A DNA stretch of 63,037 nt, counting the filler. It is 6 parts of 6 records of this genome, joined end to end, with 100 filler letters (N's around TTAATTAATTAA, not from the genome) between each part and the next. Parts side by side here need not be neighbours in the genome. Positions count along the whole stretch, not along the records: positions 34,113 to 42,021 come from SRR31156797_4010; 5 more parts are not named here. One strand, 5' to 3'. The notes beneath the pieces were generated by a model, which was not told where the DNA came from, did no database searches, and saw only the letters and a program-made list of their open reading frames with translations. The number at the start of each line of letters is the position of its first letter. Position 1 is the first letter of the stretch. Of this stretch, positions 1 through 63,037 are shown one piece after another. The position numbers were made by a program, and so were the translations under genes.

Positions 1-15
1 GGCATTTTATTGAAC

Positions 16-151
16 AGATGTCTCACTTCGTTCGACATGACTGTTGGTTTTCATTTTTAGTGGTAGGAAGGTGGGGGCGGCTTTGCTGCCCCCACCTTCC
101 TACCACTCAAGATTATGTACATTATGTCATGTCGAACGAAGTGAGACATCT
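16..151. repeat. Nested inverted-repeat element (REP/REPIN-like)
   Basis: Perfect 26-bp inverted repeat (16-41 AGATGTCTCACTTCGTTCGACATGAC; 126-151 is its reverse complement). It encloses a 23-bp stem with one G-U pair (59-81 / 85-107, loop TTT). Confidence 0.85.
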
Positions 152-297
152 ACAATTTGCGAACCTTTTACAACTACAATATTTTAAAACATAGCCTTTA
201 ATTCAATAATGAAGTAGTATTGTTTTTTATGCCTGTGAAAATTTCAGACATGATCATAAGGCCACCGTTTTCTTTTTCAAGCAGCCTTTTTACTTAA

Positions 298-305
298 TAT
301 ATTTG
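298..305 (+). promoter_or_regulatory. Bacteroidota sigma-70 -7 element
   Basis: TATATTTG matches the TAnnTTTG consensus, 70 bp upstream of the ATG at 376. Confidence 0.5.
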
Positions 306-375
306 GAGGTTGGGTTTAAGATGCCTAATATTGAAATCCTAAATCAGATACAAAAAACCAATAATCCTGAGTGAA

Positions 376-3300
376 ATGAAAAAAATGTACGCTTTTCTTC
401 GTTTGATGGCAGTTGCCATTTTATTCTTTTTCCCCACAGGTGCAAATTCACAATCCAATCCGGTTGCGGTGGATGATACGGCAACAGGATTACTACACCA
501 GGAAATCATCATCGATATCCTTGCAAATGATTATGACCCCCAGGGAGATTCGCTGTATTACAGCTATTTATCAAATCCTCAAAACGGCTATGCGTCCCCC
601 CAACTCTTCGGAAACATCAAATATGTTAATCATACAAGTTCAGGCCCTGACAGCCTCAGATACACGGTCCGCCGTTTGGATGACCCTGAATTTTATGCCA
701 CTGCATGGGTCTTTATAGATGTTTTACCTAACCAACTCCCCATAATTATTCAGGACACATTTCAAATCAGCGCGGGAGTAGAAATGGAAGTAAATGTATT
801 TGACTTTTCGTTTGATCCGGATCAGGATGAATACGTATTTACCAATATTCTTGAACCGGTCCATGGTAATGCATATAAAAATGGCGACAGTACTTTTAAA
901 GTTGAGTTTCCGTATAATCACCAGGGTGTTGACTCTGCGCAAATAATACTCAAGGAAATGACCTCCGGGGCCAGCGCTCGAGAATATGTGTATTTTGATG
1001 TGTATAAAAACCCTGAATTCCCTTCAGCCAACAATGATACGGTGATGGCCTGGTCCGGCGATACGGTAAGCATTCCGGTGTTGAACAATGACTTTGACCC
1101 ACAAGGTGATAACCTTGAAATTATGGAAACGAATTTTTGGATTTATGGTCATTATTATCATCAGTCCGATACTGAAATTACAATCGTCCCGAAACCCACT
1201 GCTGATACCGGCCTGGTAATGTATTTCGAATACTTTGCTATGGAACAAGAAAACTACCACCATGTATCGAATCCGGCATCCGGCTATTTACATGTACAGG
1301 AAAATCCAAACCTGCCTGTGGCCATCAACGACACGGTTACGGTTCAGGCAGGATTTCCGGCAGAGGTTTCTGTTCTGCTTAATGATACTGACCTGAATGG
1401 TGACGAATTAAAAATTAAGAGCGCCATCACACCACCTGAAGCACAAACCGTTTCGCACAATGATTCCATCCTTACAATTACTCCTTATAGTTACATCACC
1501 AATAGTTTTGTTGTGAGATACAGGATTGTGGAAAAGGAAAACCCGGCCCATTATTCGGGATTCGCAGAGGTACTGGTACAGGTTGAGGAAAACACAAACC
1601 AGCCTGTTGCCCAGGATGACTTTTTTACGATGACTGCACTGGAAACACTGACATTCAATCCACTGGAAAACGATTCCGATCCGGATGGACTTGCAATAAA
1701 AATTGCTGATGTAGAAGTAGATGGTTTCGGAGATGTTGGAATATCAGTTGAGTACGGTTCTGACAGCACCATCAGCCTGATATCTCATATGAATTATAGC
1801 GGTGATCTGGCTATTCCATACAGGTTCTGCAGGAGTGAAAATCCAGCAATGATATCCAATAAAGCTTTTTTGTTTGTTACCATTATTCCTGATGAATCAA
1901 GGTTCTATGCTGTGAATGATACGGTAACCGGATGGCCGGGGATTTCGGCTGTGGCAAACCTGGTAGATAATGATCATAATCCGGAAGGAGTTGATCTTGA
2001 GATTTCCCAAGTAAAAAATGTTCACGGTGTAGATATTCATGCTATTACTGGCTCTGGCATCGACTACACCATTGGTTTTGCAATGACCGATCCGGTCAGG
2101 ACCTGGTATTATCTTTCAAGCCCTGAGGATTCGGTTTTATCAGCTGCACAAATTTTTTTTGAACCCATGGCCGGCGTCTCGTTCATCGATTCGCTCGACA
2201 TTAACAATATAAAAGCCAGCTTTAGCAATGTCGGACTGCATTTTTACAATCCATACCTACAGGATAACAAATCAAAATTTGAAGTTCCGGCAGGTAGTGG
2301 AAAGCAAACCATACGCTCCAATAGCCTTTGGATTGGAGGATATGCTGAAGATGGGCTGCATGTTTCTGCCGACATATACAGGCTTCAAACCAAAAACTTC
2401 TGGCCCGGGCCTGTTTCTGATGCATATCAGGATGATGATGTGGCAAAATACAAGGTTTGGAAAATAAGTAAGGCTGAAATTGAATATCATATATCGCATT
2501 ACCAGGAACCGGGGTATGAACCCATCCGAAGTATAGCCACCTGGCCGGGCAACGGAAATCCCAACCTCGGTCAGGCGTTGCAACTCGCACCATTTTTCGA
2601 CCAGGATAATGATGGTATTTACAACCCTTATGCAGGCGATGTACCTGAGATTCGTGGTGACCAGTCGTTGTATTTTATTTTTAACGACATGATTGGTGCT
2701 TATGACTATGGAAATATTCCGCTAAATCTTGAAATTCATGGTAATGCATATGCGTTTGATCAACCTGATGACAGCGCAATAAACAACACGGTTTTCCTGC
2801 ATTATGATATTTATAACCGGTCAGATTTCACCTACACCGACACTTATATAGGATTGTTTACCAGCTTTGACCTTGGCGATCCAATAGACAATTATATTGG
2901 CTCAGATGTGCAAAGAGGCACAGGCTATGTTTACAATGCTGACCCGGTTGACGGGGATGGGGAGTCCGGCACTTATGGTGAAAATCCCCCGGTACAGGGT
3001 GTTACCATTCTGGGAGGTGTAAATCTTCCTGACGACCAGATTGACAACCCAACGGGTGGATGTGATGAGAGCATCAATGGGTTTGGTTTTGAAGATGGCA
3101 TTGTGGATAACGAACGCATGGGCATGACAAAGTTTGGGTATATTTACAAAATACCTGGTGCAAACTGTATTCCATACCCACAACTTCCACAAGAATACTA
3201 CAACCTTTTTCAAGGGAAATGGAAAGACAATACCTATTGGGTTTATGGTGGTAATGGGCATGTGAACGACTCGCAAGCCACAGGCCCCGAATGCAATTTT

Positions 3301-3891
3301 GTATTTCCTGATGATTCAGATCCATTGAACTGGGGCACCAACTGCGATTTCCCGAATGGTGGGTTTAATCAAAACGGGAATATCTGGACTGAGGAAACCC
3401 AGAATAACCTACCTTCCGAGCGTAAAGGAATCAATATCACCGGCCCCTTCACCTTTGCCCCCGGCGAGGTACAGTCGCTGGATGTGGCTTTTGTGTATGC
3501 CCGCGACAACGATACAACGGATTTAGTTTCGGCTATTGACATCATGAACCAACGCATCGACACCATTAGAAACAGGGTTGAAAATGGCGGGATTATATAT
3601 CTACCTGATTATGCTGTTGGAATTTCTGAAATCAATATAGAAAATATCGACATCCCCGTTTTCCCCAATCCAACCAATGGAAACAAATTAAATGTTGATC
3701 TCAGGCTTTTTTCCTCAGGCAAACAGGTATCTTTTAAGATCATTGATTTACTGGGAAAAACCCGCCGGGATGGTGTATTAACCTGTGGTACTGTCAGCCA
3801 CGTGGATGTTACCGGCCTCAGGCCGGGTGTTTATTTCCTGGTTATTGGACACCAGGGAAACCAGAGCACCCGGAAATTAATGATCAATTAG
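376..3891 (+). CDS. T9SS-secreted protein with tandem Ig/cadherin-like (Big_9-type) repeats and a large uncharacterised domain
   Basis: Signal peptide; about five repeats of PVAxxD...xxxNDxDPxGD; C-terminal T9SS type-A CTD (VFPNPT...GVYFL...RKLMIN). Confidence 0.85.
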   Translation: MKKMYAFLRLMAVAILFFFPTGANSQSNPVAVDDTATGLLHQEIIIDILANDYDPQGDSLYYSYLSNPQNGYASPQLFGNIKYVNHTSSGPDSLRYTVRRLDDPEFYATAWVFIDVLPNQLPIIIQDTFQISAGVEMEVNVFDFSFDPDQDEYVFTNILEPVHGNAYKNGDSTFKVEFPYNHQGVDSAQIILKEMTSGASAREYVYFDVYKNPEFPSANNDTVMAWSGDTVSIPVLNNDFDPQGDNLEIMETNFWIYGHYYHQSDTEITIVPKPTADTGLVMYFEYFAMEQENYHHVSNPASGYLHVQENPNLPVAINDTVTVQAGFPAEVSVLLNDTDLNGDELKIKSAITPPEAQTVSHNDSILTITPYSYITNSFVVRYRIVEKENPAHYSGFAEVLVQVEENTNQPVAQDDFFTMTALETLTFNPLENDSDPDGLAIKIADVEVDGFGDVGISVEYGSDSTISLISHMNYSGDLAIPYRFCRSENPAMISNKAFLFVTIIPDESRFYAVNDTVTGWPGISAVANLVDNDHNPEGVDLEISQVKNVHGVDIHAITGSGIDYTIGFAMTDPVRTWYYLSSPEDSVLSAAQIFFEPMAGVSFIDSLDINNIKASFSNVGLHFYNPYLQDNKSKFEVPAGSGKQTIRSNSLWIGGYAEDGLHVSADIYRLQTKNFWPGPVSDAYQDDDVAKYKVWKISKAEIEYHISHYQEPGYEPIRSIATWPGNGNPNLGQALQLAPFFDQDNDGIYNPYAGDVPEIRGDQSLYFIFNDMIGAYDYGNIPLNLEIHGNAYAFDQPDDSAINNTVFLHYDIYNRSDFTYTDTYIGLFTSFDLGDPIDNYIGSDVQRGTGYVYNADPVDGDGESGTYGENPPVQGVTILGGVNLPDDQIDNPTGGCDESINGFGFEDGIVDNERMGMTKFGYIYKIPGANCIPYPQLPQEYYNLFQGKWKDNTYWVYGGNGHVNDSQATGPECNFVFPDDSDPLNWGTNCDFPNGGFNQNGNIWTEETQNNLPSERKGINITGPFTFAPGEVQSLDVAFVYARDNDTTDLVSAIDIMNQRIDTIRNRVENGGIIYLPDYAVGISEINIENIDIPVFPNPTNGNKLNVDLRLFSSGKQVSFKIIDLLGKTRRDGVLTCGTVSHVDVTGLRPGVYFLVIGHQGNQSTRKLMIN

Positions 3892-3932
3892 CAAATCCTG
3901 CTCCCCAATCAATAATTTGTCACTTTTGCAAC

Positions 3933-3964
3933 TTTCCCAAACGATTTTAAAATCATTTGGGAAA
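3933..3964. repeat. Near-perfect 32-bp palindrome (terminator or operator candidate)
   Basis: TTTCCCAAACGATTTT|AAAATCATTTGGGAAA with one mismatch, about 40 bp after the upstream stop codon. Confidence 0.6.
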
Positions 3965-4202
3965 TATTTGCTGTGTAAACATTTTATCAATGTTCACAAA
4001 AAGTCTAACCTGAAAAAAACATGTGGATTTTTCACATGATTGGTCGACGATTGAAAATCTTAGAGGTGACTATTCTTTTAATAAAATGCATTGCTCATTT
4101 TCAATTATTTCATCAGTTCCTTCAGGTGCCTAATTCAAATTTATGAAGGAAGCAGGCGAAAAGATTTTTCTTCATTTTTCCAAAAAATTAAAACTTCTTT
4201 TT

Positions 4203-4210
4203 TACATTTG
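4203..4210 (+). promoter_or_regulatory. Bacteroidota -7 promoter element for the lacI-susCD operon
   Basis: TACATTTG (TAnnTTTG). Confidence 0.55.
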
Positions 4211-4276
4211 TAGAATAAGCAAGTGAGCGTTTTACAAAGCACTGTTTTACAACTATTTAAATTCAACAAACTAAAC

Positions 4277-4290
4277 CTAAACCGATTTAG
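4277..4290. promoter_or_regulatory. LacI-family operator (autoregulation)
   Basis: Palindrome CTAAACCGATTTAG with a central CG, typical of LacI/GalR operators, 14 bp before the LacI start. Confidence 0.7.
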
Positions 4291-4304
4291 TTAAAAATGA
4301 GCAT

Positions 4305-5336
4305 ATGAAAAGGGCTTCAATCGCTGATATCGCACGTAGCCTCAAAGTTTCCAAAACACTGGTTTCGTTGGTTTTAAATGGCCACGGAGATAACAAGGGC
4401 ATCAATAAAGAAACCCAGAAAAAGGTCATTAGCAAGGCCGGAGAGCTCAACTACAAACCCAACCTTGTTGCACGTGGGCTTCGCCTGGGCGTGTCAAAAA
4501 CCATTGGTGTAATTGTAGCCGACATATCCAATAAATTCTATTCAAAAATAGCCAAACGCATCGAAGATGTTGCCGGGCAGCACGGATACCATATCATTTT
4601 TTGCAGCTCCGATGAAAACCCCGTTAAGGAAGTTGAACTTATCAACACCCTGCGTGAAAGGCAGGTGGACGGCCTTATCATATCTACCTGTCAAAACCGG
4701 AACAGTTCATTTAAAATGCTGAAAAATGAACAGTTCCCGTTTGTGCTTATCGACAGGCACATCCCCAGGATCAATGCGCACTATGTGGGTGTGAACAACA
4801 GGCAGGGTGGCGTTGATGTTACCACACACCTGCTGAACAATGGTTTTGATAAAATAGGATTTATCGGAATCCTGCCGGCACACCTCAGGACGATCAGGGA
4901 CAGGGAAACCGGCTACCGGGAGGCATTAAAAACACACGGGATCAGGGCCAGGTCAAATTACATCCGGTATCTAAAATTTGATTTTTCGCAGGATGACGTG
5001 ATACAATTGTTGAAAGCATTGCTTTCCGGACCACAACCGGTTAACGCCATTTTCTGCTCAAACAACAGGATCGCCATTGCCTGCCTGGATGGCCTCAGCA
5101 AAATGAAAGTGAAAATACCGCACGATATTGCCCTGGTAAGTTTTGATGACATCGACCTTTTCAGGCATAGCAGCCCGGCCATAACTTCTGTTGCACAACC
5201 GGTTGAAGATATCGGCGAAAAGGCATTTAATATCCTGCTGGGCGCCATTACAAACGGCGCAAACGGGGCCTGGCAGCAGGAAGTACTACCGGTAACATTA
5301 ATGAAAAGGCAATCCTGCGGCGAAAACATGAATTAA
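4305..5336 (+). CDS. LacI-family transcriptional regulator
   Basis: N-terminal HTH (SIADIARSLKVSKTLVSLVLNG), hinge YKPNLVARGL, periplasmic-binding-protein-like sugar domain. Confidence 0.95.
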   Translation: MKRASIADIARSLKVSKTLVSLVLNGHGDNKGINKETQKKVISKAGELNYKPNLVARGLRLGVSKTIGVIVADISNKFYSKIAKRIEDVAGQHGYHIIFCSSDENPVKEVELINTLRERQVDGLIISTCQNRNSSFKMLKNEQFPFVLIDRHIPRINAHYVGVNNRQGGVDVTTHLLNNGFDKIGFIGILPAHLRTIRDRETGYREALKTHGIRARSNYIRYLKFDFSQDDVIQLLKALLSGPQPVNAIFCSNNRIAIACLDGLSKMKVKIPHDIALVSFDDIDLFRHSSPAITSVAQPVEDIGEKAFNILLGAITNGANGAWQQEVLPVTLMKRQSCGENMN

Positions 5337-5365
5337 ATATTATCGATATACAAACCATTTATCCT

Positions 5366-8300
5366 ATGAAGAAACCACTACTCATTATTCTATTCCTTGC
5401 TTACTCCACTTTGGGCCTTTTGGCTCAGGGTGTAACGGTAACCGGAACGGTTTCATCTTCCGAAGACGGACTGGGCATTCCGGGCGTTTCGGTTTACATC
5501 AAGAACACCCTGAAGGGAACCACAACAAATGTTGAAGGAATCTACAGCATTGATGGCGTGCAGACCAGCGACACACTTGTATTTCAATTCATCGGGTACA
5601 TACAGATTCAGGAAGCCGTTGGTGTGCGAACAAATATTGATGCCATTTTAATTCCGCAAGCGCAAAAACTCGAAGGTGTTGTTATTACCGCCCTGGGTAT
5701 AAAGCGCGAAAAACGGGAGATCGGATATACAACCCAAAGTTTCGAAGGTGAGGCGATCAAGAAATCTGATGCACCAAACGTTGCTGCAGCACTCAGCGGA
5801 AGATCGGCAGGGGTGCAGGTATCACAACCCGATGGCATCGAAGGCGGGACAACCCGGATTGTGATCAGGGGAAACAACAACCTGGGCTCCGACAATCAAC
5901 CATTGATCGTAGTGGACGGAATACCGATAGAAAACAGTCCGGGACTTACCGATATCGGGCGTGGGCAGGACTGGGGCTCAGCATTGAACAATATCAACCA
6001 GGCCGATATTGAGGATATCAGTATCCTGAAAGGCCCGACAGCATCAGCACTGTACGGATCGAAAGGTGCAAATGGTGTTGTTTTGATAACCACCAAACGA
6101 GGTAAAAAACAAGATGGGCTGGGGATTACCTACAATTTCAACTATAAAATCATCCATCCTTACCGCTATCGTAAAGTACAAAACAAATATGGCGCCGGAG
6201 GCCCGGTTTCCCTCACCCCTCCATCCTTTATAGAAGATAGTTCCGGTACCTATATTTATCCCACTTCAGTTCACAGCGATAATGGCCCACACGGAATTCC
6301 TACTTCAACACAGTTTGGTTATTACGGAACAGCAGCCTCATGGGGCCCTGAAATGAATGGCCAGATGGTGAGATGGTGGGACGGAAAAATGCGGGCCTGG
6401 TCGCCTCAACCCGACAATATTAAAGCCTATTTTGAAGACGGAGTTACCGCAACACACAATATCTCTTTCTCCGGGGGCAGCGACATGGGAACCATCAGGG
6501 TTTCATTAACACGTACCGACCACTCGCCAATCATTCCCAACAGCAACTACGACCAAACAACCGTAAACATGGGTTCCAATATCAATGTTTCGGAAAAAGT
6601 AAAAGCCGATATCGCCGTATCATACATTAACTATAACAGGTTGAACAGTCCTAACATCGGCGAATCATACAGTTCGTTCAGCAAAGCTTCGCTGTACTGC
6701 TGGCCGAGAAGCTGGCAGGGTTTGGAAACCGACAACTTCACCAACCCTGATGGTACCCGCAACGAATGGGGCGGTAACTATCCGTTTCAATACATTTCGC
6801 CTTATACCTGGTGGGAGTTTTACAATAACAACACAACCCTTTCCAGGGATAAAATTATCGGGTCGTTTGGCCTGAGCTGGGAAATAACACCCTGGCTGAT
6901 TGCAAAAGGACGACTGGGGATTGATTTTACAAGCGACCATAAAGAAACCCGAAACAACCCAACAGACCTGAGTGGCTTATTGAACGGTTTCTATGAAAGC
7001 CAGCTTTCGAGGATGAATGTGAACAACAACGACTTTTTAATTACAGCCCATAAGGAAGGGTTACTGTCTTCAAAACTCAACGCAAAACTTTCGGTTGGCG
7101 GCAACCACTACCAACGTAGATATTACCTGACGCAGGCCAAATCAGGGACATGGATCGATCCATGGCTATTCAACTCATCAAATTTTGAAGATCCGGAACA
7201 AATTATTTATGGCATCAACAATACCAGGGAGGTATGGAACAACAAGAACATCAACTCGCTGTATTCGTTCCTGAACCTGGGGTGGGACAATTATCTTTTC
7301 CTGGAGTTAACCGGTAGAAACGACTGGTCTTCAACGCTTCCTTCCAACGACAACTCCTACTTCTACCCTTCCCTCTCCATGAGCTTTCTGCCCACCGAGG
7401 CACTCAACATTCAAAATTCAGTACTAAACTTCTGGAAGCTTAAAGGCTCCCTCGCAACCGCTGCTACCGACACCAAACCCTACCAGCTGGATTATATTTA
7501 CTATTCCGGGCTTTTCGGCAACAGCCAGACTTCCTCACTCAACCCTGTGATCCCACCGCTGGAACTGGCCCCGCAAAGGTCCAAATCCTTTGAGGTAGGA
7601 ACAACACTTGGGATGTTCGACGAACGTTTAAATATCGATTTCACCTATTACCATATCCTTTCCGACAACCAAATTCTTGAGCTTCCCGTGCCGGCTTCGT
7701 CGGGTGCATCAAGAATTATCATCAACAATGGTGAACTGGAAAATAAGGGATACGAGCTGATTCTTGATTACGTAATCCTCAACTCCCCTGACCTGGTTCT
7801 GAAGACAGGACTCAACTTCAGCCGGAACAGAAACTACGTGATTAGCCTGGGTGGCAACACCGGATTACTCGAACTGGGTGACATCTGGGGGCTTAATGGC
7901 CCTGCCATTGCATTGAGAGAAGGAGACGAATACGGTACGATTGTCGGTTATGATTATGTGTATCATGAAAACGGCCAGCCCATCATCAGCGATGACGGCA
8001 GAACCTATAAAATCACCGAAAGCAGAGTACCTATCGGGAATGCATCGCCAAAGTTTCTGGGCGGCTGGACACTCCAGCTCATGTGGAAGGGCTTTTCCCT
8101 GTCAACACTTATCGACACAAAATGGGGTGGAGATATTTATTGCGGAACACAGGTAATAGCCCTCCAAACCGGCCAGGCCCCCGAAACATTGCTCGAGCGC
8201 GATGGTGGCGGACTGCCATACACCGATCCTGATGGCATTACACGAAATGTTGGTGTAATCCTTCCCGGTGTTTACGAAGACGGCACGCCTAACGATAAAG

Positions 8301-8626
8301 TGGTCCACTACTATTATAAATATATGCCCAATGCCGGTGGTTGGGGTAAATTTATTTCCAAGCCAGGTATTTACGAAAACACCTATGTTAAAATGAGGGA
8401 GATTATGCTGAGTTACACTTTCCCGGCATCTTTCATACAAAAAACCAATGTCTTCCAAAGCCTAACCCTCAATGTTGTTGGACGGAACCTGTTTTACTTT
8501 TATACCACACTCCCCAACAATGTGAATCCTGAAGGGCTTATTGGTTCAGGAAATGCCCAGGGACTGGAATGGGCATCATACCCGGGGACAAGATCCATAT
8601 CCTTTGGCCTGACTGCTTCATTTTAA
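5366..8626 (+). CDS. SusC/RagA TonB-dependent transporter
   Basis: CarboxypepD-like N-terminus, plug motif ILKGPTASALYGSKGANGVVLITTK, RNDWSSTLP motif, C-terminal Phe. Confidence 0.96.
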   Translation: MKKPLLIILFLAYSTLGLLAQGVTVTGTVSSSEDGLGIPGVSVYIKNTLKGTTTNVEGIYSIDGVQTSDTLVFQFIGYIQIQEAVGVRTNIDAILIPQAQKLEGVVITALGIKREKREIGYTTQSFEGEAIKKSDAPNVAAALSGRSAGVQVSQPDGIEGGTTRIVIRGNNNLGSDNQPLIVVDGIPIENSPGLTDIGRGQDWGSALNNINQADIEDISILKGPTASALYGSKGANGVVLITTKRGKKQDGLGITYNFNYKIIHPYRYRKVQNKYGAGGPVSLTPPSFIEDSSGTYIYPTSVHSDNGPHGIPTSTQFGYYGTAASWGPEMNGQMVRWWDGKMRAWSPQPDNIKAYFEDGVTATHNISFSGGSDMGTIRVSLTRTDHSPIIPNSNYDQTTVNMGSNINVSEKVKADIAVSYINYNRLNSPNIGESYSSFSKASLYCWPRSWQGLETDNFTNPDGTRNEWGGNYPFQYISPYTWWEFYNNNTTLSRDKIIGSFGLSWEITPWLIAKGRLGIDFTSDHKETRNNPTDLSGLLNGFYESQLSRMNVNNNDFLITAHKEGLLSSKLNAKLSVGGNHYQRRYYLTQAKSGTWIDPWLFNSSNFEDPEQIIYGINNTREVWNNKNINSLYSFLNLGWDNYLFLELTGRNDWSSTLPSNDNSYFYPSLSMSFLPTEALNIQNSVLNFWKLKGSLATAATDTKPYQLDYIYYSGLFGNSQTSSLNPVIPPLELAPQRSKSFEVGTTLGMFDERLNIDFTYYHILSDNQILELPVPASSGASRIIINNGELENKGYELILDYVILNSPDLVLKTGLNFSRNRNYVISLGGNTGLLELGDIWGLNGPAIALREGDEYGTIVGYDYVYHENGQPIISDDGRTYKITESRVPIGNASPKFLGGWTLQLMWKGFSLSTLIDTKWGGDIYCGTQVIALQTGQAPETLLERDGGGLPYTDPDGITRNVGVILPGVYEDGTPNDKVVHYYYKYMPNAGGWGKFISKPGIYENTYVKMREIMLSYTFPASFIQKTNVFQSLTLNVVGRNLFYFYTTLPNNVNPEGLIGSGNAQGLEWASYPGTRSISFGLTASF

Positions 8627-8650
8627 AAACGTTTTAATAACTAAACCACA

Positions 8651-10237
8651 ATGAAAAATACATTCATATATACCACCATCATTTGCAGCCTGCTATTTTT
8701 CGCATCCTGCGAAAAAGATTTTGATGACCTGAACAAAAACCCGTATGCCACCACCATTACCAGTGTGGGCCCGTTGTTCAACAATGTGGTAAGCTCCCTG
8801 CAGCTGGGTTGGGATGAGCAGTTTTATGTCCACAACGAGGTTCTTTATAAACAAACCCAACTGGCGGCACTCACAAGTGAAGCCTGGTCGAACCTGAGTA
8901 TCGGCACCGAAAATATTTGGTCAGGATATTACACAGCACTGGCCCACATCCGCGATATCGAAAACAGGCTTGAAGACATGGAAAATCCGGACAGGCCAGA
9001 TTCACTGAACAATGTTAAAGGCATGGTAAAAATACTGCTGGCCTACAAAACTTTCAGGGTTACCGATCTGTTTGGCGACATACCATTTTTTAATGCAGGG
9101 AAAGGCTATCAGGGCCTGGAGAACCTTCATCCGGAATATGACAGCCAGGAAGAAATTTACAAATTCCTGCTGGACGAATTAAAATGGGCCGCTGAAAATA
9201 TGAGTACGGAACCGGTTACACCATCAGGCGGAACTTATTACAGCATCGCGGAAAGCGATCATCTTTTTAATGGAAACCTCCAGATGTGGATAAAATTCGC
9301 CAACTCATTACGGTTGCGCCAGGCCATGCGAATGGTTGAAAAAGAACCGGAACTGGCAGCCCAAATCATTACCGAAATTTTTGAAAACGACCTGCCGGTA
9401 ATCGAACCCGGAGAAGACGTGGTTTTAATGCCGGCTGACCTGAGTTGGCTAAAACAAAGTACACACTGGTCGTTTAGCGAACACAAAAACCTGAGGATGG
9501 GGTCCAACATCTGGAACCAGATGGCCGACAATGACAGCACCAACGGAACCGGGTTTTACGATCCGCGTGCATTCATTTTTTTCGAAACCAACAATGCAGG
9601 CCAATGGGTAGCTTATCCACAAATCCCGGATGCCAACACACCTCCTTCAGGGGGAATACCTTACCAAAAACACCGGGATCTTAATTATACCATCAAGGGA
9701 AGCGACTGTATTTATTCCCCTTTTAACTACTATCTTACCCGGGATGAAAACACAATCCCGGAGATACTTCTAACCGGAAGTGAATATTATTTTATCAAGG
9801 CCGAAGCCTATTTCAGGGGTATTGGTTTACCTGTAGATCCTGACGAAGGATCGGCAGCATATTTTGATGGTGTTATCGCCTCGATGAATTTTTGGGATAA
9901 CCTGAAAAACACTTCCGGCATTTGGCTATACACCGATCCGAATTACGAGGCCACAAACCCTTACGATGCGGCCAATAAAATATTCTTTCTGGAAGATGAT
10001 GAAGAGAAACTCGATTTGGTTTATGCCCAGCGCTGGATTGATGCTTTCAGGCAACCCTGGGAAGCATTTTGCCTGACGAGACGCACCAACAGGACACCAA
10101 GGGAGGGCGGCCCCATGAACTATTTCAGGCTTACTTACCCGCCTTCAGAATCCGAAAACAACGCCGAAAAATACAGCGAACAAACCGCAATAATGGGAGG
10201 AGACTTTTCCACAACCAGGGTTTGGTTGATGCCGTAA
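8651..10237 (+). CDS. SusD/RagB-family lipoprotein
   Basis: Lipobox FFASC; motifs TDLFGDIPF, PEYDSQEEIY, WIKFANSLRLR, QRW...EAF, RLTYP; directly downstream of susC. Confidence 0.95.
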   Translation: MKNTFIYTTIICSLLFFASCEKDFDDLNKNPYATTITSVGPLFNNVVSSLQLGWDEQFYVHNEVLYKQTQLAALTSEAWSNLSIGTENIWSGYYTALAHIRDIENRLEDMENPDRPDSLNNVKGMVKILLAYKTFRVTDLFGDIPFFNAGKGYQGLENLHPEYDSQEEIYKFLLDELKWAAENMSTEPVTPSGGTYYSIAESDHLFNGNLQMWIKFANSLRLRQAMRMVEKEPELAAQIITEIFENDLPVIEPGEDVVLMPADLSWLKQSTHWSFSEHKNLRMGSNIWNQMADNDSTNGTGFYDPRAFIFFETNNAGQWVAYPQIPDANTPPSGGIPYQKHRDLNYTIKGSDCIYSPFNYYLTRDENTIPEILLTGSEYYFIKAEAYFRGIGLPVDPDEGSAAYFDGVIASMNFWDNLKNTSGIWLYTDPNYEATNPYDAANKIFFLEDDEEKLDLVYAQRWIDAFRQPWEAFCLTRRTNRTPREGGPMNYFRLTYPPSESENNAEKYSEQTAIMGGDFSTTRVWLMP

Positions 10238-10294
10238 TAAAACCATATGCTTCAAACATAACCTGAATGATAAATACCATAAAATAAATCACCA

Positions 10295-11065
10295 ATGAAA
10301 AACATCCATAAACCGCTGCTGATTTTCCTTTGTACAATGCTGATTTTCACGATATTCAATTCGTGTGAAGATGATGACACTGATAACACACCACAACCTG
10401 TGGAACAAAACTCAGGTACGCCATGCCCCGGAACAGAAACGATTAATTATGGCGGGCAAACTTATCATACGGTTCAAATTGGAGATCAATGTTGGATGCG
10501 AGAAAACCTGAACATCGGAACCTTCCTGCTTTCGGCAGATACCCTGAAAAACAACGACACCATCGAAAAATACTGCTATAACAACAAGGAGGCTAACTGC
10601 AACAAATATGGCGGCCTTTACACATGGAGCGAGTTAATGAGCTACAACGACTCGGTGAATCAGGGTATTTGTCCTGATGGATGGCATATCCCAACTGATA
10701 ATGACTGGACCATACTTGAATCCGGACTGGACAGTATTTACGCCATTAACGACACGATCTGGAACACAAAAGGCTGGCGGGGGAGCAATGCCGGTGGGCG
10801 TTTGAAAATGAGCAGTATGGAACTTTGGTATAATCCCAATTCAGGCGGCGAAAACACTGCAGGGTTTACTGCTGTCCCTGGTGGAATACGGTATGCCGGG
10901 GACCAGAAATTTGACCTGGAAAACTGCGCAAATTATTTATGGAGTTCCACCAAAATCAACGAAACCGATGCCTGGTTCAGATTATTGTCTTATACCCACG
11001 AAGATATCCGGCGTAGTCATACACATGCAGCAAATGCATTTTCGGTGAGATGTATAAAGAATTAA
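10295..11065 (+). CDS. FISUMP (Fibrobacter succinogenes major paralogous domain) lipoprotein
   Basis: Lipobox IFNSC; motifs YHTVQIGDQCWMRENL, YGGLYTW, GICPDGWHIP, FSVRCIKN. Confidence 0.92.
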   Translation: MKNIHKPLLIFLCTMLIFTIFNSCEDDDTDNTPQPVEQNSGTPCPGTETINYGGQTYHTVQIGDQCWMRENLNIGTFLLSADTLKNNDTIEKYCYNNKEANCNKYGGLYTWSELMSYNDSVNQGICPDGWHIPTDNDWTILESGLDSIYAINDTIWNTKGWRGSNAGGRLKMSSMELWYNPNSGGENTAGFTAVPGGIRYAGDQKFDLENCANYLWSSTKINETDAWFRLLSYTHEDIRRSHTHAANAFSVRCIKN

Positions 11066-11256
11066 ACATGCGCACAAAGTTGTGAATTACCTGATTTAAG
11101 GTTTTCGACTTCGAATTTTAGAATAAAATAAAAATTAAACAGTGAATGGAATAAGTTGAAACAACACATAAATGATCGTACCTTTAATCACGATTATATC
11201 GAAATAATAGCAAGTACATTTTTGAGAAACAATATTTTAAACCAAAACAATTTATC

Positions 11257-13776
11257 ATGAAACATCTAAACTTTTACATCTTAATGTTAATGTCTGCCTT
11301 TATGCTGGCGGGAGCTACATCTTTGCAGGCTCAAACCAACCAGTACCTCCACTTTGACAGAGTTGACGATTTTGTGATCCTGGAAGGCGCAGGACAGTAT
11401 GTTGCAAATTCAACGGAAATATCCATGACAGGCTGGTTTTACACCGATGAACTGGCATATGGCCAGGGCATGATGGGATTGCGTGACGGAGCCACCGGGT
11501 TTTACCTGATTCAACTTGACAATGGTATTATCGAGTGCCGGCTCTCAGGCACCGATGGCCTTTTTGAGTACGTTGCGCCTCAATTCTCTGTTGTCCCTGA
11601 AGTGTGGCAACATTTTGCATGGATATATGACGGCAGCACAATATCGCTGTACATCAACGGCATTATTTCCGGCTCAGCATCAGCATCAGGCGTTTTGACC
11701 AATGCCGATCTGCCTTTTGCCATAGGCAAGAGTACGCTGGGCGCGGGCTATAATTTTGTTTTTGGTGGCCGGGTTGACGAGGTTTCACTCTGGGACAAAG
11801 CCCTTTCGGCAGCCGAAATTCAGGACATTGTAGACAATGAAATTGAAGACACCCCCGAAGGATTGCAGCTTTATTACAAGTTTAACCAGGGTACCCCCGG
11901 CGGAAACAACACAACCATAACCCATTTAATTTGCGAAACCGGAAGCGGCGAACGCGATGCCGAGTTGATGAACTTTGCCCTTACCGGTGAAACTTCTAAC
12001 TTTGGCGGCACCCTGAATCCGGGCTACCAGGCCATTAATTTCCCCGCCATCCTGAATCATCTCACCATTGATGAACCATTTACAATCACTGCTGAAGCCA
12101 CATCAGGACTGGAAGTATTTTTCGATATCGAATCGGGACCTGCTACCATCGACGGAAATGTGATCACCCTTACCGGCGAAGAAGGCGAAGTGGTTGTTAA
12201 AGCCAGCCAGCCCGGCAACGGTACTTACGAACCGGCTGAAGATGTGTTTAATTCATTCCTGGTTATCGATCCCTATACCTATGGCCCGGAAGTTGACCTC
12301 CACAGCCCGCTACAAGGCGATGTTTACGATCCAGACCTGGATTATATCCAGCTGGCAACCTATTCAAACATTGACAATACACACCTGTTCTCGATCGGTT
12401 CGGTAGTTTTTGAAATAAATGGCGAAACCATTATTCCGGATTACTGGTATAACGGATACTACACCAGTTACTGGCAGCCACCAGCCTATGGAAATTATCA
12501 GTTGAACGTTGTTTCTACCAACAATTATGGGGCATCTACTACCCAGACCGCTAATATTAACATCACCGGGGATGTGACTGATATGGATGTAACTGTGGCA
12601 GAGGATGAGTGGATATGGACCAGTATCCCTGAAGTTGTTGTTGAGGCTGAACTTCCAAGCTATCAGGGAGCTTTCGACAATATTACAGCTACCCTCACAC
12701 TGGATTGCCCTACAGGAGGCTGTGGTGAATGGGATCGTATAGCACATGTGGAGGCACAGGCCCCCAATGGCGAATGGATAGAAATTATCAGGTATATTAC
12801 ACCCTATGGAACAGCTTGTTCACATACCATGGACGCCACCGATTACATGTGGCTGCTTCAGGGTAAAACAAAGTTCAGGATGTCATGTGTAACCTTTGAT
12901 AACGGCTATTTATGGAACCTTTCATTCTACTACCAGACCGGAACACCGGAATACAAATACAGCACCGTAAACACAGTTTGGCGGCAGGATTATCCGTTTG
13001 GAGATCTGGCCGATCTTCAGCCGGTGGAAAACTATAATTTCACCTTCCCCGATCAGGCCAACGCAGCCACCCTAAAGCTTGTTTCGACAGGCCATGGCTG
13101 GGGAGATAACAACACCGGGAATGCAGCAGAATTTCACGAAGACACTCATCATATCTGGGTAAATGGAAGCGAAACCTTTGAACAGCACAACTGGCTGGAG
13201 TGTAATCCCAACCCGGATGGTTGCCAACCTCAAAACGGAACTTGGTTCCATGACAGGGCCGGATGGTGTCCGGGAGCAATTGCTCCATGGTTCGATTATA
13301 ATATGACACCGTATGTGGCAGGACAAAGTGTGGAACTGGGATACATCTTTGATGAAGATTATGTGGATTATTGTCATCCCAATAACCCGGATTGTGTGTC
13401 CGGTACTACCTGTCCCGATTGTAACGACGGGTTTAATCCTTACCTTGCCGTGGCCTGCAACCTGGTGGTTTTTTCAGACCAGCCCCTACACACCGGAATT
13501 TTTACGAATATCGAGGGCCAGTTTGTTAAGGATGAAGTAAACATCAATGTTTCTCCAAACCCAACATCAGGACTTGTAAATATTACTGTTGATGGAAACG
13601 GTTACACAGAAGACGGATTTATATGGATTTACAACGCTTCCGGAATGCTCATGGATTATATGATATGGGACGGTTTATCAACATCAGTTGACCTGTCAGC
13701 CTATCAGAAAGGCATGTATGTACTAACCCTCCAAACTGATAAAGGCCTGGAAGTTAGAAAAATCAGCGTCCAGTAA
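11257..13776 (+). CDS. T9SS protein: LamG-like lectin + Ig-like domains + PNGase F-like domain
   Basis: LamG motifs (WQHFAWIYDG, FGGRVDEVSLW); PNGase F motifs CGEWDR, EIIRYITPYG, TGHGWG, AAEF, RAGWCPG; CTD SPNPT...GMYVL...RKISVQ. Confidence 0.85.
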   Translation: MKHLNFYILMLMSAFMLAGATSLQAQTNQYLHFDRVDDFVILEGAGQYVANSTEISMTGWFYTDELAYGQGMMGLRDGATGFYLIQLDNGIIECRLSGTDGLFEYVAPQFSVVPEVWQHFAWIYDGSTISLYINGIISGSASASGVLTNADLPFAIGKSTLGAGYNFVFGGRVDEVSLWDKALSAAEIQDIVDNEIEDTPEGLQLYYKFNQGTPGGNNTTITHLICETGSGERDAELMNFALTGETSNFGGTLNPGYQAINFPAILNHLTIDEPFTITAEATSGLEVFFDIESGPATIDGNVITLTGEEGEVVVKASQPGNGTYEPAEDVFNSFLVIDPYTYGPEVDLHSPLQGDVYDPDLDYIQLATYSNIDNTHLFSIGSVVFEINGETIIPDYWYNGYYTSYWQPPAYGNYQLNVVSTNNYGASTTQTANINITGDVTDMDVTVAEDEWIWTSIPEVVVEAELPSYQGAFDNITATLTLDCPTGGCGEWDRIAHVEAQAPNGEWIEIIRYITPYGTACSHTMDATDYMWLLQGKTKFRMSCVTFDNGYLWNLSFYYQTGTPEYKYSTVNTVWRQDYPFGDLADLQPVENYNFTFPDQANAATLKLVSTGHGWGDNNTGNAAEFHEDTHHIWVNGSETFEQHNWLECNPNPDGCQPQNGTWFHDRAGWCPGAIAPWFDYNMTPYVAGQSVELGYIFDEDYVDYCHPNNPDCVSGTTCPDCNDGFNPYLAVACNLVVFSDQPLHTGIFTNIEGQFVKDEVNINVSPNPTSGLVNITVDGNGYTEDGFIWIYNASGMLMDYMIWDGLSTSVDLSAYQKGMYVLTLQTDKGLEVRKISVQ

Positions 13777-13844
13777 AACCGGATACATATCAGGATTGTA
13801 TGATTGGATAACCATTTAATCTAAACATAAGTTCTGTTCAGGAC

Positions 13845-13882
13845 AAAAGAGCAGCGAAACCCATTTTTCGCTGCTCTTTTTT
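13845..13882 (+). terminator. Rho-independent terminator
   Basis: AAAAGAGCAGCGAAA / TTTCGCTGCTCTTTT stem followed by a T-tract. Confidence 0.85.
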
Positions 13883-14144
13883 CGATGGCCTCTATAGTCC
13901 GAACCTCTTGTTGGTCAAAGAGGCATAAAACGATAAGGGCAAATCTGCATTTTTACCCGGTTGATCCGGGCAATTACAAAAACCCAAAACCGGAGACTTA
14001 TCCAAAATATAAAAAATGGCCAGGGCTACACAAAAACACATCATGTGGAAACTTTAATCCATTCCAATGTTCTCAGATCAGGGCAAAGGCGGGCATTTTC
14101 CAACCGAATTTTGATATATTTGGAGATTATTAGCTGAAGTATCA

Positions 14145-16364
14145 ATGAGCGATAACATCTCAAACATACATTCCTTTTCTAAGATCCATCCTGATCTGAC
14201 TCAATCGCTCTATCGCAGCCTGATGTCAACCACTGAATCTGAATTGGCCAAGCGTGGACTTACAGGGCCATTGGTTTATGTGTACATTTTGCTTGCTCTG
14301 CCCTTTATCACAAACATCTATTCCGACAGGCCTGCAGTTTTTATAACCTTTGTATCTGTTATGGTTACTGTAAACCTCGCCAGGTTTTTGCTGATGCTTT
14401 TTTATAAAAAGCTAAAACAGAAAGGGGCCTCATTGTGGGGAAAACTATACATGACACTGTCACTTTTGGTTGCCATCATCTGGGGTGCATTTTCAGGGAT
14501 GATCGTGTTATGGTATGAACTTTCCATTACGTCTATAACGGTATTACTAATAACCAGCGGTATTTCTGCGGCTGCCATAACCTCCCTTTCTCCCCGGCTC
14601 AAATTATTGGTGGTATATGAGTTTTGCATGATTATACCCTCGATATTCTTTAGTTTTTATGTGGGGAATTTTGAATTGTCGGTTATCGGAGTCATGTTTG
14701 TATTGTTTTTCATTTTTATGTACATGCAAGGCAAAGCCCAATATTACGCCTACTGGAATGCACTGGTAAACAATATTTTACTTAAAAAAGCGAAGGAAGA
14801 TACCGAGGAAGCCAACCGGGCTAAGAGTGCCTTCCTGGCCAACATGAGCCATGAAATCCGTACGCCCATGAACGGCATTATCGGGATGACAAGCCTGCTG
14901 GAAGATACCCGGCTAAACAACGAGCAAAATACGTATGTGGATACCATCAGGGTGAGTGCCGATTCATTGTTGACAATAATCAATGATATCCTGGATTTTT
15001 CAAAAATAGAATCCGGTAAACTCGAACTGGAAATGCAACCCTTTAACCTGCGAAATTGTATTGAAGATGCATTCGACCTGATTTCGCCAAAAGCTGTAGA
15101 GAAGAAGCTGGAACTGATTTTCGAGATGGATGCAGATGTTCCGGTTATGATCACAGGCGATGTTACCCGACTACGCCAGATTGCTGTGAACCTGCTGAGT
15201 AATGCCGTAAAATTCACGGAAAAGGGAGAAATTAAAATTAACGTTAAAAATGCGGGAAAAACCGGTAAAAAATTCATGCTCGAATTTGCAGTATCGGATA
15301 CTGGTATTGGCATCCCTGCAAACAGAATGGAACGACTTTTTAAATCGTTCAGCCAGGTGGATGCTTCCACTACCAGGGTTTACGGGGGAACAGGATTGGG
15401 CCTTGCCATCAGCAAACATCTAACTGAGCTTATGGGTGGCAAAATCAGGGTTGAAAGTAAGGAAGGCCAGGGAACAACTTTCCATTTTTCCATTACTGCC
15501 GAAAAAGCTGATACGCCTTCAAACGTTGATGTAGACCACTCCATAAAGCTACTCAAAGGCAAACAGATTTTGGTTGTGGATGACAATCAGACCAACAGGC
15601 TTGTACTCGCTAAAATGCTTGAATCATGGGATTTGAACCCCGTTTGTTGGGGTACAGCACAAGACGCTTTAAAAACACTTTCAGGAAACCAAAAATTCGA
15701 TCTTGCCCTGTTTGATGTGCAAATGCCTGAAATGGACGGTCTTGGCCTCACAAAAGCCATTCGAAATATTGAGCACAGGAAAAATCTGCACATTATCCTG
15801 TTAAGTTCAGTTCACCAAACAGATATCGATTTTAAGTCCATCGAAAACCTCTATTCAGCGTTCCTGACCAAACCTGTTAAGAAAAACCAGCTGCTGAAAG
15901 TTATGCTACAGGTGCTGGGGCATAACATCGAACTTACACGCAAAAAAACTGTGAAGATTGATAAGAAGCTGGGTGAGCGAAATCCACTCCGGATTTTGAT
16001 GGCTGAAGACAACCTGATCAATCAAAAGGTAGCTATCAATTTACTGAATAAAATGGGCTACAAACCCGATGTTGTGGCTAATGGCCTTGAGGTGATTGAT
16101 GCACTTGAAAGGCAGTTGTACGACGTAATTCTGATGGACCTTCAAATGCCTGAAATGGACGGGTTGCAATCAACCGGTGTAATCATCAAACGATGGCCGG
16201 AAAAATCAAAGCGCCCCAGGATTATCGCATTAACTGCCAACGCCATGAAAGAGGACCGGGATAGAACGCTTAAAGCAGGCATGGATGATTACGTGAGCAA
16301 ACCCATCAACCTTAACGATATTACCGAAGCCCTGAGCAAATGCAAACCCATTGGGCGCCACTGA
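14145..16364 (+). CDS. Hybrid sensor histidine kinase (multi-TM sensor, HisKA, HATPase, two receiver domains)
   Basis: [16 protein letters not shown]-box; N, G1 and G2 boxes; two REC domains ([19 protein letters not shown]); TATATTTG promoter element at 14115-14122. Confidence 0.95.
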
Positions 16365-16369
16365 TCACT

Positions 16370-16933
16370 TTATTTGTTGTTGTAGAGATTCATGGTGCGT
16401 TGTGCACCAACAAAAACAAAACTCTTTATCATTTCAACAGCCTGTGGTATTTTCCCGAGCATAACTTTCTCTTCTGATTTCGTCCACTTCCCAAGCACAT
16501 AATCCACCTGGTATCCGGGTGCAAAGTCCCTGCCAATCCCAACACGCAACCTTGAAAAATCGTTGCGGCCAAAGGTTGAAATGATATCATTCATGCCATT
16601 ATGAGTCCCTCCGCTTCCTTTGGTTCGCATTCGCATAACGCCGGTTTCCAGATCCAGGTCATCAAAAACCACCAATGTATTTTCGATGGGCACATTTTCC
16701 TTCTCCATCCAGTATCGCAGCGCCTTTCCGCTGAGATTCATATAAGTTGTAGGTTTGATCACGACAAGCTGTCTACCTTTAAAACGAGGTTTCGACACCA
16801 TCGCGAGCCTGTCGGTTTTAAAATCCGACTTCAACTCCTGTACCATAGCATCTGCAACTATGAACCCGATATTATGTCGGGTATTGGCATATTCGTCGCC
16901 GATATTTCCGAGTCCGGCAATGAGGTATTTCAC
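16370..16933 (-). CDS. pth: Peptidyl-tRNA hydrolase
   Basis: GLGNIG..YANTRHNIGF, KPTTYMNLSG, GGTHNG, RLRVGIG; GTG start. Confidence 0.97.
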   Translation of the reverse strand: MKYLIAGLGNIGDEYANTRHNIGFIVADAMVQELKSDFKTDRLAMVSKPRFKGRQLVVIKPTTYMNLSGKALRYWMEKENVPIENTLVVFDDLDLETGVMRMRTKGSGGTHNGMNDIISTFGRNDFSRLRVGIGRDFAPGYQVDYVLGKWTKSEEKVMLGKIPQAVEMIKSFVFVGAQRTMNLYNNK

Positions 16934-17080
16934 GAGCGTTTGGTTATTGTGTTATTTGTTCATTGTTATCTGTGGATTGTAGTTCGGGCATACCAACCCG
17001 TGCAATTATTTGCTATCCGAAACGCTTTAAAAGTTGGTTATCATCGATAAACCAATAACAGATAAAGGTTAAATTAAATC

Positions 17081-17123
17081 AAAAAACAAAAGGTACAAAG
17101 CGTGCAGCCCTGTACCTTTTTTT
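17081..17123 (-). terminator. Rho-independent terminator after rplY
   Basis: Minus-strand stem AAAAGGTACAGGGC / GCTTTGTACCTTTT followed by a T-tract. Confidence 0.75.
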
Positions 17124-17141
17124 ATCATTAGATTTTTAAAT

Positions 17142-17795
17142 CTATTCTTCTTTTTTGGCCTCGCCTTCGCCACCTTCAGCTTTACCTTCTTCGCCTTCAG
17201 CTCCTTCTTCACCTTCAGCTCCTTCTTCCATTTCTTCTTCTTCCTCTTCAACTGCACGCTGGGTTTTAACTGCTGCTGCTACGGAAGTTGGTGGATCAAG
17301 GAATGTGATATTCGGACGCTTGAGGTCTTCAATCTTAACCGAATCGTTGATACCGAGTTCGGTAATATCCACAACAATCTCATCAGGTAAATCCTTTGGA
17401 AGCGCACTAATTGTAAGTTTCCTGTATTTCCTGAACAAACGTCCTCCTTTCAATATCCCTTTTGAAGTACCTGTGTAACGCAGTGGTACCGCAATGGTAA
17501 CCGGTTTATCATCAAATATTTCGACGAAATCAACGTGCAAAATATTGTCTTTTACCGGATGGTACTGCACATCCTGCAGGATACAATTGTAGGTTTCTTT
17601 CCCAACCTCAAGTTCCAGAACGTAAGTGTGAGGTGTAAAAATTACTGGTTTAAAGTCTTTTTCGGGAATCGAAAACTGGATTTGCTTTTCGCCGCCATAT
17701 AACACACAAGGTACTTTTCCTTCCCTTCTGAGTTTCTTAGCATCTTTTTTCCCTACGCCCTCGCGGAGAGAGCCGCTCAATTTTAATGCTTTCAT
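17142..17795 (-). CDS. rplY: 50S ribosomal protein L25/Ctc
   Basis: LRREGKVPCVLYG and QYHPVKDNILHVDF motifs, TL5 C-terminal domain, acidic tail; lies between prs and pth. Confidence 0.97.
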   Translation of the reverse strand: MKALKLSGSLREGVGKKDAKKLRREGKVPCVLYGGEKQIQFSIPEKDFKPVIFTPHTYVLELEVGKETYNCILQDVQYHPVKDNILHVDFVEIFDDKPVTIAVPLRYTGTSKGILKGGRLFRKYRKLTISALPKDLPDEIVVDITELGINDSVKIEDLKRPNITFLDPPTSVAAAVKTQRAVEEEEEEMEEGAEGEEGAEGEEGKAEGGEGEAKKEE

Positions 17796-17826
17796 TTGAA
17801 TTAAAAATTTAAAATTTATAAATGAA

Positions 17827-18768
17827 CTATAACATCGTTAAGAACTCAAAATGAGTACTTATCGATTTATTCTTATTCACACGTTTAATCACATCAGCAA
17901 AAATATGTGCCGTGGATAATGTGGTAATTTTACCCTCTTGATCCCGCTTAATGGTATCGGTTACCAAAACCTCTGCCAGTGCCGAATCTTCGATAAGTTG
18001 CACGGCATTTGATGAAAATACCGGGTGCGTACACATAGCCCGTACAGAATTTGCCCCCTCATCTATCATCATATTTGCAGCAGTGGTAATGGTCCCGGCA
18101 GTATCGATAATGTCGTCCACCAATACGATATCTTTGCCTTTTACATCTCCAATAATTCTTAGCGACCCAATTTCATTTGCCCTTTTACGCTGCTTAAAAC
18201 AAATCACCAGATCGGTATCCAAAAATTTAGCGTATGCTGCAGCCCGCTTTGTTCCGCCTGTATCCGGGCTTGCCATAACAAGATTTGGCAGGTTCATTTT
18301 CATGAGGTGGGGGACAAAAATGGATGAAGCATACATGTGGTCAACCGGAATGTCAACAAATCCCTGAATCTGGTCAGAATGAAGATCCATGGTAATGATT
18401 CGGTCAACACCGGCGGCGACCAACAGGTTAGTGATCAGTTTAGCACCTATTGAAACGCGGGGTTTGTCTTTACGATCTTGACGGGCAAACCCAAAATAAG
18501 GTATTAAAGCCACAACACGTTTTGCCGAGGCACGTTTTGCAGCATCAATCAAAAGCAATAATTCAAACAGGTTATCGGCTGGTGGGTTGGTCGACTGAAT
18601 CAGGAAAACGTCATTTCCGCGAATGGTTTCCTCAAAAGAAGGCTGATACTCGCCGTCTTTGAAATGGGAAATCTTTACATTTCCGAGCTCAGAACCATAG
18701 GCTTTTGCAATTTTTTCAGCCAGGTATTCTGAACTGTCACCGGAAAAGATGTTGACTGTTGCCGCCAT
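17827..18768 (-). CDS. prs: Ribose-phosphate pyrophosphokinase
   Basis: PYFGFARQDR, DLHSDQIQGF, VDDIIDTAGT. Start placed at ATG 18768, downstream of the promoter element. Confidence 0.97.
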   Translation of the reverse strand: MAATVNIFSGDSSEYLAEKIAKAYGSELGNVKISHFKDGEYQPSFEETIRGNDVFLIQSTNPPADNLFELLLLIDAAKRASAKRVVALIPYFGFARQDRKDKPRVSIGAKLITNLLVAAGVDRIITMDLHSDQIQGFVDIPVDHMYASSIFVPHLMKMNLPNLVMASPDTGGTKRAAAYAKFLDTDLVICFKQRKRANEIGSLRIIGDVKGKDIVLVDDIIDTAGTITTAANMMIDEGANSVRAMCTHPVFSSNAVQLIEDSALAEVLVTDTIKRDQEGKITTLSTAHIFADVIKRVNKNKSISTHFEFLTML

Positions 18769-18803
18769 GATATTGAACAATTTAGCTTTTGAATTTGAGG
18801 CTG

Positions 18804-18880
18804 CAAAATTAGTAGAAATTCCATGCATCGACAATTAATTTATCAATTAATATAAAATTAACGAAAAACATTTACTTTTG
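18804..18880. promoter_or_regulatory. Divergent Bacteroidota -7 promoter elements (prs and tRNA-Leu)
   Basis: TAATTTTG on the minus strand (18804-18811) and TACTTTTG on the plus strand (18873-18880). Confidence 0.65.
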
Positions 18881-18938
18881 CACCCTCAAAAAAGGAGGGA
18901 TCAAAGATTACTCCTCAGAAGTTCTTAAAATAGTATCT

Positions 18939-19021
18939 GCCCGAGTGGCGGAATTGGTAGACGCGATGGTCTCAAAAACCATTGGACTTTGTCCGTGCCG
19001 GTTCGATTCCGGCCTCGGGTA
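18939..19021 (+). tRNA. tRNA-Leu (anticodon CAA)
   Basis: GCCCGAG/CTCGGGT acceptor stem, D-loop GGAATTGGTAGAC, anticodon arm ATGGT-CTCAAAA-ACCAT, long variable arm, GGTTCGATTCC T-loop; CCA not encoded. Confidence 0.96.
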
Positions 19022-19036
19022 CTAAACAACATACCT

Positions 19037-19076
19037 AAAGCCCTGATTACGAAAGCTTTCAGGGCTTTTGTTTTTT
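19037..19076 (+). terminator. Terminator-like hairpin after the tRNA
   Basis: AAAGCCCTGA / TCAGGGCTTT followed by a T-rich tract. Confidence 0.7.
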
Positions 19077-19086
19077 GGTGGGGTAA

Positions 19087-19186
19087 NNNNNNNNNNNNNN
19101 NNNNNNNNNNNNNNNNNNNNNNNNNNNNNNTTAATTAATTAANNNNNNNNNNNNNNNNNNNNNNNNNNNNNNNNNNNNNNNNNNNN
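19087..19186. other. Artificial contig linker
   Basis: N44-TTAATTAATTAA-N44 (stop codons in all six frames). Confidence 0.99.
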
Positions 19187-19187
19187 G

Positions 19188-19376
19188 CTACAGATTCTTA
19201 TGCTGGGGGGACTGTTTATCCTTTCGACCATTCTGGTTTTCGGGGGTATCGCACTTCTGGCCGGGACCATTGGCCAATGGCTGAATCGTTCCCATAAAGC
19301 CCAGAAGATCATGAATCGTGTGGCGGGTACCGTTTTTGTGGGTCTTGCCCTTAAGCTGGCTACCACCGAGCGGTAA
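19188..19376 (+). CDS. LysE/RhtB-family translocator, C-terminal fragment
   Basis: Manual translation: LQILMLGGLFILSTILVFGGIALLAGTIGQWLNRSHKAQKIMNRVAGTVFVGLALKLATTER*. The 5' end is cut by the contig edge. Confidence 0.8.
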   Translation, partial: LQILMLGGLFILSTILVFGGIALLAGTIGQWLNRSHKAQKIMNRVAGTVFVGLALKLATTER

Positions 19377-19525
19377 CAAAGGGTGGTTTATCCCCAGTGG
19401 GAAGTCGGTATGTTTCCCATTGTATTATGTCTTTTTCTTTGCCCGAAACAGGACTTTCAGGTATGGTGCGTCTGTTTGCTGAATTCAGGTATGATTTGGA
19501 AATCTTATTGGATCGTTTTGACTTT

Positions 19526-20362
19526 ATGAACCGTATAAAAGACCATTATCAACGCTTTTGCAGGTCGTTCATCCCTCTGGGACTGCTGATTTTTTTTCTC
19601 TCCCGGGTTTTTGCTGTGGACCCGGTGCAGGAATCCCATGCGGGTGGGGATGCTCAAGCGTTTCCGGATGCGCAATGTTGCTCCGAACCATTCCTTGAAC
19701 TCACTCCGAAACAATTGTCCATCAGCTTGTGGGCTCGGGACGTTGTGGCGGCTAAGGTCGGCGGCAAGGTCCCCCGTCAGGATACCCGTAACCTGGATAC
19801 CCTCTATGGGGAAGCCGCGGTGGCCGATAACAATCTTAAAAAGATGACCCGTAAAATTGCGGAATGTACCGGAGGAACTGCGGTTTTCCCCCCGGGCGGC
19901 GGGTTGAAGGGGAAAAAAAGGGCCAGGGAGAAAATTGAAGTGGAATTGGGCGGGGATGCTTCCATGCTGATGGATATTTCCCGCAGCTCCATCGAATATG
20001 ATGACGTTGATCAGGTTTATGGAGCACTGGAATTCATATTACGGCAGGAGTATGAGGTTGTCCGTGTGAAAGATCGGGCGCTGGAACCTTTGCCCAGCGG
20101 GTTCTGGGATATCCATTTGAACCTGCGTATGCCCAATGGGCATATTGCCGAACTTCAGTTGCACCTGCGAGAGATCCGGCAGTACAGTATTGAGCAGGGA
20201 CATGATCGCTATGAGCAAATTCGAGATATGGAAACCAGGGTTTTCCGCGAAAACAGGCCCCTTACACCGGAGGAACGGGCAACCATTGATCGTATAAACT
20301 GTGAACAGCGACGGATTTACCAGGCAGCCTTTCAAAGGGGTCAGAAAGGGAAGGGTCCTTGA
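19526..20362 (+). CDS. RelA/SpoT-like (small alarmone synthetase-type) nucleotidyltransferase with an N-terminal signal/anchor
   Basis: Motifs LKGKKRAREKI, MDISRSSI, RVKDR...SGFWDIH, AELQLH, HDRYE; hydrophobic N-terminus FIPLGLLIFFLSRVFA. Start chosen at ATG 19526. Confidence 0.75.
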   Translation: MNRIKDHYQRFCRSFIPLGLLIFFLSRVFAVDPVQESHAGGDAQAFPDAQCCSEPFLELTPKQLSISLWARDVVAAKVGGKVPRQDTRNLDTLYGEAAVADNNLKKMTRKIAECTGGTAVFPPGGGLKGKKRAREKIEVELGGDASMLMDISRSSIEYDDVDQVYGALEFILRQEYEVVRVKDRALEPLPSGFWDIHLNLRMPNGHIAELQLHLREIRQYSIEQGHDRYEQIRDMETRVFRENRPLTPEERATIDRINCEQRRIYQAAFQRGQKGKGP

Positions 20363-21234
20363 AAAAAGCGGAATACAAACCCATGGAAAAATGGATATGG
20401 GAGCGATCAAAAACCATCTACGATAACGCCGGGCGCCAGGTCCGGATGTTTGAAGACGTTTCGGCCATTGAGGTGGCGGTCCGTTTCGGTTGTGGGGTTC
20501 GGGCCGTTTATGAAGCAGCTCTGAATGTTGGAATCTGTCCCCATCGGTATATAAGGAACCGGGAAACCATTTCCCTTGAGGAACAGCGCCGCCTGGTGAA
20601 ATCACGCGTAGCCGTGGTGGGTTCCGGTGGGCTTGGGGGGACGGTCCTCCTGTTGCTGGCGAGGATGGGCGTCGGTTATCTGGTGGTGGTGGACCATGAT
20701 CGTTTTGATGAAACCAATCTGAACCGACAGGCCCTGTCCAGTGGGCCGGATCTGGGCCGACCCAAGTGCGAAGTGGCGGCCCGGGTGCTTGAGGATGTTA
20801 ATCCCGGAGTTGAGGTCCAAGCGCATCAGGTTCGAATAGATGACAAAAAGGCCAAGGAGATCCTGGTTGGATCCAATGTGATTGTGGATGCCTTGGACAA
20901 TGTGCCGGATCGTTTCAGCATTCAGGCGGCGGCCCGCTCACTGAAAATTCCGCTGGTGCATGGGGCTGTGGCGGGCTTTGAAGGGCAGTTGATGACCATT
21001 TTCCCGGAAGATGCGGGTTTTTCTTTACTCTATGGTACAGGCGATATGAAACGAAACCGGGGGGAAAGTCCCGAGGCGATTTTAGGGGTTCCCGCGGTTA
21101 CACCATCGCTTGTGGCGACGCTTCAGACCATGGAGGTGATCAAGGTCCTTCTCAACCGGGGCAGACCTTTCAGAAATGTCATGGTTCATGTGGACATGGA
21201 AACGGGCGAAATGAACCGGTTTTCCTTTGAATGA
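20359..21234 (+). CDS. HesA/MoeB/ThiF-family (E1-like) adenylyltransferase
   Basis: RYIRN, VAVVGSGGLGG, DHDRFDETNLNRQ, DALDN. TTG start overlaps the upstream stop (alternative ATG at 20383). Confidence 0.92.
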   Translation: MKKAEYKPMEKWIWERSKTIYDNAGRQVRMFEDVSAIEVAVRFGCGVRAVYEAALNVGICPHRYIRNRETISLEEQRRLVKSRVAVVGSGGLGGTVLLLLARMGVGYLVVVDHDRFDETNLNRQALSSGPDLGRPKCEVAARVLEDVNPGVEVQAHQVRIDDKKAKEILVGSNVIVDALDNVPDRFSIQAAARSLKIPLVHGAVAGFEGQLMTIFPEDAGFSLLYGTGDMKRNRGESPEAILGVPAVTPSLVATLQTMEVIKVLLNRGRPFRNVMVHVDMETGEMNRFSFE

Positions 21235-21319
21235 AATAGACGGTCTTCCCGTCACCCGGATTTCAGTTCGGTGGCGGGAAGATTTAATATGGGGTTTTCC
21301 ATTTGATGATTTTCAAGTT

Positions 21320-21850
21320 CTATTGTTGTATGTTTCCAGGAGATCCAGCGCATGGGTTCCCCCAATTTCCGCGGCCTTGTCCCTTACCATAACCGCCCCC
21401 TTTTCTCTTGCCGTAGCCACGCCCTTTTTTATCCCGGCCCCTTCCGCCGAAACCGGAGGCCAGGAGTTTGTCGGTTTGTTCAGGGGTCAAGAGGTTCCTA
21501 AAAGCAATGCGCATATCCGTTTTGGCATCCCGAATCTGCGTTCTCAGCCCTTGAATCTCTTTCTGAACGGCTTTGATTTTTTCGGCATCAAGGGTTGTTT
21601 GTGCCCATAAAAGCCTCATTTCCGCCCGTTTTGTGGCCAATTGCGCTTTAACGGGTATGATCTTATTGTTTTTGGATTCACGGAGCGCCTGAATTTTTCC
21701 CGTTTGTTCAGTGGTCAGTTCCAGTTCCGAAATAACGGCCGGGTCCAGGTTCCCTTTTCCATCAAAAAATGCCCGCCTGGGACCTGCCATGGCCAATGTT
21801 GTAACGGCAACCATCAATAGAACTGCTGCGGCAATACTCATTTTTTTCAT
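21320..21850 (-). CDS. Spy/CpxP/ZraP-family periplasmic chaperone
   Basis: Signal peptide, two LTxxQ motifs (LTTEQ, LTPEQ), Gly-rich tail; divergent from a two-component system. Confidence 0.85.
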   Translation of the reverse strand: MKKMSIAAAVLLMVAVTTLAMAGPRRAFFDGKGNLDPAVISELELTTEQTGKIQALRESKNNKIIPVKAQLATKRAEMRLLWAQTTLDAEKIKAVQKEIQGLRTQIRDAKTDMRIAFRNLLTPEQTDKLLASGFGGRGRDKKGRGYGKRKGGGYGKGQGRGNWGNPCAGSPGNIQQ

Positions 21851-21930
21851 CTTTTTTTCTCCTTTTTTATGGTTGATATTTTGAAAGACCGTTTCATTAT
21901 ACCGGCTTTCTGCTTCCGAAATTGATAGTA

Positions 21931-21946
21931 AGCAAAAATCATGCCA
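21931..21946 (-). promoter_or_regulatory. Sigma-54 (-24/-12) promoter of the zraP-like gene
   Basis: Minus strand reads TGGCATGATTTTTGCT, matching TGGCAC-N5-TTGC. Confidence 0.85.
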
Positions 21947-22033
21947 AAACTAGGATACTTCAATGATATCATATGCTTTTAGCTCAATTCTCTCAAAAGC
22001 ATCCTTTGGATGAGAAGATTTCCGGGGACTAAA

Positions 22034-22082
22034 CGGCAACAATTGTCGAAGATGTGATGGGTAATTCGACAAAACCGTCGAA
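22034..22082. promoter_or_regulatory. Putative enhancer (UAS) sites for the NtrC-family regulator
   Basis: Two related palindromes, CGGCAACAATTGTCG and TTCGACAAAACCGTCGAA, about 90-135 bp upstream of the sigma-54 promoter. Confidence 0.6.
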
Positions 22083-22150
22083 AAAGGGGCGTTTTTTGAA
22101 ACGGATGTGATGATTGACATTTTTCCACCTTCACGGATATTCTCTTATCC

Positions 22151-23902
22151 ATGAAAAAAGAAAGAGATGCATCAATGGAAAAACACCGGCATTCAGGGGG
22201 TCGATTCCTTCAGCCCCTGGCTTTGGCGGGTGTTTGTTTTGTTTTTGTAACACTTTTATTGACCTTGGCCGTCATGGATTTTAGAACGCTCGATAAAACC
22301 CTTGCGTCGTATATGGAAAAACAGGGGGTTGATTTCATCAGAACCGTTCAACAGACCTCCGTATTCAACCTCCAAAGGATGAACGGTTCAGAGGAATGGG
22401 ATTTTCGTGAAAACGCTTCAACCGGTCTAGATGATCAGGCGCTTTCCATGCAGGAGTCCATGGTTATGGCGCTTTTAAAATTGGCGATGGAAATTGACTA
22501 TGAAAGAGGGGAAGGGCGATTAAGCGATAAGAAGCTGGTATCTTTCGCTTCCGGACTGGGTTTAAGGAATTTCGCTTTATTCGATCATCGAGGTGGCGTC
22601 ACCTTTCAGAAAAGATCTCTTTCCAAAACCGTTCAAAAAGCGATTTCAACCATGGTAAGCGATCATGAGAATCTGAAGGTCCGGATATTTGAGCCGTCAA
22701 ACGATTATGGTTCCTCCCGGTTTCTTATACTTCGTCGCAAAAAGAACATGGGGTTTGTTGCTCTGGTTCTTGACCCTGAGTCCTTTCTTTTCTGGAAATT
22801 GCGAACAGCGGTGGAATCGGCGGTGGACGCTGTGGGTACGCCTTCAAATATGGATTGTTTTTTGATTCGGGATGCGGCGGGGCGTACCCTTTTTCAGGCG
22901 GGGACATGTTCGGAGTCGTCAAACGGGAAGACTTCCGTTTCAGGTACATTTGATGGAGGGGTTATCTGGGATGGCCGAAAAAAGATGTTGTTGATGGAAA
23001 GATTCCCATTGAATGGGGGAGAGGTGGGTAGTGTGCGCCTTACCCTTAACACGGAAACTCTGGACCGAATGATGGGAAAAGAAAAACGTTGGGCTATGAT
23101 CGCCGTTGTATTCATGGTGTTTATGGTCGTTCTTTCCATGTGGTTCCTTTTCAGAAACCAGAATCGTCATTTAGCGCGGATCCGTCAGATGGAGGTTAGG
23201 CTTCACCGGGCCGAACGATTGTCGGCCATGGGTCGTTTGGCTTCAGGCGTCGCCCATGAGATCCGCAATCCGCTCAATGCCGTCAGCATGGCTTGCCAGC
23301 GTCTCAGACCGGATAACCTGCAAGCGCTCTCCGTTGTGATCCGTAGTGAGATCAACCGATTAAATCAAATTATTGAAGAGTTTTTGGGGCTTTCAAGGGG
23401 AGGGTTGAAACTGGAAAGGGGCGATCTGGCGGATCTTGTCCGCCAGGTGGGATTGCTCATGGAGGAGGAGGCGCGGGCCAGAGGGGTGGAGATCAGGACG
23501 GAGGGCACCGAATCTTCTCTTATGGCGTTCATGGATGCAAACGGAATTAAACAGGTCCTGATAAACATTGTAAAGAATGCCATGGAATCCATTACCGAGT
23601 TCGGGACCATAACAATCGGGCTTGCTTTGAAAGGAAAAGAGACGGCGGTCGTATCCGTTACCGACACCGGTACAGGCCTTGCCGAAAATGACGGGGAGAA
23701 GATTTTCAATCCGGATTTTACCACCAAGGAACAGGGGCTCGGCCTGGGGCTCTCTCTGGCACACGAAATTATTCAGGCCCACGGCGGAGAAATCGGCGTT
23801 CGAAGTATTTCGGGTAAGGGAACTACCTTTGATATCCTGCTCCCAGTAAAGGGCGTCACCCGTTCTGAACCTAAAGGGAGGGCTTTTGGTAAGCGTTTTT
23901 AA
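22151..23902 (+). CDS. ZraS-like sensor histidine kinase
   Basis: Two TM segments; ERLSAMGRLASGVAHEIRNPL H-box; FTTK..GLGLGL G2 box. Confidence 0.9.
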   Translation: MKKERDASMEKHRHSGGRFLQPLALAGVCFVFVTLLLTLAVMDFRTLDKTLASYMEKQGVDFIRTVQQTSVFNLQRMNGSEEWDFRENASTGLDDQALSMQESMVMALLKLAMEIDYERGEGRLSDKKLVSFASGLGLRNFALFDHRGGVTFQKRSLSKTVQKAISTMVSDHENLKVRIFEPSNDYGSSRFLILRRKKNMGFVALVLDPESFLFWKLRTAVESAVDAVGTPSNMDCFLIRDAAGRTLFQAGTCSESSNGKTSVSGTFDGGVIWDGRKKMLLMERFPLNGGEVGSVRLTLNTETLDRMMGKEKRWAMIAVVFMVFMVVLSMWFLFRNQNRHLARIRQMEVRLHRAERLSAMGRLASGVAHEIRNPLNAVSMACQRLRPDNLQALSVVIRSEINRLNQIIEEFLGLSRGGLKLERGDLADLVRQVGLLMEEEARARGVEIRTEGTESSLMAFMDANGIKQVLINIVKNAMESITEFGTITIGLALKGKETAVVSVTDTGTGLAENDGEKIFNPDFTTKEQGLGLGLSLAHEIIQAHGGEIGVRSISGKGTTFDILLPVKGVTRSEPKGRAFGKRF

Positions 23903-25267
23903 ATGAGGGAAAGACTGAATATTCTTGTGGTTGAAGATGGGCGGAGCCAGCGGGAAATGCTGAGGGATTTTCTAAAGGATGAAGGGTATCCGGTTTCCGA
24001 AGCTGAAAATGGGGAAAGTGCAATTGAAAAGCTGCAAAAAGAGCGTTTCGATGTGGTGTTGACCGACTATAAAATGCCCGGCATGGACGGTATGGCCCTG
24101 CTTCAGGCGGCAAAACGGGTCAATCCGGAGGTGGATGTCATTGTGATGACCGCCTTCGGCACCGTTGAAACGGCAGTCAATGCCATGAAAGCCGGCGCGT
24201 CCGATTATATCGGTAAACCCATCGACTTGCTTGAATTAAAATTGCTCATTGATCGCATTTCCGGACAAAGAACCATTGTGCATGAAAACAAGCTGCTTCG
24301 GAAGGAGTTGCGGGGAAAGGGGGTGACGCCCGACCAGATCATTTTTCGAAGTACGGCCATGGAAGAGGTTATCAATATGGCGGGCCGTGTGGCGCAAAGC
24401 CGGGCTACGGTTATGATACGGGGGGAAAGCGGCACCGGAAAGGAGCTGATCGCCCGGTTGATCCACGATTTGAGCTCACGCGCTGAAAAACCCATGACCA
24501 TCGTCAACTGTGCGGCCCTGCCGGAAGCGCTTTTGGAGAGTGAATTGTTCGGTCATGAGAAAGGATCTTTCACGGGGGCCTCCGGAACCCGTGTCGGTCG
24601 ATTTGAAGAAGCGGACGGGGGAACACTGTTTCTGGATGAAATCGGTGAGTTGACCAACACGGTTCAGGTCAAGCTGTTGCGGTTCCTTCAGGAAAGGGAG
24701 TTTCAGCGCATTGGCGGGAACCGTACGTTTCATTCCGATGTTCGCGTCATCAGCGCCACCAACAGGGAACTGGAAGAGCGTATAAAAGAAGGCGCGTTCA
24801 GGGAGGATCTCTTTTACCGGTTGAATGTGGTGGGCATTACCATACCCCCCCTGAGGGATCGAAAGGAAGATCTGTCGCCCCTCATTGACCATTTTCTGAA
24901 TCGCTTTTCGTCTGAGAACAATCGAAACATAAAAGGCGTCTCATCCATGGCCCGGGACCTGCTCATGAAGTACGACTATCCGGGGAATGTGAGGGAGCTG
25001 GAAAACATTCTGGAGCGGGCCGTGGTGATTGCCAGGGGGGCGTATATCGAAAGCGCGGATCTCCCGTTTAAAGAGGGAGATCCGCATGAGGTAACAAAAC
25101 AGGACTGGAACCGGGGATCCCTGAAGGAAGCCATTGCGTTCTTGGAGCGGGAGATGGTGCAAAACGCCATGGCGGAAACGGGGAATCACCAGACCCGAGC
25201 CGCCCGAAAGCTAGGCATCAGCGAACGGATGCTGCGGTATAAGCTGAAGAAATACAATTTAAAATAA
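23903..25267 (+). CDS. Sigma-54-dependent response regulator (ZraR/AtoC/NtrC family)
   Basis: REC domain, GESGTGKE Walker A, ESELFGHEKGSFTGA, FLDEIG, YPGNVREL, Fis-type HTH. Confidence 0.96.
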   Translation: MRERLNILVVEDGRSQREMLRDFLKDEGYPVSEAENGESAIEKLQKERFDVVLTDYKMPGMDGMALLQAAKRVNPEVDVIVMTAFGTVETAVNAMKAGASDYIGKPIDLLELKLLIDRISGQRTIVHENKLLRKELRGKGVTPDQIIFRSTAMEEVINMAGRVAQSRATVMIRGESGTGKELIARLIHDLSSRAEKPMTIVNCAALPEALLESELFGHEKGSFTGASGTRVGRFEEADGGTLFLDEIGELTNTVQVKLLRFLQEREFQRIGGNRTFHSDVRVISATNRELEERIKEGAFREDLFYRLNVVGITIPPLRDRKEDLSPLIDHFLNRFSSENNRNIKGVSSMARDLLMKYDYPGNVRELENILERAVVIARGAYIESADLPFKEGDPHEVTKQDWNRGSLKEAIAFLEREMVQNAMAETGNHQTRAARKLGISERMLRYKLKKYNLK

Positions 25268-26113
25268 TTCTAGGTCCTCACCCCACACGATTTTCGGCGG
25301 TTTCCGTTCCGGTAATCGGTAGTACCTGGGTTTGGCGTACCCCAGCATCATGGGGTAATGGTGGGGGTGTTTTTCCGGTAGCCCCATCGCTTCTTTGATT
25401 TCCGGCCGAGAAAGAAGGGCTCCCTGGAGCAGCCCCGCCCAGCAGGTGCCGAGACCCATTGTGGGCGCCGCCAGTTCAAGGTAGGAGAGGGCCAGGGTCA
25501 GATCGACCATGCCGTTCAAGGCTTCCTTCGGGGCGTGGGCCGTCACCAGGACGGGGGCGTCTCGGAGGACCCGGTCCATGCCCTTATCCCAAGCGGTCAC
25601 GATGGCGGGGAAATAGGGGGCCCGGGCCGCTTCCGGACCTTTTTCCAGAATATAACGCATCCATTCAACGGTGAGTCCCGCAAGGTTACGGATTTTATCC
25701 GGATCGCTGATGATCAGCCAGTTCACCATCTGCCGATTCCCCGCGGTGGGGGCGTAACGGGCGATTTCGATGAGTTTCCGGATTTCTTCCTTTTCCACCG
25801 GTTTACTATTATAAAGCCGGACGGAACGGCGTGATCTCAAAAATTGTACGGCCTGCTCCCGGTTGATGACAAGATCCTTTGAAATGGACGGACACCGCTC
25901 CATGGGAATGCTTTTGTGCTGGAGCGCCCCGTGAGGGCAAACGGCGATGCAGTGTCCGCATCTCAGGCAGACCTCTTCCGTGCCGGGCATCAGGCGGGGA
26001 TAACCTTCTTCATGGTCCATTTGTATGATGGCCATGGGGCATTCAGCGGCGCAAATGCCGTCTTTTTTGCATGTGTCGAGGTTGATGTTCAGCAGTTCCT
26101 TGTTATTTCCCAC
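25259..26113 (-). CDS. Nitroreductase with an N-terminal 4Fe-4S ferredoxin domain
   Basis: CKKDGICAAECP and CLRCGHCIAVCP; RRSVR, APTAGNRQ, GLGTCWAG. Confidence 0.93.
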   Translation of the reverse strand: MGNNKELLNINLDTCKKDGICAAECPMAIIQMDHEEGYPRLMPGTEEVCLRCGHCIAVCPHGALQHKSIPMERCPSISKDLVINREQAVQFLRSRRSVRLYNSKPVEKEEIRKLIEIARYAPTAGNRQMVNWLIISDPDKIRNLAGLTVEWMRYILEKGPEAARAPYFPAIVTAWDKGMDRVLRDAPVLVTAHAPKEALNGMVDLTLALSYLELAAPTMGLGTCWAGLLQGALLSRPEIKEAMGLPEKHPHHYPMMLGYAKPRYYRLPERKPPKIVWGEDLELF

Positions 26114-26117
26114 AACC

Positions 26118-26669
26118 TTAAACCCCCTTAGCCTTCTTTGATTTTCGGCGGCGAAAGAGAAAAGCGCCGATCATGATAAGTGCCAGAGGAATCAGCAGTG
26201 CCCAGATATATTCTTCAAGGAGGGCTATGGCCACCACGGCGATGCCTAAGAAAACGCCCACAACGGAGATCCGCCAGCCGGCTGTAATTCCGGCGGCGAA
26301 GGTTGCAAAAGCGAGGATCAGAAGGGCCACGAGACCCACGTCCACATTATTGAGCCGTCCCGTTCCCGGAGCGCTGAGGAGGAATACCAGGTATATGGTG
26401 ACCAGATATCCGAACCAGTGAAAGATCTGGGTCCATACCAGTCTGCTCTTGCTTTCTCCCTGACGGTTCATTCGGGGCCATTCAATGGTGATGGCCGCTC
26501 CACAGAAAAAAGGACCCATGACCATCCAGTACCAGAATCCCTTGGTGGGGCTGAAATCGGTGAGCGCGATGCCCACCACCGACAGTAAAAGCAATAGAAT
26601 TAGAATAAATTCAGAAGTATGGCGTTTTTTCGGAACACTGTTGGATCCGTTATGGTTCTTTCCGGACAT
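26118..26669 (-). CDS. Hypothetical multi-pass membrane protein
   Basis: About six hydrophobic segments and a basic C-terminus; RBS AGGAG upstream. Confidence 0.75.
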   Translation of the reverse strand: MSGKNHNGSNSVPKKRHTSEFILILLLLLSVVGIALTDFSPTKGFWYWMVMGPFFCGAAITIEWPRMNRQGESKSRLVWTQIFHWFGYLVTIYLVFLLSAPGTGRLNNVDVGLVALLILAFATFAAGITAGWRISVVGVFLGIAVVAIALLEEYIWALLIPLALIMIGAFLFRRRKSKKAKGV

Positions 26670-26979
26670 GGGTATCTCCTTCCTCAGAGTGCCTGATGTG
26701 GTAAATTTAAAGTTTTTTTGAACAATAGATTTACAAACGGGAACGATATATCATTGTAAGCGTTGATATTTGACGGTTCAAGATCTGCTGTTTTATGAAT
26801 CGTCAACCGATAACCGTAGACCGTGACCGGTTATCTTTTAACAGAGTTTTGTGGAAATCACAATGGTTGTGCCGCAAAATCAGCAATTCTCATTATGGTC
26901 CCGGTCTCGTTTCCGGATTAACAAACCCTTGACCATTTACATCATGCCATCTTAGAATGCGCCATGTTTTTTACGGGGA

Positions 26980-27480
26980 TTGAGAATGGCAAATGATGTA
27001 AATACCCATTTGGCGGATCGGAATCGAAGGGTCGCTCATGTCAGATTATTGAATATCCTGGCTGCTTTCGTTTGGTGCCTGGGCGGGGTTATCCTGCTGG
27101 TCAAAGGTGGAAATCTCCTGGCCGGATCCGCCTTCCTTTTTCCGGGTCCCGTGTGGCCCTGGGTAGTCGCCATGGCAGGGCTTATGCTGGGTGCAATCAA
27201 GGGCAAGTTTCTTTTTTCCAGGAGTTGTAAAAAGAATTTGACACGCATTTCGAGTTTGAGGAAGCCAAGAATCTGGCAATTTTTCAGCCCCGGTTTTTTT
27301 GTTCTCCTCCTCCTCATGATAGCTGTCGGTGTGGTTTTATCCCGTTTGGCTCACACCTCCCTTTCCGTTCTGGTCGGGGTGGCGGTTCTGGATCTCGCCG
27401 TTGGCGCTGCCCTGCTGGCAAGTAGCCGTGTGTTCTGGCAACAGAAAGCATTTATGAAATCAGGGCCCTCCATATCTTGA
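26980..27480 (+). CDS. Hypothetical four-TM membrane protein
   Basis: Four hydrophobic segments and a KNLTRI...WQFFS motif; exact start uncertain. Confidence 0.7.
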   Translation: MRMANDVNTHLADRNRRVAHVRLLNILAAFVWCLGGVILLVKGGNLLAGSAFLFPGPVWPWVVAMAGLMLGAIKGKFLFSRSCKKNLTRISSLRKPRIWQFFSPGFFVLLLLMIAVGVVLSRLAHTSLSVLVGVAVLDLAVGAALLASSRVFWQQKAFMKSGPSIS

Positions 27481-27704
27481 AAACATTTTGCAGCGGATTT
27501 CGTCCCTTGACCTGATTTGCCTTGAAATGATAGGCATCTGACGGTACAAGGGTACTGGAAGGTCGATTACGGCCGCATGTGCGGCATCTTTACCGGAGAT
27601 GATTTTGCCGACCTTGGAATTGGGTGGGGTAGATGGACCGATTTTTGATGCGGCAGCATCAACATGAACGTTTGAAAAGTTGATCAAAGGACGAAGGGTC
27701 CTTG

Positions 27705-27804
27705 NNNNNNNNNNNNNNNNNNNNNNNNNNNNNNNNNNNNNNNNNNNNTTAATTAATTAANNNNNNNNNNNNNNNNNNNNNNNNNNNNNNNNNNNNNNNN
27801 NNNN
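27705..27804. other. Artificial contig linker
   Basis: N44-TTAATTAATTAA-N44. Confidence 0.99.
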
Positions 27805-28238
27805 CCGATGGCGACGCGCTGGCGCTGTCCGCCCGATAGCTGCGACGGCTTTCGGTTCAACAGATGTTCGATCTGCAGCATCTGCGATACGTGTTCGACG
27901 GCCTTTTCCTGTTCCCACTTGTCGGCACCGCGGACCTTCATCCCGAACGTGATGTTCCGGCGCACATTCATGTTGGGGTAAAGCGCGTAGGACTGAAAAA
28001 CCATGGCGATATCACGGTCCTTGGGCGCAACCTTCGTGACATCCCGGCCATCGATGAAGATGCACCCGGACGAAGTGTCATCGAGGCCCGCGATCATGTT
28101 GAGCAGCGTCGATTTCCCGCAGCCCGACGGGCCGAGCAGAACAAGGAATTCACCCCGTTCGATACCCAGGCTTATTTCCTTCAGGACTTCGACGCCGCCG
28201 AACGATTTCCCGACGTCCTGCAATTCCATGATCGACAT
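27805..28238 (-). CDS. Sugar ABC transporter ATPase (MalK-like), 3'-truncated
   Basis: GPSGCGKS Walker A, MVFQSYALYP Q-loop, LSGGQRQRVA signature. Confidence 0.95.
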
Positions 28239-28242
28239 GGGT

Positions 28243-29136
28243 TTATCCCTTTACTGAACCTGCGGTCAGTCCGCGAATGAAATAGCGGCCGCCAACGACA
28301 TAGACGATCAGCGTCGGTACGGCCGCGATCAAGGCGGCGGCCATCTCGACGTTGTATTCCTTCACTCCGGTCGCGGAGTTCACCAGATTGTTCAAAGCTA
28401 CCGTAATCGGCTGCGAACTGACCTGCGCGAAGACCACCCCGAACAGGAAGTCGTTCCAGATCGCCGTGAATTGCCAGATCACCGTAACCACGATGACCGG
28501 CCCGGAAATCGGCAGGAAAATCAGGAAAAAAATTTGAAAGAAGCCGGCGCCGTCTATGCGGGCCGCCTTCACCAGTTCCGTCGGAATGGTGACGTAGTAG
28601 TTTCGGAAATAGAGCGTCGTGAACCCGATGCCATAGATGATGTGAACAAGGATCAAACCGGTCAGGCTTCCCGACAGGCCCATCAGACCGAGCACCCGGG
28701 CCATCGGCAGGATCACGATCTGAAAAGGTATGAAACACCCGAACAGCAGGAACGCGAATATCATTTCGGCGCCCCTGAACCGCCACTTGGTCAGCGTGTA
28801 CCCGTTCAACGCGCCGATGGACGTGGAAATGACGACGGCCGGCATGACCATGATCACCGAATTCCAGAAAAACGGTTGAACGCCCATGCATTGAATGCCG
28901 GAACAGGCATGGTTCCAGGCTTTGTCCCAGGCGTCGACGCTGATACCGCCCGGCAAAGCCAGTAGCCCGCCCATCCTCAATTCATCGAGCGTCTTGATCG
29001 ACGTCACGACCATGACATACAGCGGCATTGCGAAATACAAAACGAATGCGCCGAGAACGGCATAGAGAGCGAACCGGGGCAGGTGGTTTCGCAGGCCGCC
29101 CCCGGATCCCAACACCGTCATCATCCTATTGCTCAT
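28243..29136 (-). CDS. Carbohydrate ABC transporter permease (MalG-like)
   Basis: EAA-type loop ELVKAARIDGA; WNDFLF motif. Confidence 0.95.
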   Translation of the reverse strand: MSNRMMTVLGSGGGLRNHLPRFALYAVLGAFVLYFAMPLYVMVVTSIKTLDELRMGGLLALPGGISVDAWDKAWNHACSGIQCMGVQPFFWNSVIMVMPAVVISTSIGALNGYTLTKWRFRGAEMIFAFLLFGCFIPFQIVILPMARVLGLMGLSGSLTGLILVHIIYGIGFTTLYFRNYYVTIPTELVKAARIDGAGFFQIFFLIFLPISGPVIVVTVIWQFTAIWNDFLFGVVFAQVSSQPITVALNNLVNSATGVKEYNVEMAAALIAAVPTLIVYVVGGRYFIRGLTAGSVKG

Positions 29137-30055
29137 TGTCCGCCCTCAACTCGGAATAAAGGTAAGGCACGATCACCGCCAGAACGGTCATCAACATGAT
29201 GGTCGCGCTCGCCGCCGCCAGCCCCAGTTCGCCCCGTCCGAAAGCCATTGCGTACATGAACGTCGCCGGCATGTCGGTTGCGTAACCCGGCCCTCCCGCC
29301 GTCAGTGCGACGACCAGATCGAAGCTTTTGATGGCGATGTGAACCAGGACGATAACCGAACTGAAAAACGTCGCCCGCAGGCCCGGAATGACGATCTGAA
29401 AATAGATTCGCCATGTCCCGGCCCCTTCGACCATGGCGGCACGAATAATTTCCGGATTGATCGATCGCAGCCCGGCAAGAAAAAGCGCCATGACAAAACC
29501 GGCAGACTGCCAGACCGCCGCCAGGACGACCGTGTAGATCGCCATCTTTTCGTCCACCAGCCAATCGAAACGAAAGGTGTCGAAACCCCAATCCCTGAGG
29601 ACCCGTTCCAACCCCAAACCGGGATTAAGCAGCCATTTCCATGCCGTGCCCGTGACGATAAAGGACAAGGCCATCGGGTACAGATAGACCGACCGGATAA
29701 CCCCCTCCGCCCGAATCTTCTGATCCAGCAGAATTGCCAACAACAAACCAAGCGCGATCGCAATACCGACAAAAAGGACCATGAACACGATCAGGTTCGA
29801 CAACGCGACGTGCCATCGGTCCAATGCAAACAAACGCCCGTATTGAAGAAGCCCGACAAAATCATAGGAAGGCAGGATCTTGGATTTTGTCAGGGACAAT
29901 ACGACTGTCCATCCGATGAACCCGTAGACAAACACCAGAACCGCCGCAAAAGACGGAGAAATGATAATTTTCGGAAGATGCTTCTGCAGCCAATCGGACA
30001 TGGAAGTGTACTTTTCCGGAAAAATAACGGGTTCGTCCCCCGGGGTAACGGACAA
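29126..30055 (-). CDS. Carbohydrate ABC transporter permease (MalF-like)
   Basis: FLAGLRSI..EIIRAAMVEGA loop. Start is either TTG 30055 or ATG 30001. Confidence 0.93.
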   Translation of the reverse strand: MSVTPGDEPVIFPEKYTSMSDWLQKHLPKIIISPSFAAVLVFVYGFIGWTVVLSLTKSKILPSYDFVGLLQYGRLFALDRWHVALSNLIVFMVLFVGIAIALGLLLAILLDQKIRAEGVIRSVYLYPMALSFIVTGTAWKWLLNPGLGLERVLRDWGFDTFRFDWLVDEKMAIYTVVLAAVWQSAGFVMALFLAGLRSINPEIIRAAMVEGAGTWRIYFQIVIPGLRATFFSSVIVLVHIAIKSFDLVVALTAGGPGYATDMPATFMYAMAFGRGELGLAAASATIMLMTVLAVIVPYLYSELRADNEQ

Positions 30056-30116
30056 CGAACCCGTATGGAAGGATCTCGGTTATGTGCCCGGCGCCGCGCG
30101 GGTTGAACAAACGGCG

Positions 30117-31367
30117 TCAGATCTGACTGTCTTTAACCGATTTTATCAGCAATTCGGTCGCTTCTTTCGACGACATATCGGAATTGAAATGGCGCGTAAC
30201 GACGTCGTAGATGGCGCCTGTGGGCGCATCGCGAAGGGCCATGTTATGGGCGAAGCTGGGCAACAACGAGCCGGCCGTCTCCGACGAATTCAGATCGTAA
30301 AGAGACTTGTGGGCGCAATAGTCGAACTTTTCCATCGACACGTCGGTACGGACGGGAATGGAACCCTTGGCCAAATTGAAGGCGACCTGGAAGTCCGGGT
30401 CCATCAGCAGGCGCGCGACAATCTTCTGACCCGCCTGTTTGTTGGCATCCTTGACGTCGAACATCGCGAAGCTGTCGACATTATAGAGATAACCGGTCCC
30501 CGGTGCGGCTTCGCACAGGAAATCGACGCCCGGCACCTTTTTGGCGGCGGCGAATTCACCCTTCGCCCAGTCACCGGTCACCTGGAAGGCGGCCTCGCCC
30601 CGCATCAGCATGGCAAGGGCCAGGTTCCATTCGCGGCCGGAGAAATTGTCGTCGACGAACCCGCGCAAAATCCGCATCTGATCGAAAACCTTGATCATGG
30701 CGTCGCTGCCGAGCGTATCGAGATCGAGATCCACGAACGCCTTCTTAAAGAACTCCGGTCCCGCCATTCCCAGGGCCACGACCTCGAAAAGCGTGGCATC
30801 CTGCCAGGGCTGCCCGCCATGGGCCAAGGGGATGATCCCCATGCTTTTCAGCTTGGCTGCGGCCTGGTTGAATTCGTCCCAGGTTCGTGGAACGTCGACG
30901 CCGGCCTTCGCCAGAACGTGCGGATTTGCCCACAGCCAGTTAACCCTGTGAATGTTGACCGGAGCCGCGCAATAAATGCCTTGGCATTTCATCTGCGAAG
31001 CGATCGGCGCCGGAAGAACGTTGTCCCAGGTGTCGATACCTTTGACATCCGAGAGTTTCGCCATGACTCCCTGCTCGTTCCACTCCTGAATGCTCGGTCC
31101 CTTCATCTGAAAGGCAACCGGCGGATTTCCGCCAAGCACCCGCGACTTCAACACGACGCGCGCGGCATCGCCGCCGGCGCCGGCGACGGGCATGTCGGTC
31201 CAAACACCCCCTTCGGCGCTGAACTTATCCTTCAATACCTGAAGGGCCTTGGCCGTGCTGGCCTCGGTCCACCAATGCAGAATCTCGACTTCGGGACTGG
31301 CCGCCGCGGCTCCGCCCGAAATCGCCATGATCCCCGCTAACGAAACGATTGCGGATTTGAAGTTCAT
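30117..31367 (-). CDS. Sugar ABC transporter substrate-binding protein (glucose/mannose-binding-protein-like)
   Basis: Signal peptide; EILHWWT, PVNIHRVNW, GGQPWQDAT, GDWAKGEF; RBS GGAGG before ATG 31367. Confidence 0.93.
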   Translation of the reverse strand: MNFKSAIVSLAGIMAISGGAAAASPEVEILHWWTEASTAKALQVLKDKFSAEGGVWTDMPVAGAGGDAARVVLKSRVLGGNPPVAFQMKGPSIQEWNEQGVMAKLSDVKGIDTWDNVLPAPIASQMKCQGIYCAAPVNIHRVNWLWANPHVLAKAGVDVPRTWDEFNQAAAKLKSMGIIPLAHGGQPWQDATLFEVVALGMAGPEFFKKAFVDLDLDTLGSDAMIKVFDQMRILRGFVDDNFSGREWNLALAMLMRGEAAFQVTGDWAKGEFAAAKKVPGVDFLCEAAPGTGYLYNVDSFAMFDVKDANKQAGQKIVARLLMDPDFQVAFNLAKGSIPVRTDVSMEKFDYCAHKSLYDLNSSETAGSLLPSFAHNMALRDAPTGAIYDVVTRHFNSDMSSKEATELLIKSVKDSQI

Positions 31368-31438
31368 TTTCTTTCCTCCCTGTTTGTCCCATTTAACCTC
31401 GAATTGAAGTTCATTGTCTTTCCTCCCTGTTGGTCCCA
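31357..31438. repeat. 35-bp tandem duplication of the RBS and start region of the SBP gene
   Basis: 31357-31391 vs 31404-31438: 33/35 identical, period 47. Confidence 0.9.
31364..31414 (-). CDS. Putative 16-aa leader peptide (MNFNSRLNGTNREERK)
   Basis: Has its own GGGAGG RBS. Its TGA overlaps the SBP ATG (ATGA). Confidence 0.45.
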   Translation of the reverse strand: MNFNSRLNGTNREERK

Positions 31439-31461
31439 ACAAAGTGCGTAAAGAGGTTTGC

Positions 31462-32079
31462 TCAAGTCTCGGCGCCGACGGCGCAGGTTAAATCCCGGTT
31501 TCGCAGCGCCATCGCCACGGCATGGAAGAACACGACGTGAAGGTCTTCGATCTGTTCCATCTTCTGCGACGGCGCCTGCACACAGACGTCGCAGACCGAC
31601 CTCATCAGATCGGCCTTCGGCTGGTTTCCCGTGAATCCGACCGTGGTCGCGCCCTGGTTCCGGGCGTACGCCAGTGCCCGCAACACGTTCTCGCTACCGC
31701 CACTGCCGCTGATTCCGACGACGACATCACCCGGCCGAAGCAGGGTTTTCAGTTGTTCCAGAAAAGTGTCTTCATAGGCCACGTCGTTCGCATAGGCGGT
31801 CAGCACGGGAATGCCGTCGTTCAGCGACAAGACCCGTAATCGCCGGCGTGCCGTTTCCGTCGGTCCCGAACCAAGATCGGATGCCGACCCTTTGCTCAGG
31901 TCGCACGCAGCGTGAGACGCCAACGCGGCGCTGGCCCCATTGCCGAAGGTGAAGACTGTCGCATCGGTGTCAAAGGCGTTTTCCAGTATTGCCGCGACCG
32001 AGCGGACATCGTCGGTATTTGCCGCTTTCAACGCTTCACCAACGGTTTCGAAATAGTGTTCTATGACTTCCGGGCCCAT
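31462..32079 (-). CDS. SIS-domain phosphosugar isomerase (GmhA-like)
   Basis: FGNGASAALASH, LTAYAND, ISGSGGSENV, GFTG, IEDLH. Confidence 0.88.
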   Translation of the reverse strand: MGPEVIEHYFETVGEALKAANTDDVRSVAAILENAFDTDATVFTFGNGASAALASHAACDLSKGSASDLGSGPTETARRRLRVLSLNDGIPVLTAYANDVAYEDTFLEQLKTLLRPGDVVVGISGSGGSENVLRALAYARNQGATTVGFTGNQPKADLMRSVCDVCVQAPSQKMEQIEDLHVVFFHAVAMALRNRDLTCAVGAET

Positions 32080-32091
32080 AACGGTCTCCCA

Positions 32092-33051
32092 TCAAAAAAA
32101 CAAAACTGCGGCACCGATAAGGGCGGCATCGGCACCCAACCCGGTTCTGACGATCTTGAAATCGCGTGCCTCCGCGGCAATTGAATCGGCCTCGGCGGTC
32201 TTCTCGACCAATTCCAGGTTGAGGCTTTCCGAGACACCTCCCCCAAGGACGATCATCTCCACGTCGAGAAGATTGATGCACACCGCGGCGGCTCTGCCGA
32301 CGGCTTCGGAAGCCTGATCCATGACAAATTTCGCCGTCGGGTCGTTTTGCGAAGCAAGCTTCCCAACCTCGGCGCCTTTTGAAACATCGAGCCCCAGGGA
32401 ATTCGCCCGCCGCACCAAGGACGGCCCCGAGGCCGCCGCTTCAAGGCAGCCACGTCGACCGCAACTGCAGACCGAGGTTTCGCCGCCTACCGGAACGTGC
32501 CCGATTTCTCCGGCCAATCCGCCGCGCCCCCGATACAGCTCTCCGTTCAGGACAACCGCACCGCCGACACCGGTCGAAACCGTGACCCAAACGAAATCGG
32601 AAACGTCGACGGCAACGCCAAAGCGGATCTCCGCCAAGGCACAGCCATCGACATCGTTTGACACCAGAACCTCTCGCCCGAACCTTCTGGCAATGGGTGC
32701 CGCCACTTCGATGTTGCGCCACCCCCGCACGGGCCAGAAATCAAGGATGCCGGTTTTTCGATCCACCAACCCTGGCAAGGATGCGCCAATTCCGGTCAGA
32801 TCGGTCGGAACCGTATCGGCGGCCTTCATGACATCGGCCAGCAAATCCATTGCACCGGCAATAATCTCGTCCGGGCCATTATTCGGCGTCGGAACGATCA
32901 GACGATTTAGCACCTGCCCCGAACTATCGACGATTCCGGCCATCATCTTGGTTCCACCGAGGTCGATAACACCGGCAATTTCCGAGGTCCGCATCGATTT
33001 GTCGTAGACATTTGCGCGCTTTGTTTTTGTCTTTTCCATCGTCTCAGTCAT
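32092..33051 (-). CDS. ROK-family sugar kinase
   Basis: IDLGGTK ATP motif, VSTGVGG, GEIGH, CSCGRRGCLE; no HTH. Confidence 0.92.
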   Translation of the reverse strand: MTETMEKTKTKRANVYDKSMRTSEIAGVIDLGGTKMMAGIVDSSGQVLNRLIVPTPNNGPDEIIAGAMDLLADVMKAADTVPTDLTGIGASLPGLVDRKTGILDFWPVRGWRNIEVAAPIARRFGREVLVSNDVDGCALAEIRFGVAVDVSDFVWVTVSTGVGGAVVLNGELYRGRGGLAGEIGHVPVGGETSVCSCGRRGCLEAAASGPSLVRRANSLGLDVSKGAEVGKLASQNDPTAKFVMDQASEAVGRAAAVCINLLDVEMIVLGGGVSESLNLELVEKTAEADSIAAEARDFKIVRTGLGADAALIGAAVLFF

Positions 33052-33226
33052 GAATGTCCGGCCAAATCCGAAAAGCCTCTGATTGATTGGTTATCTCGTA
33101 ACTTGTCGCCACGAAGATCATGAAGTATGTATGAACTGAACTTCAATTTGATCTTTTGATTATTTTTTTATTCTAATTCATTTAATCTTTTGTGGAAAAA
33201 CTGCAAAATAGCCCGACAAAATTCGA

Positions 33227-34012
33227 ATGAGGTCGTTCTCGATGTTCCGACGCACACCGGACGAATCCCGTATTTTGGAAGTCGTTTATTGGTTTGGTCC
33301 TCAGTCTCGCAAGGATCTCGGGGAAATCGCCGGTCTGACGCGGGCACGCTTGACCCCGATACTTGATCGTCTGATCGACAAAGGCCTGTTGGCGGAATGC
33401 AACCAGATGCAATCCAACGGCGGGCGGCGGGCAACGGCCGTTGGCCTCGATCCTCAATACGGCTGGATTGTCGGCATCGACATTGCGCCCGACGGTGCGA
33501 TCATCATGGTAACGGACTTCTCACTGAAGCCCTTTGCGACACGGTCGTGTGCGCTCGATGTCAAAGACGGACCAAGCGCCGTCATGGCGACTCTGTCCCG
33601 TGTTTTGGACCGCCTTCTCGACGATCACGGGATCGCACCGTCAAGCATCCTCGGACTTGGGATCGGCGTGCCCGGGCCGGTGGAAAGATCCAGCGGCCTT
33701 CTTATCGGTGCGCCGGCCATGGCATCCTGGGAAGGGTTCAGTATCCGCGATCACTTCGCTTCCCGCTTTCAGGCTCCGGTATTCATCGATAACGACGCCA
33801 ACATGCAATCATTGGGGGAGTTGTGGAACGAACGGAATAAGACACAATCCACGGAAAGCCAGGAGACCTTCGTCATCGTAAAGATGGGACCGTTCGGCAT
33901 CGGCGCGGGGATCATTACCGAGGGACGACTGCTTCGCGGCGCGCATGGAGGTGCGGGCGAAATCGGACATGTTCCGACCGATCCCGACGGACTGCCCTGT
34001 ACCTGCGGCAAT
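33227..34012 (+). CDS. ROK-family transcriptional regulator, 3'-truncated
   Basis: N-terminal wHTH (SRKDLGEIAGLT) with GGRRA; ROK motifs GVPGPV, DNDAN, GEIGH, CTCG. Confidence 0.9.
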
Positions 34013-34112
34013 NNNNNNNNNNNNNNNNNNNNNNNNNNNNNNNNNNNNNNNNNNNNTTAATTAATTAANNNNNNNNNNNNNNNNNNNNNNNNNNNNNNNN
34101 NNNNNNNNNNNN
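34013..34112. other. Artificial contig linker
   Basis: N44-TTAATTAATTAA-N44. Confidence 0.99.
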
Positions 34113-34172
34113 TTTAAAAATTACGACTTCCGGAGGCTAGTGCTAAAAATTAAAATGTAAGCGTGAGATTAG

Positions 34173-34205
34173 TTTGTCCGAATTCTCGCGGAATAATTAC
34201 ATTTG
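34173..34205 (+). promoter_or_regulatory. Bacteroidota -33/-7 promoter of recF
   Basis: TTTG (34173-34176), 21-nt spacer, TACATTTG (34198-34205). Confidence 0.7.
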
Positions 34206-34226
34206 TGCCTGTAAAACCACTAAGGA

Positions 34227-35336
34227 ATGTTTTTAAAGGATCTTCATCTGGTAAATTTTAAAAATATAGAGTTAGCCCAACTTGAATTAAACAAGGGGAT
34301 TAACTGTTTTATTGGGTCTAATGGAGCCGGTAAAACTAATTTGTTGGATGCCATTTATTACTTATCGTTTTGTAAAAGTTATTTTAACCCTGTCGATAGT
34401 CAAAACATTAAGCATGAGCAGGATTTTTTTGTGATTCAGGGAAAATATAATTTAAATGATACTGAAGAACAGGTGTATTGTGGACTGAAGAAAGGTCAAA
34501 AAAAACAGTTTAAACGAAACAAGAAAGAATACGAAAAACTCTCAAACCATATTGGCTTATTGCCGCTTGTGATGATTTCTCCGCAGGATGAAAGACTGAT
34601 TGTAGAGGGAAGTGAACAGCGTAGAAAATATGTGGATAGTGTGATTTCGCAGTATGATAAAAGTTACCTCGAGCAGTTAATTAATTATAACAAACTGATT
34701 GCTCAACGAAATGCTTATTTAAAAGGCTTAAAAGGTCTAAACGCAGAAGCCCACAATATGCTCGATATTTGGGATTTCCAGATTATTGAATTAAGTAAAA
34801 AAATTGCTCAGGCGAGAGCTGGTTTCTTGCAGGAATTAAAACCTGTGTTTATGGAGATGTACAACTTCATAGCCAATAATAAAGAAGAAGTAGAACTGGA
34901 ATACAAATCTCATCTGAAAGACGAAAACTTTGAAACTATATTAAAAGAAGCCCGGGAAAAAGATGTTGTTCTGGGTTATAGTACCAAAGGAATCCATAAA
35001 GATGATGTGGAGCTGAAAATAGGAGGGTATCCCATCAAAAAAATGGGTTCGCAGGGACAAAAGAAAACTTTTTTGATTGCCTTAAAGCTGGGACAATTTA
35101 AGTTTTTGGCGGCTCATAAAAACAGCAAACCTTTATTGTTACTGGATGATATTTTTGATAAGTTAGATTCAGAAAGAGGAGATCGCTTAATAGAATTAGT
35201 TGGGAGCGATATGTTTAACCAGATTTTTATAACCGACACACAACTAAACAGAGTAGAACCCGTTTTAAATAGAGTAGATAAAGAGTCTACTATTTTTATG
35301 GTTGAAGCAGGGGAGTTTAAAAGACTACAGGAGTAA
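34227..35336 (+). CDS. recF: DNA replication and repair protein RecF
   Basis: GSNGAGKTN Walker A, GIHKDD, GSQGQKK, LLLDDIFDKLD. Confidence 0.97.
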   Translation: MFLKDLHLVNFKNIELAQLELNKGINCFIGSNGAGKTNLLDAIYYLSFCKSYFNPVDSQNIKHEQDFFVIQGKYNLNDTEEQVYCGLKKGQKKQFKRNKKEYEKLSNHIGLLPLVMISPQDERLIVEGSEQRRKYVDSVISQYDKSYLEQLINYNKLIAQRNAYLKGLKGLNAEAHNMLDIWDFQIIELSKKIAQARAGFLQELKPVFMEMYNFIANNKEEVELEYKSHLKDENFETILKEAREKDVVLGYSTKGIHKDDVELKIGGYPIKKMGSQGQKKTFLIALKLGQFKFLAAHKNSKPLLLLDDIFDKLDSERGDRLIELVGSDMFNQIFITDTQLNRVEPVLNRVDKESTIFMVEAGEFKRLQE

Positions 35337-35341
35337 TTTGC

Positions 35342-35632
35342 ATGGAAAAAAAAGACGCACAACATATTAAATCTATCATTGGCGAGATTCTTAAAAATCA
35401 GCACCTGGATCATAAAATGCTTGAAAACAGGGTGGTTCGTTCATGGGAAAAGGTAATTGGAAAAACAGTGGCGCGAGCTACTACATCCATTTATATGTAT
35501 CAGGGTACTTTATATTTAAGTATTAACTCCAGTGTTATGCGAAACGAACTTTTAATGTTGAAAGATAAAATTATGCATGCGCTGAATGAAGAGGTAGGAC
35601 ACCAGATTGTAACCGCTGTGGTGATTCGATAA
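35342..35632 (+). CDS. DUF721/DciA-family protein
   Basis: WEKVIG...SSVMRNEL motif; conserved position after recF. Confidence 0.85.
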   Translation: MEKKDAQHIKSIIGEILKNQHLDHKMLENRVVRSWEKVIGKTVARATTSIYMYQGTLYLSINSSVMRNELLMLKDKIMHALNEEVGHQIVTAVVIR

Positions 35633-35713
35633 GCTTTGATTTGCTGTGCGAATTCTGAAAATAGAGATCAATTTGTTTAATAATGCTGTTTGTAGCAGAA
35701 TTCTACACGTAAT

Positions 35714-36490
35714 ATGATTCGGAATATAGTTTTAATTGGTTCAGGGAAATTGGCTACTCAGCTAGGAATGGGTTTAGCTAAAAAAGGTTTTAACATTAGA
35801 CAGGTTTATAGCAAAACAGAAGAAAATGCGAAAGTTTTGGCTGAGCAGTTAAACGCCTATTTTACGGATGATCTGTCGCAGATTCAATTGGATGCTGACT
35901 TATATATTGTGGCTGTTAAGGATGATGTATTAAAGCAAGTGATAGAAGGAATGCCTAAAGTAAAAGGTATTGTGGTTCATACGGCTGGAAGCATGAGCAT
36001 GGATATGTTGATTAGGTTCAATGAATACGGTATATATTATCCTTTCCAGACTTTTAGCAAGGAGCGGGAAGTGGATTTTTCTAATATTCCAATTTTAATT
36101 GAATCGAATACGACTGAAACACAGGAAGCGCTAGAAGTTTTTGGTAAAAAGCTATCCAATACAGTACTGAAATGTGATTCTGATCAGCGTAAAAAGATTC
36201 ACCTGGCAGCGGTTTTTGCCTGTAATTTTTCGAATCATATGTACGCCATTGCTCATGAAATTCTTAATGATGGAGACATTAGTTTTGATGTCATCAAACC
36301 ATTAATTATGGAAACAGCATTAAAAACTCAGGAATTAAGCCCTGTTAAAGCACAAACTGGTCCGGCAGTAAGAAACGATAAAAATGTAATTGATAAGCAT
36401 TTAAAGCTATTGGATGGTCAAAAGGATTTAACTTTAATTTATAAAGAGTTGACTAATAGCATCATGAAAATGCATAGTGATGATAACTAG
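35714..36490 (+). CDS. Rossmann-like + DUF2520 oxidoreductase
   Basis: IGSGKLA, HTAGS, YPFQTFS, HLAAVFACNF, QTGPAVRND. Confidence 0.9.
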   Translation: MIRNIVLIGSGKLATQLGMGLAKKGFNIRQVYSKTEENAKVLAEQLNAYFTDDLSQIQLDADLYIVAVKDDVLKQVIEGMPKVKGIVVHTAGSMSMDMLIRFNEYGIYYPFQTFSKEREVDFSNIPILIESNTTETQEALEVFGKKLSNTVLKCDSDQRKKIHLAAVFACNFSNHMYAIAHEILNDGDISFDVIKPLIMETALKTQELSPVKAQTGPAVRNDKNVIDKHLKLLDGQKDLTLIYKELTNSIMKMHSDDN

Positions 36491-36569
36491 CCTTTTTTAA
36501 TACGATTAAGCTAAATATCTTGCTCAATATAATCTTTAATTTCATCATAATTATAAAGTTATAATGCGT

Positions 36570-38108
36570 TTAACCAGGTAGTTGATAAAAGATTTGTGCT
36601 CCCGGACCTAAGGGAATACCAAAGCTCAACCATATAATCAATAATATAATCCAAACAAATAAGAAGGCCATAGTATAAGGAAGCATGGTAGCTATAATGG
36701 TTCCGATACCTGCTTTTGAATCATATTTTTGTACAAAAGCAATAATCAAAGCATAAAAACTCATCATAGGTGAGATCACATTAGTAACACTATCGCCAAT
36801 ACGATAAACCACTTGCGATAATTCGGGCGAATATCCCATAATCATAAACATCGGAATAAAAATAGGAGCCAGGATGGCCCATTTGGCAGAGGCACTTCCC
36901 ATCAACATATTAATGGCTGCCGATAAAATTATAAAGAGTATCATTAAAGGAATTAAGCCGATATCAGAAGCCATTAATAAGCCGGCTCCGTTCACTGCCA
37001 GAATGATTCCCAGATTACTCCACTTAAAATAAGCCACAAACTGCGCTGCAAAAAATACCAAAACGAGGTAAGAAGCCAATGTTTTCATGGATTTTCCCAT
37101 TCCGTTCATTACATCGGCATCGTTTTTATAGGTTCCTGTTTTCCAACCGTAGGCTAATCCCATCAATCCGGCTGTTATTAAAAGCATGGCTACCACCCCT
37201 TTAATTAAAGGCGAGCTTAAAATTCCTCCATCGCTTCCACGTAAAAAACCATTAGTAGGAATAATTCCAATGAGCGTAATTATGAGAATGCCTAAAAAGA
37301 CCAAAGCAGCATACAGTAAACCTTTTTTCTCGGTAGAGGATAAATGATCGAAGTTTTCTTTTAAATCGTCCTCATTTTTAGTGTAAGTTCCTAAACGGGG
37401 TTCTACTAGTTTTTCAGTTATATAGGTTCCGGCCATGGCAATAACAAAGGTGGAGGCCACCATAAAATAATAATTGGCTGTAGGATTCACCTGGTAACTG
37501 GGATCAAGGATATGAGCGGCTTCCTGCGACAAACCTGCTAACAATGGATCTACTGTTCCTAAAAATAAATTAGCACTAAAACCTCCTGAAACCCCCGCAA
37601 AAGCAGCCGCCATTCCTGCAATGGGGTGTCTGCCAACCGCCATAAAAATGACACCTGCCAGCGGTATTAATAATACATATCCCACATCTGAAGCCAGATT
37701 TGACAAGATGCCTGTGAAAACTAATATAAAGGTAAGTAAGCGTTTGTTGGCATTTAATACAAGCAAACGAATAATAGCACTAATTAAGCCGCTTTGTTCT
37801 GCAATACCTATTCCCAACATGGCAACCAGCACAATACCCAGTGGAGCAAAACCGGTGTAATTATCAACCATCTCCAAAATAATACGGTGAATACCATCGT
37901 GCGAAAGCAGATTAACGGGCTTTACTATTTCTTTGGTTCCCGGATGAATTACTTCCCAGCCTAAAGCACTTCCAATGGCAGAAAATACCAATGCTGACAG
38001 TGCAAATAGTGCAAATAAAGTGGCCGGATGGGGAAGTGCATTACCTCCTTTTTCGGTCCAGTTTAATAGCAAATTAAATATGCGTGTTCTATTTTTTGTC
38101 TTGCTCAT
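36570..38108 (-). CDS. abgT: AbgT-family transporter
   Basis: GNALPHPA, FAPLG, FAGVSGGFSAN, GSASAKW, YRIGDSVTN. Confidence 0.93.
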   Translation of the reverse strand: MSKTKNRTRIFNLLLNWTEKGGNALPHPATLFALFALSALVFSAIGSALGWEVIHPGTKEIVKPVNLLSHDGIHRIILEMVDNYTGFAPLGIVLVAMLGIGIAEQSGLISAIIRLLVLNANKRLLTFILVFTGILSNLASDVGYVLLIPLAGVIFMAVGRHPIAGMAAAFAGVSGGFSANLFLGTVDPLLAGLSQEAAHILDPSYQVNPTANYYFMVASTFVIAMAGTYITEKLVEPRLGTYTKNEDDLKENFDHLSSTEKKGLLYAALVFLGILIITLIGIIPTNGFLRGSDGGILSSPLIKGVVAMLLITAGLMGLAYGWKTGTYKNDADVMNGMGKSMKTLASYLVLVFFAAQFVAYFKWSNLGIILAVNGAGLLMASDIGLIPLMILFIILSAAINMLMGSASAKWAILAPIFIPMFMIMGYSPELSQVVYRIGDSVTNVISPMMSFYALIIAFVQKYDSKAGIGTIIATMLPYTMAFLFVWIILLIIWLSFGIPLGPGAQIFYQLPG

Positions 38109-38189
38109 ATTTGTAGTAACTGTAAATCAGTAGAATTGTTGAAATATTCAGTTTATTGTCCATATTTTCCAACGACTTAATATAAAACA

Positions 38190-38224
38190 AAAACACCTGC
38201 TATCCGCGATATAACAGGTGTTTT
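38190..38224 (-). terminator. Terminator after the DUF6261 gene
   Basis: AAAACACCTG / CAGGTGTTTT stem with a T-tract on the minus strand. Confidence 0.75.
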
Positions 38225-38257
38225 CTTACTTCCCAAACCATATGGATCAAACCAAAC

Positions 38258-38980
38258 CTATTCGTATAATTCTTTTTCTCGCAGCTTGGTTAAGCGCGCT
38301 TTTACCTTGCTGTTGTTTTCTTTAATAATCATATCTATTTTTTGAGCACACTCTTCAAAAGTATCCGATCTTACCTTGCGCATTACATCTAAATAACTAA
38401 TTAAATCCTTGTTGATCTGATTTTTAATAATCTCACCAACTTTTCCGGCAGGTAATAGGTTCTCTTGTTCTGCTTTTTTTGAAATGTACTGTTGATATGC
38501 TTCTTCAAATGCCGCCTGATCAGCTTTGAGGTGTGTAATGAGGGTATCAAAATTCGGTAAAATTTGAATTGCTGCGGCTACATCGGGCTTTTTTAAGTCC
38601 TGCAATAAAGCATGTATATTGGCCGACTCCGAACTGTAACTCAAATTCAACACTTCCATACCATAATTATCTAAAACATCCATCACCACTTGGGCTGCTT
38701 GTGCAATTTCTTCCTCAGGCCAAATAAGCTTTGCCTTTATTTCCAGAAATATAACGCGAGCAGCTTTATCGCGTTGAGCATCTAAAGGAGCTAGCGTGCT
38801 TTTAATAATTTCTTCTTTTAATGCATCAGTCATGCGCATTGTATTATCAGCTAATTGCTGAATAACGCTACTAATGTAACTGTCGCTTGAAAAATCGTAA
38901 GAAGAGGTTAAGTTTAAAATAGATAACGAAGTCGTATTAATTTCTTCGATATTGCTTCTGTAGTGGATTACTGTAGACAT
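38258..38980 (-). CDS. DUF6261-family alpha-helical protein
   Basis: Pattern LDAQRD...AAQVV..VLDNYG....LSYSSESANI..LLQDL...L...Q.AF..IN..N; 240 aa, Bacteroidota context. Confidence 0.75.
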   Translation of the reverse strand: MSTVIHYRSNIEEINTTSLSILNLTSSYDFSSDSYISSVIQQLADNTMRMTDALKEEIIKSTLAPLDAQRDKAARVIFLEIKAKLIWPEEEIAQAAQVVMDVLDNYGMEVLNLSYSSESANIHALLQDLKKPDVAAAIQILPNFDTLITHLKADQAAFEEAYQQYISKKAEQENLLPAGKVGEIIKNQINKDLISYLDVMRKVRSDTFEECAQKIDMIIKENNSKVKARLTKLREKELYE

Positions 38981-39102
38981 TTATTTTAAGATTTGATTAA
39001 TGTTATTCTAATATACCTCAAAAAATTAAATTACCGAACATATTGTTCCTATTTTTTTAATCGGAATTATTAGTAGATATAACTGTGTAACCACGATAAG
39101 GT

Positions 39103-39423
39103 TAAAAGTATTTTCAAATAGTGAATAGAGGACTAAAATTTCCATAATTTAATTTTAAAGAAGTTCCTGGCAGGCCAATGACTACTTCAAATTATTTTTA
39201 ACTCCCGGGTCGCAGGCTAATTTGTCCATCAAAATATTTTTTTGTGCTTTTTAGTCGACAAGTAACTTTGTCAAATCAATTCGAAGCTATTCTTAGCCGA
39301 CCATCCGTTTCAACAAAAAAGTTCGAAAGGCCATTTAGCCTGCTAAAATATTCATGCAAATAAAAAGAACCTTTTACTCGCTTGCTAAATGCAAGTTCTT
39401 TTTATTTAGTTGTATGCCTAGCC
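39103..39423. repeat. Non-coding array of degenerate palindromes with an exact 42-bp period (two motifs alternating about every 21 bp)
   Basis: Core A (consensus TTAGCnnGCTAA) starts at 39125, 39167, 39209, 39251, 39293, 39335 and 39377. Core B (TCAAAnnnnTTyGA-like) starts 20 bp after each A start. Confidence 0.75.
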
Positions 39424-39612
39424 ATTCATTTTCAATCAGGTAGCTTATTTTTGAAGTAATGATAAAAACAAAATCAGACCAAACAATTTAATGGGAGTTG
39501 GTCTTCTCTAACTCCTCCCATAAATAAAAAGCAGCTTACTCGCTTAAAACTATTTAAACGGACAATACAACTCAGACAATTATTAATACTAACATGTAAA
39601 CTATTAAACGCT

Positions 39613-40935
39613 ATGACTACATTTATTGGAATACTATTATTGCTTGCAGGCCTTGCTGCCTATGTTTTTTCTAAAATGGATAAACCCGAAAAAAGGTTTC
39701 CTGATGTACTGAGAGGAATAAAGAAAATCCACGGAAGTATTTTAGTAGTGGCAGGTATCGTATTTATCATGATTCCTCACCTGTTTTTCTTTGCAGACAG
39801 GGGATTTAACTACTTACTCGTTTCGCCAACCGGAAAAATGAGCGCCGTAATGGAACAGGGAATTAAGTGGCGTGGATTTGCTAAAATAGATAAGTGGCAA
39901 AAGTATATCGATGTAAAAGTGGTGGGACAGGGAAGTCGTGCCGATGTATCCGAGTTGGAAGGTGTTATGCATCCCGTTCCTATTCGTTTTATTGACCAGG
40001 TAACAGCCAACGGTCATGTTTCTCTTCGATTTCAGTTGCCTGAGGATAATCCATCTTTTATAAAATTAGCGGTTAAATACCGAACCATGAGCAACTTGGT
40101 AAATAATACCATTATTCCTACCGTTCGGGAGCAACTCATCAATACCGGATATATGTTTGCAGCACAAAATTATATTTCAGGAGAAGCACAATCATTCCGT
40201 CAAACCTTTGAGGAGCAGTTGAAAGAAGGAACCTACGCAGTGAATAAACTGGAAGTAAAGGATACCATATTTAATGATATTGATATGGTGAATACGCAGC
40301 GTGGAATTAAAGAAATACAAACCAGTTATCGTGTAGAAAAGATATTGGAACATGGTATTCCGAAACGAATTCCGCATGAATTGTCAGAAAACAACATCAT
40401 CGTATCACAAGTAATTGTTGATAAGATAGATTTGGAAGCCACCTTTAAACAACGCCTGGAAGCTCAGCGTGATGAATCGGCCAAACGCCAGTTGGAGCAA
40501 CAAAAAATTGAGACAGCGAAAGCTGAGCAACAACGTATTGTGGCACAAGGAGAGAGGGATAAAGCCGAAGAACGTGTAAATCAGGAAAAAGAGCAGGTAA
40601 AAGCATTGATTGCCATTGAAACCAAATTAAAACAAGAAGAAACCAATAAAAAATTAGCCGCCATAGCCTTAGAAACGGAAAAACTAAATGCATTAAAAGT
40701 AAAAGTTACCGCTGATGCAGAGGCTTATGAGATTGCCAAAAAAGTAAATGCAGGTATTACACCTGAAGTTAAATTAAAAATGGAGTTGGATCGTGATGTG
40801 AGAGTGGCAGCCGAAGTGGCCAAAATTAAGTTCCCGGAAACGATGATCATAGGAGGAGATTCAAAAGCAGGGACACCACTGGAGAGCTTAATAGGAGCGG
40901 CCATGGCTAAACAATTACAAACCACCAAAAAGTAA
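39613..40935 (+). CDS. SPFH/band-7 domain membrane protein with a coiled coil
   Basis: Two N-terminal TM segments, band-7-like core (IRFIDQVTA, FEEQLKEG), A/E/K-rich coiled coil ending ADAEAY. Confidence 0.8.
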   Translation: MTTFIGILLLLAGLAAYVFSKMDKPEKRFPDVLRGIKKIHGSILVVAGIVFIMIPHLFFFADRGFNYLLVSPTGKMSAVMEQGIKWRGFAKIDKWQKYIDVKVVGQGSRADVSELEGVMHPVPIRFIDQVTANGHVSLRFQLPEDNPSFIKLAVKYRTMSNLVNNTIIPTVREQLINTGYMFAAQNYISGEAQSFRQTFEEQLKEGTYAVNKLEVKDTIFNDIDMVNTQRGIKEIQTSYRVEKILEHGIPKRIPHELSENNIIVSQVIVDKIDLEATFKQRLEAQRDESAKRQLEQQKIETAKAEQQRIVAQGERDKAEERVNQEKEQVKALIAIETKLKQEETNKKLAAIALETEKLNALKVKVTADAEAYEIAKKVNAGITPEVKLKMELDRDVRVAAEVAKIKFPETMIIGGDSKAGTPLESLIGAAMAKQLQTTKK

Positions 40936-40957
40936 CCATAACCTTAACAAGAGGGAT

Positions 40958-41115
40958 GAAGAGGCTGTCTGAGATGTAAGTTTCACGCAAAGGCCGCTAA
41001 AGATATCGCTAAGCCCGCAGACTAACTATTAATATTATATTATTATTTGCGTGCTTTGCGATTCTACTCTTGGTGTACTCTGCGAGAAATAATTATGTGT
41101 TTGGACATCCTCTTC
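40958..41115. repeat. MITE/REP-like composite element between convergent genes
   Basis: Terminal IR GAAGAGGCTGTCT / GGACATCCTCTTC (11/13). Inner imperfect IRs: TTTCACGCAAAGG.../...CTCTGCGAGAAA and TCGCTAAGCCCGCAGA / TTTGCGTGCTTTGCGA. Confidence 0.65.
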
Positions 41116-41135
41116 TTAATTTTTTAAAACCAAAA

Positions 41136-42021
41136 CTAAAATCGCCCTTTCCACCAGGACTTTAATCTCTCCAGAATTTTGGCTTCCTGAGGATTATTTT
41201 GAGGTTGATATAGTGAACTATTCTTGACTTCATCCGGCATAAAATCCTGCGCTACAAAATTTCCCGGATAATCATGCGAATATTTATATTCTTTACCATA
41301 GCCCAGTTCTTTCATCAACTTGGTAGGTGCATTTCTTAAATGCAAAGGCACCGGAAGATTACCTGTTTGCTTAACCAAAGCTTGTGCTTTACCAATAGCC
41401 TGGTAAGCCGAATTACTTTTGGGGCTGGTCGCTAGATAAATGGTAGTTTGAGAAAGGATAATTCTACTTTCGGGCCAGCCAACCATTTTAATGGCTTCAA
41501 AACATTGGGTAGCTAACAGCAAAGCATTCGGATTTGCCATTCCTATATCTTCAGAGGCAGAAATAATAAGGCGTCGCGCTATAAATTTAGGATCTTCGCC
41601 GCCTTCAACCATGCGCGCCAGCCAATAAACAGCAGCATCCGGATCGCTACCCCTGATAGATTTTATAAAAGCAGAGATAATGTCATAATGCATTTCTCCA
41701 TTTTTATCATAGGCTGCAGGATTAGCTTGCAAACATTGGGTTACATTCTTATTATTGATTTCAATTTTTTCTCCATCATTGGCATTAATCACCAATTCCA
41801 GGATATTTAAAAGTTTGCGCGCATCTCCACCTGAATATCTGAATAAAGCTTCTTCTTCTTTTATCTCTACTTTTTTTCTTTTCAGTACATCATCCGTCGT
41901 CAATGCTTTTTCTACCAAATCTCTTAAGTCTTCTACTTCAAGCGATTTAAGTACATATACCTGGCAGCGAGAAAGGAGAGGAGAAATCACCTCAAACGAA
42001 GGGTTTTCGGTGGTAGCGCCA
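41136..42021 (-). CDS. rarA: Replication-associated recombination protein A (RarA/MgsA), 5'-truncated
   Basis: ATTENPSFEV...LLSRC, GDAR, HYDIISAFIKSIRGSDPDAA, ASEDIG, VPLHLRNAPT. Confidence 0.96.
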
Positions 42022-42121
42022 NNNNNNNNNNNNNNNNNNNNNNNNNNNNNNNNNNNNNNNNNNNNTTAATTAATTAANNNNNNNNNNNNNNNNNNNNNNN
42101 NNNNNNNNNNNNNNNNNNNNN
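42022..42121. other. Artificial contig linker
   Basis: N44-TTAATTAATTAA-N44. Confidence 0.99.
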
Positions 42122-42703
42122 TCCCCAAATTACATAGTTGTGTACATCTTCCTCCATGCTATAGAATTTTAGAACACCAACCACCGAATTCGACAGGTAA
42201 CCTATCATTACCCCAATGATAAGCACACTAAGTGTACCTCCAATTTTATGGGAGATAAACAGGATAAGCGAGAGCACAGCAAAAGCACCACCCAAGGAGG
42301 CAATGATCACTGCCAAATCGCCCCATATTCCTAAACGAGAAAATGAAAATCCCCATACCTGACCAGCCAGCAATAACACAAAGCCAACTCCCAGACTCGA
42401 TCCTGATGAAATACCCAATACCGATGGTCCTGCCAATGGATTTCTAAATAAGGTTTGCATTAACAAACCTGCCACACCCAAAGCCATACCTGCTCCTAGA
42501 GCTACAATGGTTTGGGGCATGCGAGTTCGTAGTAAAATATTCTCCCAAATTACATTCGAAGACGACTTGCCCAATACCACATTAATGACTTCTTCAATTG
42601 GAATTTTCACCGATCCCAAAGCCAAATTCAAGGCTGCCAAAAGCAAGAGGAACAGTAAAGAAATAGGTATAAGAACTGATTTTTTTAACAAGAAAGTTTG
42701 CAT
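42122..42703 (-). CDS. btuC: FecCD/BtuC-type ABC permease, 3'-truncated
   Basis: RMPQ, GLLMQTLFRNPLAGPSVLGISSG; within a B12-riboswitch operon. Confidence 0.85.
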
Positions 42704-42705
42704 GC

Positions 42706-43821
42706 CTACTTTAATACTTCGTAAAACTCAGGTTGATAATCAGGCAATAAATCAGGGTGAAAATGATGGATGTAATCTGCCAATATCACATCCGGTTTCA
42801 TGGCATTCTGTTCGTAAAATGGCTTCTCTCGAATGTTACACATGATCACATTCCCATTTTTATAGGCTTTAAAATCGCCATATCTAATATCCTGATCGAT
42901 TAAGGCCTTACGATTGAAGCCAATTGGTTCGGGCACCAGAATTCGCCAATAATCACAATCGGCGGCTTTGGTATAAACCGTTTCAAAATCGAGAGGATAA
43001 GCACCTTGCTTTTCATCATCGACAATATAAGTCGCTCCTGCATCGCGAAAATAGTTTGCGTAAAAGCTTTTCCCACCTGGCACATACCAGGTTCCCGATC
43101 TCATTTTACCTGAAAATACAGTCGGTCTATCCTTTACATTTTCGGCCAATGATTTTAAAGAATCGTAACGAAAAGACAAGTTTTGGAACAAAGAATCAGC
43201 CTCTTGTTCTTTGCCGATAAAAGGTGCAATCATCTTTACCCATTCGGCTCTTCCCAAAGGCGTTTTCTCATCATAGGCTGCCATAGGAACCAAAGGAATC
43301 CCCAAATTCTTCAAAGCATCGTAGCCACCCGATTTGTATGGAGAAACAAAAATCAAATCTGGATTTATACCGGCAATTAGCTCGGTGTTAAAATGTCCTT
43401 CCTTCCCTATTCTCTTTACTCTGCCTTCCTTGATGCGTTCGCTTAAGCCTTCGTGAAACAAGTGTCGACTGCTATTGGTGGCCACAATATTATCGATATC
43501 GTTTAAGGCAAAAAAATAGGTTAGCTGTGTTGACGACAAACAGATGATTTTTTTACAAGGCACCTGTATCTGATCTGGAGCAGTTTTCTTTTTTACCAGT
43601 TTAAATTCCTGATAGGTAGAATCTACACTCTTCTTGTTGTAAATTCTCAGAACTCTCTCATTGCCCGAAGTATAAAGCTCGAATCCTTTTGCGTGCTTCA
43701 GTTCCTTTTTCTCGTAAGAATTCAAATTAATATCTGCTGATTTTTTTACACTCATGTTGCACGAGTTCAATAAAAAAATAAATGCAGCTATCAGACTTAC
43801 TTGATTAATTGCCTTGTTCAT
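42706..43821 (-). CDS. btuF: Cobalamin ABC transporter substrate-binding lipoprotein (BtuF-like)
   Basis: Lipobox LLNSC; EKTPLGRAEW, WYVPGG, PDVILAD. Start at ATG 43821. Confidence 0.82.
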   Translation of the reverse strand: MNKAINQVSLIAAFIFLLNSCNMSVKKSADINLNSYEKKELKHAKGFELYTSGNERVLRIYNKKSVDSTYQEFKLVKKKTAPDQIQVPCKKIICLSSTQLTYFFALNDIDNIVATNSSRHLFHEGLSERIKEGRVKRIGKEGHFNTELIAGINPDLIFVSPYKSGGYDALKNLGIPLVPMAAYDEKTPLGRAEWVKMIAPFIGKEQEADSLFQNLSFRYDSLKSLAENVKDRPTVFSGKMRSGTWYVPGGKSFYANYFRDAGATYIVDDEKQGAYPLDFETVYTKAADCDYWRILVPEPIGFNRKALIDQDIRYGDFKAYKNGNVIMCNIREKPFYEQNAMKPDVILADYIHHFHPDLLPDYQPEFYEVLK

Positions 43822-43825
43822 GGTC

Positions 43826-44572
43826 TTATTCGTTGTGATCGGTGGAAACAAATTTTTCAAACCCTATTTTTCTACCCAAGCTATCGTAGGTATAAGTTCG
43901 CTTTGAGTTTGGACGTTTGCCATTATGGTAGATGGTCAAACTTTCACTTATTTGTGCATTCTTGTTGTACTTGTAAATATTAGTTTTCACAATTTCATCG
44001 TCTTTATCTCGCTTAAATTTGCCTACTAAATTTCCCTCCTCATCGTACTTGTTCTCGGTAGAATAAGCCATGCTTAATTCATCTTTCGAATTGTACATCA
44101 AGTATTCAGTTTGGTGCCCAAATTCATTGTAAGCGTAATTCACCTTCTTCAGTATTTTGCCATTGGCAATGTATTCTGTTGTGCTGTTTTGCCCCAAATC
44201 ATTGTACAAATACTTCTTGCTCGATTTCTTATTTCTTACCAAATCGGTTTTTAAGCTACTCACCTTCTGATTCTTCTTATTGAATTCATACTGGTAAACT
44301 GTTATTAAACTATCATTAGCCAAATACTTTTCGGTTCTGATTTTATTCCCATAGTCATCGTAGAAATAAAGCACTTTCTTCTCTAAGTTATTATTCGCAT
44401 CATAACTCACTTTCTGCTCACGTAAACCTGCAGAATTGTAGATGTATTCTCTGTTTCCAACAAGTCGATATTTTTCCTTTTTAATTTTAGTTGCAGACAC
44501 AAAAGCCAATGCAATTAACATCAGGAACAATCCTATTTTAATGAAAAACTCAAACTGGTATTTTTCCATCAT
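43826..44572 (-). CDS. YD/Rhs-like repeat protein with an N-terminal signal/anchor
   Basis: About eight Y-x-Y-[DN]-x-x-G-[NQ]-type repeats, e.g. YFYDDYGN, YLYNDLGQ, YAYNEFGH, KYDEEGN, YTYDSLGR. Confidence 0.75.
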   Translation of the reverse strand: MMEKYQFEFFIKIGLFLMLIALAFVSATKIKKEKYRLVGNREYIYNSAGLREQKVSYDANNNLEKKVLYFYDDYGNKIRTEKYLANDSLITVYQYEFNKKNQKVSSLKTDLVRNKKSSKKYLYNDLGQNSTTEYIANGKILKKVNYAYNEFGHQTEYLMYNSKDELSMAYSTENKYDEEGNLVGKFKRDKDDEIVKTNIYKYNKNAQISESLTIYHNGKRPNSKRTYTYDSLGRKIGFEKFVSTDHNE

Positions 44573-44597
44573 TGGGTGATTTTTATGAGTTAGTTTC

Positions 44598-46061
44598 TTA
44601 TTTGCTTTTCCTTTGCATCCACTTTATTCCCAACACTAAACCTGAAAAACTCACCACTGTTCCTCCCAAGGAGAGAAATAGTAAGAGGATCTTTCGTAAC
44701 CAATCGTGTTGTTTCAAGTAAGGGAAATCAAGTGTATGTAACGAACGATACAACCATCGGCGCCACCTATCGTTATTGGTAATAGATTTAACAATTTCGC
44801 CTGTTTTATAATCGATGTACATTCTTGTGTCGTCACCATCATTAAGATTCAATTGCCAAATGGGTAACGGACGTTCCCACATGCCCGATTTCTGGTAATA
44901 AGCATCGAATTCATCCTGACTCTTTAAGCTGTATTCAACATTGGGCAACACTTTCTTGCACCAATTGTCAATCTCATCTTTGCTATATTTTTGTTTGCTT
45001 ACTATTCCATTATCAGCCAAAAAGTAAACATCTGGTTTTTGATAGTGAACACGATAAACCCAATAAGCAGGCTGATTGTGTACCGTTTTAAATACTACTT
45101 TCCGAACAGGCGTGCCATTGTCAATTGCCTTCCACAATTCCGTAAAATCAATATTTTCATGTTGATCCAATTCCAGTTTCTGATTCCAGATTCTTTTTAC
45201 TGACTTTTTATTGTGTATTGGCACCATCCATTGTGGAATATCGGTTACCGAAACCAGACCACTCAGAATAAAGGTGAAAACAAACAAGCCAAAAAAGAAA
45301 CCTGTAATGTGATGCCACTTGTGCCAAAACTTTTTGTAAGGAGTAAACTGGCTCCATCTCTCCTGCTTTCTTCTTTTTCTTAATCGGATAATGCCAGCAA
45401 TTAAACCAGTTAAGCTTACCAGAACACCAAAGCCTGAAACCCATGCCACCACTTTAGACCATAGTGATACTTTTAATCGCAAAGATTTAAAGTAAATCCA
45501 ATGCGGAATGGCTCCAATTCGACCCAGCCAACGACTTTTTATTGTGGTCTCCTGCACTATAGTTCCTGATACCTCAGACACATAAATACGAGTATGTGCA
45601 TCGTCGTTCATCTTACATTTATAGAAAGGAAGCAAGGGGCAATAGTAAGACCAGGGCATCCATTGATCCAATTTGTCAATTTTCTGTACCGAAGACAGCT
45701 TCGATCCTGTAAAATCTTCAGCCAAATGAATTGCATCCTCTTCTGAAGTTTTTCCCCAGGCTTGCAAGCTTTTGGCATCATAAACTTTCTGAGCCTTTCT
45801 ACCGGCATAAACTCTATAAACAGGATTTCCGTTCATTTTTTCAAGCTCTACCCTTCCTTTAAAATTTTTAGGAGCTTGTAAGGAGTCAAAATCAGTTTTG
45901 CTTAAAGACGACAAATGCAGGAACCGATCTTCTCTCGAAGCATGTGGAAATCCTGCAAAAATCAGTACAAAGCCTGATAAAAACCAAATCACAAACATCA
46001 GGCTCAAGAATGTGCCTGACAGATTGTGAACTTGAATGAGTGTATTTTTTAATCTGCTCAT
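44598..46061 (-). CDS. PepSY-associated TM-helix protein
   Basis: HNLSG..L...WFLSG, GAIPHWIYF, WHHITG, RWLYRSLH motifs. Confidence 0.85.
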   Translation of the reverse strand: MSRLKNTLIQVHNLSGTFLSLMFVIWFLSGFVLIFAGFPHASREDRFLHLSSLSKTDFDSLQAPKNFKGRVELEKMNGNPVYRVYAGRKAQKVYDAKSLQAWGKTSEEDAIHLAEDFTGSKLSSVQKIDKLDQWMPWSYYCPLLPFYKCKMNDDAHTRIYVSEVSGTIVQETTIKSRWLGRIGAIPHWIYFKSLRLKVSLWSKVVAWVSGFGVLVSLTGLIAGIIRLRKRRKQERWSQFTPYKKFWHKWHHITGFFFGLFVFTFILSGLVSVTDIPQWMVPIHNKKSVKRIWNQKLELDQHENIDFTELWKAIDNGTPVRKVVFKTVHNQPAYWVYRVHYQKPDVYFLADNGIVSKQKYSKDEIDNWCKKVLPNVEYSLKSQDEFDAYYQKSGMWERPLPIWQLNLNDGDDTRMYIDYKTGEIVKSITNNDRWRRWLYRSLHTLDFPYLKQHDWLRKILLLFLSLGGTVVSFSGLVLGIKWMQRKSK

Positions 46062-46084
46062 TGTATCGTATTGAAAAGTTTAAA

Positions 46085-46137
46085 AGCAAATTCCCTGAGT
46101 TTGGCTTCTAATTTCTAAACAGTCTAGGGAATTTGCT
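46085..46137. repeat. Intergenic stem-loop after btuB
   Basis: Perfect 12-bp IR AGCAAATTCCCT / AGGGAATTTGCT. Confidence 0.6.
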
Positions 46138-46156
46138 CTTTGCAGATGTGTATATT

Positions 46157-48364
46157 CTATTTTGCAAAACGGATGTTACATCCAACAAACACAGTTCTTC
46201 CTGGGCTTAATGTTCCGTAATGAGATCCGTAAGGGCTATCATCAACATAGTCGAAAATATTATCAACGCCAGCAGTTAATTCAAAAGATGCGCCATATGC
46301 ATTAAAACGATGCGATGTGGTCATTTTCCATAAGTTGTATCCTTCAGCATCAGGATCACCATCGTAAAATTTATCATCCTGAATACGTCCGGTTAAGCTC
46401 ACATTTAATGAATAGTCCTTCCAGCTTCGATCATAAAGCAATCGGATGTTTGCATAGTTTTCAGCAACACCTTCCAAACGAATATTGTCTGTTTCATTTC
46501 TAGTTCCAACATATGAATATCCACCACCTAGAGTGAATCCACCGCCAATTCGGTAATTGAAAAGAAAATCGATTCCTGTTGATTTGGCTTCACCAATGTT
46601 AACGTGTTCACGTGTTTTCTTAACTCCATTGGCTACATCTTCAGGAGTAGTTTCAATTGTCTGATAGGCAATCATATCATCTACTTTGTTCTGATAAGCC
46701 GAAACACTAAGAGTTAAATCGGAAACAATGTATTCTACTGCAAATGAATAGTAATTCGATTTTTGTGGATCTAAATCGGTATTTCCAAGGTAAAGATTTC
46801 CTCTTTTTTCGTAGCGATAATACAATTCCTTAATGGTTGGTGCCTTAAATCCTTTTGCGTAAGTGGCTCTAAAGTTAAAATCGTTCAACCTATACAAAGC
46901 CGATACCTTAGGCGTAAAATCCTTACCAAACTCCTTGTGCTTTAAAAAACGGAAACCAGCAACTACTGATAGATTTTTCACCACCTTAATTTCGTCCTGA
47001 GCAAAAGCTGCCAAGGTGTAAGCTTCTTCTCTTCCACTTGCCAATCTACCGTCAGATTCCAAACTCTCACTTACATATTCTCCACCCATGGTAAGCTGAT
47101 GTGACTTATTTAGGTGAAACATGTATTTCAAATTCACATCTTCACGCTTCTGTTTGGTATTAAGTACCTTCTCGCCCTTGATATAGTCTCTATAATCCTG
47201 ATTGTATTTATAGTAGTATTTAAACTGATCGGAGTTAAAATCAACGCTTAAGTAGTCCTTTTTATTGATCAAATATTTTGCTCCAGCCGAGTATGAAAAA
47301 TCATTGTAATGATACCCATAGTTTTTAACTGTAGTTGGCAGCTTCACATCTTTCTCGTATTTCGATCCCATGGCGTAAAGACTTAACTTCTTGCTAAGGG
47401 CAAAATCAAATCGCTGGCCAATGGTGTAATCATCGTATGCATTCACCTGCTTTGCATCTGTTTCAATCAAAACATCATTCGAAGGATCATCATCCTTCTT
47501 ATCATCATCAATTTCAAACTTGCTCAACTGCCATCCATCCGATTCTTTTCTAGAATAAGTAGTTAAAGATGAAATTCGTCCAAGGTTGAATCCTACTTTA
47601 TTGTGATATTGTCTGGTCGCATACTCACTAATACGATTATTGCTTTCTGCATATATCTTTCTTTTCGATTTCTTGGTGATAATATTCACCACACCGGCAA
47701 TAGCTTCCGATCCATATAACGAGGATGAAGCTCCTTTTACGACTTCAATCTTCTCAATATCATCAGGGTTGATTCGGTTGATATCATTTTGTCCGCCAAC
47801 ATCACCATACATTCTTTTTCCATCAACAAGAATTAAAATGTAATCATTCCCCAAACCATTTAATTGGATAAATGAACCCATATTGCCCGGATTAAAATCG
47901 AAAGATGGACTAATTCCTGACATTAGGTCGGCAAAACCTGAAGCTGAAACTGCTTTTACCAATTTTTTGCCAATCAATTCGGTCTGAACCGGAGCACTCT
48001 TTAAGTGGTGAGGTGTTCCTGTACCGGTAATAACCACCTCTCCCAATTGACTTTTGGCTTTTTTAAGCTGAAAATCCAAGGTATTCTTACCTTCTTTTAT
48101 CTCAACGATTTGCTTTGTACGTCCATATCCTGAGTAAGAAACCGTAATTTCATATTCCCCTACTTTCAAGTTTCTGAACGAATAATATCCATCGCCATTG
48201 GTTGCGGTTCCAATTGTAGTCCCTTTAAAATAGACATTAGCACCAATTAAAGTTTCTTTTCCTTCAATAGAGTGAACATTACCGGATAATGATCCTACCT
48301 GTGCAAATGAACCCTGACCAAATAAAATGAAGACACTTATCAGAATGTAATTTTTTAACTGCAT
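46157..48364 (-). CDS. btuB: TonB-dependent cobalamin receptor (BtuB-like)
   Basis: CarboxypepD-like N-terminus, VVITGT TonB box, IEVVKGASSSLYGSEAIAGVVNIITK plug; preceded by a cobalamin riboswitch. Confidence 0.88.
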   Translation of the reverse strand: MQLKNYILISVFILFGQGSFAQVGSLSGNVHSIEGKETLIGANVYFKGTTIGTATNGDGYYSFRNLKVGEYEITVSYSGYGRTKQIVEIKEGKNTLDFQLKKAKSQLGEVVITGTGTPHHLKSAPVQTELIGKKLVKAVSASGFADLMSGISPSFDFNPGNMGSFIQLNGLGNDYILILVDGKRMYGDVGGQNDINRINPDDIEKIEVVKGASSSLYGSEAIAGVVNIITKKSKRKIYAESNNRISEYATRQYHNKVGFNLGRISSLTTYSRKESDGWQLSKFEIDDDKKDDDPSNDVLIETDAKQVNAYDDYTIGQRFDFALSKKLSLYAMGSKYEKDVKLPTTVKNYGYHYNDFSYSAGAKYLINKKDYLSVDFNSDQFKYYYKYNQDYRDYIKGEKVLNTKQKREDVNLKYMFHLNKSHQLTMGGEYVSESLESDGRLASGREEAYTLAAFAQDEIKVVKNLSVVAGFRFLKHKEFGKDFTPKVSALYRLNDFNFRATYAKGFKAPTIKELYYRYEKRGNLYLGNTDLDPQKSNYYSFAVEYIVSDLTLSVSAYQNKVDDMIAYQTIETTPEDVANGVKKTREHVNIGEAKSTGIDFLFNYRIGGGFTLGGGYSYVGTRNETDNIRLEGVAENYANIRLLYDRSWKDYSLNVSLTGRIQDDKFYDGDPDAEGYNLWKMTTSHRFNAYGASFELTAGVDNIFDYVDDSPYGSHYGTLSPGRTVFVGCNIRFAK

Positions 48365-48504
48365 GACTGAGTTATTTTTGATAATAAAAACATCACATCT
48401 TGCAACTTAGTGTCCCCTAAACACATCAAAAATTATAAAATACTGAACACATGCGTAAGTTCAATACATATACTTCGATTCCCGGAAGCAAAATGTTATT
48501 AGTT

Positions 48505-48697
48505 ACGACTTGGCAGGTCTCCTGACTTTTCTCAATTTTTACAGCCTTCCCCCCATTTCTGAGAGTGGCTTGCGGTGTAAAAATTCTGTTTTGCACTTGG
48601 CAAAATGAGAATTACAGTAGCGGGTACTGTCCCGGATTCTCACCGGGTTCCCTTTTCATTCTATCACCCGAAAGGATGAATCGAACACCAAAATCGA
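48505..48697 (-). ncRNA. Cobalamin (B12) riboswitch
   Basis: Minus strand: AAAAGGGAACCCGGTGAGAATCCGGGACAGTACCCGCTACTGT...GCCACT...GGGAAGGC...AGTCAGGAGACCTGCC (B12 box). Confidence 0.95.
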
Positions 48698-48699
48698 TG

Positions 48700-48707
48700 C
48701 AAATGTA
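48700..48707 (-). promoter_or_regulatory. Bacteroidota -7 promoter element of the btu operon
   Basis: TACATTTG on the minus strand, immediately 5' of the riboswitch. Confidence 0.75.
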
Positions 48708-49007
48708 GACTATTTTTTGTAAAAATGTTATTTATCAAAAATAATTCACCAATGTTTTGTAGCATAGAAACAAAAATAAGACACGATAAAATCGTATTTC
48801 TTTTTTTGTTCACATCAATATTTTATCCAACAAGCCATCTTGCCCCACAGTTTAATATTTTCTATCACTAATCTAGCTAAATCCGATATTTGATGTTTTT
48901 TTTAATAGTGGAAACTTTTTTTATTTAATAATAAATAAATTATAACTTCGCAGATTTAGAATTAAAACAAAGCAATTTTATTTAAATTAAACTAACTCAC
49001 ATCTATA

Positions 49008-50015
49008 ATGAAGCTTAATAAATTAGTCTTAATCCTAACCACTTTTATTATAATATCATGTGGAAAAGATCATGAACCTGAAAAAAATATTGATTTAGAT
49101 TTTGAATATACTGTTCAAGATGACCGTGTTATTCTTGATGCTAGTGATTCGTTTCCTGATCAGTCGGAAGAAATAGAATACTATTGGGAATCAACTGATC
49201 CTGAAATTTACATTAATCAAAATGATAAAAACAGTGCATTCTTTATTCTACCTGATCGAGCCACTGAATCTGAGATAAGCATACGTCTAATTATTAATGA
49301 GAATGATGAATTTGTTCATAAAAATATTAAAATACCAGCATTTAATGATCATATCAGCAAATGGGGATTAGGAGAACAATCTAGAAATAGAAAGAGTAAC
49401 GAAAGAGAATACAATTGGTATTTTGATCAGTTAAATACTGGAAAATACAATTACGAAAATTGCGGTCCAACATGTGCTACTATGGCAATTAAATGGGCTC
49501 ATAGAGATTGGGATAAAGATGCAGAATATGCACGATCACAATATTATCCTAATGGTGGCTGGTGGTACACAAGTAATATTATCGATTATTTAAATAGTAA
49601 CAAGGTACACACCCAAACAATTTCTTTAAGATCTAAGTCAGATTTATATCAACACCTGAATAATGGACAAATTGCTATTATCTGTTTAGACATGCATTTG
49701 TTACGTTTAGAATCGAACCCTGAACATCACATTGATAAATATTACAGAACAAACCCCGAGGCTGGGCATTTTCTTATTGTCAAAGGGTACAGACAAACCG
49801 ATAAGACCGATTTTCTTGAGATTTACGATCCCAACAGCTGGGGGGAAACCTATGATGACAACACTTTAAAAGGTATTAACAGATACTATAGAGTATCCGA
49901 CATTATGAGATCTACAAATAGTTGGTGGAAGTATGCCATTATTGTTAGTCGATCAGCGATTAAAACTAAATCGGCAGTTGATCCCAATAGCATTGAACAT
50001 GCATGGGGAAGATAA
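49008..50015 (+). CDS. Lipoprotein with an Ig/PKD-like domain and a C39-like papain-fold peptidase domain
   Basis: Lipobox IISC; Q...NCGPTCATMA, GHFLIVKGY and IYDP give a Cys-His-Asp triad. Confidence 0.82.
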   Translation: MKLNKLVLILTTFIIISCGKDHEPEKNIDLDFEYTVQDDRVILDASDSFPDQSEEIEYYWESTDPEIYINQNDKNSAFFILPDRATESEISIRLIINENDEFVHKNIKIPAFNDHISKWGLGEQSRNRKSNEREYNWYFDQLNTGKYNYENCGPTCATMAIKWAHRDWDKDAEYARSQYYPNGGWWYTSNIIDYLNSNKVHTQTISLRSKSDLYQHLNNGQIAIICLDMHLLRLESNPEHHIDKYYRTNPEAGHFLIVKGYRQTDKTDFLEIYDPNSWGETYDDNTLKGINRYYRVSDIMRSTNSWWKYAIIVSRSAIKTKSAVDPNSIEHAWGR

Positions 50016-50041
50016 TTTAATAACTCATATATTAAATCTAA

Positions 50042-50076
50042 AAAACCCATTGGAGATTACTCTACCAATGGGTTTT
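50042..50076. terminator. Bidirectional terminator
   Basis: AAAACCCATTGG / CCAATGGGTTTT between convergent genes. Confidence 0.8.
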
Positions 50077-50138
50077 ATTTTTTTCTAGTATTTCAAAATG
50101 ACAACTGTTCCTTGATTAAGAACAAATCATTACCAAAA

Positions 50139-51260
50139 TTATTTTCTCGCTCTAATCTGGCTAAAACCAATATTTAGTGCTTTCTGGAAATAACGAATGC
50201 TTTTCATCTCTTTGCTATTTACAATGGACAAAGAAACTCCCTCTTTACCTGCTCGAGCAGTACGCCCGCTGCGGTGAGTGTAGTACTCTTCCTTATCAGG
50301 CAACTGGTAATGAACCACAAATGCCAAATCTACCACATCAATTCCACGTGCAGCCAAATCAGTAGCAACTAAAACTCTAAGTTTTTCACCTTTAAAAGCA
50401 CGCATCACCTTGTTTCTCTCAATCTGCTTTAAATCGCCATGAATGGCATCTGCTTTTACTTTTTGCGCCTGCAATTGCTGATTCAATTTGATAGCCATTT
50501 CCTTTGTTTTGCAAAACACAACACCTCTAGCTTTGGTATCTGCTTTTAAAAACTGCATCAATACAGAAAGCTTCTCAACATCATCGCAAAGTACAAACTG
50601 GTGTTTGATATTTTTGTTCACCACATTTCTTCCACTAACCTCAATTTTATGAGCTTTTGGAGAAAACTGACGCTTGATTATTTGTTTGATTCCATCAGGC
50701 ATGGTCGCCGAAAACAACCACTTGTTCTCAACATTCGACAAATAAGTTAATATTTCGTTTAACTGATCCTTAAATCCCATGCTCAACATTTCATCCGCCT
50801 CATCCAAAACAACTGTTTTCACATGAGTCAAATCAACTGCCTTACGCTTTACCAAATCGATTAAACGACCTGGAGTAGCCACAATAATTTGAGTAGGACG
50901 ACGCAATGCACTAATCTGTTTTTCAATTGGTTCTCCACCATAAACACATTCGGTAAATACCTTATCGGTGTATTTGGTGAATTTGAACAATTGCTTGGCT
51001 ATTTGTAATCCCAATTCACGTGTAGGACAAAGAATTAAACCTTGTACCTTATCCGACTTAGGGCTAATTCTGTGTAGTAATGGCAATCCAAAAGCAGCAG
51101 TTTTACCTGTACCTGTTTGTGCCTGACCAATTAAATCGGTATTTGCATTCATCAAAACCGAAATAACTTCTGATTGTATCTGTGTAGGCTCAATAATATT
51201 TAGATCATTCAATCCCTTAACAAGATTCTTACTGATGCCCAGTTCTTTAAAATTTTTCAC
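50139..51260 (-). CDS. DEAD-box RNA helicase (core only)
   Basis: AQTGTGKT, PTREL, DEAD, SAT, HRSGRTAR; GTG start; TATCTTTG promoter element at 51284-51291. Confidence 0.96.
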   Translation of the reverse strand: MKNFKELGISKNLVKGLNDLNIIEPTQIQSEVISVLMNANTDLIGQAQTGTGKTAAFGLPLLHRISPKSDKVQGLILCPTRELGLQIAKQLFKFTKYTDKVFTECVYGGEPIEKQISALRRPTQIIVATPGRLIDLVKRKAVDLTHVKTVVLDEADEMLSMGFKDQLNEILTYLSNVENKWLFSATMPDGIKQIIKRQFSPKAHKIEVSGRNVVNKNIKHQFVLCDDVEKLSVLMQFLKADTKARGVVFCKTKEMAIKLNQQLQAQKVKADAIHGDLKQIERNKVMRAFKGEKLRVLVATDLAARGIDVVDLAFVVHYQLPDKEEYYTHRSGRTARAGKEGVSLSIVNSKEMKSIRYFQKALNIGFSQIRARK

Positions 51261-51373
51261 GACTCTTCATTTAAAATGATGCGCAAAGATAAGCGAAACA
51301 ATTCAATATTAGGACTGATTAAATGGTAAATGCAAAAGAATGAATAATACTGAAGAATAATACTAAATATAAC

Positions 51374-51913
51374 TTACTGAAATAATCTTCTTTCTTCTTC
51401 ATTTTCGATCTCCATTTCCTGAAGTAGAGTGATTTTATATGGAAAATTCTTCCCTATAATATACAAGGTAACAAACCACGGAATGAACCAAAAAAAATCT
51501 TTTGTAATTAGGTAAGACAATAAAGAGGCAACTCCAGCCGTACATGCTAAGAATAGGCTAAAAAAATATGCTTTTCTAAACTTTTTTAACTTTTCCTCTA
51601 AATCCTCTAACAGCTTAATGTAACTAACTCTACTTCGATACAATAATTCTGCAGCTAGTAATATACCTGCAATTAAAGTTAATCCTAAAACATTTATAAC
51701 AAAACCGAATGAAATAGCACTTTTAAAAGGAAAGTTAAGTTCATTGTGAATAATATACACTCCCAGAACAAACTGAATACAAATGGCAATGCTAAAAAGC
51801 ACCAATAATCCCAACATTGTCTTTTCGACAAGTTTTTTCATCTCTTTCATAACGAATTGAAGTAATAAAAATACTGATATTATAGTGGGATAATACAAGT
51901 ATAAGAAGATCAA
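51374..51913 (-). CDS. Hypothetical membrane protein
   Basis: Four hydrophobic segments; the true start is probably downstream (MKEMKK). Confidence 0.6.
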   Translation of the reverse strand: MIFLYLYYPTIISVFLLLQFVMKEMKKLVEKTMLGLLVLFSIAICIQFVLGVYIIHNELNFPFKSAISFGFVINVLGLTLIAGILLAAELLYRSRVSYIKLLEDLEEKLKKFRKAYFFSLFLACTAGVASLLSYLITKDFFWFIPWFVTLYIIGKNFPYKITLLQEMEIENEEERRLFQ

Positions 51914-52085
51914 ATAGGAATACTGTAAGGAAACAGATGTATCAAACTTAAATTATAGTTTTTTAACACTCAAACGTTTGCGGAATTGTCATATATTCAA
52001 TGTTAATCCTTTGTTAAACATTAATCCATTTCTTGTCATTTAAGTTTTAATCTGTAGTTTTGGAATAGAATAATGCACTCAAAAT

Positions 52086-52460
52086 ATGCAAACAAAGAAA
52101 TTTGGACATATTATCATGATCTTTCTTCTGCTAATCTCAACGGCAGGAGTGATTGTCAATAAGCATTATTCCGGAGGCGAACTCTACTCCTCTGCTATTT
52201 TTGTTGATGCAGATTCATGTTGTGAAAATCCATGTGGCTGTTGCGATGAAAAATCGGAACATCTTAAAGTTGAAGCAGATTATATAGCTTCTTCTTTCGA
52301 TTTATCGGAAATTGCACAATTGGATCTATTGTTTTCAAACATTCCTTCGTTGATGGATTTTGAAAGCACTCAACTGATCACCAATAATTTTATTCTTGAG
52401 GACACCTCTCCTCCTCCATTGCCTGATTTGTGCATATTGAATCAGGTTTTTCGTTTATGA
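52086..52460 (+). CDS. HYC_CC_PP-like small Cys-rich protein
   Basis: STAG..VNKHYSGG, SCC..CGCC, SPPP, ends VFRL; TAGTTTTG promoter element at 52055-52062; upstream of a metal-efflux operon. Confidence 0.75.
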   Translation: MQTKKFGHIIMIFLLLISTAGVIVNKHYSGGELYSSAIFVDADSCCENPCGCCDEKSEHLKVEADYIASSFDLSEIAQLDLLFSNIPSLMDFESTQLITNNFILEDTSPPPLPDLCILNQVFRL

Positions 52461-52499
52461 TTTTGACAGTGTATTCTTTGTGTTAAATAAATTGTTTTT

Positions 52500-52603
52500 A
52501 CCACAAAGGACGCCAAAGTTCAACACGAAGTATCACAAAGAATTCAGTGCTCTGTATTTTCCTTTGTGTTTCTTTGTGACACCCTTAGAGCTTCCTTTGT
52601 GGT
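52500..52603. repeat. REP-like long hairpin
   Basis: Perfect 11-bp outer IR ACCACAAAGGA / TCCTTTGTGGT, with inner CACAAAG / CTTTGTG repeats. Confidence 0.7.
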
Positions 52604-52619
52604 TAATCCACGAGAAAAT

Positions 52620-55600
52620 ATGCTAAATAAAATTATCAAATTCTTTTTAGAGAATAAGCTGATTACGACCATACTATTGGTTGTTTTCATCACCTGGGGA
52701 TTGATTACATCACCATTCCCATGGAAAATTGATTTTCTACCAAAAGATCCGGTGGCAGTTGATGCCATTCCCGATATTGGAGAGAATCAACAAATTGTAT
52801 TTACAAAGTGGGCGGGTCGCTCTCCTCAGGATATTGAGGATCAAATTACCTATCCATTAACGACATCATTGTTGGGAATTCCAGGTGTTAAAACCATACG
52901 CTCCTCTTCCATGTTTGGATTTTCGAGTATCTACATCATTTTCGATGACGAGATAGAATTCTATTGGAGTAGATCCCGAATACTGGAGAAACTAAATTCC
53001 TTACCGCAAAACCTTTTGCCAACGGATGTACAGCCCACGCTAGGACCAGATGCCACAGCTCTAGGACAAATCTTCTGGTACACATTGGAAGGAAGAACTC
53101 CCGATGGTGAAGTAACAGGAGGTTGGGATTTACAGGAACTGAGGAGCGTTCAGGATTTCCAAGTAAAGTATTCTTTGGCTTCCGCCGATGGGGTATCCGA
53201 AGTAGCTTCCATAGGTGGATTTGTAAAGGAATACCAGGTAGATGTAGATCCTACAGCCATGCAGGCTCACGGTGTTAACCTGATGCAGATTATGAATGCC
53301 GTGAAAAAATCCAATTTGGATATTGGTGCTCGAACCATAGAAATCAATCAGGCAGAATACTTTGTGCGAGGCATTGGCTATGTGAAAAAACTGTCGGATA
53401 TAGAAGAGGCTGTTGTAAGCCTTAGGGATAATACTCCAGTTCGCATTCGCGATGTTGCCAAAGTGAATTACGGTCCATCCGATCGTCGTGGTGCACTCGA
53501 TAAAATGGGTGCTGAAGTGGTTGGCGGTGTTGTAGTTGCCCGTTATGGTGCAAATCCATTGAAAGTAATCAACAATGTAAAAGCAAAAATTGAAGAACTA
53601 TCTGTCGGACTACCTGAAAAAGAATTGGCTGATGGCTCAGTTTCAAAACTTACGGTTGTTCCTTTTTACGATAGAACCCAGCTGATATATGAAACCTTGG
53701 GAACACTAGAGAGTGCGCTTACCTTGGAAATCATTATCACCATCATTGTCATCATTATCATGGTACTGAATTTACGAGCGAGCATTTTGATCTCAGCTTT
53801 AATTCCAATTTCGGTGTTGATGACCTTTATTGCCATGCGTTACTTTAATGTCGATGCCAATATTGTTGCCCTTTCGGGGATAGCCATTGCCATTGGAACC
53901 ATTGTTGATGTGGGAATTGTGCTCTCCGAGAACATGATCAGGCATTTGGAACTCAACAAATCTGGTAAGAACATACGAGAAGTGATTTATGAAGCAACAA
54001 AAGAAGTTGCTCCTGCAGTTATTACAGCAGTACTTACAACCATTGTAAGCTTTATTCCAGTTTTTTCGATGGAAGCTGCAGAAGGAAAATTGTTCCGACC
54101 ATTGGCTTTTACCAAAACCTTTGTTTTGTTCGCGGCATTGCTGGTAGCAGTTGTTATATTGCCTGCCATGGCTCATTGGTTATTTGCCATTAAAACGGAT
54201 AAGAGAAAAATAAAGATTGCTTTAAATGGAGTATTGATTCTATTGGGAATCTATACGCTGATTGCCGTATCTGCATGGATTGGAATCACCTTAATTCTAT
54301 TAGGCGGCATCAATCTGGCAGCCCAATACATCAAGCAATATCAAAAGCAATTGTTCTGGGGAAATATATTGGTCATTGCATTGGCTGTTTCTTTTCTGCT
54401 AGCCAGAGAATGGTTGCCATTGGGCGCTTCGAATTCTCTCTTTGCCAATTTCCTTTTCGTTATTATTAGTATTGCATTACTGCTGACCGTCTTTTTGGTT
54501 TTCATCCGATTCTATCAAAGAATATTGAATTGGGCACTGCGATATAAATTCATCTTCCTATCCATTCCATCTCTCATTGTTATTTGGGGAATTATCATTT
54601 GGTTGGGGTTTGGAAATACCTTTGGCTTTGTTGCCCGTGGATTGGATAAAGTTGGAATCAATATCGCATCAACATCTGTGTGGCAGAAGATGTATCACAA
54701 GTACCCAGGTATTGGTAAGGAATTTATGCCTGCTTTGGATGAAGGATCATTCCTTTTGATGCCAACATCAATGCCACATTCTGGGATTGAGGAGAACAAG
54801 CGAGTATTGCGATTGCTGGACATGGCAGTTGCTGGTATTCCTGAAATTGATATGGTGGTGGGAAAACTGGGACGAGTTGAATCAGCTCTCGATCCTGCGC
54901 CAATTTCGATGTACGAGAATGTAATCAATTACAAAAGTGAGTACAAGACGGATCAATACGGAAAACGAATTCGTTTTGCGGTAGATGATGAAGGCAATTA
55001 TCTGAAAGATGAAAAGGGTGAGCTAATTCCTGATGATTTCGGAGAATTTTATCGTCAGTGGAGAGATCACATTCAATCGCCCGATGACATATGGCAAGAG
55101 ATTGTGAATGCCACTAAAATTCCGGGTGTTACTTCTGCACCTAAGTTGCAACCTATCGAAACACGATTGGTAATGTTGCAAACGGGCATGCGCGCACCAA
55201 TTGGAATTAAAGTATCGGGAAGTAATCTGAAACAGATCGAAGCTTTTGGATTACAGTTAGAAAAACTGGTGAAAGATATTCCGGGAGTGAACGATGCCTC
55301 TGTTTTTGCAGAAAGAATGGTGGGAAAACCATACCTCGAAATTCATATCGACAGAACAGCCATTGCTCGTTATGGTATTCAGGTTGAAGATGTACAAAAA
55401 CATCTTTCCGTTGCCATTGGAGGAATGACTCTAACTAACACGGTAGAGGGGCGTGAGCGTTATCCGATAAGGGTTCGTTACCCAAGGGAATTGAGGAATG
55501 ATCCGGATATGCTGCAAAAGATTCTCATTCCAACAACAATGGGCAATTCGGTTCCTTTACAGGATTTGGCTGAAATCAAATATGTACAAGGTCCACAGGT

Positions 55601-56381
55601 CATTAAAAGTGAGAATACCTTTCAGGTGGGATATGTAATCTTCGATAAAGAAGAAGGATATTCGGAAGTGGATATTATTGAAGCCACACAAGAATTTCTT
55701 GCTGATAAAATTGAACAAGGTAAATTAAAAGTCCCTGCTGGAGTGAGTTATCAGTTTACAGGAAACTACGAAAATCAGATTAGAGCTGAGAAGCGATTAG
55801 GAATTGTTATTCCTGTTGTACTCGTTATCATCTTTCTAATTCTGTATTTCCAGTTTAGAGGCATTGCACCTACCCTTATGGTATTTAGTGGTATAGCAGT
55901 ATCCTTTGCTGGTGGATTTATCATGATCTGGTTATACGGACAAGATTGGTTCTTAGACTTCTCTGTATTCAGTATCAACCTACAGGAACTCTTTCAGGTT
56001 CATCCGATTTACTTGAGTGTAGCTGTTTGGGTTGGCTTTATTGCTTTATTTGGCATCGCTACAGATGATGGTGTAATTATGGCGTCTTATTTGGAGCAGG
56101 TATTCAAAAAGAACCAACCTAAAACCAAAGCTGACATCCGTAAATCTGTAATTGAAGCAGGATCGAAACGAATCAGACCTTGTTTAATGACCACAGCAAC
56201 TACCCTATTAGCATTGTTACCAATTTTAACATCAACCGGACGAGGTGCCGATGTTATGATACCAATGGCTATTCCAGCCTTTGGCGGTATGGCAATTGAA
56301 TTAATTACCCTATTTGTTGTTCCTGTTTTATATGCCATGTACAAGGAGTTTCAATTGAAAAAAGAAGGAGGTTTGTCATGA
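52620..56381 (+). CDS. cusA: CusA-type heavy-metal RND efflux transporter (Cu(I)/Ag(I)-like)
   Basis: DAIPDI, QITYPL, IAIAIG..VD..IV..EN, EG..FRPLAFTK. Met residues in LLMPT, APISM and RLVML correspond to the CusA Met triad. Start at ATG 52620. Confidence 0.9.
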   Translation: MLNKIIKFFLENKLITTILLVVFITWGLITSPFPWKIDFLPKDPVAVDAIPDIGENQQIVFTKWAGRSPQDIEDQITYPLTTSLLGIPGVKTIRSSSMFGFSSIYIIFDDEIEFYWSRSRILEKLNSLPQNLLPTDVQPTLGPDATALGQIFWYTLEGRTPDGEVTGGWDLQELRSVQDFQVKYSLASADGVSEVASIGGFVKEYQVDVDPTAMQAHGVNLMQIMNAVKKSNLDIGARTIEINQAEYFVRGIGYVKKLSDIEEAVVSLRDNTPVRIRDVAKVNYGPSDRRGALDKMGAEVVGGVVVARYGANPLKVINNVKAKIEELSVGLPEKELADGSVSKLTVVPFYDRTQLIYETLGTLESALTLEIIITIIVIIIMVLNLRASILISALIPISVLMTFIAMRYFNVDANIVALSGIAIAIGTIVDVGIVLSENMIRHLELNKSGKNIREVIYEATKEVAPAVITAVLTTIVSFIPVFSMEAAEGKLFRPLAFTKTFVLFAALLVAVVILPAMAHWLFAIKTDKRKIKIALNGVLILLGIYTLIAVSAWIGITLILLGGINLAAQYIKQYQKQLFWGNILVIALAVSFLLAREWLPLGASNSLFANFLFVIISIALLLTVFLVFIRFYQRILNWALRYKFIFLSIPSLIVIWGIIIWLGFGNTFGFVARGLDKVGINIASTSVWQKMYHKYPGIGKEFMPALDEGSFLLMPTSMPHSGIEENKRVLRLLDMAVAGIPEIDMVVGKLGRVESALDPAPISMYENVINYKSEYKTDQYGKRIRFAVDDEGNYLKDEKGELIPDDFGEFYRQWRDHIQSPDDIWQEIVNATKIPGVTSAPKLQPIETRLVMLQTGMRAPIGIKVSGSNLKQIEAFGLQLEKLVKDIPGVNDASVFAERMVGKPYLEIHIDRTAIARYGIQVEDVQKHLSVAIGGMTLTNTVEGRERYPIRVRYPRELRNDPDMLQKILIPTTMGNSVPLQDLAEIKYVQGPQVIKSENTFQVGYVIFDKEEGYSEVDIIEATQEFLADKIEQGKLKVPAGVSYQFTGNYENQIRAEKRLGIVIPVVLVIIFLILYFQFRGIAPTLMVFSGIAVSFAGGFIMIWLYGQDWFLDFSVFSINLQELFQVHPIYLSVAVWVGFIALFGIATDDGVIMASYLEQVFKKNQPKTKADIRKSVIEAGSKRIRPCLMTTATTLLALLPILTSTGRGADVMIPMAIPAFGGMAIELITLFVVPVLYAMYKEFQLKKEGGLS

Positions 56382-57850
56382 GATTAAATGCAATTAATTT
56401 ACGAAACACCCCTCTTTCCGATAGCTATCGGGACTTTCGGACTCCCGAAAGCTTTCGGGATTCCCTAAAAAGGGAGAAACAAAAATCAAATATAATTCCT
56501 AACATTATGAATATGCCTTTAAATAAAACATCTTTACCTAGTAGGGAAAGTGCCGATAGGCGAAAGGGTGTACAAACCTTTTATAAGTTCCTACTATGTG
56601 TTGGCATACTAATCTCTTGTATTTCTATTAAGGCTCAGGAAGTAAATCCTGAATTGCAACAATTCATCGACTTTGCGATTGAAAATAATCCAAATTTAAA
56701 GGCAATGGATTTGAAATATCAGCAAGCACTGGAGAGAGTTCCACAGGCTAAGGCATTGCCGGATCCAACATTCTCAGCTGGTATTTTTATACAGCCAATT
56801 GAGACAAGAGTTGGAGCTCAAAAAGCAAAGCTTTCCATTTCACAAATGTTTCCTTGGTTTGGCACTTTAAATGCAAAAGAGCAGCAAGCTAGTCTGCAAG
56901 CACATGCCGTTTATCTGAAATACCTAGATGCAAAATCAGCTTTGGAGATGAAGGTAAACACTGCATGGTTAGATTTGATTCTTACCGATAGAAAGATTCT
57001 TTTCACTCAAAAAAGAGTTGAAATTCTTGATGTTTTGGAAAAGCAAAGTTTGAGTCGCTATGAAAGCAATCAAACCGATATGGTGAATGTACTTTACATT
57101 CAAATGCTGAAAGAAGAATTGATTTCAAAACTGGAATTGTTCAAAGATAAACGTGAAACTCAACTCGTTGCATTCAATCAATTGTTGAACAGAGATCAGA
57201 AAACTGGAGTAATTACACCAAGTGATGATTCATTTCTGATTTTGTCCACGATTAATATGAGTGATACTGATTTCTCAAATCACAACAGGATTAATTCCTG
57301 GAACAAACTTGTAGAGTCAGCACAGTATGCCGAAAAAGCATCCAAGTTAAATGGATTACCAAAACTGGGACTGGGTCTGGATTACGCTATTCTTTCGAAA
57401 CGATCAGACATGGATCTTGCGGACAACGGACAAGATGCAATTATGCCAATGATATCGGTAAGTATTCCAATTTTTAGGAAGAAGTACAAAGCAGCAACAA
57501 AAGTTACTCAACTTCGACAAGTACAGTTTGAAGAAGAAAAGCAAGCTGAATTGAATCAATTGGCTTTGGAAAAACAAAAGGCTTTTGAGTTGTACAAATC
57601 TGGAGTAAGAGATACTGAACTGTATCAAAACCTGCTAATCAAAGCCAAACAATCCTATGAGATTTTATCAAGTAGTTACGAAAGCTCAACCAAACGGTAC
57701 GAGGAGGTTTTAAATATGCAGCAGAAGATCTGGATTTATGAACAGAAGCAAATTGAAGCACAAATCAAGGTTCAGAAAAGTTTAGCACAATTCAAATATC
57801 TTGACGCCAATCAAAGTCTGGAAAAGTCAAATAGTAAAAAAGTCGAATAG
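56378..57850 (+). CDS. TolC-family outer-membrane efflux protein with a repeat-derived N-terminal extension
   Basis: NNPNLKA, LPDP, QMFPWFG, SIPIFR motifs; ATGA overlap with the cusA stop. Confidence 0.88.
   Translation: MRLNAINLRNTPLSDSYRDFRTPESFRDSLKREKQKSNIIPNIMNMPLNKTSLPSRESADRRKGVQTFYKFLLCVGILISCISIKAQEVNPELQQFIDFAIENNPNLKAMDLKYQQALERVPQAKALPDPTFSAGIFIQPIETRVGAQKAKLSISQMFPWFGTLNAKEQQASLQAHAVYLKYLDAKSALEMKVNTAWLDLILTDRKILFTQKRVEILDVLEKQSLSRYESNQTDMVNVLYIQMLKEELISKLELFKDKRETQLVAFNQLLNRDQKTGVITPSDDSFLILSTINMSDTDFSNHNRINSWNKLVESAQYAEKASKLNGLPKLGLGLDYAILSKRSDMDLADNGQDAIMPMISVSIPIFRKKYKAATKVTQLRQVQFEEEKQAELNQLALEKQKAFELYKSGVRDTELYQNLLIKAKQSYEILSSSYESSTKRYEEVLNMQQKIWIYEQKQIEAQIKVQKSLAQFKYLDANQSLEKSNSKKVE
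56406..56571. repeat. REP-like palindromic elements inside the TolC coding region
   Basis: Perfect palindromes CCGATAGCTATCGG (56418-56431) and TCCCGAAAGCTTTCGGGA (56443-56460), nested in an ACACCCC...AGGGTGT outer pair. Confidence 0.75.
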
Positions 57851-57863
57851 TCCAATTTTGAAA

Positions 57864-57893
57864 CTTGAGGCTTGAGGCTTGAGGCTTGAGGCT
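57864..57893. repeat. Heptamer tandem repeat (CTTGAGG)x4+
   Basis: Four exact copies plus CT, running into the contig end. Confidence 0.9.
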
Positions 57894-57993
57894 NNNNNNN
57901 NNNNNNNNNNNNNNNNNNNNNNNNNNNNNNNNNNNNNTTAATTAATTAANNNNNNNNNNNNNNNNNNNNNNNNNNNNNNNNNNNNNNNNNNNN
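57894..57993. other. Artificial contig linker
   Basis: N44-TTAATTAATTAA-N44. Confidence 0.99.
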
Positions 57994-57994
57994 T

Positions 57995-58174
57995 ACTGGT
58001 GACACAGGAAACACTGGAGATACCGGAAACACAGGAAATACTGGCAATACGGGATCCGACATTGACCAGGTAGACGATTTTGATAGTGGTGATACAGATG
58101 TTGATGATGTAGACGTGAATGATCCTTCGGTTGGTTTACAAGGTTCAGGCTCAGGTTGTTCACTAATCTTTTAA
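57995..58174 (+). CDS. C-terminal fragment of a surface protein: (TGD/TGN)n linker, acidic tract, GSGCSLIF-COOH
   Basis: Manual translation: TGDTGNTGDTGNTGNTGNTGSDIDQVDDFDSGDTDVDDVDVNDPSVGLQGSGSGCSLIF*. Synonymous codons vary between the repeats. Confidence 0.8.
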   Translation, partial: TGDTGNTGDTGNTGNTGNTGSDIDQVDDFDSGDTDVDDVDVNDPSVGLQGSGSGCSLIF

Positions 58175-58313
58175 ATGGCAATATTCTTTAGTGGAATCAG
58201 GTAGATACACTTCTAGCTGAAGTTTGGTTTAATCAAGTTTTTTCTTGTTAAAATTTTCAAAACAAGCTATAATTCATCGTTCTATCTTTAGTATTTCATT
58301 TTTGGAGGACGCC

Positions 58314-61300
58314 ATGAGGAAATTTTTAGTTTTAATTATGTTTATTTTGTTTGCTAGTTACGTATCTGCCCAAACTATTTATGTAAATAGTTCCACAGGA
58401 GATGATACGACAGGAGATGGTGGCACATTAAATCCTTATAAAACATTTCACAAAGGTTACACCACGGTTACTTCAGGGGGAACTCTTGACCTGACGGGAA
58501 TATTTACATGGACAGATGCTGATGAGCTTGGAGATGTTGCAACAAATGGTTATGTGTTAGGAAAAAACATTACGATTCAGGGGCAGGGAGCCAGTTCGAC
58601 CATTATTCAGGCAGCTTCTACAGCAAATTCGGCGGACAGGAGAATTTTTACAATAAATTCTTCTTATACTATTAACATTAAGGATATCACTTTACGACAT
58701 GGGAACCTTACCAGCAATGGACGAGGTGGAGCAATTAGTATAGGCTCAGTAACAACAGATATTACAATTGACAGCTGTATTCTTGAAGATAATACTGCCA
58801 GTTCCAGTTCTTATTCATACTCTTATGGTGGTGGTGCAATATATTGTAATAACTCCAATGCATCTGGAGGGCAGGTGATTGTAAAAAATTCCATTATTCG
58901 GAATAATACATCAGCAAATTGTTGGGGCGGTGCAATTTATCACTATCGTGGATCAAGCGGAACAAGTTCTATAGTGATTGAAAACAGTACAATAAATGGA
59001 AATACGGCAGCGCAAGGTACAGTTCTTGCTGGTTATTATGGAGCCTATAAAATCACTAACAGTACGATAACTGGAAATTCGGGATCTACCAGTATTATTA
59101 TGTCAAATCACGGTTATGGACAGTTCTATATGACCAATGTTACATTTGCATACAATTCTCTTGGAACAAGTGGTCGAGGTTTATATCTTGAAAATGTTGG
59201 AGATATAGGAATAAAGAATTCAATACTTGCCCAGAATAAAAGGACGGATAATAGCATATATGATTACTACAGGACAAGTGGAACTCTGAACACAAGTGCT
59301 AATAATATTATTGAAGTGCAGGAAGTAAATGATTTTACAAACGGGGTTGATGGAAATATTGTGGGAGAGCAGAACTGTTTGGGTCTTTCAAGTGCACTTG
59401 ATTTAAACGGATCTACAGGGATTAGTCCGACTCTTGCGTTAACAGCGAATAGTATTGCAATTAATGGCGGAACCACCACAGCTAACGGCAGTATTTCAAT
59501 TCCTGCATTAGATCAGAGAGGAACTGCCAGATTAAATGAAACAGATATCGGCGCTTATGAATTTGTCGGAACGCCTGTGACACCGGAAATAACAGTTGGT
59601 GAAACTTCTTTATCCGGATTTGATTATTCTACAGGTTCCGGTCCGAGTGATTCTCAAACTTTTGATGTCTCAGGTATTGACCTGGTGGATGATATTGAAA
59701 TTACTGCTCCGTCAAGTTATGAAGTTTCAGATGATGATGTTTCATACAGCAGTTCTATCACACTGACTCAAGTTGGAGGAACTGTTTCATCAACATTGAT
59801 TTATGTAAGGTTAAAGTCAGGTTTAAGTGCCGGAGCATACAATGAAGCCGCCACAGTCAGCACAGCTTGTGATGAAGAAACCGTAACACTGAATGGTACT
59901 GTTGCAGCAGCGGAACTTCCAACAGTTACCACTCAGGCCGTTATATTGATTTCAAGTACAACAGCTACAGGAAATGGAACTATTACAGATTTGGGTTTTC
60001 CAAACCCAACGGCTCATGGTATATGTTGGAGTATAGATGAAAATCCTACAACTTCAGATAGCTGTGTCGATAATGGTGCAGCTTCAGCTACTGGTGCATT
60101 TTTGGCATCAATGAATTCATTAACTCCAGGAACATTATATTATGTGCGTGCTTATGCAACAAACAGCACTGGAACAAGCTATGGTACTCAAGTTAACTTT
60201 ACAACCTTAAAAATTACCCCGACAGTAACAGCGTGGCCTACGGCAAGTGCTATAAGTTATGGACAAGCCCTTTCAGCTTCCGTATTAACCGGAGGAACAG
60301 CCTCAGTTGAAGGGTCCTTTGCTTTTGATAGTCCAGTTACTGTCCCTAATGTAGGTACCGTTGATTATGCGGTAACTTTTATACCCACAAATATAGCTAA
60401 CTATAACACTGTAGCAGGTACGGTGAGTGTTACAACAAATAAGGCAATACCAGTAATCACATGGAATGATCCTGCAGATATTGACTATGGAACAGCACTT
60501 GACGGCACTCAGCTTAATGCGACAGCTGATGTAGCGGGTTCATTTGTCTACACTCCTGCAGCAGGAACTGTTCTCGACGTAGGATTTGCTCAGGCCCTTA
60601 AGGCTGATTTCACACCTGCTGATATGACCAATTATGAAATAACCTCAAAAGAAGTTGTGATCAATGTAGCTACAGTTGAGCTTACAGTCACCGCCGATGA
60701 TAAAGAAAGAGATTTCAGTGCAGCGAATCCTGCTTTCACTATCACTTACAGCGGTTTTGTAAATGCTGATACGGAAGGAACCCTTGATATAGCACCGGTA
60801 GCAACCACCACAGCGGACATTGATTCTCCGGCAGGAGATTATCAGATAACAGTGAGTGGAGGCGTTGATAACAACTACACTTTCAGTTATGTTGCAGGAA
60901 ATTTAAAGATCAATGCAGTTGCACCATCAGTAACAACTGGTTCAGCAACTGATATTACAATAAATTCCGCTAAGGTTGGAGGAACCATAACCAGTAACGG
61001 TGGTTTAGAAATTTCAGCAAAGGGAGTTTGTATCTCTGAAACAGAGAATCCTGACAATACTGACACATGTCTGCTTGATAGTTCAGAGAATGATTCATTT
61101 ATAATTGAATTTACATCGCTTACAGCGGGAACAATTTATCACGCAAGGGCTTTTGCAACGAATTCAGTTAGCACGACTTACGGTAATGACATTAGTTTTA
61201 CAACTGTTGCTCAATTTACACTGACCTACACGGCAGGAGCCAATGGATCTCTTAGTGGTGCTCTTGAGCAGACTGTTGAGGAAGCCCAGTCAGGAACAGC

Positions 61301-62072
61301 AGTTACAGCCGTTGCAGATACGAACTATCATTTTGTTGACTGGAGTGATGGAGTTACAGATAACCCGAGAACTGATACAAATGTAACAGCTAACATTAAC
61401 GTGACAGCTAACTTTGAAGAGGATCCGATCGGAGTCTGTGAGAGAACTGAAGAGATCGACATGCTTCCTTATACACACAATGCAGACACGACAGGCAGAG
61501 ATTCTGCGATCACAAGTTACGGAAGTGACTGTCTGGAAGAAGAGTATGCTTCAAGTGATTACGTTTATTCAATTGATCTTGAGCTCGGAAAAAAGATCGA
61601 GATAGAACTTGATCCGGCAGATGGATTTGATGGAGTTCTTGTTGTTGTCGGAACTTGCGGGGAGGATAAAAACTGCGTTGCGGCTGTTAATGATTCTGCT
61701 GAAGGCGAAGTAGAGCTTGTTCAGCATGAAGCTCTAGGAAATGAAACACTTTTCATAGTTGTTGAAGGCGTTTCAGGAGATGAAGGTGAATATACACTTG
61801 AGGTTAGAGAGTTGGTTGAAGAGGCTGACGATGATGTTAGCGATATGGATGAAGCCGAGGATATGGACGTTACGGACGAAACTGAAGACATGGACGAAAC
61901 TGACGAAGAAATGGACGACATGGATACTGATGTTGGAGATGTTGGGTTTGACATAGACGAAGTCGAAACCACAGATTTTGATAATGAGGTTGTTGACACT
62001 CAAGTTGATGTTGACATGATAGATAATTATAAATCTAATAGTTCAGGTTGTAGCTGTAGTCTTGTGATTTAG
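58314..62072 (+). CDS. Large modular surface protein (beta-helix/choice-of-anchor-Q-like, FN3-like, MBG, InlB-B-like repeats, acidic linker, GCSCSLVI-COOH)
   Basis: RBS GGAGG and signal peptide at 58314; GGAI beta-helix repeats, DQRG..R....DIGAYE, YYVRAYATNS.GTSYG, NPAFTITYSGFVN, YHFVDWSDG. Confidence 0.85.
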   Translation: MRKFLVLIMFILFASYVSAQTIYVNSSTGDDTTGDGGTLNPYKTFHKGYTTVTSGGTLDLTGIFTWTDADELGDVATNGYVLGKNITIQGQGASSTIIQAASTANSADRRIFTINSSYTINIKDITLRHGNLTSNGRGGAISIGSVTTDITIDSCILEDNTASSSSYSYSYGGGAIYCNNSNASGGQVIVKNSIIRNNTSANCWGGAIYHYRGSSGTSSIVIENSTINGNTAAQGTVLAGYYGAYKITNSTITGNSGSTSIIMSNHGYGQFYMTNVTFAYNSLGTSGRGLYLENVGDIGIKNSILAQNKRTDNSIYDYYRTSGTLNTSANNIIEVQEVNDFTNGVDGNIVGEQNCLGLSSALDLNGSTGISPTLALTANSIAINGGTTTANGSISIPALDQRGTARLNETDIGAYEFVGTPVTPEITVGETSLSGFDYSTGSGPSDSQTFDVSGIDLVDDIEITAPSSYEVSDDDVSYSSSITLTQVGGTVSSTLIYVRLKSGLSAGAYNEAATVSTACDEETVTLNGTVAAAELPTVTTQAVILISSTTATGNGTITDLGFPNPTAHGICWSIDENPTTSDSCVDNGAASATGAFLASMNSLTPGTLYYVRAYATNSTGTSYGTQVNFTTLKITPTVTAWPTASAISYGQALSASVLTGGTASVEGSFAFDSPVTVPNVGTVDYAVTFIPTNIANYNTVAGTVSVTTNKAIPVITWNDPADIDYGTALDGTQLNATADVAGSFVYTPAAGTVLDVGFAQALKADFTPADMTNYEITSKEVVINVATVELTVTADDKERDFSAANPAFTITYSGFVNADTEGTLDIAPVATTTADIDSPAGDYQITVSGGVDNNYTFSYVAGNLKINAVAPSVTTGSATDITINSAKVGGTITSNGGLEISAKGVCISETENPDNTDTCLLDSSENDSFIIEFTSLTAGTIYHARAFATNSVSTTYGNDISFTTVAQFTLTYTAGANGSLSGALEQTVEEAQSGTAVTAVADTNYHFVDWSDGVTDNPRTDTNVTANINVTANFEEDPIGVCERTEEIDMLPYTHNADTTGRDSAITSYGSDCLEEEYASSDYVYSIDLELGKKIEIELDPADGFDGVLVVVGTCGEDKNCVAAVNDSAEGEVELVQHEALGNETLFIVVEGVSGDEGEYTLEVRELVEEADDDVSDMDEAEDMDVTDETEDMDETDEEMDDMDTDVGDVGFDIDEVETTDFDNEVVDTQVDVDMIDNYKSNSSGCSCSLVI

Positions 62073-62971
62073 TGAGTGTTTACCTGATCAGGTTTCTCGC
62101 CGGAATCTGTCTGTAATCCTTCTTCTATCTTAGTTTCATCAAAAGTTTCTTCTTTAAACTTAGCTTTTCCATATCGGTAAAAACCAAATCTTTTAATGAT
62201 CAGCTGTAATCTTCCTGTATACTCTTCTTTAATTCTAGAGTATTTAACAAATCCCTCAGCCATTTTAAGATAGTTGCCTGGATTATATCTTCTAAACTGT
62301 CTAAAAGAGTAGTAAGCTCTGTTTCGATTGAGATTTAGCATATATACGGCAATAGATTCAGAAAGAGTGTCAAAGATCTTAATGTGTCTAGTTTTTCCAC
62401 TCCACCTAAGAGGTTTTATTCCTTTTGAAGGATCGTAACTGACATGTCCAAAAATATTATTTCCCAACCTTACAAACCTGCTTGTTCCCCAACCGGATTC
62501 AAGAGCTGCCTGTCCAAGAGCAATTGGCGGTGGAATCGCGCGGATCTTATGATCAAATTTCCATTTTATTCGCTGTTTTTTCTTTTCATCAAAGGAGGAA
62601 GGGTCTTCATTCTTTTTTATTATTCTGTATTTGTATGCCGTTTCTTTAATAAATATCAGGTCTTGAGAGTCCCACTCTTTTTTTGAAGCCACTTCAAGAG
62701 CTTTTTCTCTTTCTTCCAGGATCTTTTCATTCTCAAGAAGAACAAGCGGAAGAACAGTCTGTACAAATAGAGCGATTCGGGCTTTCCCTTCAAGTTTCTT
62801 AACTTCCTGAGGCATACTTTTCATAAATATCCTTGGAACAATAGGAGATCTGTAATGATACTCGAATTTCTCAAAAGCCTTTTTTTGTTCGGCATGATCA
62901 GCAGGATAGACATCTCCAGATGTTGTTAAAGGCAGAAGCGCAAAGAATGTAACAAAAAGAAATTTTTTCAT
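62069..62971 (-). CDS. Bax-like glucosaminidase-domain (GH73-like) protein
   Basis: Signal peptide; IPPPIALGQAALESGWGTSRF..GNNIFG, YMLNLN...AY, YS...Y. Confidence 0.88.
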   Translation of the reverse strand: MKKFLFVTFFALLPLTTSGDVYPADHAEQKKAFEKFEYHYRSPIVPRIFMKSMPQEVKKLEGKARIALFVQTVLPLVLLENEKILEEREKALEVASKKEWDSQDLIFIKETAYKYRIIKKNEDPSSFDEKKKQRIKWKFDHKIRAIPPPIALGQAALESGWGTSRFVRLGNNIFGHVSYDPSKGIKPLRWSGKTRHIKIFDTLSESIAVYMLNLNRNRAYYSFRQFRRYNPGNYLKMAEGFVKYSRIKEEYTGRLQLIIKRFGFYRYGKAKFKEETFDETKIEEGLQTDSGEKPDQVNTH

Positions 62972-62980
62972 AGTGTAAAA

Positions 62981-63037
62981 TGGCAGGCGAGACGGGATTC
63001 GAACCCACGACCTTTGGCTCCGGAGGCCAACGCTCTA
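62981..63037 (-). tRNA. tRNA-Arg (anticodon CCG), 5'-truncated by the window end
   Basis: Minus strand TAGAGCG-TTGGC-CTCCGGA-GCCAA-AGGTC-GTGGGTTCGAATCCCGT-CTCGCCT-G-CCA; CCA is encoded. Confidence 0.9.

Follow-up and report, generated by a model that had tools for sequence, protein, structure and literature searches.

The window, meaning the whole stretch of DNA that was analyzed, comprised 63,037 nucleotides from six records of one genome joined through N blocks, and its reference was locus L001 of chromosome G001, which is ∼97% identical. An open reading frame on the minus strand at positions 38258 to 38980 encoded a protein of 240 amino acids. This product passed the gathering cutoff of DUF6261 (PF19775), with 76.2 bits versus 27, as a preliminary description of the locus had proposed, and 150 of 150 aligned relatives matched the same family. 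Immediately upstream, a stretch on the minus strand (38981 to 39124) is likely to hold the promoter and leader of this gene and contained, at 39035 to 39042, a one-mismatch match to the consensus of the Bacteroidetes −7 box. An array of repeats with no assigned strand followed at 39125 to 39418, placing it 145 to 438 bp upstream of the DUF6261 gene in a back-to-back arrangement with an SPFH gene. Behind the DUF6261 gene, a terminator-like hairpin was predicted by a consensus match on the minus strand (38189 to 38225). Other neighbors were AbgT, DUF2520, RecF, DciA, and MgsA genes; no cas gene was present among the seven neighbors scanned, and neither a ParA nor a ParB gene was found among the annotated neighbors.

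Geometry of the repeat array

The array consisted of seven degenerate, quasi-palindromic units of 42 bp with a dyad every 21 bp. The A cores were located at 39125 to 39136 (core 1, the most decayed), 39167 to 39178, 39209 to 39220, 39251 to 39262, 39293 to 39304, 39335 to 39346 (core 6, the nearest to the consensus palindrome), and 39377 to 39388 (core 7). Half a period away, B cores were present at 39187 to 39200 (an A/T-rich dyad), 39229 to 39242, 39271 to 39284, and 39313 to 39326. These seven A and four B cores lay where the preliminary description had put them. A perfect 13-bp inverted repeat (39358 to 39370 and 39395 to 39407) flanked A core 7 within 39358 to 39407 and was centered on that core at 39382.5, and the reported inversion of one core pair was also correctly located, with the B core at 39271 to 39284 forming the midpoint (39277.5) of a 33-bp inverted pair.

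Autocorrelation of 39125 to 39418 gave peaks at lag 42 (z of 7.1) and lag 84 (z of 5.8), so that the 42-bp period had a z of 6 to 7, and none of 2,000 dinucleotide shuffles matched this signal at any lag. Among 1,215 subwindows across the 63 kb, the array had the strongest 42/84 signal. A direct 21-bp repeat was not found in the array, with z values of −1.1 at lag 21 and −2.0 at lag 63; as both lags were below average, the unit of the array is 42 bp. The dyad centers nevertheless shared one common phase modulo 21, with complementarity of 0.44 to 0.48 versus at most 0.38 at other phases, and the 21-bp spacing of dyads over long arms follows from the geometry of a symmetric 42-bp unit. The 21-bp rhythm is the distance between dyad axes and not a sequence repeat. 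Of the 21/42-bp periodicity that had been described, the 42-bp period and the 21-bp dyad spacing were upheld. Spacers that had been regarded as unrelated were weakly conserved and carried inverted symmetry. Stops occurred in all six frames of this array, in line with the earlier statement that it is not an open reading frame of 14-amino-acid repeats. The array was not reported by Tandem Repeats Finder, and contigs of four runs exhibited strain differences only.

Association of arrays with DUF6261 genes

The search for similar arrays covered 96 DUF6261 loci from 21 genomes, of which 94 had a profile hit and were retained and 2 were dropped; 92 genes with free upstream DNA served as controls. 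An upstream array with a period of 41 to 43 bp was detected for 58 of the 94 DUF6261 genes but for only 2 of the 92 controls, as predicted by the preliminary description, and a downstream array was found for 1 of 93 DUF6261 genes. Both arrays at control genes proved to be copies of arrays linked to DUF6261 genes elsewhere in that genome, one with 77% identity over 289 bp. The periods of the upstream arrays were 41 bp (n = 22), 42 bp (n = 34), and 43 bp (n = 2), with 3 to 15 units arranged head to tail, and no upstream array was detectable at the remaining 36 of 94 genes. In one member of a DUF6261 subfamily, the array followed the stop codon (L021:1248-1461).

The sequences of the arrays were unrelated between genes, even between paralogues in one genome, while the period was constant at 41 to 43 bp. 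Young arrays were near-perfect tandem repeats, and old arrays retained only the cores. The view that these are not simple tandem repeats therefore holds for aged arrays, such as that of the window, but not for the young members. A primary dyad with arms of 5 to 6 bp and a loose 4-bp center was present in 49 of 59 arrays, with complementarity of 0.68 to 0.77 at positions 3 to 7, and the half-period dyad exceeded background in 45 of 49 arrays (0.45 versus 0.25), these dyad statistics being partly circular since the phases were picked by long-range symmetry. Similarity between proteins and similarity between arrays covaried weakly (Mantel rho of 0.07, with 5.7% of permutations as high).

The window array was missing at four of five orthologous loci, where the array profile detected nothing above shuffles, and these four relatives kept the DUF6261 gene at the equivalent chromosomal site. 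Together with the 36 genes without a detectable upstream array, this indicated that the gene does not need the array. In a close strain, 18 of 294 array sites had changed, compared to 10 of 241 third codon positions; change at about the third-codon rate indicated that constraint on the array is weak. The 144 bp at 38981 to 39124 exhibited no differences (0/144) from a near-identical strain. Across the sample, the exact −7 box was modestly enriched between the array and the start codon, with 17 occurrences in 10.6 kb versus 7 on the other strand and 6 in 8.2 kb on the far side of the array. Given this enrichment and the invariant 144 bp, the array is probably situated upstream of the promoter of the gene.

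No description of this pairing was found in the openly accessible literature, the search having excluded subscription papers and supplements, which could list such arrays. Together with the gene-less copies described below, these results pointed to an undescribed gene-plus-repeat partnership of the Bacteroidales.

Dispersed copies without the gene

A relative of the window array was detected ∼770 kb away at 1.281 Mb of G001 (E value of 7e-5), lying between convergent genes with no DUF6261 gene nearby. It scored 48 with a three-unit profile, compared to a best score of 6.7 over 2 Mb of that chromosome. Nine gene-linked arrays from six genomes were used as queries. For each of the nine, one or more gene-less copies were detected in the genome of the query, and the 3 to 5 other genomes searched yielded none at an E value of 1e-4 or better, figures that apply to queries picked as clear examples and to BLAST, which favors copies with retained cores. 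The existence of gene-less copies of gene-linked arrays, confined among the genomes searched to the genome of origin, is a new aspect of this system.

In 21 of 22 pairs of a master array and its copy, homology ended at the array and no gene remnant was present; the exception (L310) was a duplicate of the whole locus in which the gene had an internal deletion. A duplicate of an entire locus, with its gene intact, was also observed (L301). Across eight master-copy pairs, mismatches were found at 39 of 496 arm positions versus 296 of 1,113 positions elsewhere, and divergence was 8% for primary arms, 19% for second arms, and 27% for the rest. Arm pairs were kept in 195 of 248 cases in the copies and in 209 of 248 in the masters.

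One copy lay between arfB-like and lutA-like genes, and the array was absent from this site in all three relatives (3/3) in which gene order was conserved. The arfB-like gene and this array were immediately preceded by a duplicated fragment from the 5′ part of the lutA-like gene (L263; G001:C1:5602095-5602295), and a different short repeat occupied the arfB-lutA gap of one relative (L268, about 1300 to 1420). At the copies, inspection by eye detected no target site duplication; one family had inverted ends, which fell at dyad positions. Among the 12 gene-less sites of G001, 4 were between convergent genes.

Genome G030 contained seven copies that shared one fixed end and varied in unit number. 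These were homogeneous internally (0.90 to 0.96), compared to a mean of 0.72 between copies, and the common end and inner homogeneity fit seeding followed by local amplification. The G030 copies (L278 to L287) kept the primary palindrome, while the second dyad was palindromic in differing ways, looking as if one arm had been copied onto the other.

Predicted structure and distribution of DUF6261 proteins

The structure of the DUF6261 protein was predicted with high confidence (pLDDT of 97) as all-helical and without strands, with one helix of 51 residues. At 1.5 Å per residue, the modeled helix would span ∼75 Å, near the length of 21 bp of B-DNA, which we regard as a coincidence and not as evidence. 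An internal two-fold repeat was detected by hhalign (probability of 86%; E value of 5e-6). The proteins were mostly acidic, with a median pI of 5.7 and a pI of 5.0 for a near-identical orthologue of the window protein. The best-kept positions were D67, R70, D71, Y106, Y115, F158, Y196, and R229; no histidine was kept in half of 92 DUF6261 sequences, and no known catalytic motif was conserved.

Searches for a fold or relative of known function gave negative results. No known DNA-binding or nuclease fold was found for this helical rod, Pfam and NCBIfam gave no match to a transposase family, a sequence search of the PDB was empty, and Foldseek returned no match in the PDB and viral libraries at an E value of 0.001. 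The best fold matches in VIA were LemA (Z of 9.7, root mean square deviation of 2.8, 120 aligned residues) and DGR Avd (Z of 8.4 to 8.6), scores that for such a predicted model are in the range of generic helical bundles. Neither a ToxN-like nor a Nop-domain fold appeared among the fold matches listed, the best of which were generic bundles.

The family comprised 1,216 cluster representatives at 50% identity, with up to 19 paralogues per genome. HagB of Porphyromonas gingivalis is presumably a member, and repeats upstream of hagB were reportedly mentioned in papers from the 1990s. Relatives were absent from viral contigs and plasmids, apart from one unannotated, phage-labeled gut record (MT837725.1; L262), in which positions 3410 to 4903 held an HU-like open reading frame followed by a DUF6261 relative. 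By eye, this relative adjoined open reading frames resembling restriction and Vsr genes.

Interpretation of the gene-array pairing

We assign a probability of roughly 0.5 to the reading that the array would serve both as a DNA platform where the protein encoded by the neighboring DUF6261 gene docks and as the gene-linked master copy of a dispersed family. A two-fold symmetric helical protein, or a dimer, would read the 5- to 6-bp arms of the double-stranded array, and the fixed reach of this protein would set the 41- to 43-bp period. Loading of the protein beside its own promoter could result in autoregulation. One or more units, together with a fixed end, may be copied to new intergenic sites and reamplified there, either by the DUF6261 protein itself or by host enzymes acting on bound or hairpin DNA. 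Arrays would decay and be replaced, with the gene staying at its locus. The preliminary description had likewise suggested a scaffold for a DNA-binding protein. The link to the gene holds across the family and such a scaffold is the best fit, but the protein is acidic and lacks a recognizable DNA-binding fold.

Docking by the adjacent product would provide a large family without an assigned function with a concrete candidate DNA partner. Should each protein prove to read its own array, these loci would form a natural library of orthogonal protein-DNA pairs with a new binding fold, and if DUF6261 also spreads the arrays, a new kind of mobile DNA would be involved.

It is unlikely that a shared architectural protein of the host (HU/IHF-like) reads the spacing and shape of the arrays, with DUF6261 merely regulated and the copies spread passively. 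Such a protein would explain a constant period with free sequence, the acidity of the DUF6261 protein, and its weak covariation with the array, and HU-HIG genes of the same genome are trailed by 22- to 23-bp repeats. Stabilization of the nucleoid has been proposed for constant-size repeats in PMC8161180. However, cores were conserved within a family and differed between paralogues of one genome, and the sole arrays at control genes were copies of DUF6261-linked arrays. The G001 copies between convergent genes also do not fit promoter control.

Less probable still is the reading of the array as a simple operator for autoregulation or a centromere-like site, with the gene-less copies being leftovers of duplicated cassettes that lost the gene. 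L310 is exactly such a leftover, L301 is a duplicated locus that retains its gene, and the geometry resembles that of sopC as outlined in the accessible part of PMC3177203. Against this, all but one of the 22 copies had neither homology outside the array nor a gene remnant, the arms were conserved in the copies, and partner genes of the ParA/ParB type were lacking among the annotated neighbors.

In type III toxin-antitoxin and TIGR-Tas systems, strand-specific structured RNA repeats lie upstream of the gene, and the upstream site and 41- to 43-nucleotide units of the DUF6261 arrays resemble these. Transcription of the array into an RNA of repeated hairpins to which the protein binds, in an antitoxin-like or guide-like manner, is nonetheless improbable. 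The differing second-dyad palindromes of the G030 copies are in keeping with it, as are the changes of these copies relative to their master, which gained pairing in 29 cases and lost it in 7, events that are not independent. On the strand of the gene, however, the array folded no better than shuffles (z of −0.62), and no Rfam family matched it. Stem mismatches comprised 211 G-U and 227 A-C pairs, in line with base composition, and the units within an array did not show compensatory pairing with each other (2,569 versus 2,557 expected; 248 of 1,000 permutations). The likely promoter sits between array and gene, and one array sits downstream of its gene. The structured RNA offered earlier as an alternative was thus unsupported in folding, Rfam, G-U/A-C balance, and covariation, and strand-specific structured RNA repeats of the toxin-antitoxin or TIGR-Tas kind do not appear to be present, judging from the sequences.

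A peptide-repeat open reading frame was ruled out by six-frame stops and by periods of 41 and 43 bp, since the 24 of 58 arrays with these periods cannot encode a peptide repeat. A neutral minisatellite or ruined 14-residue repeat frame is very improbable and largely refuted, for while change between strains was near neutral, the array was lost in orthologues, and some frame was open in 31 of 59 arrays, stops filled all six frames in 28 of 59, the periods departed from 42 bp as noted, and a neutral repeat would neither settle on one period and a single gene family nor spare the arms.

Comparison with known repeat systems

Organization of the DUF6261 arrays appears similar to that of the REPIN/REP/BIME elements with RAYT, in which, according to the available parts of PMC3116915 and PMC3733652, a resident gene is flanked by its own palindromic repeat. 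Both have several orthogonal gene-repeat groups per genome and gene-less extragenic copies. RAYT, however, is described there as an HUH (Y1) tyrosine transposase, whereas DUF6261 proteins are predicted to be all-helical and have no conserved histidine, and REPINs are hairpin doublets of short inverted REPs in high copy, compared to one-sided, head-to-tail arrays of 41 to 43 bp with few copies per family. By analogy, the DUF6261 arrays would be organized like REPIN-RAYT without being a member, the protein being unrelated.

Constant-size, variable-sequence tandem repeats of 20 to 21 nucleotides, in a few cases 40 to 41, and of 52 nucleotides are reported for Bacillus and Leptospira in the available text of PMC8161180 and PMC6749651. 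As with the DUF6261-linked repeats, their length is fixed and their sequence free, a genome holds several families, and the copies are scattered and noncoding; on these features, the DUF6261-linked repeats fit the published class. Unlike here, no partner gene is named in those portions of the two papers, and neither "Bacteroid" nor "palindrom" appears as a word in the text of PMC8161180. The puzzle of such repeats, as posed there, would now be tied to a specific gene.

F-plasmid sopC, the site of SopB, has direct repeats of ∼43 bp (about four helical turns) with a palindrome in each, palindrome arms that hold specificity, and the gene of the binding protein alongside, as far as the available section of PMC3177203 describes it. 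The DUF6261 arrays differ in being chromosomal, without ParB/ParA, with up to 19 paralogous systems per genome, a second dyad, and dispersed copies. MITEPgRS (MITE464) of P. gingivalis, with 41-nucleotide tandem repeats in variable number, is likewise a dispersed noncoding element of a Bacteroidales genome, but the accessible passages of PMC2575886 and PMC4596501 give it IS5-type terminal inverted repeats and movement by ISPg1 and describe no partner gene. A CRISPR array had been rejected earlier, and this was confirmed by the degenerate cores, the symmetric spacers that are common to copies, the empty Rfam search, and the lack of cas among the seven neighbors.

Other genes with phased repeats

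When 2 Mb of G001 was scanned de novo, seven distinct noncoding clusters with a period of 41 or 42 bp were detected. Two were copies of DUF6261-linked arrays and one belonged to a family weakly similar to a third such array; one preceded a PQLLE gene and one was a gene-less copy of another PQLLE-linked array; one had no known partner, and one resembled T-rich noise. A 21/42-bp array at G001 L163:1600-1900 matched none of the gene-linked arrays compared, and neither a DUF6261 nor a PQLLE gene was seen next to it.

PQLLE proteins (NCBIfam NF052641) are all-helical, with about 215 amino acids and an internal two-fold repeat. Upstream 21/42-bp arrays were present at 9 of 16 loci over the cutoff and at 8 of 13 weaker matches (L252, L248, L244, and L314 to L343), and one PQLLE-linked array had two gene-less copies. 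The family thus seems analogous to DUF6261 in helix layout, internal repeat, and upstream phased array, but its arrays were mostly direct 21-bp repeats. Homology between the two families was not supported (hhalign probability of 10% at best), a fold search with the PQLLE model likewise detected generic helical bundles, and no literature on PQLLE was found.

A bolder version of the docking and master copy reading, which we consider tentative and rather doubtful, is that DUF6261 and, in parallel, PQLLE form a new all-helical class of proteins that make, measure, and spread palindromic repeats of fixed length. The protein would grip its own 41- to 43-bp unit, and a seed with a single fixed end would be copied to a new location between genes and extended there into an array, with each paralogue keeping a repeat family of its own. 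If true, such a gene-repeat system, selfish or domesticated, would lack any known transposase chemistry and would explain bacterial repeats of constant length and changing sequence.

Three genes of G001 of the HU-HIG/HU-DNA_bdg type had 22- to 23-bp repeats behind each (L172:15180-15280, L196:15530-15680, and L229:17150-17300), and these may represent a third pairing of a gene with a repeat. An intergenic gap of G001 (L207:17530-17665) contained a long 7-bp tandem repeat that was perfect. Within the window, positions 27805 to 34012 held sugar ABC and ROK genes that looked GC rich, unlike the adjoining Bacteroidota DNA, and perhaps represent contamination of the bin.
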